Virus record (IMG/VR): IMGVR_UViG_3300033072_000473
Span: 1 to 64,000 of that record
Origin: a virus
Lineage: Duplodnaviria; Caudoviricetes
Length of the DNA stretch: 64,000 nt
Strand: one strand, 5' to 3'
Shown: one piece after another, positions 1-64,000 of the stretch
Position numbering within the stretch: position 1 is the first letter of the stretch
How the letters are laid out: each line of letters opens with the position of its first letter
Program-made: the position numbers and the translations under genes
Notes under the pieces: model-generated
Database searches by the model: none
What the model saw: the letters and a program-made list of their open reading frames with translations, nothing else
What the model was told of the DNA's origin: nothing

Positions 1-1
1 T

Positions 2-382
2 GGTATTTCAGGGTACTCAGGTTTTAGTGGTATTTCAGGGTACTCAGGTTTTAGTGGTATTTCAGGGTACTCAGGTTCGGGAATTTCAGGCTACTCTGGC
101 TCAGGTATCTCTGGTTTCTCAGGGTTTAGTGGTATAAGCGGATACTCTGGTTCTGGTATTTCCGGGTATTCTGGCTTCAGCGGTATTAGTGGGTGGTCCG
201 GTATTTCTGGTTATTCTGGTTCCGGTATATCCGGATTTTCAGGGTTCAGTGGTACTTCAGGATACTCAGGATTTAGTGGTATTAGTGGATACTCTGGTTC
301 TGGTATTTCTGGATACTCCGGATTTAGTGGTTCAGGTATTTCTGGTTTTTCAGGTTGGTCCGGCATTTCCGGATACTCTGGT
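2..382 (+). repeat. Coding (Ser-Gly-X)n repeat, about 127 codons, X mostly I/Y/F/W
   Basis: Translates as GISGYSGFSGISGYSG...; an exact 27-bp unit tggtatttcagggtactcaggttttag lies at 1-27 and 28-54, with a partial copy at 55-77. Confidence 0.95.
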
Positions 383-3300
383 GCGGGTGGCGGAAATGTT
401 GTGGGCCCCGCATCTTCAACTAATAACACAGTAGCTTTATTTGATGGTACTACAGGTAAATTAATAAAGAGCTCTAATACTCTATTAGGTACAGCCGCCG
501 CAGCAAGTACTAGTGATTTTGCTACAGCAGCACAGGGGCTACTAGCCAATACTGCACTTCAACAAGGTGCACCTTTCTTAACTCAAACCGAACATACTAG
601 TGGTAACCCTTCAGATGGTTTAGTAATAGACTACCTACATCCTTATGCACGTTTATCTGTACAGGCTAATGATGGAATACGTTTCTATACTCAAGGTGTA
701 GCAGATACCTTAATTGCAGAATTTAAGAGTAATGGGGATACTGACTTAACAGGCGTACTAAGTGTAGGCGGTGGTTCACTTTTAGGCGGGGCAACAAATC
801 CACAAATTGCTGCTTCTGGTTCTGCCAATAACTATATACAATTATATATCCATAATGATAGTGCACAAGAAAGTGCTTCTTCTGATTTAATTGCATACCC
901 AAATAATGGAGCAGATCTACATGGTTATGTAGACTTAGGTATAAACTCTAGTACTTTTAGTGATGCTAACTATTCTGTTACCGGCCCTAATGAAGCTTAT
1001 CTACTGGCTTCCGCACCCTCAGGTTCTGGAAACTCAGGAAATATGGTATATGTTACTGATAGTACTGGTACCACAAATGCACATCAATGGTTTGTAGGTG
1101 GGTTTAATCAAGCAAAAACTGCTTGGAAAATGCAATTAGGTAGTACAGGTCTGGACTTTAAAACTAGTATTCTGCTTAATGGTTCCGCAGGTACTTCTGG
1201 CTATGTTTTAACTAGTGCAGGAGCAGGTGCGGTACCAACATGGCAACCGGCTGCCGGTGATATGGCAAAATCAGTTTATGATACTAATAATGATGGTAAG
1301 GTAAATAGTGCTGATACTGCTGACTCTGTACCCTGGTCTGGTATTACAAGTAAACCTACAGATTTAGTTACCTTAACAGGTGCACAAACCCTTACAAATA
1401 AACTACTAGATAGCCCAAGTGTTCAAGGTCCTCTACTTGTATATGGCCCAACAGTAACCTCTCCCTCCAATTCAATTTATTCAGTTGCAACTATACTATG
1501 CAATATGAATCAGTATAGAGAGGTATCTTTTAGAAATATTAATAATGGAACAGATGCTTCAGCAGACTTTGTTGCGTATAATGATGCTACTAATGCTGAC
1601 TCTTTCTTTATTGATATGGGTATTAACAGTTCTAACTTTAGTTCTGCTACTTATTCCATATTTACCCCTAATTCTGGTTATTTATATACTGGTGGTTCAG
1701 GTTCTTTGCAACCTTCACACCTTTATGTTGGTACAGGTACTGTGGGAAGTCACCTTTATTTCTTCTCAGGTGGTACATCTACATCAAACTTGCGTGCTTG
1801 GTTTAATGATGATACGGGTAATCTTATCATCAATAGTACTACTGATGATAATACTAATAAACTACAGGTAACAGGAAGTATCACAGCTACAGAATTACAC
1901 CTTAGTGGTTCAGCTTATGCAGCAGGAGCAGTAACTTATCCCTCACAATTAGCTACAAAAGCTTATGTTGATAATGCTGCTTCTACAGGTATTCACGTAC
2001 ATACTGCTGTAAAGGTTGAAAAGCACGGTTCCTGGACAGTTACTTATGCGGATGGTGGATCTACCCTAACTGTTACAGATATTACCTTAGGTACAACATT
2101 AACTACGTCCCAAGTACATAATCTTGTTATAAATGATGTAGTTTACTTTACTACTACAACTAATGGTGTAACCTTAAATACTCCATACTTTGTGTATTCT
2201 ACACCAACTACTACAAGTTTCCAGATAGCAGCTCAATACAATGGTGAAGAGATTGCAACTTTAATAAATGGTACTGGATTAAGTATTGTATGCAAAGCAA
2301 ATACTGGTGTAGGTGCTACTTTAACTAACGCGGGAACTCAAGCAGTATTAAACGTAGGTGGATTAGACTTAGTAGTTAATGATAGAGTTGCAGTAATTAG
2401 AACTACCGACCCACATCAAAACGGCATTTATACTGTAACCAATATTGGTTCTGCTTCTACAAATTGGGTGCTTACTCGTGCAGCAGATTCAAATAAATAT
2501 TCTCCAGATGATACTTCAGGGCTGAGTAAAGGTGACTACTTTTACGTACAACAAGGGTCTCCAGGGGCTGGAGAGTCTTATGTTATTACTACAGATTCCA
2601 CTATTTTATTTGGTATTACACCAATTACTTTCTCTTTATTTAATGCTGCAGTTACTTGGACAGTAAATGCTCCATTAAACTTAACTGGAACTACACTAAG
2701 CTTAACTGGACAAGTTGCCGCCACAAATGGCGGAACTGGTCAAGCTAACGTAACTACTGGTGATATACTATACGGTTCTGGAACAGATACATGGTCGCGT
2801 TTAGCTAAGGGTACAGCGTATAAAGCCTTAGTAATGAACGCCAGTGGTACTAATATAGAGTGGAACGCTATAGCCTTAAACCAGTCTGCAGCAGTTAGTG
2901 GTCAATTAGCAATTGCTAACGGTGGTACAGGTGCTAGTACGGATGTAGCCGCCAGAACAGCTTTAGGTTTAGCTATTGGTACAAATGTACAAGCTTGGAG
3001 TACAAACTTAGACTCTTGGTCTGGTTTAGCTACTTCTTCAAAGCAGGACACTTTAGTATCTGGTACAAGTATTAAAACTATTAATAGTACCTCTATATTA
3101 GGTTCAGGAGATATTGCAGTTCAAGCGACTCTAGTTTCTGGTACTAATATAAAAACCATAAATGGTACCACTATATTAGGCTCTGGTAACATAACTACTA
3201 CAGATACTAATACTACATACTCTGTAAGTGCAGAAACTACTACAGGTGGTGCACTACTAAGACTAACAGATTCTAGTGCAGTTACTGATGATGTTAAATT

Positions 3301-4300
3301 AGCAGCAGGTACAAACGTAACTATTACTAGAACGGATGCTAATACTATTACTATTGATGCAACAGCTACCGGAGGCTCTGGTAGTCCCGGTGGTAATAGC
3401 GGCGAAATTCAGTATAATAATGCGGGTTCTTTTGCAGGTGCTGCAAACGTTGAAGTTGAAAATGGTCAACTTCGTTTGATCTCAGGTGCTATTCCAGCAA
3501 CCCCGGCAGCTGGCGGTATTAATATCTTCTCTCGTAGCAGAGCAGGGCGCCATCTGGCACATATCATCGGGCCTTCCGGTATCGACGTGGCTTTGCAGCC
3601 GGCACTATTCGGCAACTCGATTTATATGTGGTTACCCGGCACTGGCACGACTGTAGCCATCAACTTCGGCACCAGCTTCACCGCTCGTAATAGTGGCACA
3701 TCTGCTGCGCAGGCCACACCGACCAAGGCCAGTACCAACGCCATGTCTTCGCTTAACCGAGCGACGTTTGGTACAGGAACGACAGCTACAGGTGCTTCTG
3801 GTATTCAATCGGCAGCTACGGTCGCATGGCGCGGTAATGCGGCTAACCTTGGAGGATTCTTTTTCTTCGCTCGTTTTGGTATAGAGACTTTAGCTGCCGA
3901 TATGAGAGCTTTTGTTGGCTTGTCGGCGAACAACGCAGCAATGGCTGCTGACGGTTCAACATGGGCAAATACTATTGGTATTGAAAAAGGAACTGCCGAT
4001 TCCTTATGGTATCTAGTACAACGAAATGCAACTACAGTAACTCGTACAAGTTCAACATGTACAGTAACTGCCGGGCAAATTCTTGATTTAATGATGTTTG
4101 CTGCACCTAACGGTTCTGATGTTACAATGAGGCTAGTAGATGCAGTTACAGGTACAGTTTATGTAGATAATGTAGTATTAAATACTACTTTACCTGTAAA
4201 TACAGCCTTTTTATACATGCAAGCACATTGTCAATCAGTAACAGGTACAACTGCTAAACTATTAGCACTTAACCGTATATATTGTGAAACAGATTTATGA
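2..4300 (+). CDS. Large virion adhesin / tail-fibre-like protein, 5'-truncated by the window edge
   Basis: The frame is open from nt 2, with no stop, into the 1299-aa ORF given as 401..4300. It has an N-terminal Ser-Gly-X repeat, Thr/Ser/Gly-rich beta-type segments, a duplicated D(L/M)GINSS domain and duplicated TLVSGT.IKTIN motifs typical of fibres. Confidence 0.75.
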   Translation, partial: GISGYSGFSGISGYSGFSGISGYSGSGISGYSGSGISGFSGFSGISGYSGSGISGYSGFSGISGWSGISGYSGSGISGFSGFSGTSGYSGFSGISGYSGSGISGYSGFSGSGISGFSGWSGISGYSGAGGGNVVGPASSTNNTVALFDGTTGKLIKSSNTLLGTAAAASTSDFATAAQGLLANTALQQGAPFLTQTEHTSGNPSDGLVIDYLHPYARLSVQANDGIRFYTQGVADTLIAEFKSNGDTDLTGVLSVGGGSLLGGATNPQIAASGSANNYIQLYIHNDSAQESASSDLIAYPNNGADLHGYVDLGINSSTFSDANYSVTGPNEAYLLASAPSGSGNSGNMVYVTDSTGTTNAHQWFVGGFNQAKTAWKMQLGSTGLDFKTSILLNGSAGTSGYVLTSAGAGAVPTWQPAAGDMAKSVYDTNNDGKVNSADTADSVPWSGITSKPTDLVTLTGAQTLTNKLLDSPSVQGPLLVYGPTVTSPSNSIYSVATILCNMNQYREVSFRNINNGTDASADFVAYNDATNADSFFIDMGINSSNFSSATYSIFTPNSGYLYTGGSGSLQPSHLYVGTGTVGSHLYFFSGGTSTSNLRAWFNDDTGNLIINSTTDDNTNKLQVTGSITATELHLSGSAYAAGAVTYPSQLATKAYVDNAASTGIHVHTAVKVEKHGSWTVTYADGGSTLTVTDITLGTTLTTSQVHNLVINDVVYFTTTTNGVTLNTPYFVYSTPTTTSFQIAAQYNGEEIATLINGTGLSIVCKANTGVGATLTNAGTQAVLNVGGLDLVVNDRVAVIRTTDPHQNGIYTVTNIGSASTNWVLTRAADSNKYSPDDTSGLSKGDYFYVQQGSPGAGESYVITTDSTILFGITPITFSLFNAAVTWTVNAPLNLTGTTLSLTGQVAATNGGTGQANVTTGDILYGSGTDTWSRLAKGTAYKALVMNASGTNIEWNAIALNQSAAVSGQLAIANGGTGASTDVAARTALGLAIGTNVQAWSTNLDSWSGLATSSKQDTLVSGTSIKTINSTSILGSGDIAVQATLVSGTNIKTINGTTILGSGNITTTDTNTTYSVSAETTTGGALLRLTDSSAVTDDVKLAAGTNVTITRTDANTITIDATATGGSGSPGGNSGEIQYNNAGSFAGAANVEVENGQLRLISGAIPATPAAGGINIFSRSRAGRHLAHIIGPSGIDVALQPALFGNSIYMWLPGTGTTVAINFGTSFTARNSGTSAAQATPTKASTNAMSSLNRATFGTGTTATGASGIQSAATVAWRGNAANLGGFFFFARFGIETLAADMRAFVGLSANNAAMAADGSTWANTIGIEKGTADSLWYLVQRNATTVTRTSSTCTVTAGQILDLMMFAAPNGSDVTMRLVDAVTGTVYVDNVVLNTTLPVNTAFLYMQAHCQSVTGTTAKLLALNRIYCETDL

Positions 4301-4434
4301 TTTTTGATGTAATTCAAGACCAAAATGGAACTTTGCAGTTAATAGAGCATGGAACTACAGTACCAGAAGGTTGGACTATAGTTGTAACTACCTCTGATGC
4401 AAATTACCTTGACTATCTGGCTACCTTAGCCTAA
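4297..4434 (+). CDS. 45-aa protein (MIFDVIQDQNG...), possible fibre chaperone; not in ORF track
   Basis: ATGA overlap with the upstream stop; ends TAA at 4432-4434, just before a hairpin. Confidence 0.55.
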   Translation: MIFDVIQDQNGTLQLIEHGTTVPEGWTIVVTTSDANYLDYLATLA

Positions 4435-4438
4435 GAAA

Positions 4439-4464
4439 TAGCTAGGAGGTTCGCCTCCTAGCTA
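4439..4464 (+). terminator. 11-bp hairpin with UUCG loop (terminator or processing site)
   Basis: tagctaggagg-ttcg-cctcctagcta; no clear U-tract. Confidence 0.5.
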
Positions 4465-4489
4465 CCATTAATTAAATTAATAAAATAGA

Positions 4490-5764
4490 ATGAAATATAG
4501 TATTGTAATACCAACCTATAACCACTGTAATACCCTACTAAAGCCTTGCTTAGAATCTATATTTAAGTATACTGATATGGCTGATGTAGAATTAGTTATC
4601 TCTGCTAATGGTTGTACAGATAATACACAAGATTATTTAAATAATCTACAACGTAATTTTACAGAGTTAGGGTTTGAACAGCACTTAAAAGTAGTGTATT
4701 CTGAGCAGCCTCTTGGTTTTGCCAAAGCTATTAATTTAGGTATCATGGCAACTACTACAGAAAAAATAGTATTGTTAAATAATGATATTATTTTACTAGA
4801 GCAGTTTAAAAATCAGTGGTTAGATATGCTCAATGCTCCTTTTAATCAAGATACTAATTGTGGTATTTCATGCCCAATTATACAGTACTCTCCAGAAGCA
4901 AATCATAACTTTGCAGTATTTTTCTGTGTAATGGTAGATAAAAGGGTATTTAATACTATTGGTTTATTAAACGAAGAATATGGTATTGGTAGTGGTGAAG
5001 ATGTAGAGTTTTGCATAGAGGCTTTAAAAGCTGGATTCAATATTCTAGAGTGTGTTCCAAAACAGTATTTAAATGATGTAATGTACACGGGAAGTTTCCC
5101 TATATATCATAAAGGTGAACAAACAGTTTTAGATAGTAGTTTAGTTTCAGATTATAAAAGTGTATATTACCAAAATGGTCTAAAACTAGCTAGAAAGTAT
5201 AATATTGAGCATTACAGAAAACTTTTAAATAATAATTATGAGCGTCATCTGTCTATTAATGGAGAACAGGTTCCTCCGCGCGAGCAAGCTAGGTATTTAT
5301 GGGCTTCTAGTAGTACTATAGGTGCCAAAGTACTAGAACTTGGCTGTTCTAACGGGTATGGGTCACAATATTTTAAAAATGTTGAGTATACTGGTATAGA
5401 TTATGATCCTCAAATTATTGAGTGTGCTAAACAAGAAAATTGGGGTACTAATAAACAGTTTATTCATGGAGATATTAATACTCTAGAACTAGAGTACTAT
5501 GATACTATTGTTGCTATGGAAGTAATCGAGCATCTAGACAATGGTCTGGAAATTGTAGAAAAGCTCAAAAAATACTGTAAACGATTACTAGTAACTGTTC
5601 CTTATAAAGAACCGCCCGGTTTATGGGGAGAACACCATAAGCTACACTGGTTAGAAGAATCCCATCTACCTGGGTTTACATACAAGTTCTGTGATGAATT
5701 TGGTAATATTCATGACTCACCACATGGTGAAATTAATTTAATGCTTTGTCAGTATGACCACTAA
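4490..5764 (+). CDS. GT2 glycosyltransferase fused to a class I SAM methyltransferase
   Basis: N-terminal YSIVIPTYN, LLNNDI and EDVEFC (GT-A fold); C-terminal VLELGCSNGYG, GIDYD and MEVIEHL (SAM-binding fold). Confidence 0.85.
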   Translation: MKYSIVIPTYNHCNTLLKPCLESIFKYTDMADVELVISANGCTDNTQDYLNNLQRNFTELGFEQHLKVVYSEQPLGFAKAINLGIMATTTEKIVLLNNDIILLEQFKNQWLDMLNAPFNQDTNCGISCPIIQYSPEANHNFAVFFCVMVDKRVFNTIGLLNEEYGIGSGEDVEFCIEALKAGFNILECVPKQYLNDVMYTGSFPIYHKGEQTVLDSSLVSDYKSVYYQNGLKLARKYNIEHYRKLLNNNYERHLSINGEQVPPREQARYLWASSSTIGAKVLELGCSNGYGSQYFKNVEYTGIDYDPQIIECAKQENWGTNKQFIHGDINTLELEYYDTIVAMEVIEHLDNGLEIVEKLKKYCKRLLVTVPYKEPPGLWGEHHKLHWLEESHLPGFTYKFCDEFGNIHDSPHGEINLMLCQYDH

Positions 5765-6728
5765 AATACTTTGTTCAATCTCTACTAGAGGTAGGTACTA
5801 TACTACCTTACCTCTTGCTATTGCTTCCGTTATTAATCAAACTAGAAAAGTAGATAAGCTTGTAATATTTGATGATAATGATAATCCAGAGGACATGCGC
5901 CAAGTATTACAGTACCAACATCTTTTTAAAATGATGGAATTAAAAGGTATTGAGTGGGAATGGTTATTTGCAGCTAAAAAAGGCCAACACTATAACCATC
6001 AAGTAGCTAATACTATGGGATATGACTTCGTATGGCGAGTAGATGATGATAATATTGCAGAAGCTAATGTGCTCGAAACACTTTGTAGCTACATTACTGA
6101 TAAAATTGGAGCAATAGGTGGAGAAGTTTTAACAACTAACTGGGATTGTAATCCAAATTTTGCAACAGGCAAACTAGAGAATATTGATTTAGAACCTAAT
6201 ATTCAATGGGGTAAGATTTTACAACTTCAAGAAGTAGACCATTTACATTGTTCTTTTTTATATAGAGCAGGAATTCATGACTATAACTTAGGATTATCTA
6301 GGGTTGCTCATAGAGAAGAAACCTTATTTACTTGGGGGTTAAAGCAAAAAGGTTATGATATTATGGTTGTACCTAACTGCACCACTTGGCACTTAAAAGC
6401 GCCAGAAGGTGGAATTAGGTCTGAAACTAAAGCTCAATTATACGAGCATGACGAGCAGATATTTAGAAATATAGTAGGTATGCAAGACTCTACTATAGTT
6501 GTATTAAACTGTGGCATGGGGGATCATATTGTATTCAAAAAAGTTCTGCCGCTTATTAAAAATCCTGTAGTATTTACCTGTTATCCAGAAATAGTTCCAG
6601 GTCGGCCTATTTATGAAGCTGAGCAGTTATTTGGTAATATTGAGTGCTTTAATGTATATGGTAAAATGGCTCAATGGAAATGGAAAGACTCTTTAGAGTC
6701 TGCATTTAAGAAACTATACATAAAATGA
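5754..6728 (+). CDS. GT2-type glycosyltransferase with a C-terminal GT9-like N-half
   Basis: VWRVDDD (DxD) and HREET in the N-domain; C-terminal VVLNCGMGDHI resembles the GT9 GxGD motif. Confidence 0.7.
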   Translation: MTTKILCSISTRGRYYTTLPLAIASVINQTRKVDKLVIFDDNDNPEDMRQVLQYQHLFKMMELKGIEWEWLFAAKKGQHYNHQVANTMGYDFVWRVDDDNIAEANVLETLCSYITDKIGAIGGEVLTTNWDCNPNFATGKLENIDLEPNIQWGKILQLQEVDHLHCSFLYRAGIHDYNLGLSRVAHREETLFTWGLKQKGYDIMVVPNCTTWHLKAPEGGIRSETKAQLYEHDEQIFRNIVGMQDSTIVVLNCGMGDHIVFKKVLPLIKNPVVFTCYPEIVPGRPIYEAEQLFGNIECFNVYGKMAQWKWKDSLESAFKKLYIK

Positions 6729-7180
6729 TTATTATATCTCCTTTTGCTCAGAAACTACGTAATGGGGCTGTAAACCCAAAAAATTATCCTTACTGGAAAG
6801 AACTTATTAGTTTAATTAATGAGCCTATTATTCAAATAGGTATTGAAGGCGAAGAACCTTTAGTAGAGGACTTTAGAAAGAATTTATCCTTAAAAGAATT
6901 AAAACTACTAGTTAATGAAGCTAAAACCTGGATAGGTGTAGATAGTTTTTTCCAGCATTTTTGCTGGGATATTAATAAGCCAGGAATAGTACTATGGGGT
7001 CAATCAGATCCACTAATTTTTGGTCATCCTGAGAATATAAACTTATTAAAGTCTAGAGAATATTTACGTGAAGACCAATTTTTAATATGGGAGCAAGCAG
7101 AATATATTAAAGATTGTTTTATAGAACCAGAAGTAGTTATTGACTACTTAAATAAGGAGCTAAATAAATGGCAACATTAA
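6725..7180 (+). CDS. GT9 (heptosyltransferase)-like C-terminal half
   Basis: KNYPYWKELI...IIQIG...LSLKEL...WIGVDSFFQH matches GT9 C-domain motifs. Confidence 0.65.
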   Translation: MIIISPFAQKLRNGAVNPKNYPYWKELISLINEPIIQIGIEGEEPLVEDFRKNLSLKELKLLVNEAKTWIGVDSFFQHFCWDINKPGIVLWGQSDPLIFGHPENINLLKSREYLREDQFLIWEQAEYIKDCFIEPEVVIDYLNKELNKWQH

Positions 7181-7722
7181 TAACCCTAGATGACTATAAA
7201 GAGTATGCAGGTATTACAAGCATAGACTTTGATGATAAATTACAGAGTATTGTTACTAGAATTAGTGAACTAGTAAAAACATATTGTGGTAGAAAATTTA
7301 TTGATAGCTATAATAAAGCTACACAACAGTTTACTAACTTAGTAGAGTATAGTAATGTAGACGGTACTTTTTATCCAACAGAATTTCCTCTACAGAGTTT
7401 AGTATCTGTAGAGTATAGTATAGATCTAGGTGAAACTTATACTACTTTAGCAGGTTGTGCCATAGATAAGTCAAGGGATGCTATCTATATTCCTGAGGAG
7501 GGCAGAGAGGGTATAAATATGTTTAAGATTACTTATACTGGTGGGTATCAAAAAACTCCAGAAGACCTTAAACTTGCCTGTTTAGACTTAGTAGATTACT
7601 ACTATAAAAATGAGGCAGTACCTCGTCGTACTACAATGAATAATACTGTTGAATATATTACTAGTGCTGATATGCCCTCACATATTAAGCGAGTACTAGA
7701 CCTTTATAGAGTTTTATTATAA
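7168..7722 (+). CDS. Head completion / head-tail connector protein
   Basis: LITLDDYKEY...VKTYCGR...YTGGY..TPEDLKLACLDLV pattern; position as in T5-like phages. Confidence 0.7.
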   Translation: MATLITLDDYKEYAGITSIDFDDKLQSIVTRISELVKTYCGRKFIDSYNKATQQFTNLVEYSNVDGTFYPTEFPLQSLVSVEYSIDLGETYTTLAGCAIDKSRDAIYIPEEGREGINMFKITYTGGYQKTPEDLKLACLDLVDYYYKNEAVPRRTTMNNTVEYITSADMPSHIKRVLDLYRVLL

Positions 7723-9308
7723 TGGCTAATACTAGAGCCCGAATTAGTGCTACTTCTTTTGTTACTTCTTTATTAGATAATACTAAGTCGCTAAGAACCG
7801 CTTTAGAAAAATATGTACACTTTGTACCCATTAGTTATGGTGTAGTAAGTGAGTTATTAAACAGTATTTTACCAGAAGAAGAGCATAGAAAGTACTATAA
7901 TGAAGTTTATAGTAAGTTGGTAAGTTTATATCCTAACACTCCTGGTACTGCAATAGATATAAATAATATAGCAAGTATTATAACTAATTCCAATTCAAAA
8001 AGATTAAGTGGTAAAACAGCAGTAGGTATATATAAAGATAATTCCCTTATAGGTGTGCTTACTAGTAACTATGGAAATGCTTCAAAACTAGTAGTAAAGG
8101 TAATACAAGATACTATAGGTGTAGATCTAGCAGTCGGCCACGTAGTTGGTAATATACAGGTATTACAGTCTAGTAAACTGGGTGGACACTTATGGATAAA
8201 AAATAATTTATCTATGAGAAGCCCTCTGTCTATGAAACTAGCGGTAATACAAGAGTTATTCATGTTAGCGGAACACATTGCTAATGATCAATTTGATGAC
8301 ATAATATCTTGGTACTTTAATCAACAAGGTACATATTATACTGCTAAGCATAGTTTTTTAATACTAAAGGATGCTTTAACTAGTACTGGTAAAGTATTTA
8401 CAGGAGATCTTAATAAGTTATCCGATGATACTACAGTTATTAGTAAAACAGCTATAGTATCAGGTATTAAATCTTTCTATACTAAGTATTTTAAACCTGT
8501 AAATGAAAAGTTAAAGAAAGCTGGCGATGACTTATCCGCTAGCCAGGTTACCTCTTATATTAAAACAGGTCTAGATGCTCTTGCTGAAAAGCACATGGAA
8601 TATTATAATAAGGTAATAGATACTTCTGTTATAACAAAAGAGTTTACTAGTACCTTATCCTCTTTAAAAATAATATTTGTTTTACCTCAAACTTCTTTAT
8701 TTAATAGTGGAGAACTAGCAGCACTAGAAAAAACTATAGCTAGAGAAGCTATTGCTTTTGGTAATACAGCGGAAAATTTTAAAAGTTCCCCTTCATTAAA
8801 AGAGTATGTTATTGATACTATAATAGATACTATTAAAGAGGGATCTAGTAAAGAGTTCTCTAATAAAGTAACTGCTGTTACTGGTAAAGTTAACGGCCTA
8901 AAATTAAAGGCACCAAAAGTATCTAAAGTTACTCAAAAGGTATATGAACGTAAAAGTACTCCTACTACAAGACTACGTAATTTGCATGGCCAATTTACTT
9001 CACTTACTAAATTAGAAACCTTGATGCGGTCTTTATTACTGGAAACTGTACAAAAGAATATGCAGCGCCCAAACCTACGGAATCAAACCGGAAGATTTGC
9101 TAGTTCTATTAAACTTGATCGATTACAACGTGAACGTGATGGAGCTATTACTGCCTTTCTTTCCTATATGAAGTACCCATACGCTACTTTTGAAAGGGGT
9201 GGAAAACAAGGATTTAGAGGGTATTACCCGTCAAGATTAATTGATCAATCTGTACGAGAACTTGCTGTAAAACTAGTAACTGCACGTATGAAAACTGTAA
9301 TAGTATAG
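7722..9308 (+). CDS. Tail completion (neck) protein, T5 p143-like C-terminus with long N-terminal extension
   Basis: C-terminal QTGRFASS...YMKYPYATFE...PSRLIDQSVRELA; lies between head-completion and tail-terminator genes. Confidence 0.5.
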   Translation: MANTRARISATSFVTSLLDNTKSLRTALEKYVHFVPISYGVVSELLNSILPEEEHRKYYNEVYSKLVSLYPNTPGTAIDINNIASIITNSNSKRLSGKTAVGIYKDNSLIGVLTSNYGNASKLVVKVIQDTIGVDLAVGHVVGNIQVLQSSKLGGHLWIKNNLSMRSPLSMKLAVIQELFMLAEHIANDQFDDIISWYFNQQGTYYTAKHSFLILKDALTSTGKVFTGDLNKLSDDTTVISKTAIVSGIKSFYTKYFKPVNEKLKKAGDDLSASQVTSYIKTGLDALAEKHMEYYNKVIDTSVITKEFTSTLSSLKIIFVLPQTSLFNSGELAALEKTIAREAIAFGNTAENFKSSPSLKEYVIDTIIDTIKEGSSKEFSNKVTAVTGKVNGLKLKAPKVSKVTQKVYERKSTPTTRLRNLHGQFTSLTKLETLMRSLLLETVQKNMQRPNLRNQTGRFASSIKLDRLQRERDGAITAFLSYMKYPYATFERGGKQGFRGYYPSRLIDQSVRELAVKLVTARMKTVIV

Positions 9309-9318
9309 TAAAAATTGG

Positions 9319-9347
9319 TTGAAATTATTTTTTGTTTATACTATAAT
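9319..9347 (+). promoter_or_regulatory. sigma70-type promoter
   Basis: TTGAAA-17 nt-TATAAT upstream of 9371. Confidence 0.75.
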
Positions 9348-9370
9348 TTGGGCATAGAGGTGTAGAAAAT

Positions 9371-9799
9371 ATGTCACAAAGATCAAAGATAACGAATGCT
9401 CTAGTTGAAAAACTAAAGCAAATAAACGGAATCACACCCTATAAATCAAATTTATATGGTAAAAATGTAATCAATAAACTGCGCTTTTGGGATGAAGTGA
9501 GTGATTTCCCTACTATATGCGTCGTCGCTGGAAACGAAACGCGGGAGTATCACCCTAGCAATTTTAAGTGGGGCTTTTTAAACATTGCCCTTAAACTATA
9601 TGTTTATGGCGAAAATAGCCATGAATTACTGGAAAATCTTATTTCTGATGTTGAACTAGTAATAGATACTAATGAAAATTTAAGTATTGATACAGGTACA
9701 ACAACTGAAATATTAATTACCTCTATAGTAACGGATGAAGGCTTACTTTCGCCATATGGCGTTGGAGAAGTAAATCTACAAGTTCGTTATCAGGTTTAA
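9371..9799 (+). CDS. Tail terminator protein
   Basis: RSKITNALVEKLK...FWDEVSDFP...ETREY...GVGEVNL.VRY; immediately upstream of the tail tube gene. Confidence 0.75.
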   Translation: MSQRSKITNALVEKLKQINGITPYKSNLYGKNVINKLRFWDEVSDFPTICVVAGNETREYHPSNFKWGFLNIALKLYVYGENSHELLENLISDVELVIDTNENLSIDTGTTTEILITSIVTDEGLLSPYGVGEVNLQVRYQV

Positions 9800-9851
9800 T
9801 AGTAGGCAAGTTATATAGATAACTTAATTATTATTAACAAAAGGAGAAAAT

Positions 9852-11201
9852 ATGGCTGTTAATTTAAGTCGTAATACAAAAGTTTACTTTAGTACTGCAC
9901 AGACTCCAGCACTGGCTACTTGCCAAGAACTACAGATTTTGGATGGCTTCAGCTTTTCTCAGTCAGTAGATGCTGCAACTATTCAGGTTTCTGAAGCTGG
10001 AAGTTCTCCAGTACGTGGTCAAAGATCTTTTAATAATAAGCTAAACCCAGTTGAATGGAGCTTTAGCACATATGTACGCCCTAATAAGTCTACTAACGTA
10101 ACCGCTCCAGAAAAGTTTTTATGGAACGCCTTACTAGGTGCACAAGCTATTGATGGTACCGGCGTAGCCTTTACAGCAGCTTCTACAACTGCTCCATCAG
10201 GTGCTCAAACTACTTATTTGGCTACTGTAACAGTAGCTTCACATAACTTCTCTATTGGGGATGCTATTAGAGTAGTAGGTTTAACAGGTGGTTTACTTGA
10301 ATTAAACGGTAGTTGGACAGTTACAGCTACTACAGCTACTACTATTACTTTTGATTTAGATACTACTGTTGCACCTACTGCAGGTACTCCAGTTTATACA
10401 GCTGCAAAAGCTTATCGTGGTCAATGGTACGAAAGTACTACTTCTGCAGTAGCTTCTACAGTTGGTTCTAATGTTAATCAGCTACAAGACTTCTACTTAT
10501 TCTTTGTTGTAGATAATACTACATATAGATTAGATAAGTGTGCATTAAATCAGGCAGAACTAAGCTTTGATTTAACTGGTATTGCTACTATTGCTTGGTC
10601 TGGTATGGCTACAACTCTAACAGAAGTTGCTGCTAATACAATTAACCCAGGTACAAATGCAACTGCATTTAGTTTATCTGCTACAAGCGATACATTTATT
10701 ACCAATAAGCTGAGTACTATTGTACTTAAATCTACAATTGGTGGTAATGGTACAGGTAATAAAACCTATACAGTTCCTATTACTGGTGGTACTTTCACTT
10801 ATAGTAATAATATTGAGTATGTAACTCCAGATACCCTAAGTTCTGTAGACTCTCCAATCGGTTATTTTACAGGTACACGTTCTGTTTCTGGTAATTTAAC
10901 TGCGTACTTAAAGACTGGTACTAATGAAAGTTCAACACTATTAAGCGATATGCTTACTGCTGCTGCTACTACTGTTGAGCCTAAGTACTACTTAGAAGTT
11001 TCTGTTGGTGGTAAAACAAATACTACTCGTGTAGAGCTTTTAATGAATGGTGTTAGCTTACAGATTCCATCTGTAGACGTTCAAGATGTTGTTTCAACTA
11101 CTATTAACTTCAATGCACAAGGACACTTCAATAGCGCAACTGCTGGTGGATTTGACCTTGCCAATGCAAACGATTTACTAGTTAGCTATTATCACGCATA
11201 A
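9852..11201 (+). CDS. Major tail tube protein (T5 pb6-like)
   Basis: LSRNTKVYFST, ILDGFSFSQ, NPVEWSFSTYVRP and FTGTRSVSGNLTAYL motifs; 449 aa. Confidence 0.8.
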   Translation: MAVNLSRNTKVYFSTAQTPALATCQELQILDGFSFSQSVDAATIQVSEAGSSPVRGQRSFNNKLNPVEWSFSTYVRPNKSTNVTAPEKFLWNALLGAQAIDGTGVAFTAASTTAPSGAQTTYLATVTVASHNFSIGDAIRVVGLTGGLLELNGSWTVTATTATTITFDLDTTVAPTAGTPVYTAAKAYRGQWYESTTSAVASTVGSNVNQLQDFYLFFVVDNTTYRLDKCALNQAELSFDLTGIATIAWSGMATTLTEVAANTINPGTNATAFSLSATSDTFITNKLSTIVLKSTIGGNGTGNKTYTVPITGGTFTYSNNIEYVTPDTLSSVDSPIGYFTGTRSVSGNLTAYLKTGTNESSTLLSDMLTAAATTVEPKYYLEVSVGGKTNTTRVELLMNGVSLQIPSVDVQDVVSTTINFNAQGHFNSATAGGFDLANANDLLVSYYHA

Positions 11202-11212
11202 TTGATAAAATT

Positions 11213-11232
11213 GGGAGGGCTAGCGCCCTCCC
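11213..11232 (+). terminator. GC-rich hairpin after the tail tube gene
   Basis: gggagggc-tagc-gccctccc. Confidence 0.5.
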
Positions 11233-11251
11233 TCGTATAAATTAAAGGAAA

Positions 11252-11680
11252 ATGTCAGTAATTTCATTACAATCTCTACTAACACCTGAAAAGGTTGTAG
11301 AAGTAGACTACCCTGGCTTTGAAGGGTTTAAACTAAAAGTTGCTTTTTTATCTCGCGAAGAAATTATCAAAATTCGTAAAAAGTGTACTGTGACCAAATT
11401 TGATAAGCGTACACGCCAGCCAGTAGATGAGCTTGATGAAGAACTATTCTTAAAGACTTATGTATCTGCTATTATTAAGGGTTGGTCAGGTCTAAAATTT
11501 AAGTATTTACAAGATTTAATGCTTGTAGATTTATCAACAGTTGAAGATGTTGAAAAAGAGCTAGAGTACAATCAAGATAATGCTTTAGTTCTAATGAAAA
11601 ATTCGCAGGAATTAGACGGATTTGTAACTGACATTACAAGCAATCTAGCAAATTTTACGAAGTACAGTTCAGCGAGTTAA
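11252..11680 (+). CDS. Tail assembly chaperone (upstream ORF)
   Basis: 142 aa between tail tube and tape measure genes; SD aagga. Confidence 0.75.
   Translation: MSVISLQSLLTPEKVVEVDYPGFEGFKLKVAFLSREEIIKIRKKCTVTKFDKRTRQPVDELDEELFLKTYVSAIIKGWSGLKFKYLQDLMLVDLSTVEDVEKELEYNQDNALVLMKNSQELDGFVTDITSNLANFTKYSSAS
11650..11656 (+). promoter_or_regulatory. -1 programmed frameshift heptamer A AAT TTT
   Basis: XXXYYYZ heptamer in the correct phase near the ORF end; the -1 frame is open from 11632 through 12024. Confidence 0.65.
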
Positions 11681-11721
11681 CTGAACTGTTAAAAAATTAT
11701 ATACAAAATAGAAATATTGGT

Positions 11722-12024
11722 ATGACAAAGGAAGCCTACCTAGACATGTGTGAACAACTAGGTAGTCAACCCCAAGAAAAAGAAATACCAGTAATGCTAG
11801 AAGATATGCCTATTGATATAGAACTAGCCTACAATGTATATAATTTATTGCCAGATAAAATCGATTCCTTTAACGGTGTCTATTATGGTAAAGAATTAGA
11901 CAAGGCACCACTAATGCTAGAATTTTTGGAGATACAATCTAAAAAGGATATATTTAAAATAATTATCATAATAGACTCTCTCGAAAGAGAAGAGATAAAT
12001 AGAAGGAAAAAAGATGGCAGATAG
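11722..12024 (+). CDS. Tail assembly chaperone, downstream (-1 frame) part
   Basis: Lacks its own SD; reachable by -1 slip from the upstream ORF, as for lambda G/GT. Confidence 0.65.
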   Translation: MTKEAYLDMCEQLGSQPQEKEIPVMLEDMPIDIELAYNVYNLLPDKIDSFNGVYYGKELDKAPLMLEFLEIQSKKDIFKIIIIIDSLEREEINRRKKDGR

Positions 12025-15000
12025 AACTATTACAGTTGATGTTCAATCTAATTTAAGAGAGCAAACGCAAGAAGCTAGAAATCTTAATAGAGAATTAGAT
12101 AGGGCAGAAACCCAGCGTTCTACCTCCCGTACTGGATCAAGAGCCGCTGATGCGGCTCTTGGCGCTTCTGGAGGTGGTACTACAGGTATGGGTCGTGGTA
12201 CTACAGGAGCCGGAGGACGAGGGGATGAACGAGATTTTGCAAGACAAGCCCAGGGTTTAGGTGGATTAGTACACGTTTATGCTACATTTGCTGCTAATAT
12301 ATACGCTGTAACTGCGGCATTTAATGCACTACAAAAGGCCGCTGATACTACCGCAATGGTACAAGGTGCTGATACCCTATCAGCAAGATATGGGGTATCA
12401 TTAAAGAACGTTAGTAAAGAGTTAAAGGATATTTCTGGTCAAGCATTAAGTACTGCTGATGCATTATCCTTTGCTAACTTAGGTGCTTCTGCTGGTGTTA
12501 CTCAAGCCCAAATGGGTCAATTAGCTACTGTAGCCACCGGAGCTTCCAAGGCTTTAGGTAGAGACCTTAATGATGCAATGCAGCGCATCTATAGAGGTGC
12601 TATCAAACTAGAACCAGAACTACTTGATGAATTAGGTATTATGGTAAAGGTTGATGAAGCATCGGCTAACTATGCAAGAACTCTAGGAAAAACGTCTTTA
12701 CAATTAACTGATGTAGAAAAACGTCAAGCTTTTACCAATGCTGTTATAGAGCAGGGTATAAGAAAGTTTGGTGATGCAGCGGATATTGCAGCTAACCCCT
12801 ATACTAAATTAACAGCATCTATTAAAGATTTAGGTCAAAATTCCTTAGAAGTTGTTAATAAAGGGCTAGGCCCTATAGTTAATTTACTATCTCAAAGCCC
12901 AACAGCATTAGTAGCAGTAGCTACTGTACTAATTGGTAAATTAGCTAAAATGGCTATGCCAGATATTCTTCCTAGAGCAGAGGAGCGATTTAAAAAAGCC
13001 AGTGACCAGCTAGAGTTGGCCGCAAAAAGCTTAAAGCAAGCTAATAGGGATGTTGCAAAAGCTTTTGAAGAAACTTCGGCCTTCAAATTTATATCTAGTG
13101 AAGATCAAACCAAACTAGGTAAACGTGTAGTAGAAACTAGTAGAAAGTTACGCGATTCTTTATTATCTGATATTGAAAAGAGTGATGGTACCGGTAAAGT
13201 ACAACTTTCAGTTGATACTGAAAAGCTACGTAAAGAACTAGAAGTATCTTTAACCAAGGCTATAAAAAGTGCAGAAAATATTGCTGGCAGAAGTGGTACT
13301 ACTGAAAAAACTATTGCAAGTAAGCTAAAATTAGCTTCAGAAGCTAGCTTACAACTAGAACTTGTAAAGAGCCTAGAAGGCGGCCTAGATAAGCTTGCTG
13401 ATAAAGAGCTTATAACTGGTGAGGCTAGAAAGGCAGAAAATATCGCTACTGTAGCTGTACTTAAAGAACAGCGCGATATAAAAGTTGCTCAACTTCAGCA
13501 TGAGGGTAAACATCTACAAGCTATAAAAGCAGCTTGGGAAGGCCAAAAAGCTATTACCGCTGAGTTAAAGAAACAAGCTGAAAGCTATGGCAAAACGGGT
13601 ATGTCAGGTATACCTACTGCAGCCGCGGGTACCGTAACCCCAATTATAGCAGCAGCAAGAACAGCTGGAACAAGCATTTTAGGTTTGCTTGGCCGTCTAG
13701 GTACTTATGCAGCTATAGCTTCATTAGCGATTGAAGCTACTATGCAGGTAGCCAAATCTTTAGGCTGGATGACAGATGCTTTTGAAAAAGTTAATGACTC
13801 ATATGATAAAACACAGAGTACCCTAAAGACCTTAGAAGAAGGCTTAACAAAGCTTGGAAAAGCTAAAAGTCTTCAGGACATATTTGAGCTTAAAGAAGGA
13901 CAACTAAAACTTTTAGCAGAAGCAGCAAAACAAGTAGATGATTTAAAAACAAAACTTGATGAGGCAAATACTAAAGGAACTAGTTTAGATAAAGCCTTAG
14001 ATTGGTTAAAGGGTTTATCTTTTATACCTGGAAAAAGTGGGCAACAACAATATGCTTCAACAGTAGCAGAAACTGCTGTAAAAATGGAGAGTACTGGTCA
14101 ACTTGATCTGGCTAAACCTAGAAAAGAACTAGAAAATTTACTATTAAAGCAACTACCTGCATGGGCACAAGATAGTCAAAAACGCGCTTTCTCAAAAATG
14201 ACTTTTGAGAAGCTAGTTGAAGAAGCTCAGAAATTTACAGACGTATCACCAGAAGTACAGTCTTGGCTATCTAGTCTTTCTAAAGAGATTACAACAACTG
14301 GTAAACGTAGTGCTGAAGCTGCTGCTTATATGGAACAAGCTTCTAGCTCTCAAAAAGAATTAAATAAGCTAACAAAAGACTATATAAATAGTTTAATACC
14401 TCAAACAACTCAGACAAGACTATTAGCAGAAGCTGGAAAGGCTCTTATAGTGAGCTTAAGTAATATAGATGCTGCAGCTGAGTCTTTACAAGGGTTTAAT
14501 GAGGATATGCTTATTCTTGCCCAGTATCAAGATAGTGTAGGTAAAAAAGATCTAGACAACGCTAAAAAGAATCTAGCTTTAATCGATCAAGCCTTATCTA
14601 AAGGAGAACTTACTAAAGATGAAGCGGATAAGATGAAAGCAAGAAATATTGAAGAATATAATGTCAGATCTAGAATGGTAGATGTGGTAAATAGTCTTCG
14701 TAAGTCTACAGAAGCTACAGCTACTGCGGCTACTAATGCTGAAATAAATATTGCTAAATTAAATGCTAGATTACGCGTATTAGGTACAGAAGAAGGTGCT
14801 TTTGGTGGCGCCACCTTGCAATCTGCAAAAGCTAGACTAGACATTGAAGAACGTATTAGAAAAGAAGAAGAAACTTCTTTAAACGAGCAAAGAAAGCTAA
14901 TGCAATCTATAGTTAGTGGTAAAACTACTAGTATAGGTGCTATGATGGGTACAGGTACACTAAGTACAACTGATACTTTAGCTCAGCTATCAACTAAAAC

Positions 15001-16759
15001 TACTCAACTAGCTAGAGAAGCGGAAAATGCAGCTACACCAGAGGCTAGAGAAAAAGCTTTGGCAAGTTTAAAAGAGTATACTGCTGCATATGATAGTTTA
15101 TACACTGCAAAGATGGCAGATTATGCTTTAGAGGGTAAATTAAAAGTTGTGCAAGCTAAAAAACTTACTGAAATAGAGCGTGAAATACTATTGGGTAAAG
15201 CTGCTGAAGCACAACGTAGAAGAAATGCTGAAAATACTCTTAGTGTAAATGAAGCTGCATATAACCAAGCTAAAGACTATAATGATGCTTTAACTAAGCT
15301 TATACCTACTTTAACCGATATTAATGCTTTAGATTTGGAAAGATTTGCTATTGCTATGGACATTGGCAAAGCTTTAGAACTACAAAAACAAGCAGAAAAT
15401 GACTATATTAGGGCTGTACAAGCTCTTGGTAAACTAAAACCAGGTTCTCCAGATTATAGTGTAGTTCAACAAGGCGTACAAGATGCCACAGCAGGACTTA
15501 TAAAAGCTAATGCTGGGCTAGAGTCTCTTTCCAATAATACTCAAGCTAGGATTGCATCTGCCACTTCTAAACAGTTTAAAGCTATTCAAGATTTTACAGT
15601 TAATAATACGCAAATGCAGCTAGATGCTAATAAGCAAATAGCCGAAAGTACTGCTGCAAGTTCTGCAGATAGAGCTACTGCCGCTGCTAGCATTGTAAAA
15701 TTAACCACACAGGAATACGATTTAAAACTTAAAACTGCTCAAACTGATATAGAACTAGTAAAGACACAACTAGAACTATTAAAAGGTCAAGAAGATACAG
15801 TAACCTATAAAGCTTTAGAGGAAGAATTAAGTACGAGAATACTTAATAATAAAGTACTAGAGCTACAAAAAGAAAAAGCTATACGAGAATTAAGAATGGA
15901 TGCTGCTGAGAAAGGTATGAAAGCAGCGGAAGAGTCTGGATCTGGTATGCTGACTGCTGAGTACTGGTCTAACTTAGGAGATTATGCAAAAGAATATTAT
16001 TCTAAGCTTAAAGTACAGTCCAAAGCTATTGGAGCAACATTTGTAGAGTCTATGAGTAGTGGCATTGATACTATTAGTAATGGCTTAGCAAATATGCTCC
16101 AAAAGAATGAGTTTTCTTGGAAAAATCTAGGAACACTAATACGCAACACTTTTAGCGATATATTCAAAGATTTAGCTGCAGAATTTATGAAGATGGCACT
16201 TAAAATGGCTATGTTTGGCTCCGGAGGACCTGCTAGTGGTGGTGGACTTACTGGTTTATTAGGTATTGCAGTAAAAGGAGCTCTAGCATACTTTACAGGT
16301 GGTGCATCTGTAGCTACAGATGCGGCCAGCGCAGCAGCTATATATGGTACAAATATTGGTAGTGAGCAAACCTCTATGCTTTTAGCACAAGACCTAGCAT
16401 TTAAAGCTAATGGTGGCATAGTTGGTCCAAAGGGGGAAATACAGCTTAATAAATATGCTAAAGGAGGTATTGCCGATAGTCCTCAACTTGCTATATTCGG
16501 AGAGGGTCGTCAGAATGAGGCATACGTGCCTTTACCGGACAACCGCTCAATACCTGTTACTCTTACTGGCGGCGGAGGTTCCAATGTGGCTGTAGGTGAT
16601 ACCTATATTACCGTTAATGTTGAGTCTGGAGGCAATACTGATGTTGATATTAATAATAATGTTGAAATGGCCAAGTCTTTATCCATTGCTATTAAGAAAA
16701 CCGTTCAGGATGAATTTATTAGGGCTTCTAGACCAGGAGGTATGTTCTATGGGAAATAA
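12014..16759 (+). CDS. Tape measure protein
   Basis: 1581 aa, helical and Ala/Lys/Glu-rich; C-terminal ANGGI...YAKGGI...IFGEG..NEAYVPL motif. Confidence 0.9.
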   Translation: MADRTITVDVQSNLREQTQEARNLNRELDRAETQRSTSRTGSRAADAALGASGGGTTGMGRGTTGAGGRGDERDFARQAQGLGGLVHVYATFAANIYAVTAAFNALQKAADTTAMVQGADTLSARYGVSLKNVSKELKDISGQALSTADALSFANLGASAGVTQAQMGQLATVATGASKALGRDLNDAMQRIYRGAIKLEPELLDELGIMVKVDEASANYARTLGKTSLQLTDVEKRQAFTNAVIEQGIRKFGDAADIAANPYTKLTASIKDLGQNSLEVVNKGLGPIVNLLSQSPTALVAVATVLIGKLAKMAMPDILPRAEERFKKASDQLELAAKSLKQANRDVAKAFEETSAFKFISSEDQTKLGKRVVETSRKLRDSLLSDIEKSDGTGKVQLSVDTEKLRKELEVSLTKAIKSAENIAGRSGTTEKTIASKLKLASEASLQLELVKSLEGGLDKLADKELITGEARKAENIATVAVLKEQRDIKVAQLQHEGKHLQAIKAAWEGQKAITAELKKQAESYGKTGMSGIPTAAAGTVTPIIAAARTAGTSILGLLGRLGTYAAIASLAIEATMQVAKSLGWMTDAFEKVNDSYDKTQSTLKTLEEGLTKLGKAKSLQDIFELKEGQLKLLAEAAKQVDDLKTKLDEANTKGTSLDKALDWLKGLSFIPGKSGQQQYASTVAETAVKMESTGQLDLAKPRKELENLLLKQLPAWAQDSQKRAFSKMTFEKLVEEAQKFTDVSPEVQSWLSSLSKEITTTGKRSAEAAAYMEQASSSQKELNKLTKDYINSLIPQTTQTRLLAEAGKALIVSLSNIDAAAESLQGFNEDMLILAQYQDSVGKKDLDNAKKNLALIDQALSKGELTKDEADKMKARNIEEYNVRSRMVDVVNSLRKSTEATATAATNAEINIAKLNARLRVLGTEEGAFGGATLQSAKARLDIEERIRKEEETSLNEQRKLMQSIVSGKTTSIGAMMGTGTLSTTDTLAQLSTKTTQLAREAENAATPEAREKALASLKEYTAAYDSLYTAKMADYALEGKLKVVQAKKLTEIEREILLGKAAEAQRRRNAENTLSVNEAAYNQAKDYNDALTKLIPTLTDINALDLERFAIAMDIGKALELQKQAENDYIRAVQALGKLKPGSPDYSVVQQGVQDATAGLIKANAGLESLSNNTQARIASATSKQFKAIQDFTVNNTQMQLDANKQIAESTAASSADRATAAASIVKLTTQEYDLKLKTAQTDIELVKTQLELLKGQEDTVTYKALEEELSTRILNNKVLELQKEKAIRELRMDAAEKGMKAAEESGSGMLTAEYWSNLGDYAKEYYSKLKVQSKAIGATFVESMSSGIDTISNGLANMLQKNEFSWKNLGTLIRNTFSDIFKDLAAEFMKMALKMAMFGSGGPASGGGLTGLLGIAVKGALAYFTGGASVATDAASAAAIYGTNIGSEQTSMLLAQDLAFKANGGIVGPKGEIQLNKYAKGGIADSPQLAIFGEGRQNEAYVPLPDNRSIPVTLTGGGGSNVAVGDTYITVNVESGGNTDVDINNNVEMAKSLSIAIKKTVQDEFIRASRPGGMFYGK

Positions 16760-16762
16760 TTA

Positions 16763-17110
16763 ATGGCATATACATTTACATATGTACCATCCAAAGCATT
16801 TACAGCTACTTCAAAACCACGAGTAGCTGTATCTCAATTTGGTGATGGGTACTCACAACGTGTTGGTATGGGCATAAATAGGATTGTAAAGGAATGGAAC
16901 TTAGTATTTAAGTCTAAGTCTATATCTGATGCTAATAGTATAATTGCATTTTTTGATGCCAGAGCTGCTGTAGAAGGGTTTCTATGGCAGCCTCCTGGTG
17001 AGTCTACTACTTATTCAGTACTATGTACTGAATGGTCAAAAACGTATGACTCTAATATTAGTGCAACTGTACAAGCAAAATTTACACAAATATTTGATGC
17101 ATTAACGTAA
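16763..17110 (+). CDS. Minor tail protein M-like (distal tail)
   Basis: PRVAVSQFGDGYSQR..MGIN...WNLVF...FLWQPP; 115 aa, directly after TMP. Confidence 0.85.
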   Translation: MAYTFTYVPSKAFTATSKPRVAVSQFGDGYSQRVGMGINRIVKEWNLVFKSKSISDANSIIAFFDARAAVEGFLWQPPGESTTYSVLCTEWSKTYDSNISATVQAKFTQIFDALT

Positions 17111-17116
17111 TTTTGG

Positions 17117-17145
17117 TTGAAAATTTTCGGGCTATGTGATATAAT
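17117..17145 (+). promoter_or_regulatory. sigma70-type promoter inside a 14-bp inverted repeat
   Basis: TTGAAA-17-TATAAT; arms aattttcgggctat (17122-17135) and atagcccgaaaatt (17144-17157). Confidence 0.7.
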
Positions 17146-17168
17146 AGCCCGAAAATTAGGAGAAAAAT

Positions 17169-18374
17169 ATGTCAGTTTTACAAGATATTGCAAAATTAAA
17201 CGCAGGTACTTTAATGATTTTCTATGCACTGGACTTATCTCCATGCATAGGAAAATTTGGACAAACAACAACAGAAAAATTCCTGTGGTGTGATGGAGTT
17301 AACGAGCTTGGTAATGATGTAGTCTGGAGTGGTGCACTACCAGGAATTACAGGATATGATACAGTATCAGCAAGAACTTATACTAGGTATCCAATACAAA
17401 GCTCAGGTTTTGATAGAACTGGTGATGGTACTATTCCTCGACCAAAACTTGCCATTGCTAATACCTCAGGTATTATAGGCGCCTTAGCTAGAGATTACAA
17501 TGATTTAGTAGGCGCTAGACTGGTAAGAGTTCGTACCTTTTTAAAGTATATAGATGGTGTCAACTTTTCTAAATTAAATTTATTATTAAATAGTAACAAT
17601 ACTAATACTACATCCTACTTTACTAATCAAGTAACTAAGGGTGCTAGCAACTTAGTTACTGTTACAGCAATTACTGATCCTTATATTGGTCAGCTCGTTA
17701 CTGGGTTTAATACTATCAAAGATAGGGTATTCTCATTTGGAGTAAAAGCTTCCACAACTACGGCAGTTGGTAAATATTTAAGATTATTTATTTATTCAGG
17801 TAATACGGACGAAGTATATTCTAAAGTAGTTGGCCCCTTAACTACTACGCCTACACTATTCACTTGTTCATACAAGTTCACTACCTCTATAAACTCGGGG
17901 GTTAATTTTAGGGTAGATATGGAGGCAGGCCCAGGTACTGCATGGGCAGTTAATAATACCCTTACTATAAGTAACTGGCAGGCGAATGAGGGCGATACCT
18001 TAGGTGAGTATATAGACACTACTTCTTCTAGAAACCCTAATGCTGATCCACTACAATATTTAGATAGAGAAATTTGGACAATAGATAGAAAAGCTACAGA
18101 AAATAGTGCCATAATGGAGTGGGAGCTTACAGCTCCATATGACTTAACTGGTGTAAAACTCCCTAAACGACAGTGTATACAAAATGCCTGTGTATGGAAG
18201 TATAAGAGTGCGGAGTGTAGCTATACTGGTACTAGTTATTTTGATAAAAATGACTTACCAGTAGCTAGTGCTTCTTTAGATGTATGTGCTAAACGCTTAA
18301 CCTCATGCAAAGCACGTTTTGGTACTACAGCTATTTTACCGTTCGGAGGATTTCCTTCAGTAGGACTTAATTAA
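17169..18374 (+). CDS. Minor tail protein L-like with an internal insertion
   Basis: YTRYPIQSSGF...PRPKLAIAN, VRVRTFLKYID, and C-terminal Cys set (C..W.Y...EC.Y...C.K.L..CK.RFG). Confidence 0.85.
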   Translation: MSVLQDIAKLNAGTLMIFYALDLSPCIGKFGQTTTEKFLWCDGVNELGNDVVWSGALPGITGYDTVSARTYTRYPIQSSGFDRTGDGTIPRPKLAIANTSGIIGALARDYNDLVGARLVRVRTFLKYIDGVNFSKLNLLLNSNNTNTTSYFTNQVTKGASNLVTVTAITDPYIGQLVTGFNTIKDRVFSFGVKASTTTAVGKYLRLFIYSGNTDEVYSKVVGPLTTTPTLFTCSYKFTTSINSGVNFRVDMEAGPGTAWAVNNTLTISNWQANEGDTLGEYIDTTSSRNPNADPLQYLDREIWTIDRKATENSAIMEWELTAPYDLTGVKLPKRQCIQNACVWKYKSAECSYTGTSYFDKNDLPVASASLDVCAKRLTSCKARFGTTAILPFGGFPSVGLN

Positions 18375-18375
18375 A

Positions 18376-19074
18376 ATGTTAGAAAGTATTGTAGACGAAG
18401 TTTATGCACACGCAGAAACCACATACCCAAATGAATGTTGTGGTTTAGCTATTATTTTTAAAGGTAAACTAAAATATATACCCTGTTCAAATATGCTTTC
18501 TGGAGATGCTTTCTGTATACCCGCGGAGGAGTATGCCAAAGCCGAAGATATGGGAGAAATAGTCGGTGTGTGTCATAGCCACGTTAATATTTCTCCAAAC
18601 CCTTCCCCAGCAGATTTAGTGGCTTGTGAGGCTACTCAATTACCTTGGTTAATTATATCTTACCCATCTAAACAATATATTATACATAAGCCTACAGGAT
18701 ATAAAGCGCCCTTAATTGGTAGACCTTTTTATCACGGAGTATTAGATTGTTACTCATTAGTAAGAGACTATTATATAGAAACTATTGGGTTAGACCTTGG
18801 TGATTTCCACAGAGATAATGAATGGTGGAATCTAGGTCAAGACTTATACATGGACAACCTTGAAAAGCAAGGCTTTGTAATTGTAGAAGATTTAAAATTA
18901 CATGATGGTATTTTAATGTGTTTGGGTAGTACCGTAGTTAATCATGCTGCAGTATATATTGGTGATGGTAAAATAATGCAACATTGTACTAATCGCCTAT
19001 CTAGCAGAGACATTTATGGGGGTTACTGGAGGAAGTATACTAAGTATATAGTACGACATAAGAGCTTATTATGA
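18376..19074 (+). CDS. Tail assembly protein K-like (JAB/MPN + NlpC/P60)
   Basis: PNECCG, HSH...PSPAD (JAB); DCYSLVRDYY and NHAAVY.GDG (NlpC/P60). Confidence 0.9.
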   Translation: MLESIVDEVYAHAETTYPNECCGLAIIFKGKLKYIPCSNMLSGDAFCIPAEEYAKAEDMGEIVGVCHSHVNISPNPSPADLVACEATQLPWLIISYPSKQYIIHKPTGYKAPLIGRPFYHGVLDCYSLVRDYYIETIGLDLGDFHRDNEWWNLGQDLYMDNLEKQGFVIVEDLKLHDGILMCLGSTVVNHAAVYIGDGKIMQHCTNRLSSRDIYGGYWRKYTKYIVRHKSLL

Positions 19075-19682
19075 TAAATATTAAACTATACGGACACTTA
19101 GGTAAACAATTTGGTAAGCTACATAGTTATACTGTACGAAATCCACTAGAAGCTATAAGAGCTTTAGAAGCTAACTATAAGGGGTTTAAACAAGCTCTAC
19201 TTAATGAAGCTATAGCTGGGTATAAAATAATTGTAGATGGGCAAGATAGATCAAATAAAGACGAGCTAGCTTACCCCGCAGATACTGAAATAAAGATAGT
19301 ACCTATAGTTAAAGGTAGTGGAAGTGATAGTAGTTGGATATCTATAGTTATTGGAGTTATTTTAATTGTAATAGCCTGGTGGAACCCTTATGGCTGGGGT
19401 GAACTAGCAGTTGGTGTGGCTGGTCCTGAATTGGTAGGTGGTGGAGCGTATATATCTGCTATGTATTATGTGGGGGTTGGCTTAGTAATAAGTGGGGTTA
19501 GTAGTCTATTAATCGAAAAACCTAAATTACAGGATGCTACTAAGGTAGAGCGGAATGAGGGTAACTACTTTAACGGGGCTTCAAATATGTCTTTAGCAGG
19601 TACTCCAGTACCTTTAGCATATGGAAAAATTATTACTGGTAGCGTAGTAGTCCATGCTACCATAAACACTTCGGAAGGGTAG
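19071..19682 (+). CDS. Tail assembly protein I-like, copy 1
   Basis: IKLYGHLGKQFG...EAIRAL...IKIVP..KG...G.PVPLAYG. Confidence 0.85.
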   Translation: MINIKLYGHLGKQFGKLHSYTVRNPLEAIRALEANYKGFKQALLNEAIAGYKIIVDGQDRSNKDELAYPADTEIKIVPIVKGSGSDSSWISIVIGVILIVIAWWNPYGWGELAVGVAGPELVGGGAYISAMYYVGVGLVISGVSSLLIEKPKLQDATKVERNEGNYFNGASNMSLAGTPVPLAYGKIITGSVVVHATINTSEG

Positions 19683-19683
19683 T

Positions 19684-20382
19684 ATGATAAATGTTAGACT
19701 ATACGGACACTTAGGCAAATTATTCGGGAGAACACATAGCTTAGCTGTTAAAACACCGACAGAAGCTGTACGGGCTTTACAAGCAAATTACTCAGGATTT
19801 AGAGCAGCACTACATGATAAAGGTGTTGCGGGGTATAAGATAATTATTGATTCAAAGGATAAATCTTCAGCGGAATACTTAGGTAGAGAGGCCTCCCAAG
19901 AAATAAAATTAGTCCCAGTATTAAAAGGTGCAGGGGGAAATAATAGTGGCATACTATATATTGTATTAGCTGTAGTTATAGCTGTAGTAGCATGGTATGC
20001 CCTACCTGCGTTATTTGGTACAGGAGGTACCTTTGCAGGTACAATGAGTGCTGGAACTATGGGGGCTATACAAAGTGGTATGTATCAAATGGCCGCGTCT
20101 TTAGCTTTAAGCGGTATTTCAGCGATGTTATACTCACCACCAGATTTACAAACAGCAACACAGGTAGAGCAAAATAAAGGGTATTACTTTAACGGACCTA
20201 GTAACCTATCTAGGCAGGGTTCACCTGTGCCATTAGCCTACGGGAAAGTAGTAGCTGGTAGTGTTACTATACATGCTGCTATATCTACTACGGAAGAGTC
20301 TTCTGCTACGATTACAACTAGTACGGGTATACGAGCTGTTTGGGATAAACTATACGACTTTATGGGTAGGTTAACTAGTTAA
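19684..20382 (+). CDS. Tail assembly protein I-like, copy 2
   Basis: VRLYGHLGKLFG...EAVRAL...IKLVP..KG...G.PVPLAYG; clear paralogue of copy 1. Confidence 0.85.
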   Translation: MINVRLYGHLGKLFGRTHSLAVKTPTEAVRALQANYSGFRAALHDKGVAGYKIIIDSKDKSSAEYLGREASQEIKLVPVLKGAGGNNSGILYIVLAVVIAVVAWYALPALFGTGGTFAGTMSAGTMGAIQSGMYQMAASLALSGISAMLYSPPDLQTATQVEQNKGYYFNGPSNLSRQGSPVPLAYGKVVAGSVTIHAAISTTEESSATITTSTGIRAVWDKLYDFMGRLTS

Positions 20383-20396
20383 TTAAGGAATATTTA

Positions 20397-23300
20397 ATGT
20401 CAAAAAATATTATAGGTGCAGGAGGTTGCTTTAGAAAAGGCACACTTGTACAGCAAGAGCATGGAAAAACTATAGCAATAGAAGATTTAAGTATTGGAGA
20501 TAGTGTCCTTGCCTTTGATGATAAAAATAACACCTATTGCGCAAAAGTAGTTAAAGTACACTACCATAGTGAACCTCAACCTATTCTACATGTTAAATAT
20601 TGGGGTGGAGAGTTATTTGCTACACCTAATCACTGGGTAGTAAATCAACTAGGTACTTTTGCAGAACTAGGTACACTAACTGAAGAAGACGCTTTACAAG
20701 ATGGACTAGGGCACTTACGACCAATATTAAGTATGGAAGTAATCGGCTACGAACCTGTATATAACCTTACTGTAGAACCTTGGCATACATTTATAGCTAA
20801 TGGTATTAGAGTACATAATGGCGGACATAGAGAGTCCTACCCTACAGTTAGAGGTGCCGGTGGTGGCGGTAAAGGCGGTGGAGGTAAGCCAGCTCAAGAA
20901 GCAGCCAATACTTTAAAATCTATTCAGTATGCAGAGATTATAGATGTAATAAGTGAGGGCGAAATAGGGGGTTTAGTAAACGGTAGTAAATCTATATTTT
21001 TAGATGGAGTACCACTAGAAAATAGTGATGGTACTGCAAATTTTACTAATGTAAGCTATTCGGTAAGAACAGGTACACAAACACAAGATCCAGTGCCTTC
21101 TGCAGGTAGTGGCGTTTCTGCAACCTATGGTAATCCAGCTTCTAGTAACCCTATAAAGTACGGTTCAGCCAATGCTCAAGAAATATCTATTACTAATACT
21201 AATGTTAAATCAGTAGATGTTACTATAGCTGTACCTGCTTTAACTTATCAAGATACTTCTACTGGTGATTTAAACGGTAACAGTGTATCTTTTAAAATTT
21301 ATTATAAAACAGTCAATACTTCTTTTACTGTAGTACATGATGCTACAATAGAAGGTAAATGTACTTCTTTATACCAAAAAGCCTATACCGTAAGTTTTTT
21401 AAATGCTATAGCTGCAGATTATCCTATTACATTAAGAGTGGAGAGAACAAAAGCAGACTCTACTACTTCTAATATACAAGATAAAATGTATTGGTATTCA
21501 TATACTGAACATATACCTACAATTCTTAACTACCCCAATACTGCATTAATTAACTTTAAAATAGATGCAGAACAGTTTTCATCAATACCTACACGTGGTT
21601 ATGAGATATATGGTATAAAAGTTAGAGTACCAAGTAATTATAATCCTACTACAAGAGTATATACTGGTGAGTGGAATGGTACATTTAGTACCCCTATGTG
21701 GACTGATAATCCTGCATGGATTTTTTATGACCTGGTTACTGAAAATCGTTATGGTTTAGGTAGTGACTTATTAACAGAATCTAGTGTTGATAAATGGGCG
21801 CTCTATACTATTGCTAAGTATTGTGATGAACTAGTTCCAACAGGGTTTAAAGAGAATGGCGTAGCTACGTATGAACCACGCTTTACCTGTAATGCTTTTA
21901 TATATACACAGGATGATGCCTATAGGCTATTAGGAAATATTACTTCTGTATTTAGAGCTATGCAGTACTGGGCTTTAGGGCAGTTCAGCCTTAGTGTTGA
22001 TATGCCCAAAGATCCTATTATGCAGTTTACACCTGCTAATGTCATAGATGGACAATTTACATACTCTGGATCTTCTATGAAAACCAGGCATACTGTTGCT
22101 GCAGTAACTTGGAACGATCCTAAGGATATGTGTAAGCAAAAAATAGAGTATGTAGAAGATACTGATGGTATAAATAGATACGGAATCATACAAACAGATA
22201 TTATTGCTTTCGGTTGTACTTCTAGAGGGCAGGCACATAGACTAGGTAAGTGGCTACTATACTCTGAGCAAATGGAAACCGAAACTGTAACATTTAAAAC
22301 AGGTATTGAAAACTGTATAATGTTACCTGGAGATATAATTCAAACTACAGACCCATTTAGAGCAGGGGATAGATACGGTGGTAGAATACTATCCTTTAAT
22401 GGTACTTCTGCTATTACACTAGATACCCCTCCACCTGTAGGTACTTATAACTTAGTAGTTTATACCCCCTATAAGGATACACAAGGTAACTTACGAGGTA
22501 AACTAACTACCATTCAAGGGGAAATATCTAGTAATGTATTTACAGCTTATGTACCTATAACTGCGGAAATAACTACAGAGTCTGTATGGGTTGCTACAGC
22601 TGTAGGTACTATAGAACCTGAGTACTGGAGAGTTATAGGTATTAAAGAAGAGGATGACCATATTAGCGCTGTTATAACGGCTTTAGAGTATAGAAAAGAT
22701 AAGTTTGCATTTGTAGAAAATGACATAAAGCTAGAAGAGCGTCCAGTATCGACTATTGATTATAGTAAACCTGATACCCCATACCTTGATACAACTACTG
22801 TATTCCAAGGGCCTATTGTTATTAATGGTATTACTTATGCAACATATACTAATGCCTTAAGTTGGTGCCAAGAGTATTTATACTATGCGGGCCCCGGCAT
22901 TCTCTCTAATGGAGTAACAATTTCTTGGTCAGGGGATAGTACTAATTATAAGGTAAGGTGGAAATTAACAACAGATACGGTATGGTCAGATACTACTACT
23001 AGTTACCCTTATCTGGAAATTAAACCTATAAAGGAAGGTGCCTATAACGTAGAAATTTATGCTGTAAATACACTTAATAAACTATCTGACCCACTACAGT
23101 TAAATATGACTATTTTGGGTAAGGCAGCCCTACCGAATGAAGTTACTGGATTAACCATAGCTAAACAAGAGGGTAGTATATATATTGCGTGGAATGCTCC
23201 AGATAACCCTATATACACTAAACCTGATTTAGACTTAGCAGGTTATGAAATTAGAGAATTATATTCCACAGGATTAGACCCGTATACTAAACTAAGTGGT

Positions 23301-25376
23301 AGTACTGTAGTTTGGAAGGATAAAATAGAATTAGGGGCCTACTTAGGAACTGTTCTAACGGATGATCAGTATTACCAGAAACTAAATGATAAGTGGGATA
23401 CTTTAGCTAAAGCAGAGCAGGGGTTAATAAAAAATACCTCATATATTGATATATCTGCTTTAACCGGGTATAATACTTTTTTAGTAAAGGCAGTAGATAC
23501 TAGCGGTAATTACTCTAAAATACCAGCACTTATAGGTATTGAGTTAAAGGGCCCTTCCTCAGTTACAGTCGGCGGTATTACAGTAAGAATAGATGGTGAA
23601 GACTTAGTTGTAACTTGGCCTAGACCTTCTTCTGATACAAAAGTAGATAACTATGTGGTAGCTATTGATGGACAAACCTATACAGTTTATACTGAGGAAT
23701 TTAGACGTAAAGCCTGGTTTATTGGTACTGAAGTATTTGATGTTACACCTTATGATAAGGCCGGTAACTCTGCTGCCAAAGTATCTCTAAATATAACTAT
23801 TGAGGATAACTTAGCACCTCAAAACCTTAGCTATTCTATAGTTGACGACTTAGCTACTGTACAAGTTTTAAATGACTCTTTCAAGTTAACCTGGAATGAA
23901 ACAGCACCTAGTGGATTAAGTTTACCTATAGTAGAATACGAAATACGTATAGATGCAAACTTTGGACAAGCTATAGGACTAATAGCTAAAACAAGCTCTA
24001 AACAGTATGTTTCAAAAGTTACTTGGGGCGGCTCAAAAACTTTATATGTAGGGGCTAAAAATTCCGCAGGGTTTTATACACCTTATAGTTCAAAGACTAT
24101 TAGTATAGTATCTCCAAATGAACCCACTACCGTAACTAGTAAAGTTGTTGATAATAATGTTCTCTTATATTGGACTGCTCCTACTGCTGGAGGTAGCCTA
24201 CCTATTGACGAATACGTAATTAAAAAGGGTGCTACATTAGGTACTGCTATAGATGTAGGTACTAAGGCAGGTAACTTTACAACAGTATTTGAAACTGTTG
24301 GAGGAGACTACGTATATTGGGTAGCTGCAAAAGATACTGCAGGTAATATAGGTACGTATAAAAGTACTGCTGCAACTGTTAATCAACCCCCAGACTACGT
24401 ATTACAGTTTGATTATACTAGTGATTATAGTACAGGTACGAAAACTAATGCAGTATTAGATTCAGATAATAATTTAATTCTACCTGTATATAGTACTGAA
24501 ACATTTACAGGGCACTTCTCAGTAATTCGTATAACTACAGCTACAATTAATGCTGGGGGTACTGGGTATGCTGTAGGGGATACTGTATATATAAATACTG
24601 GTACATACACTTACAGAGCTGTATTAACTGTAACAGCAGTTTCAGCTGGTGTAGTTACTGGTATAAGTATTGAATACCCTGGTATATATAGTGTTGCTCC
24701 TACTGCTATAGGAAGTGCAACATTAAAAATAACAGGTAATGGTACTGGGTTAACTGTAAATACTACTACAGCTACTTGGACAACTCCACAAAATCAAATT
24801 GATGCAGGGTACCCTATATATATTCAACCAGAACTACCTTCTGGTAGTTATATAGAGGTTAAAGATTATGGTACTACTTTAGTAGGTAATACAGTTACAA
24901 TAACTACAGATATTGAGGAAGTAGTTACGGGAGCTATTATTACTTATAAAATAGAGTCTTCACCAGATAACTTAGTATGGACTTTAGTATCAGACGCTAA
25001 ATCAGGTTTTGCCACTAATTTTAGATACTTACGTGTCACTGTAACAGTAACTAATGGCTTAATTAAATTAAAGTTATTAAATACAAAAATTGATAGTAAA
25101 TTAAAAACACAATCTGCAAGTAAGGTAGTTAATGCTGCGGATACTAATGGCACTATAATATACTTAACCAAAGATTATACATCTACAGGTACTAAAGTAT
25201 TTAAAGATGTGCAATCAATTACTGTAACACCTAGTTTTGTAGTAGGTAGTCAACCGATAGCTATATATGATTTTACGGATATTGCCGATCCATTATATTT
25301 TAGTATTTATTTATATGATTCTTTAACAGGTAACAGACTAAGTGGTACCTGCAGTTATACCGTAAGAGGTGTTTAA
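20397..25376 (+). CDS. Central tail tip / host-specificity protein J-like
   Basis: ISEGEIGG, YPNTA, WTDNPAW, DKWALY.IAKYCDE, GCTSRGQAHRLGKW motifs followed by FN3-like repeats. Confidence 0.9.
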   Translation: MSKNIIGAGGCFRKGTLVQQEHGKTIAIEDLSIGDSVLAFDDKNNTYCAKVVKVHYHSEPQPILHVKYWGGELFATPNHWVVNQLGTFAELGTLTEEDALQDGLGHLRPILSMEVIGYEPVYNLTVEPWHTFIANGIRVHNGGHRESYPTVRGAGGGGKGGGGKPAQEAANTLKSIQYAEIIDVISEGEIGGLVNGSKSIFLDGVPLENSDGTANFTNVSYSVRTGTQTQDPVPSAGSGVSATYGNPASSNPIKYGSANAQEISITNTNVKSVDVTIAVPALTYQDTSTGDLNGNSVSFKIYYKTVNTSFTVVHDATIEGKCTSLYQKAYTVSFLNAIAADYPITLRVERTKADSTTSNIQDKMYWYSYTEHIPTILNYPNTALINFKIDAEQFSSIPTRGYEIYGIKVRVPSNYNPTTRVYTGEWNGTFSTPMWTDNPAWIFYDLVTENRYGLGSDLLTESSVDKWALYTIAKYCDELVPTGFKENGVATYEPRFTCNAFIYTQDDAYRLLGNITSVFRAMQYWALGQFSLSVDMPKDPIMQFTPANVIDGQFTYSGSSMKTRHTVAAVTWNDPKDMCKQKIEYVEDTDGINRYGIIQTDIIAFGCTSRGQAHRLGKWLLYSEQMETETVTFKTGIENCIMLPGDIIQTTDPFRAGDRYGGRILSFNGTSAITLDTPPPVGTYNLVVYTPYKDTQGNLRGKLTTIQGEISSNVFTAYVPITAEITTESVWVATAVGTIEPEYWRVIGIKEEDDHISAVITALEYRKDKFAFVENDIKLEERPVSTIDYSKPDTPYLDTTTVFQGPIVINGITYATYTNALSWCQEYLYYAGPGILSNGVTISWSGDSTNYKVRWKLTTDTVWSDTTTSYPYLEIKPIKEGAYNVEIYAVNTLNKLSDPLQLNMTILGKAALPNEVTGLTIAKQEGSIYIAWNAPDNPIYTKPDLDLAGYEIRELYSTGLDPYTKLSGSTVVWKDKIELGAYLGTVLTDDQYYQKLNDKWDTLAKAEQGLIKNTSYIDISALTGYNTFLVKAVDTSGNYSKIPALIGIELKGPSSVTVGGITVRIDGEDLVVTWPRPSSDTKVDNYVVAIDGQTYTVYTEEFRRKAWFIGTEVFDVTPYDKAGNSAAKVSLNITIEDNLAPQNLSYSIVDDLATVQVLNDSFKLTWNETAPSGLSLPIVEYEIRIDANFGQAIGLIAKTSSKQYVSKVTWGGSKTLYVGAKNSAGFYTPYSSKTISIVSPNEPTTVTSKVVDNNVLLYWTAPTAGGSLPIDEYVIKKGATLGTAIDVGTKAGNFTTVFETVGGDYVYWVAAKDTAGNIGTYKSTAATVNQPPDYVLQFDYTSDYSTGTKTNAVLDSDNNLILPVYSTETFTGHFSVIRITTATINAGGTGYAVGDTVYINTGTYTYRAVLTVTAVSAGVVTGISIEYPGIYSVAPTAIGSATLKITGNGTGLTVNTTTATWTTPQNQIDAGYPIYIQPELPSGSYIEVKDYGTTLVGNTVTITTDIEEVVTGAIITYKIESSPDNLVWTLVSDAKSGFATNFRYLRVTVTVTNGLIKLKLLNTKIDSKLKTQSASKVVNAADTNGTIIYLTKDYTSTGTKVFKDVQSITVTPSFVVGSQPIAIYDFTDIADPLYFSIYLYDSLTGNRLSGTCSYTVRGV
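20427..20819 (+). other. Hint (intein-like) domain, residues 11-141 of J
   Basis: Starts CF..GT, has block B TPNH, ends VYNLTVE..HTFIANGIRVHN; no endonuclease domain; the +1 residue is Gly. Confidence 0.85.
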
Positions 25377-26519
25377 ATGGCAACTTATGATTGGTCTTTA
25401 CCAACAACAACTACAAATTATAGTACGTTCGTAACAGAGTTACATAATAGGTTAAACGAGACTGCAAAAGGATTTCCTTCAGCAGATACCTATAGTAACC
25501 TAGTTACAGGTGCTATAAGTTTTAGAAGTAATAAATGGCAGATTTGGTCAGGTACTGCTTGGGGCGATCTAACTACTACCTATGCTATAGATATTAGTGG
25601 TAATGCTGCTAATGTAACAGGCACAGTACTAGCTACTAAAGGTGGTACTGGATATTCTACATATACTGTAGGAGACTTACTAGTCGGTGGAGCTACTAAT
25701 ACATTAACAAAACTTGCTGCGGTTGCTGTTAATAATGTATTAATTTCAGCTGGCGTAGGTACTGCACCGGCTTGGGGAAAAATAGACTTAAGTAATCATA
25801 CTAATACTACTGCTCTACCCGTTACAAAAGGTGGCTTAGGAGTAACTTCAGGCATAACTGGGTTAATTATGGGTAATGGTACTGCGTACTCTGCAGCCAT
25901 AGCAGGTACTGATTATGCTGCAGCTTCACATACTCATAATTACTTAAGTACTTCTGGTGGTATTTTAACGGGTAACTTGAGTTTGGTAAATGGCACCACG
26001 GAAATGTCTATTACCTTAGGGTCTAGTGGTGGATATTTTTATGGTAATGCTACAACTGTTGGGTTCTACAAAGCTTCCGGAGCTAGTTTTGCAATTACTA
26101 TAGCATCAGGCAACTTATCTACTAATGGATCAATAACTGCAGGTAATGGTTTAACAGTATCTGCAAGTGGTATTACCGTAACTTCAGGTAATGTAACATT
26201 AAGTAGTGGTAATTTATCCGTAACAGGTGATATAACAGCTACTGGAACAATCGCATCCACCTCAGATAGTAGACTAAAGTCTAGTATTAATACTCTAGAA
26301 AATGCACTTAATAAGGTTAATAGTCTACGCGGTGTAAGCTACACGAAAGCAGGCAAGCCTGAAATCGGTGTAATTGCACAGGAAATTGAGCTAGTAATAC
26401 CTGAAGTAGTTGAAGAAGTAGGCGAGTATAAAGCAGTGGCTTATGGTAACCTTGTAGCTCTTTTAATCGAAGCTATAAAAGAGCTAGATAGGAAAGTAGA
26501 TGCCAGAGCCAGCAATTAA
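25377..26519 (+). CDS. Tail fibre with C-terminal peptidase S74 (intramolecular chaperone)
   Basis: SDSRLKSSI...LRGVSY...GVIAQE...V.YGNLVALLIEAIKEL. Confidence 0.85.
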   Translation: MATYDWSLPTTTTNYSTFVTELHNRLNETAKGFPSADTYSNLVTGAISFRSNKWQIWSGTAWGDLTTTYAIDISGNAANVTGTVLATKGGTGYSTYTVGDLLVGGATNTLTKLAAVAVNNVLISAGVGTAPAWGKIDLSNHTNTTALPVTKGGLGVTSGITGLIMGNGTAYSAAIAGTDYAAASHTHNYLSTSGGILTGNLSLVNGTTEMSITLGSSGGYFYGNATTVGFYKASGASFAITIASGNLSTNGSITAGNGLTVSASGITVTSGNVTLSSGNLSVTGDITATGTIASTSDSRLKSSINTLENALNKVNSLRGVSYTKAGKPEIGVIAQEIELVIPEVVEEVGEYKAVAYGNLVALLIEAIKELDRKVDARASN

Positions 26520-26826
26520 CTCTACCGTAGAATGGTTGAAGTCTAACTTACCGTTCTTTTATGCAATAGCCCTCTCCTTATGGGGAGGGTTCGTGCAGTA
26601 TGTAAATAAGGTTAGAATGGGCGAAACTTGGAAGTGGAACTCTATGCTATTAGATATGATTGTATGCTCTTTTACAGGAGTATTAGCCTTTTTTATGTGT
26701 CAATCAATAGGTGTAGATGGTTGGAGAGCTGCATTAATAATAGCAATTTCCGCCCATGAAGGTACTAGAACTATTGGCATATTTATAAATTGGAGAGATA
26801 AGCTTATTGGAGTTGAAAAATCATGA
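26500..26826 (+). CDS. Holin (LydA-like)
   Basis: 108 aa, three hydrophobic segments, WGGFVQY and FTGVL motifs; in lysis cassette. Confidence 0.65.
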   Translation: MPEPAINSTVEWLKSNLPFFYAIALSLWGGFVQYVNKVRMGETWKWNSMLLDMIVCSFTGVLAFFMCQSIGVDGWRAALIIAISAHEGTRTIGIFINWRDKLIGVEKS

Positions 26827-27278
26827 TAGTAGAGTCTACAAAAGCAATTATAGCTAAACTACTAAATATTTTTATTGTATCAATTGGAGCAATCTTTCTT
26901 ATATTAATTGGGCCTTCCATTGATGAAGCCTTTCCGGTAGTATATCCCTTTAATGTAGACTATGTACAACAACTGGATAATAAGGTAGAAATATATGGAA
27001 CAGCGTTAAAGATAAGAGACTGTAAGCCAATAGATGTACAAGTACTTGCCTACGATAATAATCATGTAGCCACCCTAGGCTCTATAGAGTATAAGGATAC
27101 TCCTACAGGTATTATACCTGCAAGACCTAAATCTGATAATACTCAGAATTGGGGGCCTTGGGTTTTAACAGTACCTATAAATACTACTAATATAGAATTA
27201 AGTGCTTTGCATAAATGTCATATATTATGGGATACAAGAACTTATTTTACTAGCCTAAACTTAAAGGACTATGAATGA
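26823..27278 (+). CDS. Membrane-anchored protein of lysis cassette, unknown function
   Basis: One N-terminal TM segment; overlaps flanking genes. Confidence 0.5.
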   Translation: MIVESTKAIIAKLLNIFIVSIGAIFLILIGPSIDEAFPVVYPFNVDYVQQLDNKVEIYGTALKIRDCKPIDVQVLAYDNNHVATLGSIEYKDTPTGIIPARPKSDNTQNWGPWVLTVPINTTNIELSALHKCHILWDTRTYFTSLNLKDYE

Positions 27279-27772
27279 CAAATAAATGGATCGATGTAGT
27301 CTCCCAAGTCGCACCGTCTATCGCATCCGCGATAGGCGGGCCTCTTGCTGGAAATGCTGTAGGAGCTTTATTAAAAGTCTTTGGAGTAGAATCTGAAGCT
27401 CAACTAGATAAAGCTGTCGCTAATGCTAGCCCGGAGCAACTACTGTTATTAAAACAAGCTGATAATGAGTTTAAGCTTGCATATTTAAATGCTGAAGTAA
27501 AAGACAAATCAGATGCTAGAAATATGCAAAATAATGCTCTACAGCAAGATGATGTATTTGCAAAACGATTTGTTTACTACTTTGCTATTTTTTGGTCAGT
27601 AGTTGCTGCTGCATATATTGCATTTATTACTTTTGGTAATATACCACAAGCTAGTATTAGGTTCGCTGATACTATTTTAGGATTTTTATTAGGTACAATA
27701 GTAACAACTATTATACAGTTCTTCTATGGAAGTTCATTCGGCTCTAGACTTAAAGATGAAAGAAAACTTTGA
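27275..27772 (+). CDS. Holin-like membrane protein (3TM type)
   Basis: N-terminal amphipathic APSIASAIGGP, coiled segment and two C-terminal TM segments. Confidence 0.5.
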   Translation: MTNKWIDVVSQVAPSIASAIGGPLAGNAVGALLKVFGVESEAQLDKAVANASPEQLLLLKQADNEFKLAYLNAEVKDKSDARNMQNNALQQDDVFAKRFVYYFAIFWSVVAAAYIAFITFGNIPQASIRFADTILGFLLGTIVTTIIQFFYGSSFGSRLKDERKL

Positions 27773-28274
27773 AAAAGCATTTCAAGATGTTTTAAAATAT
27801 GAAGGTGGATATGTTAATGATCCAGACGATCCAGGTGGTATGACTAATATGGGCATTACTGCTCAAACATACGCGGAATTTACTGGACGTCGTTTATTAA
27901 CTATTACTGAAAAGGAAATGCAGGAGTTAACAAAAACTCAAGTAAAACCTATTTATAAGCGTAAATATTGGGATGCGTGTAAATGTGACCAACTACCAGC
28001 AGGACTAGATTTGCTAGTCTTTGACTTTGCAGTAAATAGTGGCCCAGCTAGGGCTATTAAAGAGCTGCAGAAGTGTTTGAGGGTTGAGGCAGATGGTATA
28101 CTAGGAGCTATAACACTAAAACATATCGCTACCTTTCCACTAGACCAAATAATCAAAGAATATGCTGAGGCTAGACGAGACTTTTTACGAGACTTAAAGA
28201 CCTTCCCTAAATTTGGAAAAGGTTGGATTGCTAGAGTTGACAAAGTAGAAAATACCGCTACAAGCTTTGCATAA
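27756..28274 (+). CDS. Endolysin, glycoside hydrolase family 108 with PG-binding domain
   Basis: EGGYVNDPDDPGG.TNMGI, FDFAVNSG, FGKGW..RV. Start chosen at MKENFEK. Confidence 0.9.
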   Translation: MKENFEKAFQDVLKYEGGYVNDPDDPGGMTNMGITAQTYAEFTGRRLLTITEKEMQELTKTQVKPIYKRKYWDACKCDQLPAGLDLLVFDFAVNSGPARAIKELQKCLRVEADGILGAITLKHIATFPLDQIIKEYAEARRDFLRDLKTFPKFGKGWIARVDKVENTATSFA

Positions 28275-28313
28275 AATAAAAGCCACTATACTTTCGTATA
28301 GTGGCTTTTTTAT
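28275..28313. terminator. Bidirectional rho-independent terminator between convergent modules
   Basis: aaaagccactatac-tttc-gtatagtggctttt with A-tract before and T-tract after. Confidence 0.85.
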
Positions 28314-29008
28314 TATCTAACAACTTTCCAACCTTTACAGGATGTATACTGACCGCGAAGTACTTTTCCTAAGTAGCTAGGGTCTAGGTTATTTTCTCTG
28401 GCAAATTGCGCTATGGAAGTAACTTCTTTAACTATACCATCCTTCTCTATTTTAGGGTATACTATACCTTTGGCTTCCGCAGAGTTACTATACTTACGTC
28501 TATCTTTATTAATAATTATACTTCTAAGTATAGGGTATTTTTCTGGATACTTTTCCTTTAACCATTGATGTGCATCTCCATTAGCAATATGTCTTACTAA
28601 GGATTCGTTAACATTTATAAGTTTAGCAATACTAGTTATATTATTTTTTGGGTCTAATAATAAAAAGAATACCTGTTCCACTATCTCAGTAGAATACTTT
28701 GAAGCAGGGTTTTTATCTCCGCATTGAAAAATATCCGAGTACTTAGCAATATTAAAGCCATTTATTATTGAGTCAAATATACACATAGCTTCCATTTCGG
28801 CATCATTCAACTCTTTTATACAGCACTCTAGTATAATTTTTAATATTGGATTACCGTATGTTGTATACGCACTCATTAACTTATAGTTAGCAGTACCATT
28901 TCTAAAAGATAGTAGGTGTTCTCTAAATCTTTTTTCTATGTTTACTGCTTGACCTACGTATACAGCGCTTGTACCAGTAAACTCTAATAAATAAATTCCT
29001 GTTGTCAT
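28313..29008 (-). CDS. Free-standing GIY-YIG homing endonuclease
   Basis: TGIYLL...VYVGQA...RFREH...L..EMEA..GFN; C-terminal helix-turn-helix-like modules. Confidence 0.85.
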   Translation of the reverse strand: MTTGIYLLEFTGTSAVYVGQAVNIEKRFREHLLSFRNGTANYKLMSAYTTYGNPILKIILECCIKELNDAEMEAMCIFDSIINGFNIAKYSDIFQCGDKNPASKYSTEIVEQVFFLLLDPKNNITSIAKLINVNESLVRHIANGDAHQWLKEKYPEKYPILRSIIINKDRRKYSNSAEAKGIVYPKIEKDGIVKEVTSIAQFARENNLDPSYLGKVLRGQYTSCKGWKVVR

Positions 29009-29026
29009 TATCCACTCCTTAAATAG

Positions 29027-29055
29027 ATAATAACATAAGGAGTGGATAAAGTCAA
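29027..29055 (-). promoter_or_regulatory. Promoter of the GIY-YIG gene
   Basis: TTGACT-17-TATTAT; the spacer is one arm of a 13-bp inverted repeat whose other arm is the SD/start region. Confidence 0.65.
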
Positions 29056-29086
29056 ATTAATTTATGGATTTTATAAGGTGATAACT

Positions 29087-30988
29087 TTAAATTTCACAGA
29101 ATCCAGCAACACAGGCTAGAGTTTGCGCTCCCTCAGTTTCATCATCAATCTCTACAATAGAGTCCCAGTTTAGACTAGTAGGTACTAGTTCCGCTACTTT
29201 ACTAAATTCATCACTAGAACACTCTTCGTAAGGGGCTTGGCGATAAGATCCTCCGTCATGCGGTAGAAAAGATACTCCGCTCATCCAATCGAAGTTTTCC
29301 CATACAAAGTTACCTACTGCAGGCCACTCATGCTCTTTAACATTAATAGTAACAGAGGGTTTATGCTCGCACCAATATTGTTGATAGATTAACCAGAGTT
29401 TTAAATGTTCAATAGCAGTAATGTCATCTCTAGTAATGCCAAATTCAGGGGCTTTTTTAGCAAATGTAAATACCACTGTTTGATCTGGTTTCATTACACA
29501 AGGCTCATTAGGTACACCTTGCTCAATCATAAATTGAGTAAGTGGATCTTTTTTATCGGCTCTAACTCTACGTAAATAGTATTTAGAATGTCTAGCATGG
29601 ATTCCACTTGCGGAATCGGTAAGCTGTGAAACAGTTCCACTAGGTTTTACGCAAGTAATTGCTGCAGCTTGAGGGATACCTAACTCATTGGCTAATTCTG
29701 CATTTGTACTAATACATACTTCTTTAAGTGTTTGAAGAGTCTCAGCTAAAAATTCAGTTTTACCATTGGTAATCTTGTTATCAAAGATACCAGTCATACT
29801 AACACCTAATAGGCGTTCTTCTTCGGTATTCTTTCTCCAAATATCACGAAGGTAAGGAAAGTTAGTAAGAGTTGACTGAAAAGTGCCAAGAATAGTTGCT
29901 AAGCGAACTTTATTGATTAAAGTATCGACTGTATCGTGTTCTCGTACAATAATCTCGCTAAGGTTACAAAACTGGTATGGGCGAAGTATTATTTCACTAC
30001 ACGGATTGGTGCCAAAGTCATGGGTTGAGTCTCTACGACCAATAGCCTCTACAACTCGCTTAGAGGCTTGGCGATTAAATATACCTCGTTCACCAGACTT
30101 AGAGTCGTATAAAGCTAACCACTCCCGCATAAAGCTACCAACATCAGGCTTTTCTGTATAGCAAACAGAGTTATTTGCTAAAGATCTATGTGGTGCAGTA
30201 TCCCACCAAGCGCCAGATTTAGCGTGACGCATGCGATCGTCCGATAAATTAGATAAAGAAATCATGGCACTTCTACGAACGCCACCAACTACAACTACCT
30301 CCCCAATCTTACACATAATATCATGGCACTCTAGAGAGTTTAGCTTACGATTTTGCGCTTGCTTGAATACTTGAATTACAAATTGAAATAGGTCTACTAG
30401 AGGTTCTGGGCCGCTTGCTCTACCGCCAAAAGTTTTAAGCCTAGCGCCTTTTTTTCGTACCTTACTAGTGTCCCATTTTGGTATTTGTCCTGAGAATAGT
30501 AAAGCGATTAACTGTCTAAAAGCGGTAGCCCAGCCCTCTTTACTATCTTCTACTACAATAATAGTAGAAGAATACGTAAGTTTAGGTACTTCAGGTAGCT
30601 TATTAATATATTGACGTTCAACAGAAAAACCTACTCCTGTACCGCATAGTAGTATATACATAGCTTCGTCAAAAGCTTTTTGATCGTCAATAGGTAAATA
30701 GGAGCAGTTATATCCTGCAGTATTATCTCTACGTAAAGCTTCTCCTGCAGTCATCATAGCGCGCATAGACGGCATAATATCTGCAGAATAAATAGCTTCA
30801 AATAGTTCGTTACGTAGTTCTTGACTAATACTATAATCACATTCCTCTAATAGATGTTCTCCGATATAGTCTAAGTACCTATCAATAGTTTCAGGCCAGT
30901 TCTCCCTACGTTGTTTGCTGTCTAAATACCTAGCATATCTAGACTTATGAATAAACTGCTCATAAGGGGTCATTATAAAATTCTGCAT
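29087..30988 (-). CDS. nrdJ: Class II (cobalamin-dependent) ribonucleotide reductase
   Basis: GYNC, VVVGGVRRSA, TNPCSEI, TCVKPSGTVSQL, C-terminal CVAGFCEI; no small-subunit gene nearby. Confidence 0.9.
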   Translation of the reverse strand: MQNFIMTPYEQFIHKSRYARYLDSKQRRENWPETIDRYLDYIGEHLLEECDYSISQELRNELFEAIYSADIMPSMRAMMTAGEALRRDNTAGYNCSYLPIDDQKAFDEAMYILLCGTGVGFSVERQYINKLPEVPKLTYSSTIIVVEDSKEGWATAFRQLIALLFSGQIPKWDTSKVRKKGARLKTFGGRASGPEPLVDLFQFVIQVFKQAQNRKLNSLECHDIMCKIGEVVVVGGVRRSAMISLSNLSDDRMRHAKSGAWWDTAPHRSLANNSVCYTEKPDVGSFMREWLALYDSKSGERGIFNRQASKRVVEAIGRRDSTHDFGTNPCSEIILRPYQFCNLSEIIVREHDTVDTLINKVRLATILGTFQSTLTNFPYLRDIWRKNTEEERLLGVSMTGIFDNKITNGKTEFLAETLQTLKEVCISTNAELANELGIPQAAAITCVKPSGTVSQLTDSASGIHARHSKYYLRRVRADKKDPLTQFMIEQGVPNEPCVMKPDQTVVFTFAKKAPEFGITRDDITAIEHLKLWLIYQQYWCEHKPSVTINVKEHEWPAVGNFVWENFDWMSGVSFLPHDGGSYRQAPYEECSSDEFSKVAELVPTSLNWDSIVEIDDETEGAQTLACVAGFCEI

Positions 30989-31455
30989 TAAACACCTGTG
31001 CTTCCAAATCCTGCGCTTCCGCGGTTAGTTTCATTAAGTTCGTCTTTTGTACTAACATTATGCCATTTGATAGTAGGTACCTGCTTTAGTACAATCTGTG
31101 CAATACGATCCCCATGTTGAATATTAATTTCATGCTCACCAATATTATCTACAATAATACAGATTTCCCCACGATAGTTACTATCAATAGTACCCGGAGA
31201 ATTTGCCACACGCATTTTAGTTTTTAAACTAAGCCCACTGCGTGGGCGCACTTGTAGTTCATAGCCAAACGGTAAAGCTACATATAATCCTGTTTTGATT
31301 GTAGTAGTTTCACCCGGATATAGAAGCTTAGTTTCCAAAGACTTAATATCTAATCCGGCATCCCCATTTTTAGCATATTCAGGGTTATCAAACCCTGAAT
31401 CGTTGAAGATGTCAACCTCTACTTGGTGCTTATAATCGTATCCAACAGTTCTCAT
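30988..31455 (-). CDS. dut: dUTPase
   Basis: AGLDI, VRPRSG, GTIDSNYRGE, RIAQ, RGSAGFGSTG motifs. Confidence 0.95.
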   Translation of the reverse strand: MRTVGYDYKHQVEVDIFNDSGFDNPEYAKNGDAGLDIKSLETKLLYPGETTTIKTGLYVALPFGYELQVRPRSGLSLKTKMRVANSPGTIDSNYRGEICIIVDNIGEHEINIQHGDRIAQIVLKQVPTIKWHNVSTKDELNETNRGSAGFGSTGV

Positions 31456-32285
31456 AAAAATAAAGCGTCAATCTTAGCTGTATTAGCTTGGTTATCCCAA
31501 TTAATAGCATCTTCACAATATGTTAAAATATCTACTAACTGCATATTAAGTTCTAGTAGTTGACCAGATTCGTTTAGTGCTTGAATATACTTTTGTTTAC
31601 CTGCTAGTGGGATACTATCCATAATATCGTATACAGAGCCGTACTTAGTAATAAGTTCTAGTCCACGTTTAGGGCCAATACCTTGTACGCCTTTAATATT
31701 ATCTCCACTATCTCCCATAATTGCTTTCAAGAAAACATAATCTTCTCGATTACAATCATGATGCTCTGACCAGTTATCTACTGTAGTTTCTTTACGAGTT
31801 ACATAGGAGAATCTATTTACTCCTGATTGTACTAAAAGATCCCAGTCTTTATCAGAGGAGGCAAGCCAAACCTGCTCAAGGTTAAACTTTTCTTTATTTC
31901 TAACTATATAACCTGCAATGTCATCAGCTTCAACACCGGGAAATCTAACAAGGGTGAATTCTTGCTCTAGAATTAGTAAGCACTCTTCCCAAGCATTAAA
32001 GAAGCGTTCAAACTTTTCACGTTCTTCTTCAGTTTGAGTTTCGTACTTTTCTTTACGATTTTGCTTATACTCAGGATAGATAGTTTTTCTATAGCTAGAA
32101 GAGCCTTGATCTGCTGCAATTATAATTTTTCCAGCTTTATAAGACTTAGCTAATGAGCGTACTACTTTAATATATTCGTTAGTAAATTCATCGAAGTCTC
32201 TCCAGCGAAATGCCAAGTTAAGACCGTCAATTACCAGAAGTGTATTTTCGTTAGTTTGTGTGAGTTCTTGAAATGTTATTGCCAT
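31452..32285 (-). CDS. 5'-3' exonuclease / flap endonuclease (T5 D15-like)
   Basis: VIDGLNLAFR, EADD, SSDKDWD, GDSGDNIKGVQGIGPKR. Confidence 0.9.
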   Translation of the reverse strand: MAITFQELTQTNENTLLVIDGLNLAFRWRDFDEFTNEYIKVVRSLAKSYKAGKIIIAADQGSSSYRKTIYPEYKQNRKEKYETQTEEEREKFERFFNAWEECLLILEQEFTLVRFPGVEADDIAGYIVRNKEKFNLEQVWLASSDKDWDLLVQSGVNRFSYVTRKETTVDNWSEHHDCNREDYVFLKAIMGDSGDNIKGVQGIGPKRGLELITKYGSVYDIMDSIPLAGKQKYIQALNESGQLLELNMQLVDILTYCEDAINWDNQANTAKIDALFL

Positions 32286-32719
32286 AGTGGTTTACAAAGA
32301 GTTATCCAATCATCTAATATCATAACATAAATATTATCTTTACTCAAGTATATAAATTTCTGAGGTGGTGGAGTGTCTTGTTGAAACGCCACAAATAACT
32401 TAGAGCGATTGAATTTAAATATTAATAAAGGTTGCCTACCTACTTCTTTAGACTCTCTAATTGTTTGAGCCCACCAAGTACTTATCTGTGGACTTACACT
32501 TGTAAGATACTTAGAGGTTAGATGGTCCTCTTCGTAGTTTTTAACTTCTACACAATATACATTTTTTGAGTCTGGGATGTATAGATCCCCTTTTAATTTA
32601 TGTTTAGCGTCTAAAGCGCCCGAACCGGGAGTTCTCTCCCAGTTCAGTCCTGTTAGTTTTCTAAGTGCATCTCTAACAACAGTCTCGCCTCTAGCACCTT
32701 TTTGTCTAGCATCAACCAA
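32276..32719 (-). CDS. PD-(D/E)XK endonuclease / resolvase (T5 D14-like)
   Basis: RQKGARGE, TPGSGA, KGDL, VEVKNY. Confidence 0.8.
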   Translation of the reverse strand: MVDARQKGARGETVVRDALRKLTGLNWERTPGSGALDAKHKLKGDLYIPDSKNVYCVEVKNYEEDHLTSKYLTSVSPQISTWWAQTIRESKEVGRQPLLIFKFNRSKLFVAFQQDTPPPQKFIYLSKDNIYVMILDDWITLCKPLWQ

Positions 32720-34517
32720 GTTCTAACCTACTAACTCCTTCCTCTTTTATAACTAAAATTTTACTAATAAGAGGGTGTGTATATCCGTGCGATATTAGGA
32801 ATGTATTCAAGTACTCTTCACTAAGTAGCACTTCTACTAATTTTTCTTTTCCGAAAGTATCCAAGTTATCAATAGTTTCATCCAAGAATAAAATATTCAG
32901 TCTACACTTAGATAGGCTAGACATTAGTTTTCGTATTGCCAGTAGTGTAGATGTTGTAACTCTTGCTAGCTCACCAGCACTTAAAGCAGTAATATCAATA
33001 GACTTACCATTATCAATAATTACTATATTTAGTTTATCATTATGTAAACTAAACTCTAATTGAAATCTTCCATCACTAAGTTCTGCTAAATAAGTATTAG
33101 TTAGTGATTCTAAGTCTTTTACAGAATTTTCAATTTTATATGCAAGTAAGCCATTAGTAGAAAAAGCCTTTTTAAGAACTTCTAGTAAGCCCATCTGCTC
33201 CTCTACTACTTCCAGTTCCTTACTATGCTCTTCTAGTTCTTTTGTAAATTGCTGTGTTTGTTCCTTAATAGAATCAACCTTAGCATTATGCAAAACAACA
33301 CTTTGATTATACTTAGTTACTGAATCTATTTCCTTACGGATAGCCTCCAAACTAGATTGAACTTCAGCCAGTTCACTAGATATTTCCTCTTTATCTAGCA
33401 ATAATTGAGGAATAGAGTCATCAATTAAATTAGAGTATTTTTCAAAGTCTTCTACTAATTGCTGGTGTTCTTCTAATTTTGAGTTATTTGATTTAGCTTC
33501 TTTAATAATAACAGATAGCTTATCTTTTTCAGTAGATAGTTCTGTTATTACTTTTTGTGCATCTTCAATTATCTTATTGATAATTGAAATGTCAATAGGT
33601 TGATAACAAGTACTACAAGTACCTTCATGTATGTGTTTATGAGAGGTAATTGTTTTCTGAGCAGAAGCTACTGCCGCATTTATTTGAGCAACCCTATCAC
33701 TATACTGACTATACTCAATATACTCATATTGTTTAGCTAGTTGGCTTTTATCAATAGTTTCTAGTAGCTTTTTATACTCATTATTCTTTACAATACTTTT
33801 ATTTGTAGCTTCAATAGTTGCTAAAGTAGATTTTAAAGAACTAACTCTATCAATAATGATAGGGTCTAGCACCGGTGAAGACTTTTCTACTAGATAGCTA
33901 TCTACTTTGCCAGTATTTTTAGCAATCCATGCTTTAATAGTATCTAGCTTTGTCTGTACTGTAAGTAGCCTATCCGCTACGCCTTTATGTACCTTTTTGA
34001 CTTCTTCAAAAATCTTTACATAACGTTCTAGAGATAGTAGCTCAATTAAAAAGTTCTTTCTAGCTGTATCAGTAGCCGTTAAAAATTGAAGAGAGCTATT
34101 AGAGTTTTGATAAACGATTTGACTAAATGTTTTGAAGTCTAAACCTATAATTGATTCTATTTGTTTAAAAGTATCTGTTGCTGTGTGAGAGGAAATATCC
34201 GAACCGTTCTTTAACAGTTTTACTTTTTGTGTTGCTCCAGTCCTACTAAGTTCAATCCTATAGTTATCATTAAATACTTTAAAAGTCAATGTAGCATTAA
34301 ACTTATTAGTATCTAAATTTCTATTTACAATATCACCTTTTTTAATACCTTTAGAATTCTTATTAAATAAAACCTCTTCTAGTATTAAGGGTACTGAACT
34401 TTTTCCATGCCCGTTTAATCCAATCAATTGAGTAATAGGTTCCGATGTAAAATTGATGCCATTATTAGCGCCATACGAGAACATATTACTCCATTCCAAC
34501 TTCTCGAATATAATCAT
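32712..34517 (-). CDS. SbcC/Rad50-like ATPase (T5 D13-like)
   Basis: GLNGHGKS Walker A, coiled coil with CxxC hook, LSAGE signature, FLDE Walker B. Confidence 0.92.
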   Translation of the reverse strand: MIIFEKLEWSNMFSYGANNGINFTSEPITQLIGLNGHGKSSVPLILEEVLFNKNSKGIKKGDIVNRNLDTNKFNATLTFKVFNDNYRIELSRTGATQKVKLLKNGSDISSHTATDTFKQIESIIGLDFKTFSQIVYQNSNSSLQFLTATDTARKNFLIELLSLERYVKIFEEVKKVHKGVADRLLTVQTKLDTIKAWIAKNTGKVDSYLVEKSSPVLDPIIIDRVSSLKSTLATIEATNKSIVKNNEYKKLLETIDKSQLAKQYEYIEYSQYSDRVAQINAAVASAQKTITSHKHIHEGTCSTCYQPIDISIINKIIEDAQKVITELSTEKDKLSVIIKEAKSNNSKLEEHQQLVEDFEKYSNLIDDSIPQLLLDKEEISSELAEVQSSLEAIRKEIDSVTKYNQSVVLHNAKVDSIKEQTQQFTKELEEHSKELEVVEEQMGLLEVLKKAFSTNGLLAYKIENSVKDLESLTNTYLAELSDGRFQLEFSLHNDKLNIVIIDNGKSIDITALSAGELARVTTSTLLAIRKLMSSLSKCRLNILFLDETIDNLDTFGKEKLVEVLLSEEYLNTFLISHGYTHPLISKILVIKEEGVSRLELG

Positions 34518-35460
34518 CGTAAATAGATTTTATCCTGATGATTTTAGTATCATCTAATTTCATTACTTCTTTTAAGTATACACCTAATTCATCCTTTATA
34601 GACATATCAGCCGTAAGTTGTAGAGAAGATTTAGACTCTTTCCTAATAATCTTTTTATCCAGTAGCTCTGAGTCTACTTTAATCGACATATCGGCAGCAT
34701 CACCTTCTAGCTCATATATAGTATGATGAAAGTCAGTTTTAATCATCTGATCTTTAGAAGTAACAGTTTTTCTAATTAACTGTGGTAAGTCTAGTTTTAT
34801 AAACTTATGAGATAGACTAGAACTATCTATAACTATAACTCCTGTAGTAGCCTCATTTCTATGAAAGCTAGTGGTCATTGGAGAACCTGGGTATAGAATA
34901 TTTCGCTGACAGTTTTCATAACTATGAAGGTCACCTGCTAGTACTACTTCCCACCTTTCAAATAGTTCAAGAGGTACTTCAGGTTGAACATGTGGAGGTA
35001 TTTCACCACGTACATGCGTACATAGGATCTTGTTATGGAAGTCAACATCTTGTGGGTGATACTCTTTAAGTTTATTGTAGGGAATAATATCTAAAAGATC
35101 ATCGCTATAGAAGTCATCAATAATAGATGCCCAAGACTCAGTAGCAGAAGCCGTAATGTCTTTAAGATTTGTCAAGAAGCTTGTATTCTTCTTAACGGCT
35201 TCATGATTTCCAGGGTATATAAGTGTATTTAGATGATACTTTTTAATAGTATTTAAGAACTCAAAGTATAGCTCTAGTTCTTCCATACTCGGCATTTTAT
35301 CAAAAATATCACCACCAATAATTAGCATACTACAATTTTCAGCTTCATATACTTCTGCAATACTGGAGAATAGTTGTCTAAATCTATTCTTTTGCCAGTC
35401 TACTGGAACATTTTTCTGCCCCAGCTTAATGTGCCAATCTGCACTAAATAGGATCTTCAT
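34486..35460 (-). CDS. SbcD/Mre11-like nuclease (T5 D12-like)
   Basis: ADWH, GGDIFD, PGNHE, AGDLH metallophosphoesterase motifs. Confidence 0.92.
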   Translation of the reverse strand: MKILFSADWHIKLGQKNVPVDWQKNRFRQLFSSIAEVYEAENCSMLIIGGDIFDKMPSMEELELYFEFLNTIKKYHLNTLIYPGNHEAVKKNTSFLTNLKDITASATESWASIIDDFYSDDLLDIIPYNKLKEYHPQDVDFHNKILCTHVRGEIPPHVQPEVPLELFERWEVVLAGDLHSYENCQRNILYPGSPMTTSFHRNEATTGVIVIDSSSLSHKFIKLDLPQLIRKTVTSKDQMIKTDFHHTIYELEGDAADMSIKVDSELLDKKIIRKESKSSLQLTADMSIKDELGVYLKEVMKLDDTKIIRIKSIYDDYIREVGME

Positions 35461-35617
35461 GCTTAGGTTTATTATAACTTGTCAGAATTCTAGTTCTGTA
35501 CTCTTTAAGTGCTCTATCAAACTCTTTTATAATACGATCAGGGCAGCCCCATTCATACTCATATATTGTTGCGAGCACCCAGCGTAATTCTGCTTCATTT
35601 AACTTATAGCTTTTCAT
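35444..35617 (-). CDS. 57-aa hypothetical protein (MKSYKLNEAE...); not in ORF track
   Basis: Fills the gap between terminator and D12-like gene, overlapping its start. Confidence 0.45.
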   Translation of the reverse strand: MKSYKLNEAELRWVLATIYEYEWGCPDRIIKEFDRALKEYRTRILTSYNKPKHEDPI

Positions 35618-35625
35618 AAAATAGA

Positions 35626-35649
35626 AAAGCCGGGAATACTCCCGGCTTT
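35626..35649 (-). terminator. Rho-independent terminator after the D11-like gene
   Basis: aaagccggg-agtatt-cccggcttt followed by T-rich run on the minus strand. Confidence 0.65.
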
Positions 35650-35653
35650 AATC

Positions 35654-36298
35654 TTAGTACGGAATATCGTCTACAGATTCCTGCATCTCTTCCGGTACTT
35701 CTTCATCAGATTTAGCACTGTCAAGAATATTTTCTTCAATAAACTTCTTCTGTTCGTCTGCTGTTAGACGCGGAACTAGTTCATCAATACTTTGAGCACT
35801 TTCTACAATCTGCAATTCTTCATCAGTAAGAGCACGCTTTTTACAACGTAGTACACTAAGAGTATATTCTACGTTGAAAGCAAGACTACCTGTTTTTTGC
35901 TTTTTGAATACAATATCCCAGCCATCTTCTACAGAGGTAGGGTCGCCAAGGTCTTCTGCTGCATTAAGAATCTGTTCAAAGAGTTTCTTTTTAAGATTAA
36001 TAACTACAGGCTTCTTTTCAGCTACATCAAACCCTTGTACAACATAAGCCCAAGAACACTTCAGGTCAGGGAAGTATTCACGCACCCAATCCTTTTCCTG
36101 ATTAGTAAACTTTTCTTTATTACGATCAAACGACAAGCACTCTACAGGAAGGTCCTTACCATTCTTACCCTTAAGCCAATAAATATAGCGTGGGAGAACT
36201 TCACCAAAGATGCGAATAGTATTTTCGCCATCTTTAAAAGCGTATGCATTAGCACCCTTTTTAGCCTTACCTGCTACTTCTCCAAATTTGATTGCCAT
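35654..36298 (-). CDS. ssDNA-binding protein (T5 D11-like)
   Basis: Acidic C-tail ending DDIPY; synteny with D10/D12. Confidence 0.7.
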   Translation of the reverse strand: MAIKFGEVAGKAKKGANAYAFKDGENTIRIFGEVLPRYIYWLKGKNGKDLPVECLSFDRNKEKFTNQEKDWVREYFPDLKCSWAYVVQGFDVAEKKPVVINLKKKLFEQILNAAEDLGDPTSVEDGWDIVFKKQKTGSLAFNVEYTLSVLRCKKRALTDEELQIVESAQSIDELVPRLTADEQKKFIEENILDSAKSDEEVPEEMQESVDDIPY

Positions 36299-36644
36299 AG
36301 TATTCCTCGTATTTAAATAATATTTCTTTGCCTACTATCTTTAGTAGTCTGTTTGATTTAAGTTTATTTAAGTCTATATCGTAAGCGTAGTATATTGATA
36401 ACTTTGCATTATGCAAGTATTCTGCATCAAAATAATTTCTTCTTGATGCTAAAGCTATATATTCAACTAACTCTGCATCATATGTATTTGGTAACTTAAA
36501 TAACTCAGTATGTTCGAGTAAAAAACTAGTTCCTGAAAACCTTTTATACTCGCCTGATTTAAAACACTTTAATATCTTAAAAATGTTAAAGTTACAATGT
36601 TTGGTTATCTTTTCCCAAGAAAAGAAAGTAGGATACTCCCTCAT
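36267..36644 (-). CDS. Hypothetical protein
   Basis: 125-aa ORF in replication operon, preceded by a promoter. Confidence 0.6.
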   Translation of the reverse strand: MREYPTFFSWEKITKHCNFNIFKILKCFKSGEYKRFSGTSFLLEHTELFKLPNTYDAELVEYIALASRRNYFDAEYLHNAKLSIYYAYDIDLNKLKSNRLLKIVGKEILFKYEEYYGNQIWRSSR

Positions 36645-36653
36645 TGTTTATAA

Positions 36654-36682
36654 ATTATAACATGATTAGATATTAAATTCAA
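36654..36682 (-). promoter_or_regulatory. sigma70-type promoter
   Basis: TTGAAT-17-TATAAT. Confidence 0.7.
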
Positions 36683-36684
36683 GA

Positions 36685-37980
36685 TTATTTATCTAGTACT
36701 CTAATCTTATAACCCTTTCTTAGATAATGATTATATCTGTTACGGGCTTGGTTAACTGTCTGTGAACCTTTTAAATTAATATCTATAATTAAAGGCTGCT
36801 TTTTTCCTTCTTTTAGTCGTACAATTCTACCTATTAACTGTGTTAGCATTGGATCGTTGTTAATAGGTGTTGCTAAAATAATACAACTCAAATCATTTTG
36901 AGATATACCTTCTGCAAAAATAGAACAAGTTCCATATATAATATGTTTATCTCCAGTAGCTACAGAATCTAAAATATCTTGTCTATCCTGCATATTTTTT
37001 ATAGCCCCAGTAATTGCGGCAGCAGGATTTTGAGAATCTCTAGCACACTTTTCTAAAAAGTCTACCCTTGAACCAACTACTAGCACTTTATGTCCTACAT
37101 TTACAGCACTATCAGCAAGTTCAACCACTAGTTTCTTATAGGGTATAGTATGATTCTCTAGGTTAGTTACTTTATCTGCCCACGTAGATCCACTAGGCAT
37201 AATAATATCTGTATTTACTATAAGTACTTCTGGAGTTAAGCAATTTTCTGGATCAGGTTTATAGATATTAAACCCAAAGTAATCATTAAATACTACGTGC
37301 TTACCGTCTTTACGTTCTAGTGTACCAGATAAACCTATTTTATATCTAGCTTTACACTTATCAATAATATTGGAAAAGGTTGTAGCAGGAGTATGGTGAC
37401 ATTCATCAACAATAATTGTACCAAATATATCACTAATTTGTGGTATACATTTAGTTAGTGTCTGTACATTACCAATTACAATAGGTGAATCTAGGTTAAA
37501 CTTACCACTACCAATAACTCCTGCTTGAATTCCAAGAGTTTTTTCTACTTCTTTTACCCATTGGTCTCTAAGCATTGTTGTATGCGTTACTACCAAGGTT
37601 TTCTGCGATAGTTTGGAGGCTATAGCAATAGCGGCAAAGGTTTTACCCCAACTTACAGGAGCGTTCACAATAGCACTATCATCAATATCATCAAATACTA
37701 CTTGTTGTGAATCTCGAAGTGGAAACTTAAACTTAGGAAACTCAACAGGAACTAATACTCGTTTATCTACTATCTCATAGTCAGCAGGTATTAAGTCCAT
37801 TCTTCCAGAGGGTATAGAAAATATTCCGTCCTTAAGCCTAGAGAACGTCTTAATAATTTCAGGGCCGGTATTTAGCTTTGCATACTTTTGTGGTATCCTA
37901 TAGGTTAGTTCTGAAATTATTCTTTCCTGTAGCTCTTTATCTACATTGAGAATTATTCTATTTGATAGTACAGCCTTCAT
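36685..37980 (-). CDS. SF2 helicase (T5 D10 / UvsW-like)
   Basis: PVSWGKT, VDECHH, LSGT, EGIS, QLIGRIVR. Confidence 0.9.
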   Translation of the reverse strand: MKAVLSNRIILNVDKELQERIISELTYRIPQKYAKLNTGPEIIKTFSRLKDGIFSIPSGRMDLIPADYEIVDKRVLVPVEFPKFKFPLRDSQQVVFDDIDDSAIVNAPVSWGKTFAAIAIASKLSQKTLVVTHTTMLRDQWVKEVEKTLGIQAGVIGSGKFNLDSPIVIGNVQTLTKCIPQISDIFGTIIVDECHHTPATTFSNIIDKCKARYKIGLSGTLERKDGKHVVFNDYFGFNIYKPDPENCLTPEVLIVNTDIIMPSGSTWADKVTNLENHTIPYKKLVVELADSAVNVGHKVLVVGSRVDFLEKCARDSQNPAAAITGAIKNMQDRQDILDSVATGDKHIIYGTCSIFAEGISQNDLSCIILATPINNDPMLTQLIGRIVRLKEGKKQPLIIDINLKGSQTVNQARNRYNHYLRKGYKIRVLDK

Positions 37981-38513
37981 AATTTTAGTCTACTAGGTTT
38001 TCTATATTCACGCTCTAGTTCATACAGTAAGTAACCCATACCCACACGTAACACTCTAGCAAACTTTTCATCCACATGCGGCGCACGATTTAAAAAGAAG
38101 CTACAATGAATTCCGTGTACTTTAATAATATACCCCTCTGAAACTTCTATAAACTCTTGTATCTTGAAGGACTCTAATTTAAAGAACTTTGATTTTGTAT
38201 AGTTAAATATTTTACCTTTGCTATCTATAAATTTAGATGCAGGGGTATGCAAAATATCTATAATACTATATAGTGGCTTAGATAGTTTAAATAATTTCTT
38301 ACTAAACATATCTGCTGAAGCTTGATGCTGTAGTCTACGTAACCCAAGGGTCTCACCGGGCATGGACATATTGTCCAGAACCCGGTGATTACCTTCTAGG
38401 TCCTCTACAATTAAACAATTATCTATAGTCTGTATGCAGTGCTCTTTAGCAATTGGGAATATAGGAAATTGGATCTGCCAAAAATTTAGCATACTCTTCA
38501 CCAAACTTATCAT
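37977..38513 (-). CDS. Conserved hypothetical protein downstream of DNA polymerase
   Basis: Contiguous ORF; position matches T5-like phages; exact start uncertain. Confidence 0.6.
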   Translation of the reverse strand: MISLVKSMLNFWQIQFPIFPIAKEHCIQTIDNCLIVEDLEGNHRVLDNMSMPGETLGLRRLQHQASADMFSKKLFKLSKPLYSIIDILHTPASKFIDSKGKIFNYTKSKFFKLESFKIQEFIEVSEGYIIKVHGIHCSFFLNRAPHVDEKFARVLRVGMGYLLYELEREYRKPSRLKL

Positions 38514-40749
38514 CGAATTTACCGAAGCTATAGTCGTCGCCTACATCTTGGTCAACTCCAATGGGAAATCCGGAAATAGAAAAACCTCTATCTTTTTGAG
38601 TACAGCTTTTAAGAATAGCCTTATACTCGTCTACTTGATCTTCACGAACTTCAGCAACAATAGAGTCGTGCACAAGCATAAATACTTTAGCATCTAGTTT
38701 GTATGCTTTGATAGCTTTTAGTACATCTACTACAGCAATCAAGTTTACATCGCTAGCCAATGCTTGTACCATAGCGTTAATACCGCTACGAACTTCGTGA
38801 GATGCAATACCCTTATCGCTAGAAAATACGTTTTTTAAACGACGTTTACGACCAAAGCTAGTATAGCAGTAACCGTCTTTCTCAATCTGAGCTTTGCAGT
38901 CATCTAGCCATTTACGCAGCTTTTTAAAAGTATTGAAATACTGTTCAATAACCTCTCGTGCTTCACCTACTGACATAGGAGTACCAGATTTAGTTACAGT
39001 ATCTGCAACTTTTTGAGGGCCAGAACCGTATAGAATACCAAAGGTAATTGCCTTAGCTGCTTGACGATCGCCCGGATATAGCTTCTTTACATCATCTACT
39101 TCACATGGAAGATTGAAAACCATCTTAGCAATAGTAGAGTGCAAGTCACCACCAGACTTAAACACATCTTGTAGTTTTGGATCCTTGCTAAGTACAGAAG
39201 CATAATAAACTTCTGCAGTTGATAAGTCTTGGGATACTATTTTATAGCCAGGTCTGGCAACAATAGATCCTTTAACTCGCGCTTCATCTCTTGGAATTTG
39301 TTGGGCGTTGAACTTACCACTACTAGACAATCTTCCAGAGGTTGTAGTAATAAGATTAAAACCTGTACGAATTCTCCCATCTTTATCTAACTCAGTAATT
39401 AGTTTATCAATATAAGTATTCTTAATCTTATTAAGTTTACGAATAGTTAATAAGCTGTTAACAATAGGATGCTGACCTTCTAGAGATTCTAGAACTTCTG
39501 CATCAGTACTTTGTACACCTGTGCTAGTAAGTTTATGTAGAGGATTCAGTCCAAGTCGATCAAATAAAAGCTCACGCAATTGTTGAACAGAATTAGGGTT
39601 AAAAGAAGCTCCACGAGAGGCTTCTAGCTCTTTGATTTCACTAAAACTATAAAGATTATTAGTAGCCTTTTCAATAGCTTCATTGATAGTTACTTGAGCA
39701 AACTTAAGTCTATCAATACTTAGTGGAATACCTGCTTCTTCAATTTCTTTAAGAGCAGTAGAGCCTGGAATCATTAGATTATAATATACATTCTTTAACT
39801 TTGGGTTCTTATCAATCAAAGGTTTAAACATATAGTATAGTTCTAGAGTTACTGCTGTATCCATTGCAGCATACTCTGAAATGATTTCAAAAGGAATTAA
39901 ATCATAAGAAAACTCTTCTTCTTTAATCTTATGAGTCTTACAATAAGACTTCTTAAATTCCTCTAGGGCTGAATCATAGTCTCCAAACTTGGTGTACTTA
40001 ATTGCTAGAGTTTTTAGACCATGAGTTCCTTGTGTTTCATCAAGGAGATAATGCATAAGAATAGTATCATCATAGTCTTCACGGAATTGAAAACCAAAGT
40101 GATACTCAAGCATTTTCAAGTCAAACTTACTGTTATGAAAAACAGTACGATGTTTCAAAAATACTCGCTGCATAATATCATATACGCGCTCACTAATTAC
40201 ATCACTGGAGATGTAAGCGGCTTTTTTAAGCTTAGAGCATAGAGAGATACCAAGAACAAAGCCATCACGCGGGTACAGTGCAGTAGTTTCCGTGTCCACT
40301 GCTGTAACACCACTTTGTTCCGTATCTTTTTCCCACTCTACAATCCAGTTGTAGGCTTCTTCTTCGTCAAGGATACCAACATAGTCTCCAGAACGGTCTA
40401 CTAGCTCTTCTCCTGAAAGAATTTTATGCAACTGTTCTAGTGAACGCTCAAAGGCAGGTTTAGCTTCCGGCTTAAAAATAACCATACTGGGATTAGTAAG
40501 TGGAATAAACTTGCCATCAATGCATGTACCTGAATGTTCAGATACACTAGCTTTTGTATATTGTTTTGTAGCTTCAGAACCTACCAAAACTACATATTCA
40601 TACTCGTCAATATTTACTTCAATATCAACGTCTTTCTTCAAAATCTTAGGTAGCTTCTTAGAGCATAGGTGATATAGATCAAATTCAAAATCAAAGTAAT
40701 TCTGATATTTGATATTACTTGGGCATTTATCAATAACAGCAATTTTCAT
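38446..40749 (-). CDS. Family A DNA polymerase
   Basis: 3'-5' exo DTETT, HNSKFD; motif A QDLSTAEVY, motif B RQAAKAITFGILYG, motif C LVHDS. Confidence 0.95.
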   Translation of the reverse strand: MKIAVIDKCPSNIKYQNYFDFEFDLYHLCSKKLPKILKKDVDIEVNIDEYEYVVLVGSEATKQYTKASVSEHSGTCIDGKFIPLTNPSMVIFKPEAKPAFERSLEQLHKILSGEELVDRSGDYVGILDEEEAYNWIVEWEKDTEQSGVTAVDTETTALYPRDGFVLGISLCSKLKKAAYISSDVISERVYDIMQRVFLKHRTVFHNSKFDLKMLEYHFGFQFREDYDDTILMHYLLDETQGTHGLKTLAIKYTKFGDYDSALEEFKKSYCKTHKIKEEEFSYDLIPFEIISEYAAMDTAVTLELYYMFKPLIDKNPKLKNVYYNLMIPGSTALKEIEEAGIPLSIDRLKFAQVTINEAIEKATNNLYSFSEIKELEASRGASFNPNSVQQLRELLFDRLGLNPLHKLTSTGVQSTDAEVLESLEGQHPIVNSLLTIRKLNKIKNTYIDKLITELDKDGRIRTGFNLITTTSGRLSSSGKFNAQQIPRDEARVKGSIVARPGYKIVSQDLSTAEVYYASVLSKDPKLQDVFKSGGDLHSTIAKMVFNLPCEVDDVKKLYPGDRQAAKAITFGILYGSGPQKVADTVTKSGTPMSVGEAREVIEQYFNTFKKLRKWLDDCKAQIEKDGYCYTSFGRKRRLKNVFSSDKGIASHEVRSGINAMVQALASDVNLIAVVDVLKAIKAYKLDAKVFMLVHDSIVAEVREDQVDEYKAILKSCTQKDRGFSISGFPIGVDQDVGDDYSFGKFDDKFGEEYAKFLADPISYIPNC

Positions 40750-41594
40750 AGTAGTGTCTTTAAGCGTCTTATATCTTCTTTTGAAAGTGATCCGGGGTCA
40801 GTATCTTCTGGCAATTCTATATTATCCACTATAAAGCCAGACTTTTCAAGATGAGGTTTTAATATCTCAACAGCTTTCTGACCTGGGGCATCTCCATCGT
40901 ATAAAAATACGATCTTATGAATACCTTGTAGCTTAAGACCTAGTATCTTTTCTTTATTTAAGCCTTTTACGGAACCTAGACCTTGAGTTCCCATTGTAGC
41001 AACAACATTTTTAATACCATTATCGTATAAGTTTAGCATATCAAATATGCCCTCTACTAGAATAACAGTACCATTATTATCTTCTATTTTGGCAGGGAAT
41101 AGTGGAACCTCTACACCACTAGGAAAGTTTAAATATCTAGGTGTTCCTGCACTAAGTATATGCCTGCCTACAAAGCAAACAATTTTATCTTTTGAGTCCC
41201 TTAGTGGGAATACTACTCTATCCTCATAGTCTTTATGTGTAAAAGCATTAAAGTACTGTAGAGTAGCAGGACTAATTCCTCGAAATTCTCTAGTGTATGG
41301 TTGAGCACCTTTAGGCATCTCTAAACCATAACTATCTGCGTATATCTTTGCAATTTTATCACGTATTTTTGTTACGTATATACTTTGAGTATCAGCAATT
41401 AACCCAAAGTATTTATAAATATTTAGTTTAAATCCACAAGAGAAGCAATGGCCGATACCCGTCAACTTATCAATCCTAAGTGACGGGTCTCGATCATTAT
41501 GCTCTGGGTTTAAGCAGCGGATAAGAAAGTCTTTACCGCTAACTTTATATTCAAGTTTATTAGATTGTATTAACTCTAAAACGGTCATTACCAC
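40746..41594 (-). CDS. DNA primase (Zn-finger + TOPRIM)
   Basis: CLNPEH...CFSCG; VEGIFD; YDGD.PG. Confidence 0.9.
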   Translation of the reverse strand: MVMTVLELIQSNKLEYKVSGKDFLIRCLNPEHNDRDPSLRIDKLTGIGHCFSCGFKLNIYKYFGLIADTQSIYVTKIRDKIAKIYADSYGLEMPKGAQPYTREFRGISPATLQYFNAFTHKDYEDRVVFPLRDSKDKIVCFVGRHILSAGTPRYLNFPSGVEVPLFPAKIEDNNGTVILVEGIFDMLNLYDNGIKNVVATMGTQGLGSVKGLNKEKILGLKLQGIHKIVFLYDGDAPGQKAVEILKPHLEKSGFIVDNIELPEDTDPGSLSKEDIRRLKTLL

Positions 41595-42970
41595 GGTAAG
41601 TCTTCCTTATCTACTGGAGTTTGCGCTTGCGCAGGTTTTTCTTTCTTTTCTTTTGCTTCTAGTTTTTTAACTGGTGTTGGTATTTCTGAAGGATCAATCT
41701 TAAGTGTATCCCAATCCATTCCACTACTAAACTTAATAGGCGAACCGCCACGAATTTTAGTAGTTTCAAAGGTTAGGGCGTTATCTTCTCTAGTATGCGC
41801 ATCTAGTAGCAGCGCAATATCCGCTGCATCTAGAATACCTTTTGCAAAGCGTGTGCCACCAGAATCATCAATCTGATATGGTGAGAAAATACAAACATCG
41901 TACTTTCTAGCAAACTCTTTCATCTTTTTAGAGATATAAATTTGTGTAGCCCAGTCATACATGCCTTCTTCACTACCAGGTACTACAATCTGATTCAAGT
42001 AGTCAATAACTGCTAGTTTCAACCCATCACCTAGTTGAGCTTTTAGCTTTTGTAAATGAAGATCAATTGCAGTTATAGTTAACTCTCTATCATCAATAAT
42101 TACTAATTGATTTTGCTTGAGAGATTTTGTACGAAGTAAATCACTTTCAAACTTGAACTTATCTTTATGCTCTAGAAATTCATTGACTAAACTATCTGCA
42201 TCTTCAAACATAGATGCTCTAGCTTTTACCAATTTAATAATATCAGTAAACTCTAGGTTATTCTGTCGTACTTTGGCGTGGGACACGCCCGACATTATAG
42301 ATAGTTGACGCTCAAAGATTTCATTACCCGTCATTTCAATAGTAAAGTACACAGCAGAATTGCCAATATCCAGTTGATTAACACATAGATTTGTACATAC
42401 AATTGATTTACCAGAACCACGTTTACCGCCTACAAGGATTAACTCTTGTCTATAGGCTCCACCAAGTGCACTATCAAAGGTATTGTTAATACCAAGGGGG
42501 AATCTAGCATGATTTTTATCTTCATCACGCTTAAACAGCGAAATAGAATTCATAGAGATAACTGTTTCACTAGTATGAGTCTTTTCATCTAGCTTCATTG
42601 CAATATTTGCAATATTATCTTTAATCTCTTGAGTGGTACAAAGTGTTATATTGTCAATAAACCTATCTATCATTCTCAATGCTTCAGTTTGCGTATAACT
42701 GTCAATTAAAGCATCAATAGCTAAGTCTATTTCTACATCCGGGACTTCTAAATCTTTTAACGAGGCAAGCGCCCTAGTTAATGGTGTATCTCTAGTAGTA
42801 AGTTCTAAGTCTTCGAAACTAGGTATAGTATTATACTTATTGTAATACTTGGTAATAGCAGTATATAAGCTACTGTATGAAGGGTCAAGAAAGGCAAGTT
42901 TAATTCTAGCCCATGCCTCTAGGCTCTTCTCTTTTAGCAGTTTATGTAAAACTATTGCCCCAATATCCAT
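41588..42970 (-). CDS. DnaB-like replicative helicase
   Basis: GKRGSGKS, FTIEM, VIDYL. Confidence 0.88.
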   Translation of the reverse strand: MDIGAIVLHKLLKEKSLEAWARIKLAFLDPSYSSLYTAITKYYNKYNTIPSFEDLELTTRDTPLTRALASLKDLEVPDVEIDLAIDALIDSYTQTEALRMIDRFIDNITLCTTQEIKDNIANIAMKLDEKTHTSETVISMNSISLFKRDEDKNHARFPLGINNTFDSALGGAYRQELILVGGKRGSGKSIVCTNLCVNQLDIGNSAVYFTIEMTGNEIFERQLSIMSGVSHAKVRQNNLEFTDIIKLVKARASMFEDADSLVNEFLEHKDKFKFESDLLRTKSLKQNQLVIIDDRELTITAIDLHLQKLKAQLGDGLKLAVIDYLNQIVVPGSEEGMYDWATQIYISKKMKEFARKYDVCIFSPYQIDDSGGTRFAKGILDAADIALLLDAHTREDNALTFETTKIRGGSPIKFSSGMDWDTLKIDPSEIPTPVKKLEAKEKKEKPAQAQTPVDKEDLPW

Positions 42971-42972
42971 GT

Positions 42973-43272
42973 TTAGGAAACTCTTGTCTCGTTATCCTTG
43001 ATAACTGTATTTAACTCATTTACTAGTCTTGATAGTACTGTTTCTTTTAATTCTTTTAACTTATCATTATATAACCCTCCAGAATCAAAAAGTATGCCTA
43101 ATTGATCATAGGTTATTGCTTGTTGTAGTCCGAAGTACACAATATCCCAAGGATCATTAGAGCTTGGAAATACTTCTACTTCGGTATATTCGCCAAATAA
43201 CTCTTTAGCTTGGCGAATTACTTCATCTTTTGTAAGAGAAGTATGGTCATAATATGTAATTCGTACTTTCAT
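42973..43272 (-). CDS. Hypothetical protein
   Basis: 99-aa ORF contiguous with helicase. Confidence 0.6.
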   Translation of the reverse strand: MKVRITYYDHTSLTKDEVIRQAKELFGEYTEVEVFPSSNDPWDIVYFGLQQAITYDQLGILFDSGGLYNDKLKELKETVLSRLVNELNTVIKDNETRVS

Positions 43273-43339
43273 AGTCTATAAACTAAAAATGGCGGCTTTG
43301 TTAAAACAAAACCGCCATTTTGCAAATAATAATTAAGAA

Positions 43340-44077
43340 TTATTCAGCGGCTTTTGCAGCAGCTTTTTCCTTACGTCCTGCACCATCATAGTCAGCACAA
43401 GTAATACCACGACGAGTAAGCGTAGTCTTAATACCGCGCTCAGTCTTACCAGTTGCTTCAGCAATTTCAGCAACAGTCATACCAGTTACATCGCCAAGAG
43501 CTTCAAGAGCATCTTCCTTCTCTTTAGCGTGAGACTCCTTCATTGCAGGAATCTTTTCAATTTCGCCAGACTTCAGTAAAGACAAAGCCTTACCACGAAC
43601 TGAATTAATGCTCTTACCAAGCTTATCAGCAATTTCTTCAACGAACTTGCCAGCCTTAACAAGTTGAACAAACGCAGTTTCTTCTTCACCAGTATAAGAG
43701 CGAGCAGCTTCAACCTTTTCAGTAGGCTTAACCAAGCTAGTCAACTCAAGAGAAAGAATCTTACCCTGAACTTGCTTTGCAGTAAACTTACCATCAGCAA
43801 AGTTTTCAGCAATTTCAGCGTAGGTATACTGGTTGGCATAACGATTAACAAAGTTACTCAAAGCATCAGCTTCTTCTTGGCTAAAAGCAGAAGTATGAAC
43901 CTTAGCCATGCTAGCAACTTCAAAACCAAGTTTACGCAACTTAGCAGCTACGGAACGAGTAGTAGTCTCAAGAGTCTCAGCAGCGGCTTCAACAGTTTTC
44001 ACAGAAACTGGGCTTTCATCGCCAACGATGCCTTGAAGTTGTTGAGTACGTTCGTCAGTCCATTTAGCAGTAGTCAT
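43340..44077 (-). CDS. DNA-binding protein (T5 D5-like)
   Basis: Repeated HTH-like units (IAENF, IADKLGKS, IAEATGKT); synteny. Confidence 0.7.
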   Translation of the reverse strand: MTTAKWTDERTQQLQGIVGDESPVSVKTVEAAAETLETTTRSVAAKLRKLGFEVASMAKVHTSAFSQEEADALSNFVNRYANQYTYAEIAENFADGKFTAKQVQGKILSLELTSLVKPTEKVEAARSYTGEEETAFVQLVKAGKFVEEIADKLGKSINSVRGKALSLLKSGEIEKIPAMKESHAKEKEDALEALGDVTGMTVAEIAEATGKTERGIKTTLTRRGITCADYDGAGRKEKAAAKAAE

Positions 44078-44078
44078 A

Positions 44079-44819
44079 TTATTTATATTCCTTAATAAGT
44101 TCTTCGATTGTAATAATCGGGATGTTTAGTTTTTCAGCTTTTTCACGCTTAGAAGAAGCTTTACCTTCTTCGTCAATAAGAATATTAGTGGTTTTAGTTA
44201 CTGAATCAGTAATAGTAAACCCTAACGATTCAAGATATTTAGCAGCATCACTTCTATTCTTGAAGTTTAGCAGCTTCCCAGTAATACATACTGAAATATT
44301 TTTAGAAGTTTCACTAGCCGTTTGTTCTTCAAAAGTTAAATTAATCGGTAATCCAACGTATTCCTGTGAGTCAATCCATTCTAAGAGATTAGCCGTTGCT
44401 TTTTCACCAAGTCCTGCTTGTTTACACGATTCTTTTGAAATATCATCAATAGTTTTACATACTGTTCCCAACTTCTTAGATGCTGTTTCACCGATTAGTG
44501 GAATACTAAAAGCGGCTAAACCAACATTAAGAGGAATAGTCTTAGATTGTTGAACTTCTTTAAACAACTTGTTGCCCATAGTATCACCAAGGGCATCGAC
44601 ATAGTAATGAACGCTAAAATCATATAGATCGTGAATTTTTTCAAAATCTAGTTTTTCTAGAGTTTTCTCACCCATGCCTTTAATCTTCATTACTTTACAG
44701 TAATGCTGAATCTTTTTCAGAGTTTGAGCAGAACATTCCTTATTCCTACAAAACAACTGCTCATTAACCATTTCCAAGTTACTATTACAAGCGGGGCAGG
44801 TCGTAGGTATTTGAATCAT
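44079..44819 (-). CDS. NAD-dependent DNA ligase, C-terminal subunit (Zn finger, HhH, BRCT)
   Basis: CPAC...FC.NKEC, IKGMGEK, IPLIGE, CITGK BRCT. Confidence 0.88.
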   Translation of the reverse strand: MIQIPTTCPACNSNLEMVNEQLFCRNKECSAQTLKKIQHYCKVMKIKGMGEKTLEKLDFEKIHDLYDFSVHYYVDALGDTMGNKLFKEVQQSKTIPLNVGLAAFSIPLIGETASKKLGTVCKTIDDISKESCKQAGLGEKATANLLEWIDSQEYVGLPINLTFEEQTASETSKNISVCITGKLLNFKNRSDAAKYLESLGFTITDSVTKTTNILIDEEGKASSKREKAEKLNIPIITIEELIKEYK

Positions 44820-44847
44820 TATTCTCTCTCAATCACTGTATGAATAC

Positions 44848-44876
44848 ATTATAGCACTATAGTTGAACATAATCAA
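44848..44876 (-). promoter_or_regulatory. sigma70-type promoter between the ligase halves
   Basis: TTGATT-17-TATAAT. Confidence 0.7.
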
Positions 44877-45842
44877 CTAGATTTTTTCTGATCTTACTAC
44901 GCATGGGATGATGCCACCAGCCCGTTCAATATATACCATATCACCAATATCTAAATCTAGGGCTTTGATGAAACCGGGATTATTAAGAGTAGCTCTACTA
45001 ATATTAGCCCCGTCAATACAGATTGGGTCAAAAATAGCCACTGGAGTAACCTTTCCAGATTTTCCTGTTTGCCAAATAACTTCCCTAAGAATGGTTCCAA
45101 GGCCACTAGTGCGATTCTTAATAGCATAAGCACCGCGAGGATGTTTAGAAGTGAACCCGAGGTCATCGTAATCTTTCTGCAAATTTACTCTAACTACTGC
45201 ACCATCGTGTGGGAAGTTATCACAAAAGTCAGTATCTTGAACAGTATTAAACCCAAGATTATGCAAAAATTCAAGTTTTTGAGTGTAGTAATCGAACTCA
45301 ATACCTGCACAGTCATATGCAACAAAGTACAGATCACGATTAGAGAACTCAACAGTATCTAGAAGCCCCAATGCTCCGGATGCGTAGTTACGAGCATTAG
45401 GAATAGACTTAGGGGCTACTACTTCGCCAGTTACTTGAATAGTACGCAAATCATCAATGTAAATAGGTAACATCTTATCAGGGCAAAGTAAGAACTTATC
45501 AGTAATTACTTCACCAGTCTCACCATCACCCCGTTTCAGTACTTGAGTAAGAAAGCCATTTACATATAGAGCCGAGATAGCTGCGCCATCTAGCTTAGGG
45601 GTTGTAATCTTTTGCTTAGTATAATCTGCCAAAGGAACTTTACCTTCACCAGCATAGTACTTTTGCAAAGAATAGAGCTTGTAGGTGTGCTTTGCAGTTA
45701 GACCCCGATCAGGGGTTGAACCCAAACGATTGTAACCTACCATATCAGCAAGATAATCAAACTGACTATCGCTGATAATAGGTTGACCTGCGTAGTAATG
45801 TTTACTAGCTGTATCAAGAAATTCAGAAATGGATTGCGTCAT
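44877..45842 (-). CDS. NAD-dependent DNA ligase, adenylation + OB subunit
   Basis: KLDG, RGDG..GE, GEV, RNYASG, DGAV, QTGKSG..TPVA. Confidence 0.9.
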   Translation of the reverse strand: MTQSISEFLDTASKHYYAGQPIISDSQFDYLADMVGYNRLGSTPDRGLTAKHTYKLYSLQKYYAGEGKVPLADYTKQKITTPKLDGAAISALYVNGFLTQVLKRGDGETGEVITDKFLLCPDKMLPIYIDDLRTIQVTGEVVAPKSIPNARNYASGALGLLDTVEFSNRDLYFVAYDCAGIEFDYYTQKLEFLHNLGFNTVQDTDFCDNFPHDGAVVRVNLQKDYDDLGFTSKHPRGAYAIKNRTSGLGTILREVIWQTGKSGKVTPVAIFDPICIDGANISRATLNNPGFIKALDLDIGDMVYIERAGGIIPCVVRSEKI

Positions 45843-46137
45843 CTTTAGTTACACTTTCATTATAAGAATTAATTATATCATATAAGGCTTCATCAATCAA
45901 GCCTTTTTCTGCTTCTGATATTAACTCAGATACAGCTAGAAATAATGCTAAGGTACTAGATATTTCTAATGGCATTGAGATTCCATCTTTAGTTGGAACC
46001 CATTCGCCTTCAAAGTCTAGAAAGTACTTTCGTATGTGTAAGTACTGTACGTTTCTAAACTCATTAATAGTAATGCGTACTTGTATTTCTTTTTCAGGAT
46101 TATAGTAGAGAGTTCTACTAAATAAATCCTCACTCAT
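45823..46137 (-). CDS. PC4-like ssDNA-binding protein
   Basis: VRITINEFR..YLHIRKYF...WVPTKDGIS. Confidence 0.75.
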   Translation of the reverse strand: MSEDLFSRTLYYNPEKEIQVRITINEFRNVQYLHIRKYFLDFEGEWVPTKDGISMPLEISSTLALFLAVSELISEAEKGLIDEALYDIINSYNESVTKDDAIHF

Positions 46138-46279
46138 CGTATGCTTTTCCGAAGCCTACTGAAATATACCAAAATAACAAAACACAACTAATAGTTAGTT
46201 GAAAAGGGAACTTATCAAAATGGATTCCTAATCCGAACCCACGTGATCGCCCATAAGTAAATCTATCTCCTGATCCCAT
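46130..46279 (-). CDS. 49-aa membrane peptide (MGSGDRFTYG...); not in ORF track
   Basis: Fills the gap between 46281 and 46137 with tight junctions. Confidence 0.45.
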   Translation of the reverse strand: MGSGDRFTYGRSRGFGLGIHFDKFPFQLTISCVLLFWYISVGFGKAYDE

Positions 46280-46280
46280 G

Positions 46281-46553
46281 TTATCGCAACATAGAGGATA
46301 GTGGGACTACTGAAACTACTTGTGAGATTTCAATATTTTTGAAGTCGTCCAAGTCCCAGCAAAAGGCCCTGACCGTTCCAGGTTTAGGAACTGACATGGC
46401 CGGTCGTTGTGAGAGTTTGTCTGTGATATATTTGCAGTTATCCAGTTCAATGGTACAAATATGATATTTTTGCTTATTAGAGATAGGACTAACGTAATAA
46501 ACGTATGCATCGCCTGCCTCATTCATTTTTTGCTTAAAAATATCAAAGTTCAT
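46281..46553 (-). CDS. Hypothetical protein
   Basis: 90-aa ORF, stop/start overlap with upstream gene. Confidence 0.65.
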   Translation of the reverse strand: MNFDIFKQKMNEAGDAYVYYVSPISNKQKYHICTIELDNCKYITDKLSQRPAMSVPKPGTVRAFCWDLDDFKNIEISQVVSVVPLSSMLR

Positions 46554-47158
46554 TATAGTGTAATTCCTTGTTGTCTCAAATGGTCTAAGCTAGCCAACTC
46601 CCAATACGGCTGATAGGCAAACTGTTGCCATTCTTCAGCATCTAGCCAAACTCTATAAACTTCTGGCTGATTGGGTACTAGTGATTTAATAATTGCCATA
46701 GAATTGTATCTTGCCGACCATACGCGCTCATTTACTTCAAACTTTTCACGCATGGCAGCTTCAGGGATTAGTTCAGGCGTCCAGTAATCTGCTCCTTGAA
46801 TACGTTTAGGGCAAGATACACGTTCTAAAATATTCTTTACAAAATTATCGCTGCGGTAAATACTATTAGCAATTTTACTAATTGGCTCACCTTCCAAATA
46901 AGAAGTAACTATCAAATCAATTTCTTCTTTGGAAGCTGCCTTATAACGCTTTTTCTCACGCTGTAGACGCTCGTGATCTTTTTTATCTTTGTAATTATTA
47001 ATAATACTATCTAATCGAGTAGTATTATAACTAATACATAAGATTTCACATGCAGCCTTCTTAGTAATAGGCTTTTCAGCAGAAAGAAGGCCAATTACTT
47101 TCTCAATATTAGAATCGGTTAGATTCTCATGTTCTGCATTAGCCCGCTTTCTAGCCAT
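46553..47158 (-). CDS. Hypothetical, possible DNA-binding protein
   Basis: KKAACEILCISYNTTRL and ISKIANSIYRS helix-turn-helix-like segments. Confidence 0.6.
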   Translation of the reverse strand: MARKRANAEHENLTDSNIEKVIGLLSAEKPITKKAACEILCISYNTTRLDSIINNYKDKKDHERLQREKKRYKAASKEEIDLIVTSYLEGEPISKIANSIYRSDNFVKNILERVSCPKRIQGADYWTPELIPEAAMREKFEVNERVWSARYNSMAIIKSLVPNQPEVYRVWLDAEEWQQFAYQPYWELASLDHLRQQGITL

Positions 47159-47169
47159 TTAACTACTCC

Positions 47170-47532
47170 TTAAAGGAACTTCTTCAAAAGTTCAGTAAAG
47201 TATACTGCTTGCTTACCCGTCAACTTATCAAGGATTTCAGCATCAGGAGTGATACCTTCAGATTCAATAAGTTGAGAAAGTGCCTGAATAGAATCAGCCT
47301 TGGAAACACGCTTCGGCTTATCTTCAGAATCCTTAGTAGTGCTAGACTTGGATGCTGACGCAGCCTGCTTAACATATACTTCAGCTTTAGAGAGGATCAT
47401 GCGAACACCATTAGTAGTTTCGCCAAGAGCCTCAGCAACTTCCTTGACAATCTCTACAGAGTTTTCAGGGGTCGGGTCAGCTTCGGTATACATCTTAACA
47501 GCTTGCGCTTTCTTTTCATCAGTCCATGCCAT
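47170..47532 (-). CDS. T5 D3-like protein
   Basis: WT.E...SVEIVKEVAE..G.T.NG.RM.L.KA.VY.K pattern; synteny. Confidence 0.6.
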   Translation of the reverse strand: MAWTDEKKAQAVKMYTEADPTPENSVEIVKEVAEALGETTNGVRMILSKAEVYVKQAASASKSSTTKDSEDKPKRVSKADSIQALSQLIESEGITPDAEILDKLTGKQAVYFTELLKKFL

Positions 47533-47571
47533 GTTTTATTTCTCCAGTTGTGTTAATCAAATTGAAATAGT

Positions 47572-47600
47572 ATTATACAGCGTTAAATCATTAAAATCAA
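47572..47600 (-). promoter_or_regulatory. sigma70-type promoter
   Basis: TTGATT-17-TATAAT. Confidence 0.7.
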
Positions 47601-47610
47601 ATGAATATTT

Positions 47611-47859
47611 TTAATGATAAACTTCGTGAAACCTACGTTGGTTTTTTGGTGATGGAATTTGTTTTTGTTCCATCATCATGTTATATAGATATAAAAATCC
47701 GTTAGATACGTTAAACAGCTTATCATACCTAACTTTAACAAAAGGATCGTTAGGGTCAAATTGCAAGTTCTGAAGCTCAGTGATAGTCTGCATTGCATCT
47801 GTAGCAATGCCATCAATGACCTTCATATGATTTTTACCTTTAACCCGCATTGGTAACAA
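47611..47859 (-). CDS. Hypothetical protein
   Basis: ORF fills gap; start may be the internal MKVIDG. Confidence 0.55.
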   Translation of the reverse strand: MLPMRVKGKNHMKVIDGIATDAMQTITELQNLQFDPNDPFVKVRYDKLFNVSNGFLYLYNMMMEQKQIPSPKNQRRFHEVYH

Positions 47860-48124
47860 TCTCTACGTCTTGAATACCTTCAGGATTAAAGTTCTTAAAG
47901 TATTTCTTAATCATACTCTGAATACCAAACTTAGCATCCAGTTCTTCTAAAAGAGTCGTTTTTTCTTCCAAGTATTGCTCATAAATATCATTAAAAGACG
48001 CTTGTTCATCTTCAGTAAGATCAGATAAATCAAGAATACTATAATGCTTGGCAGGAGAAGAAACGACAATACCAGTCCGGTTAGAAATCTCGCCATTTGC
48101 CTTCTTATATTTAAACTTAATCAT
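47840..48124 (-). CDS. Hypothetical protein
   Basis: 94-aa ORF with SD gagg, after a promoter. Confidence 0.65.
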   Translation of the reverse strand: MIKFKYKKANGEISNRTGIVVSSPAKHYSILDLSDLTEDEQASFNDIYEQYLEEKTTLLEELDAKFGIQSMIKKYFKNFNPEGIQDVEIVTNAG

Positions 48125-48151
48125 ATAGCCCTCTTATCAATTTATAAATAT

Positions 48152-48180
48152 ATTATACAGTAATAAGCATGTATACTCAA
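48152..48180 (-). promoter_or_regulatory. sigma70-type promoter
   Basis: TTGAGT-17-TATAAT. Confidence 0.7.
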
Positions 48181-48184
48181 GTTA

Positions 48185-48859
48185 TTAATTTTCAAACTCT
48201 TTATACAATGCTACTAGAATATCCTTGACAATTTTGGATCTAACAACGTCATCTAGATCAAAATGTACTACAGGAACATCTAGCCCGTATTTTTTGCTTA
48301 TTTCATCAAACCATACAAGACCGTTCTGGCCTTTAATATCGGTTTGAAATGGGTCACCTAAAAGTAGGAGCTTAGAGTACTCACCTAATCTTGTAGTTAT
48401 AGAAATTACTTCTTCTATAGATAGGTTTTGTGCCTCGTCGATAACAATAAAGCTTTGTTCAAAGCTACGCCCTCTAATTGTTTCTAGCGGTTGTAGTTGA
48501 ATTTGTTTTTTCTCCATAGCATATTGATACTTGTGATCTCCGAGGAACTTTCTCAATACATCTAATGCAGGGGTTACCCAAGGAGTTAACTTATCTTCTA
48601 CTGTGCCGGGGAAGTGACCTAAAGTCCTGCCAGTTGGCACATTAGCTCTAGAAAGCACTATCCTGTCCACGTAATCATTGTAGAAGTATTTTGCAGCCAT
48701 TGCGGCGCTAACATAAGTTTTTCCGCAGCCTGCTGGCCCAATAGCTAAAGTTATTGGGTGCTTTTCTATTGCTTTAATAAGCAACTCTTGGTTATGAGTT
48801 TTAGGAACTAGTTGTGCAGCACCTTCGTGGTACTCACTAAATTTTTTATGTCGTCCCAT
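48185..48859 (-). CDS. phoH: PhoH-family ATPase
   Basis: GPAGCGKT, RANVP, GHFPG..EDK, RGRSF, IDEAQN, GDPFQTD. Confidence 0.92.
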   Translation of the reverse strand: MGRHKKFSEYHEGAAQLVPKTHNQELLIKAIEKHPITLAIGPAGCGKTYVSAAMAAKYFYNDYVDRIVLSRANVPTGRTLGHFPGTVEDKLTPWVTPALDVLRKFLGDHKYQYAMEKKQIQLQPLETIRGRSFEQSFIVIDEAQNLSIEEVISITTRLGEYSKLLLLGDPFQTDIKGQNGLVWFDEISKKYGLDVPVVHFDLDDVVRSKIVKDILVALYKEFEN

Positions 48860-48895
48860 ATAGTTTTTTCTCTTATCGACAAGAGGGCTAATGAT

Positions 48896-49129
48896 TTAAA
48901 ATAAGTCTAGAACATCGTCTACTAAACTTCCTAAATCTGATACGATGCCGGTTTCTCTATCAAGAGCCTTTAATGTAGCATCGGCTATGTACCCTACGGC
49001 AATACCTCCACCAATACCTAGTACTGTGGTTAGCATTGTATCCCCATAAAGTTGTTTAATTGTTTTTTCTGTGATTAAACCTGCCGCTAAATCGGCGGCT
49101 AGTTCTACAGCACTTTTACCTAGTGACAT
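48896..49129 (-). CDS. Hypothetical membrane-associated protein
   Basis: 77 aa with GIGGGIAVG hydrophobic stretch. Confidence 0.6.
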   Translation of the reverse strand: MSLGKSAVELAADLAAGLITEKTIKQLYGDTMLTTVLGIGGGIAVGYIADATLKALDRETGIVSDLGSLVDDVLDLF

Positions 49130-49135
49130 TAATAA

Positions 49136-50071
49136 TTACCATTTCGATTCGTTTGCTAGTAGTTTTCTGTGTTGTACCCAACCTCGGAAATTACCAGACC
49201 ACAACTCACCATTAGCGGTCATATGTGTAGTACCTGGCTGCCAAGATTCTGGACTATCATAGTACCTAGCATCTGTATACAGCATAGGAGTAGCTTGATG
49301 CTCAACTGGAGAAGCGTGACATGGTTCAGAGAAGATTAACCTATCCCAGATCATTGCAGCTTTTTCTAGGCTAAGGTCATTTTTGCGATAGGATACTTGT
49401 GCACATGCAGAGGCTGAAATCTTCTGAGCTTCTTCTAGCGAAATATCTTCTCCGTTTTCATCAAAATACCATAGAAACTCACCAAATTGATCTCTATAAG
49501 TACTAACAAACGGTAGATGCCATTCTCCAAACTTTAGTTTTACAGGAGTGCTAGCATCAATGGCCTCTTGCATACGTTCTGCTAGAATTTTAATTTCAGG
49601 TTGAGCATCTTCGTGATTACGCAGCCAGAAAAAGTTAGTAAGCTCTGTAGCAGTCATAATCACGTTAATGTGTTGAAAAGGCTCTAGGATACGGTTTACG
49701 ATTTGCTTATGGCATCCAAACTCTTGAAGCTTTTTAGCATGTTCAACCGCTGAGTCTAGTGCAAGCATCCATTCTTGTTGTGATCGTGCACGTGCTGGAA
49801 TGTCTAGTTCATGTTTAGCTTGCATACCACTCTGGTTCTTACCCCAGTGTTCCGGCGTAGCCGGTGATTGGGTCACTTGGTCGATAACGCTAGTAATTGG
49901 GATAGCGCGAGAACTAGAGGCATTACGACTAAATAGTCGGTGAGTCATAAACTCAGCATGGATAAAGCGTGGGTAGTGCAACTGCAATGTAGTAATACGA
50001 ATACCATTACTAATGGAATCCGCAACTACTTTAGCAGAGATATTATAGTGATCCTTCATACATCCCTTCAA
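49136..50071 (-). CDS. thyX: Flavin-dependent thymidylate synthase-like protein
   Basis: PRFIHAEFMTHRLFSRNASSSRAIP, HKQ..NR.LEPF, HASPVEHQA; phage ThyX-type pattern. Confidence 0.7.
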   Translation of the reverse strand: MKGCMKDHYNISAKVVADSISNGIRITTLQLHYPRFIHAEFMTHRLFSRNASSSRAIPITSVIDQVTQSPATPEHWGKNQSGMQAKHELDIPARARSQQEWMLALDSAVEHAKKLQEFGCHKQIVNRILEPFQHINVIMTATELTNFFWLRNHEDAQPEIKILAERMQEAIDASTPVKLKFGEWHLPFVSTYRDQFGEFLWYFDENGEDISLEEAQKISASACAQVSYRKNDLSLEKAAMIWDRLIFSEPCHASPVEHQATPMLYTDARYYDSPESWQPGTTHMTANGELWSGNFRGWVQHRKLLANESKW

Positions 50072-50297
50072 TAAGAGCTTCTTTGATATTATCAGACAGA
50101 ACTACTGCAAAAAATATAGGACTTAGTAAACAAGTAAATGCCATAAAAACTAAAGAGGATAGTAAGGGCCTTTTTACATATAAGTGCTCAATATCATTAT
50201 CAATTAATTTAGCTTTTAGTGGTCGATATACCATAAACCAAGAGTAAATACTAGTAGTTAGGCTAAATAGTACATAATAGTACAGTAATTCCATCAT
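50043..50297 (-). CDS. Small membrane protein
   Basis: Two hydrophobic segments. Confidence 0.6.
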   Translation of the reverse strand: MMELLYYYVLFSLTTSIYSWFMVYRPLKAKLIDNDIEHLYVKRPLLSSLVFMAFTCLLSPIFFAVVLSDNIKEALIEGMYEGSL

Positions 50298-50458
50298 AGT
50301 TTAATATACTTAAATACTTGTCTAATAGACAGTGTGTTTGCTTTGGATATAGAGAATTCTGTAAACTCCCCTCTAAATATATAGTGTGTTTTAGTAGCTC
50401 CTGTATAGGTAGCTACGTATTTTAAACCTATTAAATAATCTTTATTTTCAATAAACAT
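50294..50458 (-). CDS. 54-aa hypothetical protein (MFIENKDYL...); not in ORF track
   Basis: SD ggag, downstream of a promoter, ATGA overlap with next gene. Confidence 0.6.
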   Translation of the reverse strand: MFIENKDYLIGLKYVATYTGATKTHYIFRGEFTEFSISKANTLSIRQVFKYIKL

Positions 50459-50478
50459 AAAATCTCCATTGAATTTAC

Positions 50479-50507
50479 ATTATATCAGTTTATCATAATA
50501 AAGTCAA
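50479..50507 (-). promoter_or_regulatory. sigma70-type promoter
   Basis: TTGACT-17-TATAAT. Confidence 0.75.
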
Positions 50508-50525
50508 TAGAGAATTTTAAAAATA

Positions 50526-50551
50526 AAAAAGGAGGCTCTTGGCCTCCTTTT
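50526..50551 (-). terminator. Rho-independent terminator after Hsp20 gene
   Basis: ggaggc-caaga-gcctcc followed by T-run on minus strand. Confidence 0.75.
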
Positions 50552-50552
50552 A

Positions 50553-50954
50553 TCAATCCTCAATAGGAATTGAATTGTCTTTTTCAGACCCTACCTTACT
50601 AACATGAATAGTAAGAATACCATTCTTCATCTGCACTTTAGTAACCTCATAAAGTTTACCAATCATAAACTCTCGGCTAAATGAACGTAGTGCGATTCCA
50701 CGATAGAAGGATACCATATTCTCAAGATAATCTGGTAGTGCTTTATTACCGTTTACGGTAACAACGCCATTGTTACTGGTTACAGAAATATCTTGTTTAT
50801 CAAAACCAGCAACAGCTAGCTCAATAATATACGTATCTTGTTCTTTATCGTGATAACCGTTCCAGAAAGGAAACTTATCAATAGTTTTATTAACAAAATC
50901 CTCGAATCCGATCATAGGAAGTTTACTAAATAGTTCAGCAATGTGATTAGGCAT
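50553..50954 (-). CDS. Small heat-shock protein (Hsp20/IbpA-like)
   Basis: YIIELAVAGF, YRGIALRSFSREF, MKNGILTI. Confidence 0.88.
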   Translation of the reverse strand: MPNHIAELFSKLPMIGFEDFVNKTIDKFPFWNGYHDKEQDTYIIELAVAGFDKQDISVTSNNGVVTVNGNKALPDYLENMVSFYRGIALRSFSREFMIGKLYEVTKVQMKNGILTIHVSKVGSEKDNSIPIED

Positions 50955-51039
50955 AATTTACTCCGTTAAGCGAGCACTTTTGTAAATGTTTTTAATACAA
51001 AACCATTTACAACTTTAGTTTCAAATGTTAAAATGTACT

Positions 51040-51441
51040 TCATAGTTTCACTCCCCTAGGGCGAGCTTTCTTCTTGTAAAAGGCATGTAGGCCAATTACT
51101 TTAGTACGTGTATACTTCTTATTCCACGTATAAGGAAGTTTTGTATTGTGGAAGTGCGTAGCTCCAAGTGTAGGATCACGACTTTCGCCATCCAAAACTT
51201 TTTGAGCTATGTGCTGTGCATCTTTCCAAGCAGGTCCTTGAGGTTTTTTCAATTTCATAGTAATCCATGAAAATTGACCTGGTTGATAAACCACCTCGCA
51301 GACCGTATCTGGGTACTCAGGTGCTTTAAGCCTATTCATTACGACATGGGCTACAGCTTCTTTTCCCACATAGCTTTCACCTCTAGCCTCATAATATACA
51401 TTAAGAGCTAAGCATAAAAGCGCGGTTGCTACAGTTGACAT
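51040..51441 (-). CDS. Cell-wall hydrolase, SleB family
   Basis: CLALNVYYEARGE...AVA.VVMNR..YP.TVC.VVYQ..QFSW...ATHFH. Confidence 0.88.
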   Translation of the reverse strand: MSTVATALLCLALNVYYEARGESYVGKEAVAHVVMNRLKAPEYPDTVCEVVYQPGQFSWITMKLKKPQGPAWKDAQHIAQKVLDGESRDPTLGATHFHNTKLPYTWNKKYTRTKVIGLHAFYKKKARPRGVKL

Positions 51442-51527
51442 AGGTACCTCCTATTAGGAATATCGGGGCGTATATTCCGTGACAGCTAAGGTTACGAGGG
51501 CTGTCAGTTTTTGCAATATTGCTCCCC

Positions 51528-51722
51528 CTACTTACCAGTACTACATTCTTGCGCACGATAGTATTGCAAGGTTTGCAGGTACAACTGATAAGGTAGTTCT
51601 TTGTATGGATACTTTAGATTAAAATAGTTATCCCATTTAGCTTCGTCAATAAACTTAAATAGTGCATCACGATGCTGTTTATTGGTGGGGTCGTAGTCTA
51701 CTCGAACAATCTTAGAAATCAT
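51528..51722 (-). CDS. Hypothetical protein
   Basis: 64 aa, SD gagga, downstream of a promoter. Confidence 0.65.
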   Translation of the reverse strand: MISKIVRVDYDPTNKQHRDALFKFIDEAKWDNYFNLKYPYKELPYQLYLQTLQYYRAQECSTGK

Positions 51723-51745
51723 GGTTTCCTCACTGTTAAAATAAT

Positions 51746-51774
51746 ATTATATCACTGAAGAACGTTAATTTCAA
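51746..51774 (-). promoter_or_regulatory. sigma70-type promoter
   Basis: TTGAAA-17-TATAAT. Confidence 0.75.
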
Positions 51775-51777
51775 ATG

Positions 51778-51806
51778 AAAAAACCCGTTGGTATTAGCAA
51801 CGGGTT
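51778..51806 (-). terminator. Rho-independent terminator at the 3' end of the tRNA region
   Basis: aacccgttg-ctaatac-caacgggtt followed by T-run. Confidence 0.8.
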
Positions 51807-51898
51807 CAAATACTTACTTTAATGAATTGTAGTGATCGTATCGTCCGTTTGTATTGCCACTATTATTTTTATATATATATATAATCTTTGATACTTTT

Positions 51899-51927
51899 AT
51901 TATATAAAAATAGACTCTTAAAGTCAA
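51899..51927 (-). promoter_or_regulatory. sigma70-type promoter facing a terminator about 110 nt away
   Basis: TTGACT-17-TATAAT. Confidence 0.7.
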
Positions 51928-51943
51928 GGATAAATACAGCTTT

Positions 51944-52017
51944 TGGAGGGGGTACTAGGGCTCGAACCTAGAACAAAAGAATCAAAATCTCATGTGTTAC
52001 CTTTACACCATACCCCT
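51944..52017 (-). tRNA. tRNA-Gln(TTG)
   Basis: Cloverleaf, loop TT-TTG-AT, GTTCGAG T-loop, encoded CCA; 1:72 mismatch. Confidence 0.85.
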
Positions 52018-52019
52018 TC

Positions 52020-52095
52020 TGGCCCGCCGTGAGGGACTCGAACCCCCAGTCAGGGAGTAGAAGTCCCTTGGTTTTTCCAATTAACCGAACGGCGG
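52020..52095 (-). tRNA. tRNA-Arg(TCT)
   Basis: aggga-CT TCT AC-tccct, encoded CCA. Confidence 0.9.
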
Positions 52096-52102
52096 AAATA
52101 AC

Positions 52103-52191
52103 TGGCGGGTGACTGTGAGCACGATTCACATACTGAAACTCAGTACGAGCTGCTTAGCAGGCAGTCCTAGCTCCTCGCTAGTTAATCACCC
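52103..52191 (-). tRNA. tRNA-Ser(GCT), atypical T-loop
   Basis: ctgc-CT GCT AA-gcag, long variable arm, G73, CCA; T-loop reads ATCGTGC. Confidence 0.8.
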
Positions 52192-52718
52192 TTAAAATAC
52201 TTTCTAACCTCTTCAAAAGCTATAGGAATATAGTTAATACTCTCTACAGAAGCATTGAAGTAAAACGGGTCTATAACTTCTTGATTATACTTATTAGTTA
52301 GCATTACACGCTTATCGTGTAGATGCCCATGTACATTACCACGAAACCTACCTTGAGATTCAGGATGAACTGGAATATGACTAAAGATTAGCTTATCCAT
52401 TACATGATAAGCTCTAATATCTCTAAAGTGCTCAGTATACTCTGTTAGCTTAAAAATATCATGGTTGCCCTTAATCAGAACTTTATCACCATTAAGACGA
52501 TAAAGTGTAGACATGGCACGACGGTTAATAACTACATCGCCCAGGTGGTAAACCTTATCACAAGGTCTAACCACACTATTCCAGTTTTCAACTAGAGCTT
52601 CATCCATTTCTTCTATAGTAGACCAAGGGCGTAGTTTTGTTACCCCATCTCTGCGTAGGAACTGCGTAACCCCTAAATGTCCAAAATGGGTATCTGATAC
52701 TATAAAAATATTAGCCAT
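52182..52718 (-). CDS. Calcineurin-like metallophosphoesterase
   Basis: SDTHFGH, HLGDV, KGNHD, SHIP, HGHLH. Confidence 0.9.
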   Translation of the reverse strand: MANIFIVSDTHFGHLGVTQFLRRDGVTKLRPWSTIEEMDEALVENWNSVVRPCDKVYHLGDVVINRRAMSTLYRLNGDKVLIKGNHDIFKLTEYTEHFRDIRAYHVMDKLIFSHIPVHPESQGRFRGNVHGHLHDKRVMLTNKYNQEVIDPFYFNASVESINYIPIAFEEVRKYFKGD

Positions 52719-52728
52719 TGTATTCTTT

Positions 52729-52794
52729 CAACAGGATCGACCTTTTACAAGTCAGATTAGCAGTCTGGTGTATTTTATTTGCTGAAACGATCCT
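52729..52794 (-). ncRNA. Y-RNA-like element E1 (CAGCAA motif) with Ser anticodon-loop mimic
   Basis: Stem aggatcg/cgatcct, then TTTCAGCAA; inner hairpin caga-CTGCTAA-tctg. Confidence 0.6.
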
Positions 52795-52804
52795 AAATAA
52801 GTAG

Positions 52805-52895
52805 TGGCGGGTCGAGAGAGAGTCGAACTCTCAAGGGCTTATTAGGCCTCGACTGTTTTCAAGACAGGTTCCATCGCCAATTGGATTGCCGACCC
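52805..52895 (-). tRNA. tRNA-Ser(TGA)
   Basis: ctgt-CT TGA AA-acag, long variable arm, CCA. Confidence 0.9.
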
Positions 52896-52901
52896 GTTAA
52901 A

Positions 52902-52943
52902 TTACTTTTTCTTTTTTCCGCCTTTTTTAGGTTTACAAGCCAT
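52902..52943 (-). CDS. 13-aa basic micro-ORF MACKPKKGGKKKK
   Basis: SD aaggaga 5 nt before ATG; the longer tracked ORF overlaps two tRNAs and is unlikely. Confidence 0.4.
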   Translation of the reverse strand: MACKPKKGGKKKK

Positions 52944-53002
52944 AATTTTCTCCTTATTGGTCTCCATGACCATAATTAAACCTACCTTAATAAGTTTAAT
53001 TA

Positions 53003-53077
53003 TGGAGCGTCCACTCGGAATCGAACCGAGATCCTCAGCTTGGAAGGCTGTGATAATAACCATTATACGATGAACGC
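53003..53077 (-). tRNA. tRNA-Gly(TCC)
   Basis: cagc-CT TCC AA-gctg, U73, CCA. Confidence 0.92.
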
Positions 53078-53078
53078 T

Positions 53079-53157
53079 TGGCTCCGCATCAGGGAATCGA
53101 ACCCTGCTAGCCATTGATTAACAGTCAAGCCCATGCACCTTGCTCGGGTTCTGCGGA
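53079..53157 (-). tRNA. tRNA-Asn(GTT)
   Basis: ttga-CT GTT AA-tcaa, G73, CCA. Confidence 0.88.
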
Positions 53158-53163
53158 ATTGAT

Positions 53164-53382
53164 TTACACTAATACTTTGCAGCGTTTAATACAGTTTTCA
53201 ATTCTAGACCATTGAACTTTTGTTAGGGCTGGATCAGAGCTTACAAATCTTTGTAAGTCATCTAGCGTGTCCTGTATTAGCTGAATTGCTTGAGTTTGAG
53301 GAATTTCTTGAAATTTCTTTTTAGCATGTTCCCAAGCTTCCTGCTCTAGCTCTTCTGCCCACGCTTTTTGTCCTGATCCCAT
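53164..53382 (-). CDS. Hypothetical protein
   Basis: 72 aa, SD-like gaga upstream. Confidence 0.6.
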   Translation of the reverse strand: MGSGQKAWAEELEQEAWEHAKKKFQEIPQTQAIQLIQDTLDDLQRFVSSDPALTKVQWSRIENCIKRCKVLV

Positions 53383-53531
53383 TGTAGTTCTCTAAATTTA
53401 GAAATAAACGAATGATATGCTACGTAGGGTGTAGTATGCACTAAAAACCATGCATAAAGTACTTGCTGTACTCTATGTTTAAGTGTTAGTGGATAAACGG
53501 TACGTAGAAACTCTTTTTTGCTTTGAAACAT
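53346..53531 (-). CDS. Hypothetical protein (start moved to MFQSKK)
   Basis: ggag SD 6 nt before the ATG at 53531. Confidence 0.55.
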   Translation of the reverse strand: MFQSKKEFLRTVYPLTLKHRVQQVLYAWFLVHTTPYVAYHSFISKFRELQWDQDKKRGQKS

Positions 53532-53540
53532 AGTATTCTC

Positions 53541-53627
53541 CATCAGGATACTGTGCCTACCATTAGGCTTATCTCGCTAAGACGAAACAATGGAATCGAA
53601 CCATTAAAAATTTTGCTGAAAGTATCC
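53541..53627 (-). ncRNA. YrlA-like RNA E2: CAGCAA stem plus circularly permuted tRNA mimic
   Basis: Stem ggatact/agtatcc + TTCAGCAA; inside, 5'->3': T arm aatgg-TTCGATT-ccatt, 7-bp acceptor-like hairpin gtttcgt-ctta-gcgagat, D-like arm gcct-aatggt-aggc. Confidence 0.75.
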
Positions 53628-53633
53628 AAAAAT

Positions 53634-53751
53634 TGGCCCCGAAACTAGGATTCGAACCTAGAACCTCTCCATTACAAGTGGAAGTTAAAGATGCGGTAAA
53701 TATTCTTACAGAATACTATTTTTAGCGCTCTACCGATTGAGCTATTTCGGG
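53634..53751 (-). tRNA. 118-nt tRNA-Thr(TGT) with a 42-nt insertion between D arm and anticodon arm
   Basis: Acceptor cccgaaa/tttcggg + G + CCA; D arm gctc/gagc; anticodon arm ttcca-CT TGT AA-tggag; T arm ctagg-TTCGAAT-cctag; insertion at 53684-53725. Confidence 0.75.
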
Positions 53752-53758
53752 ATTAAAC

Positions 53759-53836
53759 TGGTCTCAGTGGTAGGATTCGAACCTACGGTTTCCTGCTCCC
53801 AAAGCAGGCGACTTAACCAAACTAGCCTACACTGAG
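53759..53836 (-). tRNA. tRNA-Pro(TGG)
   Basis: ctgc-TT TGG GA-gcag, CCA. Confidence 0.92.
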
Positions 53837-53842
53837 TAATTC

Positions 53843-53917
53843 TGGAGTGAGTGGTAGGATTCAAACCTACATTGAGAAGATTTGCAGTCAACTGCCTAGT
53901 CTTTCGGCCACACCCAC
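53843..53917 (-). tRNA. tRNA-Cys(GCA)
   Basis: Loop CT GCA AA, U73, CCA; two mismatches in anticodon stem, T-loop TTTGAAT. Confidence 0.8.
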
Positions 53918-53924
53918 AGTAACT

Positions 53925-54000
53925 TGGTCGTGAGAACAGGATTTGAACCTATAACCAACAGCGTATGAAGCTGCAGCTCTACCACTTGAGCTATCTCACG
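53925..54000 (-). tRNA. tRNA-CAT (elongator Met or Ile2)
   Basis: cagc-TT CAT AC-gctg; paired 1:72, so not initiator. Confidence 0.85.
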
Positions 54001-54002
54001 TT

Positions 54003-54079
54003 TGGTACTCCCTCGCAGACTTGAACTGCGGACCTATCGCTTATCAAGCGATTGCTCTAACCAACTGAGCTAAGGAAGC
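54003..54079 (-). tRNA. tRNA-Ile(GAT)
   Basis: tcgc-TT GAT AA-gcga, CCA. Confidence 0.92.
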
Positions 54080-54086
54080 ATTAAAT

Positions 54087-54161
54087 TGGTGCTTAGTGTA
54101 GGGATCGAACCTACGGCCTCCGCCTTGTAAGGGCATTGCTCTACCGCTGAGCTAACCAAGC
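54087..54161 (-). tRNA. tRNA-Val(TAC)
   Basis: tgcc-CT TAC AA-ggcg, CCA. Confidence 0.92.
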
Positions 54162-54443
54162 TTAAAAGTTTGCTTCTGTATAGAATTCACTCTGAGACGG
54201 GTCTTTATAGTACTTCCAGCACTCATGTTGTTCTGTAAACTCTTCTACAGAGCAAATAGAGTAGAAAATACCTTCTTCTGTAAGACCATCCTCTTCTAGT
54301 TCATCCATATATAATTCGTAGAAGTACTCATTGGCTGAATCTTCTACTAGTTCTTCTGCCTGAGCTATGGAGTTGGCTTTTACTATAAAATGTTGTCCAT
54401 ACCCAGCATATTGAGCAGAGTCTGCGTAAATAATATATAGCAT
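54162..54443 (-). CDS. Acidic hypothetical protein (start moved to MLYIIY)
   Basis: SD gagg before the ATG at 54443; upstream part of the tracked ORF lies in a structured RNA. Confidence 0.6.
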   Translation of the reverse strand: MLYIIYADSAQYAGYGQHFIVKANSIAQAEELVEDSANEYFYELYMDELEEDGLTEEGIFYSICSVEEFTEQHECWKYYKDPSQSEFYTEANF

Positions 54444-54456
54444 ATGTACCTCTTTT

Positions 54457-54544
54457 GATTGATAAAGAACCTTCATAGTATCTAGCAACTTTGAGGAGGA
54501 TTGGCTAGCAAATCAGTAAACTGACAGAAGGCTCTTTATCAATC
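54457..54544 (-). ncRNA. 88-nt structured RNA with exposed CCUCCU loop
   Basis: 18-bp closing stem gattgataaagagccttc/gaaggttctttatcaatc; inner ctagc-caatcctcctcaaagtt-gctag. Confidence 0.5.
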
Positions 54545-54555
54545 ATTGAAATAAT

Positions 54556-54584
54556 ATTATATCAATGATTGAATAGGAAAACAA
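54556..54584 (-). promoter_or_regulatory. sigma70-type promoter, -10 box in the loop of an 11-bp inverted repeat
   Basis: TTGTTT-17-TATAAT; arms tcaatcattga (54539-54549) and tcaatgattga (54562-54572). Confidence 0.7.
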
Positions 54585-54603
54585 GTTTAAATTTCTTTTC
54601 TCC

Positions 54604-54630
54604 AAAAGAAAAGAGGGCAAATTGCCCTCT
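54604..54630 (-). terminator. Rho-independent terminator after the TROVE-like gene
   Basis: agagggca-att-tgccctct followed by T-run. Confidence 0.7.
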
Positions 54631-54633
54631 ATC

Positions 54634-56049
54634 CTACAAACTATAACGATCGCTCATTACAGCTTTCAGCATAATTGCTTCAGGAGTAAATTCTTCTAAA
54701 TCGCCACTAAGGACTGCCTTCATAATAGAAGGCGAGAATCCCGAAATAAGTGCCACGCCTTGTTGATTAAACTTAGCAGGAACATTATCATTGGCGTTTA
54801 GATTCCAAAATACAACTTTAGGCACTTGATAGCCAGCACGCTGATATTTGCTGGCAATCATTTGCATAGCATTATGGTCGTACTCAGCGCAATGATCGAA
54901 CTGCATATCCGAAAGGATAAGCAAAATTTCAGGCATTTCGCTTTGTGGTACTTGATTTTTCACTGCTACACCCAGCACTTTATCAAAGGCCACATGTAGG
55001 TTAGTATTCATATTCCACAGAGATTTAACCATTTGTTGTGCACGCTGAACTACATCACCTTTGAGGCTAAGTAGTTCAGGAGTACCAGAGAAAGTAAGGA
55101 ACAAATCCTTGAACTTACCCTGGTTCTTTTCACTAAGGTATAAGCCTAGTGAAACTGCAACATCCATGCAGGTAGTTGAACCTTTACTACCGGCTGCACA
55201 ACTCATAGAGCCTGAAACATCTACCATCGGTAGAATACTTGCAGAACCTACGTAGTTTGGCAGCGCTTTCCACTGAGCTACAATCAAATCCTTTTGAGTT
55301 TGGTTATACTCAGCAGTATAATAAAGGTTAGCAACTCCCTTTAGCACGTCATAAGGGTAAACTGCACCAGCATTAACTTTTACAGTTTTATCGCCCTCTT
55401 TAAGTTTAGCTACATATTCTGCGTACTTGGGAGTATTACGGAAAAATGCAGTCTTATAACGTGCATGTGCTAGACTAGGAACATGGGAGAAATTAATCTC
55501 TTCCCACTGCTTAGAGCACATTTGTTGTTCTACAACTTTAGTCAAATTGACTAGAGTTTTACGATAGAACTTTGGTGACCAACCAAGATACTGACGGAAT
55601 TGTTCCGCCACACGGCCTTTACGTGGAGTCCACTTAGCCGCCAGACCGTTGCCTTCGGCAAGAGCTTGGCGCACTAGTTCGAACCCTACGTCTTGCATCT
55701 TAGGGGTTTGAAACGCAAACAAATCATCAAAGCGACCAAGGTCGGGAACCTTTTTAGCTAGACGAATTGCAGACTCCATATCATTCTTTTCCAGATATTG
55801 CAAAATATCACGGAAAATCTGGCGTTCACCTACCCCTTGACGAATATCACGAACCCATTGTGCAATGCGTAGCGCAATATCCTTGTTCTCTACTAGAGCT
55901 GCGACAAAATCAGGAATAATATCCTTACCACGAGATGCACCAATCTTAAAGAAAAGATCAGTACAAGCATTTTCAGTTGCCTTAAATGCTTTCATCCCAT
56001 TCTGGGTACGAACTTCTTGATTTTGTACAGCTTGAGCAAAAGTAGTCAT
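54634..56049 (-). CDS. Ro60/TROVE-like protein with C-terminal VWA domain (DUF2828-type)
   Basis: RDIRQG.GER, AAKW.PRK, I.FSHVPS.A..RY, VNAGAVYPYDV, MIDAS-like DVSGSM, ILSDMQFD, VVFWNL, LISGFSP. Confidence 0.8.
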   Translation of the reverse strand: MTTFAQAVQNQEVRTQNGMKAFKATENACTDLFFKIGASRGKDIIPDFVAALVENKDIALRIAQWVRDIRQGVGERQIFRDILQYLEKNDMESAIRLAKKVPDLGRFDDLFAFQTPKMQDVGFELVRQALAEGNGLAAKWTPRKGRVAEQFRQYLGWSPKFYRKTLVNLTKVVEQQMCSKQWEEINFSHVPSLAHARYKTAFFRNTPKYAEYVAKLKEGDKTVKVNAGAVYPYDVLKGVANLYYTAEYNQTQKDLIVAQWKALPNYVGSASILPMVDVSGSMSCAAGSKGSTTCMDVAVSLGLYLSEKNQGKFKDLFLTFSGTPELLSLKGDVVQRAQQMVKSLWNMNTNLHVAFDKVLGVAVKNQVPQSEMPEILLILSDMQFDHCAEYDHNAMQMIASKYQRAGYQVPKVVFWNLNANDNVPAKFNQQGVALISGFSPSIMKAVLSGDLEEFTPEAIMLKAVMSDRYSL

Positions 56050-56060
56050 TTTTTAAATAT

Positions 56061-56127
56061 CTCCAGGTTAAGTTTTTGGTTTCTTGATAATTTGTAAGAA
56101 ATTTCTGTTTATTGCTGTAGTTAACCT
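56061..56127 (-). ncRNA. Y-RNA-like element E4 abutting the SD of the TROVE-like gene
   Basis: Stem aggttaa/ttaacct + CTACAGCAA; 3' arm runs directly into ggag SD. Confidence 0.6.
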
Positions 56128-56132
56128 AAAAT

Positions 56133-56264
56133 CAACGGGATGCTTTGTAACTGTTTATTAAACGAAAACCGTTACCCAAACGTTCGTCGACACCGATATC
56201 TATAAATAGATATCTGAAAGCCTCGACCATCTCCATAAGTGTATATGGTTGCTGAAGTCATCCC
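56133..56264 (-). ncRNA. Y-RNA-like element E5, multibranched
   Basis: Stem gggatg/catccc + ACTTCAGCAA; inner helices ccata/tatgg, gtcga/tcgac, gatatctat/atagatatc, gtaac/gttac. Confidence 0.6.
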
Positions 56265-56269
56265 AAAAC

Positions 56270-56343
56270 TGGTTGCGAGGCCCGGATTCGAACCGGGAAT
56301 TTTGGCTTATGAGACCAAACGGATGCCTTTTCCACACCTCGCG
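56270..56343 (-). tRNA. tRNA-Met(CAT), initiator-like
   Basis: C1:A72 mismatch, loop CT CAT AA; lacks the usual three G-C anticodon-stem pairs. Confidence 0.75.
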
Positions 56344-56556
56344 TCAAATTTTATATCGCTCTAGCAAATCTTTAGCGATTGCTAATAGCTGTTTGCGTCG
56401 TTCTAAAGAAGTTATAAGCAGCTTTTTAGCATTATCAGTGTAATGTTCAAGCTGTTCTTCACACTCAGAGATAGTACTCATTGAATCTTCGACTGCATTT
56501 TCAATGATTTGAATTAGCTCTGGTGTTACTGGAATGCTTTTCATTTGTAATCTCAC
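56344..56556 (-). CDS. Hypothetical protein
   Basis: Helical ORF after a promoter; start probably MKSIPV. Confidence 0.55.
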   Translation of the reverse strand: MRLQMKSIPVTPELIQIIENAVEDSMSTISECEEQLEHYTDNAKKLLITSLERRKQLLAIAKDLLERYKI

Positions 56557-56566
56557 TTAAAGATAT

Positions 56567-56595
56567 ATTATACAACTTTAAGTAAAAGGTTTCAA
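56567..56595 (-). promoter_or_regulatory. sigma70-type promoter driving fMet-tRNA, E5, E4 and the TROVE-like gene
   Basis: TTGAAA-17-TATAAT; no terminator seen before 54630. Confidence 0.7.
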
Positions 56596-56606
56596 ACTCA
56601 AATTTT

Positions 56607-56825
56607 TCAAACTATATCCCAAACATCTGTGCGGTATAGTTTGGGAAATTCTTGTTTATGTTGCTCAGCAAAGTCTAGAATTTCTATTAGAATTTGAAAT
56701 TCAAAACCTTGCCTGTTGGGTCTAGAAGTGGTTATTAACCCTTCTAAGTATTCTTTACACTCTTTTGTACCCCATAGTATACGTAAGTTTTTTACTATAT
56801 GAGGATGCCTAGTTGCTAAACCCAT
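56607..56825 (-). CDS. Hypothetical protein
   Basis: SD gaggag; HPHIVKNL..LWG..EC..YL..L...R..RQGF pattern. Confidence 0.65.
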   Translation of the reverse strand: MGLATRHPHIVKNLRILWGTKECKEYLEGLITTSRPNRQGFEFQILIEILDFAEQHKQEFPKLYRTDVWDIV

Positions 56826-56850
56826 AGTAAAATCTCCTCAAATTTTAGTA

Positions 56851-56926
56851 TGGCGCCCTGTAGGGGTTTCGATCCCCTTGCCTCTGCAGTGACAGTGCAG
56901 TGCTCTCCCGATTGAGCTAACAGGGC
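56851..56926 (-). tRNA. tRNA-Asp(GTC)
   Basis: ctgca-CT GTC AC-tgcag, G73, CCA; T-loop ATCGAAA. Confidence 0.88.
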
Positions 56927-57501
56927 TATGGATTAGCTAGAAAGAAAGCTTTTGCAAACCCTAGCGGAGTCATTGACCTTAATTCTTTTGTGCGTTCAGA
57001 TTTACCACCCAATTTCATAATCCACGAATTAGGATTAGGTTTAACAGGAGTTTTTACAAGTTCTTTATTGAAGTTACCCCATAATCCTGTCTTTTTTGTG
57101 TACGGATCACCAAAATCGCAAGGATTAAAGTGCCAAGGTTTTCCTAGTTGTGGACGTAGCTTTTGTAGTCTACCAACAGGGTTCTCTAGTGCCCACCAGC
57201 AAGGCTGGCATACTTCAATTATTTCTAGTACTTTGTCAATTAGTTTTAAACTAGCATCTGTACGCCCGTCTAAATCTTTTTGTTTCCAGTATTGTGCACC
57301 ACTTCCAGCAAAATCAGTACATGGAGGGGCTGCTAAAATTCCGTGAATCTTTCCCAGTGGAATAATATCATTATACACGTCTAGTTCAAGAATATCAAAT
57401 CCATTTTTTATATCTAGAGAGTATACCTCATAGCCAGCTTCACGATAGTACTTTGGCCAGTTACCACTATAGTCGAAAAACGAAAGGATTATTTTATTCA
57501 T
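56926..57501 (-). CDS. Short C5-cytosine methyltransferase (start moved to MNKIIL)
   Basis: Motif I-like SFFDYSG, catalytic PPC, ENP; the longer tracked start lies inside tRNA-Thr. Confidence 0.75.
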   Translation of the reverse strand: MNKIILSFFDYSGNWPKYYREAGYEVYSLDIKNGFDILELDVYNDIIPLGKIHGILAAPPCTDFAGSGAQYWKQKDLDGRTDASLKLIDKVLEIIEVCQPCWWALENPVGRLQKLRPQLGKPWHFNPCDFGDPYTKKTGLWGNFNKELVKTPVKPNPNSWIMKLGGKSERTKELRSMTPLGFAKAFFLANP

Positions 57502-57508
57502 ATGTTTT

Positions 57509-57583
57509 TGGTGCTCCCACTGTGAGTCGAACACAGATTCGCGGGTTACAAAGCCGCAGTAATAGCCATTATACTATAGGAGC
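57509..57583 (-). tRNA. tRNA-Thr(TGT), normal size
   Basis: G1-C72, C2-G71, loop TT TGT AA, CCA. Confidence 0.88.
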
Positions 57584-57587
57584 TTAT

Positions 57588-57663
57588 TGGTGCTACCTCT
57601 TGGAATCGAACCAAGTTCAAAGGTTCTTCAAACCTCCGCTATGACCACATCAGCTAAAGTAGC
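57588..57663 (-). tRNA. tRNA-Phe(GAA)
   Basis: aggt-TT GAA GA-acct, CCA. Confidence 0.9.
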
Positions 57664-57664
57664 A

Positions 57665-57805
57665 TTAATCTTCAACTACTTCACAGTAATTTCTAGGTTC
57701 TTGCTGTACTCGGGCCAGAATGGCCCCGATTCTTTGCTTCCAGTAGTCTGAAACGCCTGAATCTCCAGCAAGAAGTTTTAGTAATTCAAATATTTCTTTG
57801 TCCAT
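57665..57805 (-). CDS. 46-aa hypothetical protein (MDKEIFELL...); not in ORF track
   Basis: Exactly fills the tRNA-His/tRNA-Phe gap; no SD, ATG 3 nt after CCA. Confidence 0.4.
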   Translation of the reverse strand: MDKEIFELLKLLAGDSGVSDYWKQRIGAILARVQQEPRNYCEVVED

Positions 57806-57808
57806 AAT

Positions 57809-57884
57809 TGGGGTGATATGTGAGAGTCGAACTCATTCGCAAAAGGTTCACAGCCTTCGCCTGCTCCACGCAGCCTCATACCAC
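57809..57884 (-). tRNA. tRNA-His(GTG)
   Basis: aagg-CT GTG AA-cctt, C73, CCA. Confidence 0.85.
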
Positions 57885-58059
57885 GAATAAATATACTAGT
57901 CAATAGGTGCATCAAGTTTCTAGTGTCCAGTTACTAGTCTTATATCCGTCACGATTACCCTAAAGTTCCCGGATTCAGAGTAGCCTATTGCTTAATATAG
58001 CTATTTTCTGTAATTCATACTATATTAAATTAGGACTTCACCAGTATATTTATTCGTGG
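57881..58059 (-). ncRNA. 179-nt structured RNA between tRNA-Arg and tRNA-His
   Basis: Perfect 17-bp terminal inverted repeat; inner helices aatatag/ctatatt, caatagg/cctattg, tccg/cgga, ctagt/actag. Confidence 0.5.
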
Positions 58060-58132
58060 CACCCTCGGTAGGATTCGAACCTACAGTCATGACTTCGTAG
58101 GCCATTGGTTTATTCCATTAACCGACAAGGGT
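58057..58132 (-). tRNA. tRNA-Arg(ACG)
   Basis: atggc-CT ACG AA-gtcat, CCA. Confidence 0.9.
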
Positions 58133-58140
58133 ACTGTATT

Positions 58141-58216
58141 TGGTACGAGTAGCGGGGTTCGAACCCACGACCTTAGGATTAAAAGTCCTCTGCTCTACCA
58201 ACTGAGCTATACTCGC
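58141..58216 (-). tRNA. tRNA-Lys(TTT)
   Basis: agga-CT TTT AA-tcct, CCA. Confidence 0.93.
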
Positions 58217-58220
58217 ATTA

Positions 58221-58295
58221 TGGTGGACAGTGGGGGATTCGAACCCCCGACTCCTGCGTGCAAGGCAAGTGTGTTCCCAATTATACCAACCGCCC
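58221..58295 (-). tRNA. tRNA-Ala(TGC)
   Basis: G3:U70 pair, loop CT TGC AC, CCA. Confidence 0.92.
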
Positions 58296-58359
58296 AGTTT
58301 ATGAATTCTTTTAATTAAACTCAGAAATAGTATTTTATAAGTTTAATTAAAGTAATTCA

Positions 58360-58660
58360 AGTTTATTTTTCTGTTACTAGGAAAATAAACAAACCCTAAG
58401 CAGTATTTAGGCTGCTAAAGCAAAGGTATTATCGTTTGCGTTTACTTTATTTGCTTTTTACGTCTACTCCTGACGTGTTGCCCTATCAACTATCTCACGC
58501 TGTCGAAACCAGGTCAGGCCCATCAAAAGCATACTAGGGAATCGAACCCCATTTCTAGAATAGTTCCAAACGACCAGAGCGACTGGCAGTATGCTTTTGG
58601 TGGACCTGGGCGGAATCGAACCGCCGTCCAACGCGCCTTTATATCAAAGGTTATACAACA
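58360..58660 (-). ncRNA. ssrA: Circularly permuted (two-piece) tmRNA
   Basis: Acceptor piece (about 58660-58598) ends ggcggTTCGATTccgcc-caggtcc-A-CCA. After a 76-nt spacer, the coding piece starts GGGCCTGACCTGGTTTCGAC at 58521 (G3:U70). Tag GCA AAC GAT AAT ACC TTT GCT TTA GCA GCC TAA = ANDNTFALAA at 58439-58407. Outer ends approximate. Confidence 0.9.
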
Positions 58661-58661
58661 A

Positions 58662-58907
58662 TTACTTACAAGTAGCAAGCCACTTTCTGATTTCTTCTAC
58701 AGTCTTAACACCGCTAATAGAATGTTTACTAGGGAGATGTAGTAGTGTTGGTACTCCGCGGATCATATATTCATCTACAAGATCTGGGTGTACATCAATA
58801 TCTACTACTTCTACATCAATACCTAAATCTGCACTTTCCAAGTTTTTGGCAAGTGCCTTACATGGTTGACACCAACTAGCAGTAAATCTGAGAACTTTTT
58901 CTTGCAT
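58662..58907 (-). CDS. Thioredoxin-like protein (start moved to MQEKVL)
   Basis: WCQPC active site, cis-Pro GVPTL; SD ggag. Confidence 0.88.
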   Translation of the reverse strand: MQEKVLRFTASWCQPCKALAKNLESADLGIDVEVVDIDVHPDLVDEYMIRGVPTLLHLPSKHSISGVKTVEEIRKWLATCK

Positions 58908-59022
58908 ATTATCTCCGTTCTTAGGGCTAGAACCGCGATGCAACCGACAGTGCCTAGGTATCTTCTATTTAATCGCTCGAACGTTTAAGACTTGTTCAGT
59001 CTGCGAACCCTGTTCTTTAATT

Positions 59023-59343
59023 TGGTACCCGTGGCCGGAATCGAACCGGCATGCTTGCGCGAGGGATTTTAAGCGGTTATGTCCTAAAGTTTCCTAAAGG
59101 CCCGGACTATCTCTTTACCTTCAACACTACTTGTTAAGGTAGTGGGCGTTCTTGCTGGTTATTAAGAGGGCTAAACCTCTCCAGTAGTCTCTACACCTTC
59201 CAATACTGTAGTATTGGCTTGGCTCGCGATTGCCATTTTACAGACTCTCCCGAATTAACCCACAGTTTATCTAACTATTTCTAATTAGAGGGGACTATCA
59301 GTTTCTGCTGATCCCTTGTGTCTTCCTATTTCACCACACGGGC
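59023..59343 (-). tRNA. tRNA-Leu(TAA) interrupted by a group I intron
   Basis: 5' exon gcccgtg...cacaaggga(t); 3' exon (c)ttaaaatccct...gccggTTCGATTccggc-cacgggt-A-CCA. Confidence 0.88.
59074..59310 (-). mobile_element. ORF-less group I intron, about 237 nt, IC3-like core
   Basis: P1 gggaU pairs with Gtccc (U.G); Q ggcaatcgcgagcc, R gtgtagagactac, S aagagatagtcc; GAAA-capped P9; terminal G. Confidence 0.85.
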
Positions 59344-59344
59344 A

Positions 59345-60061
59345 TTATGTTCCATAATGCTTTAAGTTATACTCTTCTAGATCTATTCTGTTTCCTTTTG
59401 CAATATTCTCTTCTGGAGTTAAATATTGCAGATTGGCAACAACGTGTAGCCCAGATACTAGCTCACCTTTTAATGGTAATATATGATCTACATGTAACCC
59501 TTTAGGGCAGTTCCTATAAAATTCTTGTAAACCTTTTATATCTTCCCAATTAACGCACCGTAAAGAACGTTCACCTTTATAGTGCTGATTTCGCTCTAGA
59601 ATTTTAGTATAATTCTTTTCATAAGACCGTTTATGTGCTTCTTTAGTACTGTCTTTTGAATACGCAATTTTATTTAATTCTTTTCTACAACTTTTACAAT
59701 AATGGTGTCTACCACAAGTTGCACTATTGTCTATATCAAATTCTTTGAAGGTCTTTATCTCTCTACAGGAGATACAAAGTTTATACTCAATAAATATTAG
59801 TAATTTCCACTTCCAAGTTTCGTTGCCGCCGTTTAGCTTTCCAAATTTTGGAACAAAGTATTCATCTAATACTCTATTAATGGTTTGCGCACCTCTATTC
59901 AATAGTTTAGCAGCTTTTGGTATTGTACCTTGCTCAAGTATGGCTAAAATCATATCACCGGCCAATACTTCGGCAGTATTGGATCTAGCCTTTCTTAGCA
60001 CTGTATTATACTCTAAATTAAGTTTATTAAGTATTAAAGTTGTTAATTCTTGATTTGTCAT
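59345..60061 (-). CDS. Free-standing HNH endonuclease (start moved to MTNQEL)
   Basis: CxxC pairs; HVDHILPL...GLHVVANLQYL...N..K.N; SD ggagg. Confidence 0.88.
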   Translation of the reverse strand: MTNQELTTLILNKLNLEYNTVLRKARSNTAEVLAGDMILAILEQGTIPKAAKLLNRGAQTINRVLDEYFVPKFGKLNGGNETWKWKLLIFIEYKLCISCREIKTFKEFDIDNSATCGRHHYCKSCRKELNKIAYSKDSTKEAHKRSYEKNYTKILERNQHYKGERSLRCVNWEDIKGLQEFYRNCPKGLHVDHILPLKGELVSGLHVVANLQYLTPEENIAKGNRIDLEEYNLKHYGT

Positions 60062-60080
60062 TTGTGTCCTCCATTTAAAT

Positions 60081-60109
60081 ATTATAAATTTAGAAGACAT
60101 AAAAGTCAA
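60081..60109 (-). promoter_or_regulatory. Promoter of the HNH gene
   Basis: TTGACT-17-TATAAT; spacer tgtcttc can pair with SD ggaggaca. Confidence 0.75.
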
Positions 60110-60119
60110 ATTTAATTTT

Positions 60120-60203
60120 TGGTACCCTCGGTCGGACTCGAACCGACACGCAACTAAGCCCAGGGCCTAAACCTGGTGGATATACCAATTCTCCTACGAG
60201 GGT
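60120..60203 (-). tRNA. tRNA-Leu(TAG)
   Basis: ccagg-TT TAG GC-cctgg, variable arm, A73, CCA. Confidence 0.9.
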
Positions 60204-60205
60204 AT

Positions 60206-60934
60206 AGTATAGGAAATTGTTCTTCGTCTACTTCACATGCACTTCTTGAAACCTACAAGTACTAGCGTGTGCCATGTTTTTCGATCTCGCTCAGAAGTAG
60301 GTTCTAGCGTTATCTCTCCGAGATCTATTTAGACTAGATATACTAAGGGCATGACTCCCGTTCTACTATTAGAATAAATAAACTCTGCGTTAAGAACAAT
60401 TTACTATACTGACAGGCACTCCATACTGTCATTAGGGGACGGGTATCGCAATCCACACGGGGTTCATTTGTCATGGTAACTACCTAGTATCACGGGAACT
60501 CCTACCCGAGTCTAGACTAATTGGGAATACTAGTAACGGCTTTCTGTTATCTCATAATTCAGTAGCTCACCAAACCCATTGGCCTTGTCACATAAGTCGC
60601 CCAAATATGAGTCGGGTCGAAACAGAGTACTTGGTCTACGGCTTGTTACCAGTATAGTTAAGAAGCATCTTTGGCTGTCCCGAAGTTCGAAAACAAGGTA
60701 AAGTCCTACAAGTTGCTTCTTGACTATACCGCCTCCGCCGAGGCATTGTGGTATAGTGTTAGTGATACCTAAGGTAATCCGCACTCCTTTGTATCCCCTA
60801 AAAGGGCTGAGACTCGAACTCAGTCGGTATTAAGTATCTTTTAAAGGTCTTGCTAACTTCCGACCCCCTAGTCTAACTGTCGACAAGTTACTAGGATTTA
60901 GTCTGATTCTTTGTTTATCTTTCGCCGAATCAGA
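60206..60934 (-). ncRNA. Large (about 730 nt) highly structured ncRNA candidate, GOLLD/ROOL-like by size and context
   Basis: Runs from a promoter to tRNA-Leu with no credible ORF; many helices, a T-arm (60807-60823) and repeated AGTA/GAA loop-E-like words. Confidence 0.55.
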
Positions 60935-60940
60935 AATAAT

Positions 60941-60969
60941 ATTATACGCTAATAGTTAGCGATAAACAA
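60941..60969 (-). promoter_or_regulatory. sigma70-type promoter of the large ncRNA
   Basis: TTGTTT-17-TATAAT; palindrome cgctaa-tag-ttagcg in spacer. Confidence 0.7.
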
Positions 60970-60977
60970 GTCAAAAT

Positions 60978-61979
60978 TTACTTATTCATTAGCATCATCA
61001 TCATGAGCATATTTTGATCCATCTGCTTTCCGCCCATCATGCTCATCATAGCAAAAGTTTTCATATCAAACTCTTTGCCGTCGCCCATCATCATAGCCAT
61101 CATCATAGGATTGGTATTTTCACCAAACATATTCTTAACGGCTAGAACAGTATTCTTACCGAAGAATAGGTTGGTTACTTGCCCAACCTGCTTTACTTCG
61201 CCGTTAAGCGTAACTACTTCATAGCCACTTTCAGTTTTCTGCTTGAAGAAATAGGCATCTTGCCCGCTAATGATAATGTCCCCTTCTTCTAGCGTTTCTA
61301 CAGCCACTCGCATAGCAAAAGCTGGTACTTTAACACCAAAATCAGTAATAGGATTAACGGAAACGCCACCATCAACGTAGACAGAAATCCCGTCTTGGGA
61401 CTGTACACCGAACTTTCCTGATTGGATGTCGATTGCAACATTCTTGACCTCACGAAAGAAAGAGTCACGCATATTAGATTGAATGTTCATTTGTGTATCC
61501 TTAGATTTATTAAGCTGTTCGTTAACGTATTTTTTAGTTGCTACTTCTTCACCATTTACTACTAAGTTTCCAGTAGTGTTGCTAGTTAAATTAGCAAAGC
61601 GCTTAGAGGTTCCTGAAGCTGCAAAAGTATATGCCGCAGTATTTTGTAGTGAAGAAGGAAGTCGTTGAAGAATTAAGTAGTTAGGAGTATATTTAGTGAT
61701 AGTGTATTTAGCACCGTAACCGGCGAGTGTTTGTGCTGCTGCTACCTCATATTGAGGTATATCAGCATTGCGAATATACGCAACATGTACACCCTTAATC
61801 AACACTGCGTAGGCCTGCCCATTAACTCCATTAGTATTATACTCATGTTTAATCTCAACCTCAGGTTTAATACTACCTGGATCATTAATTTGAGGAATAA
61901 AACTTTTTAGGTATTCTTGATCTTGCGTAGGTCTAAACCGCATACCTACTGCAATTAATTTATCTGGATATGAGGACAT
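60978..61979 (-). CDS. Hypothetical protein: HIRAN-like N-domain and Met-rich C-terminus
   Basis: VGMRFR...E..N.....A.AV......VAYI; ends with Met-rich helices. Confidence 0.6.
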   Translation of the reverse strand: MSSYPDKLIAVGMRFRPTQDQEYLKSFIPQINDPGSIKPEVEIKHEYNTNGVNGQAYAVLIKGVHVAYIRNADIPQYEVAAAQTLAGYGAKYTITKYTPNYLILQRLPSSLQNTAAYTFAASGTSKRFANLTSNTTGNLVVNGEEVATKKYVNEQLNKSKDTQMNIQSNMRDSFFREVKNVAIDIQSGKFGVQSQDGISVYVDGGVSVNPITDFGVKVPAFAMRVAVETLEEGDIIISGQDAYFFKQKTESGYEVVTLNGEVKQVGQVTNLFFGKNTVLAVKNMFGENTNPMMMAMMMGDGKEFDMKTFAMMSMMGGKQMDQNMLMMMMLMNK

Positions 61980-61994
61980 TTTTATCTCTTAAAA

Positions 61995-62086
61995 TGGTAG
62001 AAGCGGCAGGAATCGAACCTGCATTGGCCAATTATCTATTGCACACGGGATATAAGTCCGCTGTTTTACCGTTAAACTACGCTTCC
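61995..62086 (-). tRNA. Atypical 92-nt tRNA with TAT anticodon and long variable arm
   Basis: Acceptor ggaagcg/cgcttct, loop CT TAT AT, 22-nt variable region, T arm gcagg-TTCGATT-cctgc, CCA. Confidence 0.75.
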
Positions 62087-62101
62087 CAAACTGTAAATAA
62101 T

Positions 62102-62130
62102 ATTATACAGAGATTAACTACTAAAAACAA
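62102..62130 (-). promoter_or_regulatory. sigma70-type promoter of the TAT tRNA
   Basis: TTGTTT-17-TATAAT. Confidence 0.7.
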
Positions 62131-62132
62131 GT

Positions 62133-62309
62133 TTAAATTTCTAGATATGAAATAAACGCATCACAGTTTGCACAGTAATCGTATATATCTTCTTCAGTAT
62201 CAAAGTCACCACCTAGAAAATTATTCATAGCCTCTAAGGGTGAACAGTCGTAGTATGCTGCTTGTTTAATTTCACCATCAAATAGTGAAAGATATGCAAT
62301 TATAATCAT
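62133..62309 (-). CDS. 58-aa acidic hypothetical protein (MIIIAYLS...); not in ORF track
   Basis: TAATG overlap with the UV-endonuclease stop. Confidence 0.55.
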   Translation of the reverse strand: MIIIAYLSLFDGEIKQAAYYDCSPLEAMNNFLGGDFDTEEDIYDYCANCDAFISYLEI

Positions 62310-63307
62310 TAAATAACTCCCTGTGCAAATTGAAAACTAGCTAAATTCTTTTCTTTAGCCTCACACATAATATCAACATATGGTAAAAACTCTTTAGCCC
62401 ACTGATTACACCAAGTATTATGATAGTAATCACTATGTGCGCGAAGTTTAGCTTTAGTTAGACCACTAGCCAATAGTTGCTTAAGATCGTATGGTTGATC
62501 TCGGTCAAGATTGCCTACATGCTCTATACGGCTAACTGCATAGTGCAGTGTGGGTCGCACACCTCGCCAAGATTCAATAACCTGCTGTACTCGTGGATCA
62601 CTAGGTTTAATATACTCACCGGTAGCAATCCAGTGATGATGAATATCAAGCACTAAAGCGCAACGGTCTTTAAGCTCTAGTGAGTGTTCAAGATGCCAAG
62701 AGAACTCAGCATTTTCAATAGTTAAACAGTTTCTAGCTTCGCGACTGAGTTTTTTAAGAACTTGCTTAATGCCTTCAGGCCCGCGCTTACCGCCAATGTG
62801 TACATTAATTTTAAAGTCTTGAAACTCTTGACCATAGCCCATCCAACGAGCAATGTCTGTATGATATTCAAACTCATAAATTGAGTTTTCTACGATTTGA
62901 TCGTTATCACTGGCAAGAACGCAGAACTGCCCAGGGTGAAATGAAAGTCGAATATCGTGTTTACGTGCTAGATCGCCGCACTCTTTAAAGCCGCGTTCTA
63001 GTAAGTTTTGCATATCTAGTTCTTGATAACACCACATATAGTCTTCATGCGTATATGCAGTAAGCAAGTCGCTAGTCATGCGAAACATACGCAAATGTTC
63101 AGGCTGCTTAGCTAAGAACAAGATTTGCTTTTTAAGTGCTTCAATATTAAACTTAGCAAGAGCGTATAATCGCTCATATGCTTTTTGTTTAGTTTGTTTA
63201 GATAGCCAAGCAATAGTAGTTGAACTAGTATTCAAGGCTTTATCTGCCGTTCCCGGACTTTGTTGAATCTTACACGCAAAACCAATTCTAGGAATTTGTT
63301 TGAACAT
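62309..63307 (-). CDS. uvsE: UV damage endonuclease (UvsE/UvdE family)
   Basis: RIGFACK, FRMTSD, RLSFHPGQF.VL, NVHIG, LTIEN, LDIHHH, LRAHSD, MCEAKEK. Confidence 0.9.
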   Translation of the reverse strand: MFKQIPRIGFACKIQQSPGTADKALNTSSTTIAWLSKQTKQKAYERLYALAKFNIEALKKQILFLAKQPEHLRMFRMTSDLLTAYTHEDYMWCYQELDMQNLLERGFKECGDLARKHDIRLSFHPGQFCVLASDNDQIVENSIYEFEYHTDIARWMGYGQEFQDFKINVHIGGKRGPEGIKQVLKKLSREARNCLTIENAEFSWHLEHSLELKDRCALVLDIHHHWIATGEYIKPSDPRVQQVIESWRGVRPTLHYAVSRIEHVGNLDRDQPYDLKQLLASGLTKAKLRAHSDYYHNTWCNQWAKEFLPYVDIMCEAKEKNLASFQFAQGVI

Positions 63308-63332
63308 TTTTATACTTTCAAATAATATAAAA

Positions 63333-63370
63333 AATTATACCCGCTTGATAACAAAGTATCAAGCGGGTAT
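63333..63370 (-). promoter_or_regulatory. Promoter overlapping a perfect 14-bp palindrome
   Basis: TTGATA-17-TATAAT overlapping atacccgcttgata-N6-tatcaagcgggtat (63337-63370). Confidence 0.65.
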
Positions 63371-63372
63371 TT

Positions 63373-63969
63373 TTATACTTCAAATTTATTATGTTTTGAA
63401 CAATTATCTTGTGCAGGTAAATATTGTAAATTAATTTCTACATGAAGCCCCGATACTAATTCTCCCTGTAGTGGGATTATATGGTCTACATGATAACCTT
63501 CGGGACAGTTTTTATATATTTCTTTTATTCTTGAAATATTAGCCCAATTTGGAGTTCTTTGTAACTTGCTACACTTATAAGTAGCTGTACGTTCTGTTTG
63601 TGTCTTTTTAGTTGTAGTATAATGACAGGTTTTACACATTGTTTGTAGCCCGTCTTTCCTACTAGCGTTTTTTCTAAAATTATCTATACTATGTACTTTA
63701 TTGCAGTGACTACAGTATTTTAGTTCAAATAAAGGCAGTATATACGAATGTATTTTTGTAGCAGACTTTGTTCTATTAGGAAATAGTTCTGATAGAAACT
63801 TTGAAATAGTTTTAGCATCTTTATTTAAAAGATATGCTAAGTTATAATTTTTAAACTTAGAAAAAGTATCTATTACTAATTCCGGGCATAAGTTATAGTT
63901 TTTACATATAGTAAAATACTGAGGTTGTAGCACTAGTATGCAATTAAGCAAAATTTCTTTATCTGTCAT
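63373..63969 (-). CDS. Free-standing HNH endonuclease, second copy
   Basis: CSHC, CKTC; HVDHIIPLQGELVSGLHVEINLQYL..N.SK.N; same family as 59345-60061. Confidence 0.88.
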   Translation of the reverse strand: MTDKEILLNCILVLQPQYFTICKNYNLCPELVIDTFSKFKNYNLAYLLNKDAKTISKFLSELFPNRTKSATKIHSYILPLFELKYCSHCNKVHSIDNFRKNASRKDGLQTMCKTCHYTTTKKTQTERTATYKCSKLQRTPNWANISRIKEIYKNCPEGYHVDHIIPLQGELVSGLHVEINLQYLPAQDNCSKHNKFEV

Positions 63970-64000
63970 AATAAATGTATTATAGCAGCTGACTCAGAAA

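What the first reader, a model, noticed from the sequence alone, without database searches (positions are those of the whole stretch)
53541..53627. E2 is a compact YrlA-type tRNA mimic (T arm, closed acceptor hairpin, D arm)
Seen: order T arm (TTCGATT loop), 7-bp acceptor-like stem closed by CUUA, 2-nt linker, D-like arm with GG, all enclosed by the motif stem. Established: this T-acceptor-D order with the anticodon replaced by the Ro-binding helix is the YrlA architecture. At about 87 nt it is short, and its terminal helix motif differs from the Y-RNA consensus as I recall it. Its 3' end runs into the ggag SD of the next ORF.
Basis: partly seen in the sequence, partly recalled or inferred. 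Interest (0 to 1): 0.72.

Follow-up and report, generated by a model that had tools for sequence, protein, structure and literature searches.

The report
Phage tRNA-mimic RNA beside Ro60-like gene
E2 is a real, conserved small phage RNA that imitates the elbow and acceptor end of a tRNA inside a conserved terminal "handle". It belongs to a large, apparently undescribed RNA family that travels with a Ro60-like phage protein, so it is most likely a Y-RNA-like partner of that protein.

Summary
On the minus strand at 53546-53627, a 7-bp terminal helix encloses a CAGCAA motif, a T arm with a canonical loop, a 7-bp acceptor-like hairpin closed by CUUA, an AA linker and a D-like arm with GG. The element ends at a GGAG ribosome-binding site.

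It is not a chance fold. A covariance model built from relatives scores E2 at 72.7 bits. In 75 distinct relatives, 98% of cells pair, 20 of 23 pairs show double changes, and the tRNA 15-48 tertiary pair covaries.

A 471-aa DUF2828/DUF7788 gene ends 1 kb upstream on the same strand. Its model has the whole-length Ro60 fold (Z 17.2 to a phage Ro60). Handle RNAs lie beside this gene in 65 of 83 related phage loci, always on its strand, from mycobacteriophages to Felix O1 and cyanophages.

E2 therefore has YrlA topology and context, but it is not a member of Rfam YrlA. That model gives no hit on E2, the GNCGAA motif is replaced by CAGCAA, and the protein partner is not a Pfam TROVE protein.

The handle closely resembles the Dictyostelium Class I RNAs. 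Binding and expression are untested. This scan has found the same system on other DNA (at least 28 notes).

The parts
53621..53627 (-). Handle helix, 5' strand (GGAUACU)
   Evidence: Pairs with 53546-53552 in the MFE fold. The same helix covaries in 75 relatives: 99% paired, 6 of 7 pairs with double changes.
53613..53618 (-). CAGCAA motif, 2-3 nt after the handle's 5' strand
   Evidence: Each letter is conserved in 96-107 of 108 distinct elements from protein-seeded loci. The elements were picked by the model, so conservation is somewhat inflated.
53589..53605 (-). T arm: 5-bp stem AAUGG/CCAUU and loop UUCGAUU
   Evidence: In the family the stem is 100% paired, with 3 covarying pairs.
53571..53588 (-). 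Acceptor-like 7-bp hairpin closed by CUUA (3 G-U pairs)
   Evidence: In the family all 7 pairs show double changes. The compact relative L036 has compensatory differences.
53555..53570 (-). AA linker and D-like arm (GCCU / AAUGGU / AGGC) with G18 G19 equivalents
   Evidence: The D stem is 99% paired in the family. A14 is present in 64 of 66 and U8 in 63 of 66 members; E2 has A8. The 15-48 pair covaries, and E2 has A15-U48.
53544..53552 (-). Handle helix, 3' strand (AGUAUCC), plus the conserved UG
53529..53541 (-). GGAG ribosome-binding site and the likely start codon (AUG at 53531-53529) of a 61-aa ORF that runs to 53346
   Evidence: Sequence and ORF list. The first in-frame AUG, at 53543, overlaps the end of the element.
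54634..56049 (-). Ro60-like protein gene (471 aa, DUF2828 + DUF7788), the presumed protein partner
   Evidence: Pfam. phrog_850 'RNA-binding protein', E 4.6e-139. AlphaFold model with pLDDT 71 and pTM 0.72. The 12 best Foldseek matches are all Ro60. VIA-align Z 17.2-11.1 over about 380 residues to ten Ro60/TROVE entries, with vWA-only matches at 9.6 or less.
52728..52797 (-).
   Evidence: R1 34.7 bits; sequence; Pfam.
53684..53725 (-). 42-nt insert between the D arm and anticodon arm of tRNA-Thr(UGU) (53637-53751).
   Evidence: Rfam tRNA 49 bits with a 55-nt insertion; sequence; R1 28.6 bits over 53705-53803.
56060..56130 (-).
   Evidence: Sequence. R1 27.5 bits with filters off. Rfam Dicty_Class_I_RNA 21 bits, below threshold.
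56132..56267 (-).
   Evidence: Sequence; R1 26.4 bits.

Best explanation
E2 is a small non-coding RNA of about 85-92 nt, made from the phage's tRNA-cluster transcript. It has two modules.

The first is a conserved handle: a 6-7-bp terminal helix, CAGCAA on the 5' side, and CUG(U) at the 3' end. This handle is shared by at least four other elements in this window and by hundreds in other phages. I infer that it is the binding site of the neighbouring Ro60-like ring protein (DUF2828/DUF7788), as the conserved stem of a Y RNA is for Ro60.

The second is a circularly permuted tRNA core: T arm, closed acceptor stem and D arm, with the handle helix standing where the anticodon stem would be. I infer that it folds into a tRNA-like elbow. 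It would present that elbow to proteins that recognise tRNA shape (processing, modifying or repair enzymes, or host tRNA-targeting nucleases), so tethering or baiting them at the Ro-like particle.

Shown here: the structure, its conservation and covariation, the tRNA-type tertiary pair, the Ro60 fold of the protein model, and the genomic linkage.

Inferred: protein binding, the effector, and the biological role (tRNA quality control or counter-defence).
For: Structure:
- MFE equals centroid, z = -2.65.
- Model R1 scores E2 at 72.7 bits.
- In 75 distinct relatives, 98.2% of cells pair and 20 of 23 pairs show double changes. The covariation score is 0.816, against 0.195 for shuffles and at most 0.158 for slid controls.

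tRNA-like three-dimensional fold:
- Positions 15 and 48 covary (G-C 21, A-U 19, U-A 4). Mutual information is 0.51 against 0.07 in shuffles (0 of 2000 reach it), and 0.14-0.18 for neighbouring-position controls.
- U8 is present in 63 of 66 and A14 in 64 of 66 members, and GG is in the D loop of 69 of 75.

Protein:
- The whole-length Ro60 fold is the top match by two aligners.
- Mycobacteriophage homologues are annotated 'Ro-like RNA binding protein'.

Linkage:
- 65 of 83 loci fetched through the protein hold handle RNAs. All 123 hits lie on the gene's strand, and 44 end within 100 nt of its start codon.
- In reverse, 46 of 118 loci fetched through an RNA pattern alone contain the gene. Four of 9 further contigs carry it elsewhere, including the only complete one.

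Breadth:
- Mycobacteriophage Whirlwind has three tandem handle RNAs, the middle one tRNA-like at 69 bits, between the gene and a terminator.
- Felix O1 and a Synechococcus phage also have them.

Topology matches published YrlA, and Rfam YrlA is the best non-tRNA match to longer relatives (34-38 bits).
Against: - No binding or expression data exist.
- The handle lacks the GNCGAA/GGUCCGA motif that Ro60 proteins are known to contact.
- The protein matches Ro60 by fold only. There is no sequence-level match to TROVE or to solved Ro60 chains.
- In the PhageMaP preprint, the Ro60-like gp130 of the Felix-O1-like phage Bas63 restored T7 growth on a Ppl host when expressed alone. At least that activity therefore does not need phage handle RNAs. 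I did not verify that gp130 belongs to the same protein family.
- E2 lies 1 kb downstream of the gene, beyond a terminator-like hairpin, so co-transcription with the gene is not evident.
- E2 abuts a ribosome-binding site, which would also fit a cis-acting role.
Confidence: 0.62

Rival explanations
1. E2 is a cis-acting leader or processing element of the polycistronic tRNA-cluster transcript. The handle and tRNA-like fold would direct cleavage by RNase P, RNase Z or RNase E, or would control translation of the ORF that starts a few nucleotides downstream. The Ro-like protein would be at most a regulator, for example of its own mRNA.
For: - E2's 3' end runs into GGAG and AUG.
- E4 ends in CCUGGAG just before the Ro-like gene, and E1 sits just before a phosphoesterase ORF.
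- 44 of 123 hits end within 100 nt of the Ro-like start codon.
- AGUAU of the 3' handle strand could instead pair with AUACU next to the start codon (seen in the sequence).
Against: - Most relatives end in CCUGUU and are not followed by a ribosome-binding site. Many are followed by another handle RNA or a tRNA.
- A leader does not need a covarying full tRNA core with the 15-48 pair.
- The alternative hairpin does not appear in the MFE fold of the extended sequence.
Confidence: 0.15
2. E2 is a tRNA-derived decoy or a permuted tRNA gene that acts independently of the Ro-like protein. The family would consist of circularly permuted tRNAs opened at position 26/27. These would either be matured (ends joined, acceptor loop cut) into working tRNAs, or be displayed as baits for host tRNA-cleaving defence nucleases.
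For: - Many relatives keep a canonical anticodon arm plus variable loop before the T arm. In one subfamily only the three anticodon letters vary (GAA, GCA, ACG, GUA, GGA, UAG, AUG).
- Several acceptor loops begin ACCA, like a discriminator base plus CCA.
- 27 of 68 short handle RNAs carry an anticodon-loop-like hairpin, against 1.4 expected by chance.
- The tRNA-Thr in this window carries the handle as an insert at 26/27, the reverse permutation.
Against: - E2 has no anticodon arm and no CCA in its 4-nt acceptor loop, so it cannot become a decoding tRNA.
- No RtcB or RNA ligase was found in the 87-kb record; the host could supply one.
- The tight, strand-specific linkage to the Ro-like gene is unexplained if the protein plays no part.
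- The decoy idea is compatible with the main explanation rather than opposed to it.
Confidence: 0.15
3. E2 is a decayed remnant: a tandem-tRNA junction or pseudogene that happens to fold, with no function of its own.
For: - A tandem tRNA junction in this window (53955-54061) also matches the T-acceptor-D order, at 29 bits.
- E2's acceptor stem has 3 G-U pairs, and E2 has A8 instead of U8.
Against: - E2 scores 72.7 bits and has the full handle with CAGCAA.
- There are no flanking tRNA halves, and no tRNA is called by ARAGORN or Rfam.
- The same compact form, with an identical T arm and compensatory changes in the acceptor stem, occurs in phages whose Ro-like proteins are only about 63% identical.
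Confidence: 0.04

Closest known systems
YrlA, the bacterial and phage Y-RNA-like tRNA mimic (Rfam RF02553; Chen et al. 2014, PMC4201824; bioRxiv 10.1101/312249)
   Same: - Order of parts: 5' conserved motif, optional V arm, T arm, closed acceptor stem-loop, D arm, with the ends paired.
- Covariation of the 15-48 pair.
- Encoded within 4 kb of a Ro60-fold protein gene, on the same strand.
- Several differently built RNAs sharing one protein-side module per genome (as YrlA and YrlB do).
   Different: - No RF02553 match on E2, and 34-38 bits on relatives against a gathering score of 69.
- CAGCAA plus a covarying 6-7-bp helix and CUGU(U) tail in place of GNCGAA(N)G.
- The partner protein is DUF2828/DUF7788, not Pfam TROVE.
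- E2 lacks the V arm.
- Many copies lie scattered through a tRNA array.
Thermus phage phiLo Ro60 with Yrl1/Yrl2 (PMC12135203; PDB 9KOP, 9L5Y)
   Same: A phage-encoded Ro60-fold protein. It is the best structural match of the window's protein (Z 17.2, 382 residues aligned). Its partner RNAs are encoded next to the gene.
   Different: Yrl1 and Yrl2 were picked by a CGAA motif in a stem-bulge-stem and are not described as tRNA-like. Sequence identity is about 12%.
Dictyostelid Class I RNAs (Rfam RF01414; Kjellin et al. 2021, PMC7919456)
   Same: The handle is nearly the same:
- conserved A-G start, and a first G paired to the C of a conserved 3' CUGU
- a 6-bp stem that covaries
- a motif ending in ACAGCAA right after the 5' strand
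- an A-rich stretch before the 3' strand
- a variable interior, and a length of 42-65 nt (short phage elements are 55-70 nt)

Phage elements score 21-32.5 bits against RF01414, below its gathering score of 41.5.
   Different: - Class I RNAs are eukaryotic, with their own promoters, and are reported as absent outside Dictyostelia.
- None is described as tRNA-like.
- The known direct binder is the RRM protein Rnp1A/CIBP.
- E2 itself gives no RF01414 match.
Bas63 gp130, the Ro60-like anti-Ppl protein of a Felix-O1-like coliphage (bioRxiv 10.1101/2024.10.10.617714)
   Same: A Ro60-like protein encoded directly upstream of the tRNA array. The authors guessed that some 'tRNA genes' there may be Y RNAs. 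The Felix O1 homologue of the window's protein is 39% identical and sits in the same position.
   Different: No partner RNA was identified there. gp130 alone sufficed against Ppl in T7. I did not check directly that gp130 is a homologue.
Circularly permuted tRNA genes of some algae and archaea, and two-piece tmRNA (from my own knowledge; a permuted tmRNA is in this window)
   Same: The 3' half (T arm, acceptor 3' strand) comes before the 5' half (acceptor 5' strand, D arm).
   Different: Those are matured into working molecules with open acceptor ends. E2 has a 4-nt closed acceptor loop and no anticodon arm, and no sign of a splicing-type motif was found.

Membership tests
YrlA (Rfam RF02553) | Match to the family covariance model at or above its gathering score (69 bits) | tested here: not met
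   No match on E2 at E <= 10, in an 1101-nt search and in a 131-nt search. Relatives score 33.6-38.3 bits.
YrlA (Rfam RF02553) | T arm, closed acceptor-like stem-loop and D arm in that order, with the 5' and 3' ends paired | tested here: met
   description in PMC4201824.
YrlA (Rfam RF02553) | GNCGAA(N0-1)G motif near the 5' end (proposed Rsr contact) | tested here: not met
   Absent from 53541-53631. CAGCAA stands at the equivalent place.
YrlA (Rfam RF02553) | Encoded within about 4 kb of a Ro60 (TROVE) gene, on the same strand | tested here: inconclusive
   A Ro60-fold gene ends 1003 nt upstream on the same strand. However, it matches Pfam DUF2828/DUF7788, and no TROVE match exists in the 87-kb record.
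YrlA (Rfam RF02553) | tRNA-type tertiary pairs, with 15-48 covariation | tested here: met
   Mutual information 0.51 against 0.07 in shuffles, 0 of 2000 reaching it. E2 has A15-U48, but A8 instead of U8.
Y RNA in the functional sense (RNA partner of a Ro60-type ring protein) | Physical binding to the Ro-type protein through the conserved stem | not testable with these tools
   Only genomic linkage is available: 65 of 83 loci, 123 of 123 hits on the same strand, and 46 of 118 in the reverse direction.
Y RNA in the functional sense (RNA partner of a Ro60-type ring protein) | Accumulates as a discrete small RNA | not tested
Dictyostelid Class I RNA (Rfam RF01414) | Match to the family model at or above its gathering score (41.5 bits) | tested here: not met
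   E2: no match. Window E4: 21 bits. Short relatives in L035: 32.5 and 25.5 bits.
Dictyostelid Class I RNA (Rfam RF01414) | Short terminal stem with a conserved first G, a motif ending in ACAGCAA after the 5' strand, and a 3' CUGU | tested here: met
   Phage consensus is UUUAG-stem-NWW-CAGCAA...AAAAA-stem-CUGUU. E2 has G-stem, UUCAGCAA and CUGA.
tRNA (RF00005) / functional permuted tRNA gene | Anticodon arm, and an acceptor end that can be opened to carry CCA | tested here: not met
   No tRNA call by ARAGORN or Rfam on E2. There is no anticodon arm, and the acceptor loop is CUUA.
Ro60/TROVE protein family (for the neighbouring gene) | HEAT-repeat ring plus C-terminal vWA domain | tested here: met
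   Model: helices 28-262, then an alpha/beta domain 272-447. Whole-length matches to ten Ro60 entries, Z 17.2-11.1. Foldseek probability 1.0.
Ro60/TROVE protein family (for the neighbouring gene) | Sequence match to Pfam TROVE (PF05731) or to solved Ro60 chains | tested here: not met

The most novel reading that the evidence does not exclude
The CAGCAA handle is the universal docking site of a second, unstudied branch of Ro60-type ring proteins (DUF2828/DUF7788). The phage RNAs that carry it form a modular display system for tRNA parts: elbow plus acceptor in E2, anticodon loops in the short forms, whole tRNAs in others. The system would bait or recruit tRNA-recognising enzymes during infection. 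The orphan Class I RNAs of Dictyostelium would then be the eukaryotic members of the same RNA-protein system, which predicts a DUF2828-type protein among their partners.
Probability: 0.3. Interest if true: 0.85.

Novelty: new variant of a known kind. Interest (0 to 1): 0.7.

Why it matters
Ro60-Y RNA particles are a conserved but poorly understood RNA-surveillance machine. Bacterial YrlA showed that they can carry a tRNA mimic.

E2 and its relatives show a parallel, far more widespread phage version, with a different protein branch and a different handle. It sits inside tRNA arrays of phages of Proteobacteria, Firmicutes, Actinobacteria and Cyanobacteria. 711 isolate records carry the protein.

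If the pairing is real, three things follow:
- It gives a function to hundreds of unannotated intergenic stretches.
- It supplies the missing RNA partners for a protein reported to defeat a bacterial defence.
- It makes the role of the long-orphaned Dictyostelium Class I RNAs directly testable.

Tried and rejected
- Rfam YrlA, tRNA and every other family on E2: nothing meaningful. ARAGORN calls no tRNA there.
- blastn of E2 and its flanks against 50,697 phage records: no match. The family is too diverged for DNA similarity; it was found through a structural descriptor and a covariance model instead.
- Pfam TROVE, RtcB and RNA ligase in the 87-kb record: none. The record is estimated 83% complete.
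- Sequence and profile searches of the protein against solved structures: nothing relevant. Only fold comparison shows the Ro60 relation.
- Tandem-tRNA-junction artefact: considered, because one such junction scores 29 bits. Rejected for E2.
- Splicing-type (bulge-helix-bulge) processing of a permuted tRNA: considered from the permuted layout. The leader and trailer (UUUUA / UGUUG) show no pairing, and I found no support.
- Pairing of CAGCA with UGUUG: possible on paper, but it would cross the handle helix, and the last G is not conserved. Not pursued.
- Literature on DUF2828: only incidental plant and tardigrade mentions.
- Avesson et al. 2011 (Class I RNA pull-down) is not held. DDB_G0281243 appears only in the Kjellin preprint, so I could not check whether it is a DUF2828 protein.
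- The ESM Atlas returned only viral DUF2828 clusters.

Full report
**Setting.** The window is part of an 87,211-nt IMG/VR virus record, estimated 83% complete. From about 51.9 to 62.1 kb the minus strand carries:
- a large tRNA array of 21 ARAGORN calls plus others
- a permuted tmRNA
- a tRNA-Leu with a group I intron

E2 lies in this array, 6 nt after the CCA of an unusual tRNA-Thr and directly before a small ORF.

**The observation.**
- helix GGAUACU (53627-53621) with AGUAUCC (53552-53546)
- CAGCAA (53618-53613)
- T arm with loop UUCGAUU (53605-53589)
- a 7-bp hairpin closed by CUUA (53588-53571; three G-U pairs)
- AA linker
- D-like arm with GG (53568-53555)
- then UG, GGAG (53541-53538) and an in-frame AUG at 53531

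ViennaRNA returns this fold as both the minimum-energy and the centroid structure: -23.3 kcal/mol, z -2.65, 1 of 200 shuffles as good. The fold survives added flanks.

**Relatives and structure.** DNA similarity found nothing. A hand-written descriptor (T arm, hairpin, 1-3 nt, D arm) run over loci fetched through the neighbouring protein found seven clear relatives. They share the same ends: UUUAG-helix-NNN-CAGCAA at the 5' end and helix-CUGUU at the 3' end.

A covariance model (R1) built from these eight sequences found 126 matches in 83 protein-seeded loci plus the window, all on the protein's strand. An RNA-only pattern scan of IMG/VR then gave 118 more loci. R1 found 81 matches at E < 1e-7 in 80 of them.

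On those 75 distinct sequences:
- 98.2% of cells are standard pairs.
- 20 of 23 pairs have changes on both sides.
- The covariation score is 0.816, against 0.195 for shuffles (0 of 500 reach it) and at most 0.158 when partners are slid by 1-3 columns.

The alignment is fitted to the model, and the T loop, CAGCAA and CUGUU were fixed by the search pattern. The stems were not fixed, and all four covary.

The positions equivalent to tRNA 15 and 48 also covary: G-C 21, A-U 19, U-A 4. Mutual information is 0.51, against 0.07 in shuffles (0 of 2000 reach it) and 0.14-0.18 for adjacent-position controls. U8 and A14 are nearly invariant.

E2 is a compact member. It has no V or anticodon-like arm and no A-rich tract, and it has A8 in place of U8. 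The same compact form, with an identical T arm and compensatory acceptor-stem changes, occurs in phages whose partner proteins are only about 63% identical. E2 is therefore not a wreck.

**The neighbouring protein.** ORF 54634-56049 (minus strand, 471 aa) matches Pfam DUF2828 plus DUF7788 and phrog_850 'RNA-binding protein' over its full length. It matches neither TROVE nor any solved chain by sequence.

An AlphaFold model built from 25 homologues (pLDDT 71, pTM 0.72) has a helical repeat region followed by an alpha/beta domain. Foldseek's 12 best PDB matches are all Ro60 (E 4.5e-7 to 2.4e-5, probability 1.0). VIA-align gives Z 17.2 and 16.2 to the Thermus phage phiLo Ro60 (382 residues aligned, rmsd 4.2). 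It gives Z 14.2-11.1 to frog, human and Deinococcus Ro60. vWA-only matches score 9.6 or less.

The protein occurs in 711 isolate phage records, including Felix O1-like phages and Cronobacter, Vibrio, Campylobacter, Listeria, Staphylococcus and Bacillus phages. It also occurs in mycobacteriophages, where it is annotated 'Ro-like RNA binding protein'.

**Linkage.**
- 65 of 83 protein-seeded loci hold at least one handle RNA within about 4 kb.
- 123 of 123 hits are on the gene's strand; 118 lie upstream, and 44 end within 100 nt of the start codon.
- In reverse, 46 of 118 RNA-seeded loci contain the gene within the short fetched stretch.
- Of 9 further contigs tested whole, 4 carry the gene elsewhere, including the only complete genome. 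The rest are fragments, 3-61% complete.

In mycobacteriophage Whirlwind, three handle RNAs follow the gene in tandem and precede a terminator. The middle one is tRNA-like (R1 69 bits; Rfam YrlA 38 bits at the same spot). Felix O1 and Synechococcus phage BUCT-ZZ01 also have members.

With filters off, R1 finds five handle-bearing places in this window:
- E2 (72.7 bits)
- 52728-52797 (34.7 bits)
- the insert region of tRNA-Thr (28.6 bits)
- 56060-56130 (27.5 bits)
- 56132-56267 (26.4 bits)

**Comparison with the known.** Published YrlA has a 5' GNCGAA(N)G motif, an optional V arm, a T arm, a closed acceptor stem-loop and a D arm. It lies within 4 kb of a TROVE gene on the same strand, and it was found in 22 phages with TROVE-annotated genes. 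E2 shares the topology and the type of context but fails three membership criteria: the Rfam model, the motif, and a Pfam-TROVE partner.

Phage Ro60 with partner RNAs is itself known (phiLo, PMC12135203). A preprint reports that the Ro60-like gp130 of the Felix-O1-like phage Bas63 counters the Ppl defence, and it guesses that some neighbouring 'tRNA genes' are Y RNAs. I found no paper or Rfam family that describes the CAGCAA-handle RNAs of phages.

**An unexpected resemblance.** Short relatives score 32.5 and 25.5 bits against Rfam's Dictyostelium Class I RNA model (gathering score 41.5). The window's E4 scores 21 bits. The resemblance is point by point:
- a conserved A-G start
- a first G paired to the C of a conserved 3' CUGU
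- a 6-bp stem that covaries
- a motif ending in ACAGCAA directly after the 5' strand
- an A-rich run before the 3' strand
- a variable interior

These features appear. Class I RNAs are reported as unique to Dictyostelia and have no known mechanism. One of their four pull-down proteins, DDB_G0281243, has no known function. I could not test whether it is a DUF2828 protein.

**tRNA parts on display.** Among tRNA-like relatives, many keep a canonical anticodon arm. In one subfamily only the three anticodon letters vary, and several acceptor loops start ACCA. Among short handle RNAs, 27 of 68 carry a hairpin with a Y-U-NNN-R-N loop, against 1.4 expected by chance. The tRNA-Thr next to E2 carries the handle as a 42-nt insert at position 26/27, which is the reverse permutation.

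The family thus looks like a set of tRNA pieces mounted on one handle. E2 is the member that shows only the elbow and acceptor.

**Mechanism.** My best reading, at 0.62, is a Y-RNA-like RNA. The handle docks on the Ro-like ring. The tRNA-like core recruits or baits a tRNA-recognising factor. The purpose would be tRNA quality control or counter-defence during infection.

Structure, conservation, protein fold and linkage are shown. Binding, expression, the effector and the role are inferred.

Rivals:
- a cis-acting leader or processing signal (0.15)
- a protein-independent decoy or permuted tRNA (0.15)
- a relic (0.04)

The fact that gp130 alone worked in T7 warns that at least one activity of the protein may not need these RNAs.

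**Earlier notes of this scan.** I had reached the Ro60 fold, the family and the Class I resemblance before reading the other-genome notes. One of those notes gave me the pointer to the Bas63 preprint, which I then read myself.

Noticed in passing
window 53637-53751 (-), insert 53684-53725: tRNA-Thr(UGU) has all four arms and CCA, but also a 42-nt insert between the D arm and anticodon arm. The insert carries the handle closed by a loop (AGUAUUCUGU-AA-GAAUAU, then CCGCAU in place of CAGCAA). ARAGORN misses this tRNA; Rfam scores it 49 bits.
   Followed up: partly
window 58353-58713 (-): A permuted (two-piece) tmRNA with tag ANDNTFALAA. Its intervening segment holds another T-loop-bearing element closed by a 10-bp helix AAAGCAUACU/AGUAUGCUUU (about 58520-58600). 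Synechococcus phage BUCT-ZZ01 also has a permuted tmRNA near its Ro-like gene (L204 1737-2137).
   Followed up: no
window 59023-59343 (-): tRNA-Leu(UAA) interrupted by a group I intron (Rfam 59.6 bits), with an HNH/endonuclease VII-like ORF (59345-60109) ending just upstream.
   Followed up: no
window 52809-52895 (-): A long-variable-arm tRNA (anticodon loop CUUGAAA, probably Ser-UGA). ARAGORN misses it. Rfam matches it only as tRNA-Sec at 41.7 bits, below the gathering score.
   Followed up: no
window 54612-54630 (-): A strong terminator-like hairpin (8 bp, 5 G-C, then a U run) directly after the stop codon of the Ro60-like gene. E2 may therefore not be co-transcribed with the gene.
   Followed up: no
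loci L001-L083 (alignment A3); window 52728-52797; L203 5682-5745: Short handle RNAs mostly display an anticodon-stem-loop mimic: 27 of 68, against 1.4 expected. The 'anticodons' vary. The window's E1 and the third element of mycobacteriophage Whirlwind share the loop CUGCUAA.
   Followed up: partly
alignment A4 (e.g. L100, L089, L097, L137, L154): One tRNA-like subfamily keeps the anticodon stem UCUUU/AAAGA and the rest of the molecule, but varies only the three anticodon letters (GAA, GCA, ACG, GUA, GGA, UAG, AUG). Several other members have acceptor loops that begin ACCA.
   Followed up: partly
L124 5473-5681, L129 5324-5518, L103 10240-10446, L123 3412-3586: Some tRNA-like members carry 60-100-nt insertions inside the acceptor-hairpin loop, and their T loops read UGCAAAU. 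The content of the insertions was not examined.
   Followed up: no
window 53955-54061 (-): The junction of two adjacent tRNA genes scores 29 bits with model R1, because T arm, acceptor strands and D arm follow each other there. This is a false-positive class to filter in any wider search.
   Followed up: yes

What the first reader, a model, noticed from the sequence alone, without database searches (positions are those of the whole stretch)
53634..53751. tRNA-Thr(UGU) carrying a circularly permuted Y-RNA stem: an apparent tRNA/Y-RNA chimera
Seen: all four tRNA arms and CCA are intact, but 42 extra nt lie between the D arm and anticodon arm. The insert reads gtattc-tgtaa-gaatat-TTA-CCGCAT, i.e. 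the 3' stem strand, a short loop, the 5' stem strand and the motif. This is the permuted order of the free elements. In E2 the motif stem also sits between the D-like arm and the T side, so the two RNAs are topological permutations, except that this one keeps an open acceptor end and an anticodon. A normal tRNA-Thr(UGU) exists at 57509-57583, so this copy is redundant for decoding. Inference: a chargeable tRNA with a built-in docking site for the Ro-like protein, which could bring it to the ribosome or synthetase or bait a Thr-anticodon nuclease. The insert lacks group I/II intron or bulge-helix-bulge signatures.
Basis: partly seen in the sequence, partly recalled or inferred. Interest (0 to 1): 0.9.

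Follow-up and report, generated by a model that had tools for sequence, protein, structure and literature searches.

The report
Phage tRNA with built-in Ro60 handle
A phage gene encodes a complete threonine-type tRNA that carries an extra 42-base arm. The arm is the same hairpin-plus-motif "handle" found in small RNAs that accompany the phage's Ro60-like ring protein, so the RNA is probably a tRNA-shaped partner of that protein, of a type that I did not find described in the papers I could search.

Summary
Window 53634-53751 (minus strand) is a full cloverleaf: 7-bp acceptor stem, D, anticodon (UGU) and T arms, core tertiary nucleotides and an encoded CCA. Exactly 42 nt lie between G26 and the anticodon stem.

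- **The insert is a conserved module.** It is an 8-bp hairpin, then 2 nt, then CCGCAU. It is 42/42 identical in a relative whose Ro60-like protein is 77% identical, and a 53% relative has the same architecture.
- **It belongs to a large family.** About 50 distinct phage sequences, some in MAG contigs, have D arm, hairpin, 2-3 nt, CAGCAA, usually an anticodon-like arm, then T arm. Cultured jumbo phages (Serratia BF, GAP32, CBB) carry one, annotated as an odd tRNA. All 7 hairpin pairs covary.
- **Family membership was tested.** A covariance model built without this element scores it 89 bits; plain tRNAs score 49 or less.
- **The family tracks one protein.** A DUF2828-vWA protein, whose predicted fold is Ro60/TROVE, is in 33/38 family records and 0/16 controls.
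- **Best reading (0.6):** a Y-RNA-like partner built on a whole tRNA.
- **Untested:** charging, splicing and the nuclease-bait idea. The Thr-specific bait idea is weakened because relatives carry other anticodons.

This scan has met the same handle system before on other DNA (Felix O1-like phages, and one tRNA mimic).

The parts
53634..53751 (-). Whole RNA gene: 118-nt tRNA-Thr(UGU)-type cloverleaf with a 42-nt handle insert and an encoded CCA
   Evidence: Rfam tRNA 49 bits. Family model R1 89.4 bits, E 2e-20. Sequence read.
53745..53751 (-). Acceptor stem, 5' strand CCCGAAA. It pairs with 53638-53644.
   Evidence: 7/7 pairs by inspection.
53727..53742 (-). D arm GCUC-AAUCGGUA-GAGC (A14, G18, G19 present)
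53684..53725 (-). 42-nt insert between G26 (53726) and the anticodon stem
   Evidence: It is 42/42 identical in L199:4816-4857. L003 has the same place and architecture.
53699..53717 (-). Handle hairpin AGUAUUCU-GUA-AGAAUAUU
   Evidence: It is in the MFE fold. All 7 homologous pairs covary across 34 family members.
53691..53696 (-). Handle motif CCGCAU. The family consensus is CAGCAA.
   Evidence: Model R1 aligns it to the CAGCAA columns. The variant CCGCAA occurs in the free element upstream of the protein gene in L199, and CAGCCA in L003.
53667..53683 (-). Anticodon arm UUCCA-CUUGUAA-UGGAG; anticodon UGU at 53674-53676
   Evidence: The same arm occurs in L011, L017 and L179. L072, L122 and L192 have GGU, and L199 has UAU.
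53645..53661 (-). T arm CUAGG-UUCGAAU-CCUAG
53634..53644 (-). Acceptor stem 3' strand UUUCGGG, discriminator G, CCA
54634..56049 (-). Gene for the 471-aa Ro60-like protein (DUF2828 + DUF7788/vWA with a MIDAS DxSGS motif), the presumed partner
   Evidence: Pfam. The AlphaFold model has pLDDT 77. The top Foldseek hits are all Ro60/TROVE over the full length.
53546..53627 (-). Free handle RNA E2, YrlA-like. It starts 6 nt after the CCA of the handle-tRNA.
   Evidence: Read: GGAUAC-UUU-CAGCAA, T arm, loop-closed acceptor stem, D arm, GUAUCC.
56065..56127 (-). Free handle element E4, directly upstream of the Ro60-like gene. Its 3' strand abuts GGAG.
   Evidence: Counterparts exist in L199, L002 and L003.
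56137..56264 (-). Free handle RNA E5 (GGGAUG-ACUU-CAGCAA ... CAUCCC)
   Evidence: L199 has a counterpart.
52733..52794 (-). Free handle RNA E1 (AGGAUCG-UUU-CAGCAA ... CGAUCCU)

Best explanation
The gene makes a tRNA-scaffolded Y-like RNA.

**How it is made (inferred).** It lies in the phage tRNA array, so it is probably transcribed with the neighbouring tRNAs. RNase P and the 3'-end enzymes would cut it out like any tRNA, and CCA is already encoded.

**How it folds (inferred).** It should form a normal L-shaped tRNA core. All core tertiary nucleotides are present, including G26 and A44, which flank the insertion point. From the hinge between the D stem and the anticodon stem an extra arm projects: a 4-bp closing helix, an 8-bp hairpin and a single-stranded UA-CCGCAU stretch.

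**What the arm is.** It is the 'handle' shared by the free small RNAs E1, E2, E4 and E5. By co-occurrence and by analogy with Ro60-Y RNA pairs, it is the docking site for the phage's Ro60-like ring protein (54634-56049).

**What the RNA would do.** It would couple the Ro60-like protein to a complete tRNA body. The tRNA body would play the part that the tRNA-like domain plays in bacterial YrlA, as a tether or gate for a tRNA-binding partner.

**Shown:** gene anatomy, conservation, covariation, family membership, association with the protein, and the protein's predicted fold.

**Inferred:** protein binding, retention of the insert, and biological role.

**Left open:** whether the RNA is also aminoacylated.
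For: 1. **Anatomy.**
2. **Conservation.** The insert is 42/42 identical in L199, whose Ro60-like protein is 77% identical, while the D loop, N26, the anticodon and the CCA differ. L003 (53% protein identity) has a 41-nt insert at the same 26/27 position. Its hairpin sequence differs, its motif is CAGCCA, and its closing helix carries a compensatory change, UAAA/UUUA to UUAA/UUAA.
3. **Unbiased scan.** A scan for tRNAs with a long gap between the D and T arms recovered 8 lineages with the hairpin plus CAGC[A/C]A. A motif scan gave about 50 distinct members.
4. **Hairpin length.** The hairpin is 6 bp or longer in 51/63 members, against 12% of shuffles.
5. **Covariation.** On a MAFFT alignment, all 7 hairpin pairs change on both sides, 86-88% of cells are paired, and 0/500 shuffles reach the observed score.
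6. **Membership.** Model R1, built without the window, L003 or L199, scores the window element 89.4 bits. The best ordinary tRNA scores 49.
7. **Protein association.** A Ro60-like homologue is in 33/38 family records, and the 5 misses are fragments of 39% completeness or less. It is in 0/16 control records, Fisher p about 1e-9. It occurs in only 711 of 50,697 cultured phage records.
8. **Protein fold.** The top hits are Thermus phage phiLo Ro60 (9kop, 9l5y; E 5e-8, TM about 0.58), Xenopus, Deinococcus and human Ro60, all over the full length. The MIDAS residues are invariant.
9. **Same handle outside tRNAs.** It occurs in non-tRNA contexts in this window and four times in Felix O1, directly after its Ro60-like gene.
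10. **Precedent.** YrlA Y RNAs mimic tRNA, and M. smegmatis YrlA is cut by RNase P and receives CCA (PMC4201824).
Against: - No binding data exist. The link to the protein rests on co-occurrence among records that are not phylogenetically independent, and the controls are a convenience sample.
- The hexamer here, CCGCAU, differs from the consensus at 2 of 6 positions.
- The Rfam YrlA model does not recognise this RNA or E2 (17-21 bits against a gathering score of 69). The known Ro60 motif GNCGAA is absent.
- The tRNA part is kept so perfectly (7-nt loop, U33, A37, CCA) that a plain decoding role after removal of the insert cannot be excluded.
- The ViennaRNA MFE fold (-31 kcal/mol) disrupts the anticodon and T arms. 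The cloverleaf evaluates at -24.2 kcal/mol. This is common for tRNAs.
Confidence: 0.6

Rival explanations
1. It is a working, chargeable tRNA that keeps the extra arm, much as class II tRNAs keep a long variable arm. It decodes ACA while carrying the Ro60-like protein. This would give the phage a tagged tRNA pool, or a sentinel or decoy against host anticodon nucleases.
For: - The acceptor stem, U8, the D and T loop tertiary nucleotides, the 7-nt anticodon loop with U33 and A37, and the encoded CCA are all intact.
- 22/45 family members keep a canonical anticodon arm, against 3.7% of shuffles.
- Close relatives switch between the two Thr anticodons UGU and GGU (L011/L072).
- Several phages carry 2-5 handle-tRNAs with different anticodons.
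- The insertion point pairs with position 44, where class II variable arms emerge (established tRNA structure; inference).
Against: - The copy is redundant with a canonical tRNA of the same anticodon in 3 of 3 phages checked.
- L199 has the same body but anticodon UAU, and L022/L063 differ UGA/UGU, so amino-acid identity is not conserved.
- Some members lack an anticodon arm (L061, L119) or have C33 (L003).
- The window copy has C1-G72 and G73, whereas the phage's canonical tRNA-Thr has G1-C72 and A73.
- There are no charging data.
Confidence: 0.22
2. The 42 nt are an intervening sequence. They are removed after transcription, perhaps with help from the Ro60-like protein and an RNA ligase, to give an ordinary 76-nt tRNA-Thr.
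For: - Deleting the insert leaves an exactly canonical 76-nt tRNA.
- A short closing helix (UAAA/UUUA) brings the two junctions together, and it covaries in L003.
- GenBank records annotate family members simply as tRNA-Lys, tRNA-OTHER or tRNA-Undet.
Against: - The region has no group I or II intron match, and 42 nt is far too short for one.
- I saw no bulge-helix-bulge at the junctions by eye, and bacteria are not known to have the matching endonuclease.
- The same module stands alone in RNAs that have nothing to splice (E1, E2, E4, E5; Felix O1).
- In some members it replaces the anticodon loop, so excision would not give a tRNA (L061, L119).
- Contigs from RNA libraries bridge the insert unspliced, and no joint across it was listed. 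This is weak evidence: contigs only, and DNA carry-over is possible.
Confidence: 0.12
3. It is a dead tRNA gene, disrupted by chance insertion of a mobile copy of the handle element.
For: - The hexamer is degenerate relative to the consensus.
- A normal tRNA-Thr(UGU) exists elsewhere in the array.
Against: - The insert is 42/42 conserved in L199.
- The same position and architecture recur in about 50 distinct sequences from very different phages, with covariation.
- All tRNA core nucleotides are intact.
- The element scores 89 bits on the family model.
Confidence: 0.04

Closest known systems
YrlA-type bacterial and phage Y RNAs with Rsr/Ro60 (Rfam RF02553; Chen et al. 2014, PMC4201824)
   Same: - A small RNA encoded beside a Ro60-type protein gene.
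- It combines a protein-binding helix and motif with tRNA-like D and T arms and an acceptor stem.
- M. smegmatis YrlA is even cut by RNase P and receives CCA.
   Different: - In YrlA the RNA ends form the Ro60-binding stem, the acceptor stem is loop-closed, and there is no anticodon arm. Here the acceptor stem is open with CCA, a full anticodon arm is kept, and the binding module is a hairpin inserted at 26/27.
- The motif is C[A/C]GCA[A/U], not GNCGAA.
- The Rfam model does not detect it.
- The protein is the DUF2828 branch, Ro60-like by predicted fold only.
Yrl1/Yrl2 with Ro60 of Thermus phage phiLo (PMC12135203; PDB 9KOP, 9L5Y)
   Same: - A phage-encoded Ro60 ring with phage-encoded partner RNAs next to the gene.
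- It is the best structural match of the window protein.
   Different: - The phiLo RNAs are stem-bulge-stem Y RNAs with a CGAA motif, not tRNAs.
- Sequence identity between the proteins is about 15%.
Bas63 gp130 (Felix O1-like phage), a Ro60-like protein reported to counter the Ppl defence (preprint 10.1101/2024.10.10.617714)
   Same: - The Felix O1 protein in the same gene position, just upstream of the tRNA array, is 39% identical to the window protein.
- The authors guessed that some of the 'tRNAs' might be Y RNAs.
   Different: - No partner RNA was mapped in that work.
- Felix O1 has free handle RNAs. I saw no handle-bearing tRNA in the locus I read.
Dictyostelium Class I RNAs (Rfam RF01414)
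   Same: A short stem formed by the RNA ends, followed by a conserved motif. My recollection that this motif ends in ...UACAGCAA was not checked here. The Rfam model gives repeated sub-threshold hits exactly on the free handle RNAs (21 and 20 bits).
   Different: - All scores are far below the gathering score of 41.5.
- The hits concern the free elements, not the tRNA chimera.
- These are eukaryotic RNAs with a different known binding protein.
- This is a lead only.
Intron-containing tRNAs (group I in tRNA-Leu(UAA); archaeal bulge-helix-bulge introns, including non-canonical positions)
   Same: An extra segment interrupts an otherwise canonical tRNA gene. This window also holds a group I intron in a tRNA-Leu.
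   Different: - There is no ribozyme core and no BHB.
- The same module exists outside tRNAs.
- The module correlates with a Ro60-like protein, not with a splicing enzyme.
Class II tRNAs (long variable arm)
   Same: A tRNA that carries a fifth arm, emerging at the D-stem/anticodon-stem hinge, which translation factors tolerate.
   Different: The arm here leaves from the 26/27 side, not from 44-48, and ends in a conserved single-stranded motif.

Membership tests
tRNA (Rfam RF00005) | Score at or above the gathering threshold, with all four arms | tested here: met
   49 bits against a gathering score of 29, model positions 1-71, with the insert treated as an insertion. The arms were read.
tRNA (Rfam RF00005) | Conserved core and tertiary nucleotides (U8, A14, G18, G19, R15:Y48, G26/A44, G53-C61, T54-Psi55-C56) | tested here: met
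   By inspection of the sequence: U8, A14, A15:U48, G18, G19, G26, A44, UUCGAAU loop.
tRNA (Rfam RF00005) | Standard length without intervening sequence between positions 26 and 27 | tested here: not met
   42 extra nt. ARAGORN does not call the gene.
tRNA (Rfam RF00005) | Aminoacylation and use in decoding | not testable with these tools
   Needs acid-urea gels or charging assays.
YrlA / Y RNA (Rfam RF02553) | Rfam score at or above the gathering threshold | tested here: not met
   Only a 17.1-bit partial hit at 53727-53787, against a gathering score of 69. E2 is not hit at all.
YrlA / Y RNA (Rfam RF02553) | GNCGAA(N)G motif on the 5' strand of the Ro60-binding stem (PMC4201824) | tested here: not met
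   The motif is absent. CCGCAU or CAGCAA follows the helix strand instead.
YrlA / Y RNA (Rfam RF02553) | Encoded next to a Ro60 (TROVE + vWA) gene | tested here: met
   The gene lies 880 nt away. Its predicted fold matches Ro60 over the full length. The family-wide association is 33/38 against 0/16.
YrlA / Y RNA (Rfam RF02553) | tRNA-like D arm, T arm and acceptor stem | tested here: met
   Present, and more complete than in YrlA.
YrlA / Y RNA (Rfam RF02553) | Bound by the Ro60 protein | not testable with these tools
   Needs EMSA, RIP or a structure.
Handle-bearing phage tRNAs (family defined here; model R1) | Full-length match to a covariance model built without this sequence | tested here: met
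   89.4 bits, E 2e-20, model positions 1-119, with hairpin and motif in register. Ordinary tRNAs score 49 bits or less.
Handle-bearing phage tRNAs (family defined here; model R1) | A 5-9 bp hairpin, then 1-4 nt, then CAGCAA, between the D arm and the anticodon-like arm | tested here: inconclusive
   The hairpin (8 bp) and spacing (2 nt) fit. The hexamer is CCGCAU, 4/6. Clade relatives use CCGCAA and CAGCCA.
Handle-bearing phage tRNAs (family defined here; model R1) | The genome encodes the DUF2828-vWA Ro60-like protein | tested here: met
   Window 54634-56049.
Group I / group II intron in a tRNA | Ribozyme core detectable; length of 200 nt or more | tested here: not met
   No intron family matches the region at E of 1 or below apart from noise on the other strand. 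The insert is 42 nt.
Archaeal-type BHB tRNA intron | Bulge-helix-bulge (3-4-3) at the exon-intron junctions | tested here: inconclusive
   None seen by eye at 26/27 and 68/69. No dedicated program was run.

The most novel reading that the evidence does not exclude
Phages that encode a Ro60-like ring protein also encode sets of real, chargeable tRNAs, each carrying a docking arm for that protein. The protein would then ride on, guard, repair or report on specific tRNAs during infection. For example, these tRNAs could act as sentinels or decoys for host anticodon nucleases, with anticodons switching between close relatives as hosts change. This would be a direct physical link between a Ro60 particle and the translation or tRNA-damage machinery.
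Probability: 0.2. Interest if true: 0.88.

Novelty: new variant of a known kind. Interest (0 to 1): 0.74.

Why it matters
**An open question becomes testable.** Ro60-Y RNA particles are found from bacteria to humans, and it is still unclear what the tRNA-like part of bacterial Y RNAs is for. Here the 'tRNA-like part' is a whole tRNA with an anticodon and CCA, and the protein-binding part is a compact, transplantable 20-30 nt handle. One can ask directly whether a Ro60 partner RNA is charged, meets the ribosome, or is a target or decoy in tRNA-directed phage defence.

**It explains odd annotations.** Genes labelled tRNA-OTHER, tRNA-Undet or a 122-nt tRNA-Lys in cultured jumbo phages (Serratia BF, GAP32, CBB, Yersinia fHe-Yen9-04) fit this family.

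**It gives a widespread phage protein family a candidate RNA ligand.** The protein occurs in 711 cultured phage records. A Felix O1-type homologue is reported to counter a bacterial defence system.

Tried and rejected
- **RNA evidence.** Only Logan contigs were available. Contigs from metatranscriptome runs X15 and X17, and from X13, bridge 53629-53764 and beyond unspliced, with 2-3 differences. No joint over the insert was among those listed. Contigs cannot show RNA ends, strand or rare spliced forms, and DNA may be present, so this does not settle splicing.
- **Anticodon as a mutational hot spot.** Among 19 near-identical pairs, 2 of 38 differences fall in the anticodon, against 2.6% expected. 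This is not significant and the pairs are not independent. I report only three anecdotal switches: UGU/UAU, UGU/GGU and UGA/UGU.
- **Single-sequence AlphaFold model of the protein.** It was unusable (pLDDT 40), so I repeated it with a 15-sequence alignment.
- **Sequence searches of the protein against the PDB.** phmmer found nothing. A profile gave only a vWA hit and E 0.33 to TROVE entries. The Ro60 likeness rests on predicted fold.
- **Rfam.** It has no family for the handle RNAs. YrlA and Dicty Class I matches are all sub-threshold.
- **Literature.** 'DUF2828' gives only incidental mentions. I found no paper describing tRNAs with such an insert.
- **blastn of the region against cultured phages.** It found only generic tRNA similarity and no close relative of this phage.
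- **Counting the CAGCAW hexamer across the window.** It is uninformative because the pattern is too short. The CAGCAA at 57701 lies in a small ORF, not in an element.
- **Rest of the genome (64001-87211).** It holds no further member.

Full report
**1. What is at the coordinates**

The window is part of an 87-kb IMG/VR virus record. It holds a minus-strand array of about 20 tRNAs, a two-piece tmRNA and a group I intron. Rfam's tRNA model matches 53637-53751(-) at 49 bits and reports a long insertion. ARAGORN does not call the gene.

Read 5' to 3', the RNA is:
- acceptor stem CCCGAAA;
- U8, A9;
- D arm GCUC-AAUCGGUA-GAGC;
- G26;
- a 42-nt insert;
- anticodon arm UUCCA-CUUGUAA-UGGAG;
- variable loop AGGUU;
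- T arm CUAGG-UUCGAAU-CCUAG;
- acceptor stem UUUCGGG, discriminator G, CCA.

The nucleotides that build the tRNA core are all present: U8, A14, A15:U48, G18, G19, G26, A44, G53-C61 and the TΨC loop. Without the insert the sequence is exactly 76 nt.

The insert is C-UAAA-AAU-[AGUAUUCU-GUA-AGAAUAUU]-UA-CCGCAU-C-UUUA-AC. That is a possible 4-bp closing helix, an 8-bp hairpin and a single-stranded hexamer. The hairpin is part of the MFE fold. The full cloverleaf evaluates at -24.2 kcal/mol against an MFE of -31 kcal/mol, which is not unusual for tRNAs.

A canonical tRNA-Thr(UGU) with a different body lies at 57509-57583.

**2. The insert is conserved and structured**

I fetched relatives through the neighbouring 471-aa protein.
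- **L199.** Its protein is 77% identical, from another metagenome. It has the same gene with the 42-nt insert identical at 42/42. The D loop (2 nt), N26, the anticodon (UGU to UAU) and the CCA differ.
- **L003.** Its protein is 53% identical. It has a 41-nt insert at the same 26/27 position. The hairpin sequence is different (GGAUACA-GUCG-UGUAUCC), followed by GUA-CAGCCA. The closing helix is changed in a compensatory way (UUAA/UUAA). The anticodon-like loop is ACGAUAA.

Two pattern scans of IMG/VR followed.
- One asked only for a D stem, a long gap and a T arm.

Together they yielded about 50 distinct sequences with a 7/7 acceptor stem and this plan: D arm, A/G-rich linker that often starts (C)GUA, 5-9 bp hairpin usually closed by a GNNN loop, 1-4 nt, CAGCAA, A/U-rich linker, usually an anticodon-like arm, T arm.

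The evidence for structure is as follows.
- The hairpin is 6 bp or longer in 51/63 sequences, against 12% of shuffled controls.
- On a plain MAFFT alignment of 34 members, all seven hairpin pairs show changes on both sides, 86-88% of cells pair, and no shuffle or slid control comes close.
- A covariance model built from 25 members, leaving out the window, L003 and L199, scores the window element 89.4 bits (E 2e-20) over its full length with hairpin and motif in register. The best ordinary tRNA scores 49 bits.

The hexamer in the window (CCGCAU) is the most divergent one seen. Within this clade, however, the free element upstream of the protein gene in L199 reads CCGCAA and L003 reads CAGCCA.

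**3. It is the same module as the free RNAs, in permuted order**

The window holds four free elements on the same strand:
- E1 at 52733-52794;
- E2 at 53546-53627;
- E4 at 56065-56127;
- E5 at 56137-56264.

In each, a helix 5' strand is followed by YUU/CUA and CAGCAA, and the partner strand lies at the 3' end. E2 has a T arm, a loop-closed acceptor stem and a D arm between them, which is the YrlA plan. It starts 6 nt after the CCA of the handle-tRNA.

In the tRNA, the strand that precedes the motif pairs with a strand just upstream through a small loop.

Counterparts of E4 and E5 are present in L199, L002 and L003. Salmonella phage Felix O1 has four such free elements (AGACCNN-UUA-CAGCAA ... 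NNGGUCU) directly after its homologous protein gene.

**4. The partner protein**

ORF 54634-56049(-) matches Pfam DUF2828 plus DUF7788.
- Sequence searches against the PDB give only a vWA-type match with the MIDAS motif.
- An AlphaFold model from a 15-sequence alignment has pLDDT 77.
- Its best Foldseek hits are all Ro60/TROVE proteins over the full length: Thermus phage phiLo Ro60 (E 5e-8, TM about 0.58), then Xenopus, Deinococcus and human Ro60.
- Homologues occur in 711 cultured phage records. Some are annotated 'Ro-like RNA binding protein' in mycobacteriophages and 'RNA-binding protein' in Felix O1.

The association with the RNA family is strong.
- 33 of 38 records with a handle-tRNA encode the protein. 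The five without it are fragments of 39% completeness or less.
- Counting only records at least 90% complete, the result is 18 of 18.
- None of 16 control records encode it. These were other long-insert tRNA-like hits from the same scan.
- Fisher p is about 1e-9.

Two caveats apply. The records are not phylogenetically independent, and the controls are a convenience sample.

**5. What the tRNA part tells us**

- 22 of 45 distinct members keep a strictly canonical anticodon arm (at least 4 of 5 stem pairs, 7-nt loop, U33, purine 37), against 3.7% of shuffles. Several more have weaker stems with typical loops.
- The anticodons are diverse: Thr UGU/GGU, Lys UUU/CUU, Ile UAU/GAU, Asp GUC, His GUG, Tyr GUA, Phe GAA, Val UAC, Arg UCU, Ser GCU and others.
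- Some phages and MAG contigs carry 2-5 handle-tRNAs side by side.
- In some members (L061, L119) the handle sits inside what would be the anticodon stem, and no anticodon loop exists. This is the architecture an earlier follow-up of this scan described on other DNA.
- The handle-tRNA duplicates a canonical tRNA of the same anticodon in all three phages checked: the window, L003 and L017.
- Close relatives differ in the anticodon while the body stays the same: UGU/UAU, UGU/GGU and UGA/UGU. A simple count does not show the anticodon to be a significant hot spot.

**6. Interpretation**

The best-supported reading is a Y-RNA-like partner of the phage Ro60-like protein, built on a complete tRNA.
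- The handle docks the protein. This is inferred from co-occurrence, from the same handle lying just upstream of the protein's own gene, and from analogy with Ro60-Y RNA.
- The tRNA body provides processing by RNase P and the 3'-end enzymes, stability, and probably an interaction surface for a tRNA-binding factor, as proposed for the tRNA-like domain of YrlA.
- There is precedent for an opened, CCA-tailed acceptor stem in a Y RNA: M. smegmatis YrlA (PMC4201824).
- A Felix O1-type homologue (Bas63 gp130) is reported to counter the Ppl defence. Its authors guessed that some adjacent 'tRNAs' are Y RNAs (10.1101/2024.10.10.617714).
- A phage Ro60 with its own Y-like RNAs can assemble with host PNPase in vitro (PMC12135203).

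Whether the RNA is also charged and used in decoding, or serves as a decoy or sentinel, is open. The insertion point faces position 44, where class II variable arms emerge, so an extra arm there need not block tRNA function. This last point is inference.

A splicing explanation cannot be excluded but is disfavoured:
- the insert has no ribozyme core;
- I saw no bulge-helix-bulge;
- the same module occurs in RNAs with nothing to splice;
- some members would not yield a tRNA after excision;
- RNA-library contigs carry the unspliced form (weak evidence).

A pseudogene is very unlikely, given the conservation.

**7. Novelty**

tRNA-mimicking Y RNAs beside Ro60 genes are known. A full tRNA carrying the Ro60-type handle as a fifth arm at 26/27 is not described in the papers I could search and is not in Rfam.

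GenBank records list such genes as tRNA-Lys, tRNA-OTHER, tRNA-Undet or tRNA-Phe in Serratia phage BF, Erwinia pEa_SNUABM phages, Pectobacterium CBB, Yersinia fHe-Yen9-03/04, Cronobacter GAP32 and Xanthomonas XbC2.

This scan has already met the handle system on other DNA: Felix O1-like phages, and one tRNA mimic in which the handle replaces the anticodon loop.

I class it as a new variant of a known kind.

Noticed in passing
L005-L077 group (e.g. L005:745-826, L016:4465-4579): About 50 gut-phage contigs carry a different 118-nt tRNA-like gene with a long insert between the D and T arms (GGUGCAGGGAUGCGAAAUAGAAGCAC...CGCAUUUCCGGGCGC). None of the 4 records tested (L005, L008, L015, L016) encodes the Ro60-like protein. 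It looks like a separate, unexplained insert-bearing tRNA family.
   Followed up: partly
window 52809-52895 (-): An 87-nt class II tRNA-Ser(UGA)-like gene with a long variable arm lies directly upstream of free element E1. ARAGORN misses it, and Rfam tRNA-Sec scores it 41.7 bits, below the gathering score.
   Followed up: partly
window 61995-62086 (-): A tRNA-Ile(UAU) of 92 nt has a long variable arm, which is unusual for an Ile tRNA. It does not carry the handle module.
   Followed up: no
window 56064-56126 (-); L198:7717-7783 and 7884-7941 (+): The Rfam Dictyostelium Class I RNA model gives repeated sub-threshold hits (20-21 bits against a gathering score of 41.5) exactly on free handle RNAs of two unrelated phages.
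   Followed up: partly
window 53628: Contigs of close relatives in four public runs have 92 extra nt between the handle-tRNA and E2. Relative L199 lacks E2 altogether and runs straight into an ORF. This junction is therefore variable.
   Followed up: no
L017:5023-5143, 5215-5334, 8991-9106; L011:4579-4701, 7370-7484, 7590-7706; L275 (4 copies); L232 (3 copies): Several phages and MAG contigs carry small arrays of handle-bearing tRNAs with different anticodon-like loops (Asp, His, Thr, Lys and others).
   Followed up: partly
window 56065-56127 (-) and the start codon at 56049: The 3' strand of free element E4 (UUAACCU) abuts the GGAG in front of the Ro60-like gene's start codon, and relatives have the same arrangement. 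The protein might regulate its own translation through the handle.
   Followed up: no
window 52182-52718 (-): A 178-aa calcineurin-like metallophosphoesterase gene lies next to E1. Enzymes of this superfamily serve as end-healing phosphatases in some RNA repair systems. No link was tested.
   Followed up: no

Follow-up and report, generated by a model that had tools for sequence, protein, structure and literature searches.

A beta-type two-piece tmRNA gene, complete and circularly permuted, in the tRNA island of a T5-like uncultured phage

What does a phage do with a tmRNA gene whose acceptor piece precedes its coding piece, where did the permutation come from, and what is the stretch of RNA that lies between the two pieces? 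These questions are raised by a locus on the minus strand of the IMG/VR virus record IMGVR_UViG_3300033072_000473, which we analysed in a window of 64,000 nt (positions 1–64,000 of the record; all coordinates are those of the window). The source record comprises 87,211 bases with an estimated completeness of 83%. We identify its source as a distant T5-like phage from 20 tRNA genes, a T5 p143-like tail protein, and a family A DNA polymerase that shares about 47% identity with its counterparts in T5-like Serratia, Klebsiella, and Erwinia phages. ARAGORN calls these 20 tRNA genes on the minus strand between 51.9 and 62.1 kb. This tRNA island also encodes a DUF7788/DUF2828 protein (54634–56049, minus strand) and contains a tRNA match that is 115 nt long and has an extra arm (53637–53751, minus strand) as well as a group I intron (59083–59310, minus strand; RF00028, 59.6 bits).

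ARAGORN calls a permuted tmRNA with the tag ANDNTFALAA at 58316–58690 on the minus strand, and two covariance models from Rfam match the same locus. The beta_tmRNA model (RF01850) scores 144.4 bits (E value 3.6e-44, threshold 84), and the tmRNA_permuted model (RF04321) scores 139.6 bits (E value 2.4e-27) over its full length (model positions 1–213) at 58660–58407. The alpha model reaches 68.9 bits (threshold 50) and the cyano model 43.6 bits, which is below its threshold of 70; because RF01850 outscores both, we assign the gene to the beta type. A second ARAGORN call, a "standard" tmRNA at 58221–58495, is an artefact in which the coding piece is fused to the 3' half of a neighbouring tRNA-Ala. 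The tmRNA gene is complete and circularly permuted and occupies about 58660–58361 of the minus strand. A preliminary description of this DNA, made from the letters alone, had proposed a circularly permuted tmRNA at 58360–58660 and had named ARAGORN and covariance models as the way to check it; the coordinates fit almost exactly, and both the permuted and the beta models agree with the proposal.

The order of the gene can be read directly from the sequence as acceptor piece, spacer, and coding piece, with an encoded CCA at 58600–58598 and G1 of the coding piece at 58521. The acceptor piece (58598–58660, minus strand; covariance-model alignments and sequence) begins with the 5' strands of helix P2, which the covariance-model alignments place at 58660–58656 (outer strand, UGUUG) and 58635–58629 (inner strand, CGCGUUG). 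It continues with the T-arm GGCGG-UUCGAUU-CCGCC (58625–58609; loop UUCGAUU), the acceptor 3' strand CAGGUCC (58608–58602), the discriminator A73 (58601), and the CCA. An intervening spacer of 76 nt (58522–58597, minus strand) separates it from the coding piece of about 161 nt (58361–58521, minus strand; sequence, alignments, and fold), which opens with the acceptor 5' strand GGGCCUG (58521–58515). The two acceptor strands form a 7-bp stem in which G3 (58519) is opposite U (58604), that is, G3:U70. After the acceptor 5' strand comes the conserved CCUGGUUUCGAC, the UUUCGAC element. With this element, the 7-bp stem with G3:U70, the discriminator A, and a GUUCGAUUC-type loop in the T-arm, the tRNA-like domain is complete. 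The 3' strands of P2 are located at 58502–58496 and 58482–58476 by the covariance-model alignments, and in the RF01850 alignment CGCGUUG pairs with CAGCGUG and UGUUG/CC pairs with GGCAACA. A hairpin at the PK1 position (58475–58461, minus strand; alignments and fold) follows. The tag reading frame (58407–58439, minus strand; ARAGORN and sequence) opens on an alanine resume codon and reads GCA AAC GAU AAU ACC UUU GCU UUA GCA GCC UAA, that is, ANDNTFALAA with an Ala-rich hydrophobic tail followed by a stop. The acceptor-first order, the acceptor stem with G3:U70, the tag, and a coding piece of about 160 nt had all been reported in the preliminary description, and each of these readings stands. 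It had also remarked that the coding piece leaves little room for the usual pseudoknots; few pseudoknots are typical of two-piece tmRNAs and do not impair tagging (PMC3968760).

The ends of the gene differ from those of the RF01850 model. The tag frame is followed by a hairpin, GUUUAUUUUC ... GAAAAAUAAAC (58361–58390, minus strand; RF01850 alignment and fold), whose counterpart in RF01850 is the penultimate hairpin. The terminator-like hairpin at the end of the model (positions about 307–328), which looks like the terminator of the gene in bacteria, is deleted in the alignment and missing here, and the 3' end of the coding piece falls between 58360 and the tRNA-Ala at 58295. On the 5' side, the leader of RF01850 (model positions 1–53) has no credible counterpart, as the stretch aligned to it overlaps the end of a thioredoxin ORF with low posterior probability and is probably not part of this RNA. 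The first ~50 positions of the alignment (58665–58713, minus strand) fall within this ORF. In bacterial members the 5' part of the model resembles the gene's own promoter (TTGA ... TATAAT), and because it is promoter-like there, the 5' limit of RF01850 cannot be used as the 5' end of the RNA here.

The neighbourhood suggests how the gene is expressed. The upstream ORF encodes a thioredoxin-family protein of 93 aa (58662–58943, minus strand; ORF list; Pfam PF00085, E value 5e-11), and its stop codon (58664–58662) is 1 nt ahead of the first P2 nucleotide of the tmRNA. Directly downstream on the same strand, 65 nt beyond the post-tag hairpin, is the gene for tRNA-Ala(UGC) (58221–58295; ARAGORN and Rfam tRNA matches). 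A promoter scan of the region between the thioredoxin ORF and the tmRNA performed no better than on shuffled sequences, and no terminator stands out. Because there is no convincing promoter in this region, the tmRNA is probably co-transcribed with the thioredoxin and tRNA genes as a long tRNA-island transcript, and because neither a promoter nor a terminator was found for the gene, the outer ends of the tmRNA are undefined. Rfam models detect no riboswitch.

To place the gene among relatives, we used a 25-mer that covers its T-loop, T-stem, acceptor strand, and CCA. Exact copies of this 25-mer are present in at least 119 IMG/VR contigs, in 109 of which ARAGORN calls a permuted tmRNA. The tags of this family follow the pattern AN[DE]xx[FY]ALAA and are mostly AN[DE]E[RKQ]FALAA; ANDNTFALAA was found only once among roughly 110 viral copies sampled. 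Some related loci, including L017 and L081, form a subgroup with long, unusual tags of 28–31 residues that share VKVSMGRGFRF and end in ALAA, AVAA, or ATFA. When eight proteins encoded near the tmRNA were compared with the 119 related loci by tblastn, only a UvdE homolog was matched, with about 50% identity at five loci, indicating that no close relative of this phage is among them. The UvdE UV-endonuclease homologs, which are about 50–58% identical to the protein encoded at 62309–63307 of the window, are near the tmRNA in L011, L019, L020, L037, and L058, and these contigs are otherwise unrelated.

The family supports the proposed structure. In 76 non-identical sequences aligned without their spacers, the 7-bp inner P2 helix is paired in 92–100% of the sequences with three to four pair types per position, and the hairpin at the PK1 position shows covariation at two pairs. 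The alignment fold did not recover the outer P2 helix, and because the T-arm and acceptor stem served to fish out the family, they are necessarily invariant within it. Folding of the precursor as a single sequence (z −3.4) reproduced the T-arm, the PK1-position hairpin, and the post-tag hairpin, and in this fold the acceptor stem runs on into a stem of the spacer across one C-A mismatch. In a crude test for a loop–loop pseudoknot between the PK1-position loop and the post-tag region, based on the pairings AGGAG/UUCCU in the window and AGGC/GCCU in some bacteria, we found no excess over permuted partners (3.97 vs. 4.07).

Covariation across the family, together with the conserved tag pattern, points to selection on a working tmRNA. 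This bears on the notion that the gene performs no rescue for the phage, being a passenger in decay or else a decoy that would compete with host tmRNA for SmpB or change the fate of tagged proteins. The tag that is unique in our sample and the missing terminal hairpin could be seen as signs of such a role; however, the resume codon, the ALAA-stop end, G3:U70, and the encoded CCA are all intact, and a decoy would have no need of an intact degradation tag. We therefore regard a passenger or decoy as improbable. Instead, the locus is in all likelihood a complete beta-type two-piece tmRNA gene (ssrA) in the tRNA island of an uncultured, distant T5-like lytic phage, and its RNA would rescue ribosomes with the help of host factors.

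How such an RNA might work can be outlined from the features described above and from what is established about tmRNAs (PMC3968760, PMC11915505). The tmRNA would be transcribed along with its thioredoxin and tRNA neighbours, and the precursor would form one long helix in which the closing stem of the spacer prolongs the acceptor stem. Permuted precursors are matured by tRNA-processing enzymes (PMC11915505). Here, host RNase P would cleave ahead of G1 of the coding piece, and a host endonuclease and 3' exonucleases would strip the spacer back to the encoded CCA, after which the acceptor stem and helix P2 would hold the two pieces together. Host alanyl-tRNA synthetase could then charge the tmRNA by way of G3:U70, and host SmpB, the compatibility of which we assume, would bring it together with EF-Tu to stalled ribosomes. 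Translation would restart at GCA and append ANDNTFALAA, the LAA end of which would serve as a protease signal. The likely gain for the phage would be that ribosome rescue is sustained while it shuts down host gene expression. The preliminary description had called the gene phage-encoded and dependent on SmpB and had seen no smpB gene in the window. Searching all six frames of the entire 87,211-base record (83% complete), we likewise found no match to SmpB (PF01668); together with the complete gene and the T5-like contig, this is consistent with a phage-borne tmRNA that would depend on SmpB from the host.

The preliminary description had left two origins for the gene: either it was captured from a host with a two-piece tmRNA, which would make it a host clue, or the permutation arose independently in phages. 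Neither is supported as such by the comparisons that follow. The identical 25-mer is found in two-piece genes of Cupriavidus, the tags of which are mostly ANDEKFALAA. Against RF01850, the Cupriavidus genes score 235–287 bits, and the score of the window's gene is about half that of bacterial members (251–296 bits). Compared without spacers, the window's gene shares 78% identity with the nearest phage copy and 67–72% with the nearest bacterial copies, with 70–72% for Cupriavidus; two other bacterial genes are 61–67% identical. Bacterial beta-type genes and phage genes have RAAG ... CUUYUGAU in common at the base of the excised spacer.

An independent permutation in phages would imply that the resemblance to the bacterial two-piece forms is no more than that. 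There are at least three origins of permuted tmRNAs in bacteria (PMC3968760), and a further one is conceivable; moreover, phage copies far outnumber bacterial ones in our samples, as the 25-mer is present in at least 119 viral contigs whereas, of 151 genomes sampled from the Cupriavidus order, only 4 have a match to RF01850. However, the gene is broken at the same point as in RF01850, the model that fits best (144 bits), and has the P2 architecture and PK1-position hairpin of that model, the base of the spacer is the one found in bacterial genes, and phage and bacterial rows are mixed in phylogenetic trees. A separate phage event thus appears extremely improbable. Because the break point, the helices, and even the stem of the discarded spacer are shared with bacterial genes, the sequence comparisons argue for a permutation that is the same as the betaproteobacterial one and has a single origin. 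In bacteria the two forms can occur side by side: Cupriavidus consociatus (G001) and a second genome (G339) have a standard one-piece tmRNA (217 and 230 bits, respectively) in addition to beta-type two-piece genes, and G001 has three matches to RF01850, with the main two-piece copy amid ordinary chromosomal genes.

Phylogenetic analysis, also suggested in the preliminary description, showed phage and bacterial genes intermingled and did not yield a donor. In a FastTree phylogeny of the spacer-less alignment, the window's gene was first placed beside Cupriavidus (support 0.83), and when more bacterial rows were included it moved to the base of a clade of 53 phage members (0.81); all viral rows of the tree had been selected by the window's 25-mer, and the bacterial genes G132 and G027 are absent from it. 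Because this placement is unstable, we draw no donor from the trees.

If the gene had been captured recently from the host of the phage, that host would have a beta-type two-piece tmRNA. In line with such a capture, the beta model scores highest, Cupriavidus genomes contain an identical T-arm/acceptor 25-mer, and the tag is of the betaproteobacterial style, with the exact tag present in one Burkholderia metagenome-assembled genome (MAG). However, this MAG, the only genome matched in a donor search by exact tag, carries a standard one-piece tmRNA and was rejected as a donor. Bacterial copies are at best 67–72% identical whereas phage copies are closer (78%), and a BLAST search of 401 genomes of the Cupriavidus order gave a best hit of 79% that is limited to the coding piece; this set includes two genomes flagged as unpublished (G028 and G296), and no specific claim rests on either. 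Furthermore, genomes of 185,579 species contain no instance of the phage-type P2 string that the window has in common with other phage copies, and the G+C content of the phage, about 36%, is unlike that of Cupriavidus. An attP remnant of a temperate phage was considered as another source of the locus and ruled out, as both pieces are complete and no tyrosine integrase was found in the record.

Two isolate phages bear on the same point. Ralstonia phage RsoM2USA (L160; MG752970.1, about 331.6–332.0 kb) and Synechococcus phage BUCT-ZZ01 (L161; ON615601.1, about 116.9–117.3 kb) each encode a beta-type permuted tmRNA (RF01850, 92 and 94.5 bits, respectively) that is called permuted by ARAGORN and not annotated in GenBank. 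The tag that ARAGORN assigns to the RsoM2USA gene looks wrong, and the sequence suggests ANDSRYAVAA. The host of BUCT-ZZ01 is a cyanobacterium, Synechococcus elongatus; its tmRNA is of the beta type nonetheless. Conversely, phage Melnitz has an alpha-type gene and a host of the beta lineage (PMC9004378). Because phages of hosts as different as Synechococcus elongatus and Ralstonia carry the beta type, the type of tmRNA is a weak host clue in phages. Judged by these comparisons, the gene is not a recent capture, an origin to which we give little credence, and it says little about the host.

The remaining question concerns the spacer. It is closed by the stem AAAGCAUACU / AGUAUGCUUU, which extends the acceptor helix into the spacer, and its interior is tRNA-shaped, with a 7-bp acceptor-like stem, a 4-bp D-like stem, and a T-arm UGGGG-UUCGAUU-CCCUA (58551–58535), whereas a 7-bp stub with a 3-nt loop stands where the anticodon arm would be. 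The spacer folds at −28.7 kcal/mol (z −3.5). All its scores against tRNA-type models are below threshold (tRNA-Sec, 18.5 bits against a threshold of 47; mascRNA, 13.3 bits), RF00005 does not match it, and ARAGORN calls no tRNA in it. Derivation from one of the phage's own tRNAs gained no support: the best global alignment with the 20 tRNA-type genes in the window scores 11.0, which is not significant, as the maximum for shuffled sequences averages 9.1 ± 1.7 and goes up to 14.5, and the spacer resembles none of these tRNAs beyond the T-arm. Searches for the exact string of its T-arm and acceptor gave no match in any other viral contig or in the genome collection.

Comparison within the family revealed that the closing stem and the interior follow different rules. 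Positions 2–10 of the closing stem are paired in 93–99% of 72 unique family spacers, with three to six pair types each, and the interior has a length of 25–398 nt, with a median of 87, in viral copies and of 18–32 nt in the bacterial copies examined. The spacer is, in other words, a slot that is closed by a stem and has a freely variable interior among relatives. ATG-initiated candidate ORFs occur in the spacers of L041/L095, L004, L044, L098, L018, L042, L054/L073/L102, and L118; the one in L095 would encode 125 aa and the one in L004, 49 aa. Outside of tmRNA genes, a free-standing minihelix in two metagenome contigs (L159, 7170–7235, plus strand; L158) has 6 + 25 nt that are identical to the acceptor strands and T-arm of the window's spacer. 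Its interior differs, no tmRNA is nearby, the contigs are otherwise unrelated, and the minihelix matches no Rfam family.

We read the spacer as cargo that is possibly released as a small RNA. Because compensatory changes preserve the closing stem across the family, whereas the interior is freely exchanged, and because the minihelix recurs in two unrelated contigs, the 76-nt spacer might be a tRNA-shaped small RNA that is freed by the tRNA-processing enzymes that mature the tmRNA, making the tmRNA gene a platform for a second stable RNA; we offer this platform reading tentatively and consider it rather doubtful. A stronger form of this reading, in which release of the CCA end by RNase P would depend on the tRNA shape, is unlikely given that about 70 other family spacers are without tRNA shape, and as most relatives lack any such shape, maturation appears to be independent of it.

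Two-piece tmRNAs of phages have already been published (PMC9004378, PMC11915505) and are common in metagenomes, and the gene described here is a clean, rather divergent new example. Permuted tmRNAs have been counted 53 times in isolate phage genomes (PMC9004378), and the tmRNA database holds 79 phage tmRNA sequences overall (PMC11915505). To the phage-borne two-piece tmRNAs the window adds a T5-like lineage and a new tag. The at least 119 IMG/VR contigs that share one 25-mer indicate that many uncultured phages carry the beta type, and the lesson for host prediction is that neither the form nor the tag of a phage tmRNA is a reliable indicator. The variable, stem-closed spacer, which is tRNA-shaped here, is the only part that might open new biology.

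Among known systems, the closest in architecture is the betaproteobacterial two-piece tmRNA (RF01850), which was reportedly described by Sharkady and Williams in 2004. The window's gene shares with it the gene order, the tRNA-like domain, P2, the hairpin at the PK1 position, the post-tag hairpin, the tag style ANDxxFALAA, and a homologous stem that closes the spacer. It differs in having neither the terminal terminator-like hairpin nor a promoter region of its own, in a spacer of 76 nt rather than the 18–32 nt of the bacterial copies examined, in its low G+C content, and in its location in a lytic-type phage without SmpB.

The published two-piece tmRNAs of OM43 phage Melnitz, pelagimyophages, and others (PMC9004378) resemble the window's gene in that a permuted ssrA is present in a genome without smpB, and in that their carriers are mostly aquatic or uncultured phages for which support or manipulation of host translation has been proposed. 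The Melnitz-type genes are of the alpha type, belong to T4-like myophages, and have a glutamine riboswitch (PMC9004378), whereas the window's gene is of the beta type and is found in a T5-like genome, within a tRNA array, and with no riboswitch detected by Rfam. The genes of RsoM2USA and BUCT-ZZ01 share the beta type, and the loop of their PK1-position hairpin, AGGAGUA, is identical to that of the window's gene; however, they are only 61–71% identical to the window's gene, have spacers of 13 and 111 nt, respectively, and belong to other phage groups (a jumbo phage and Kyanoviridae). For the spacer, there is a single published case with a comparable arrangement, the GCA-2688965 entry, a permuted tmRNA with an intact tRNA-Ala in its intervening sequence (PMC11915505). 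Although the tRNA-Ala of that entry is complete and high-scoring and the window's element lacks the anticodon arm and fails the tRNA models, in both genes the excised spacer is filled by a tRNA-shaped element.
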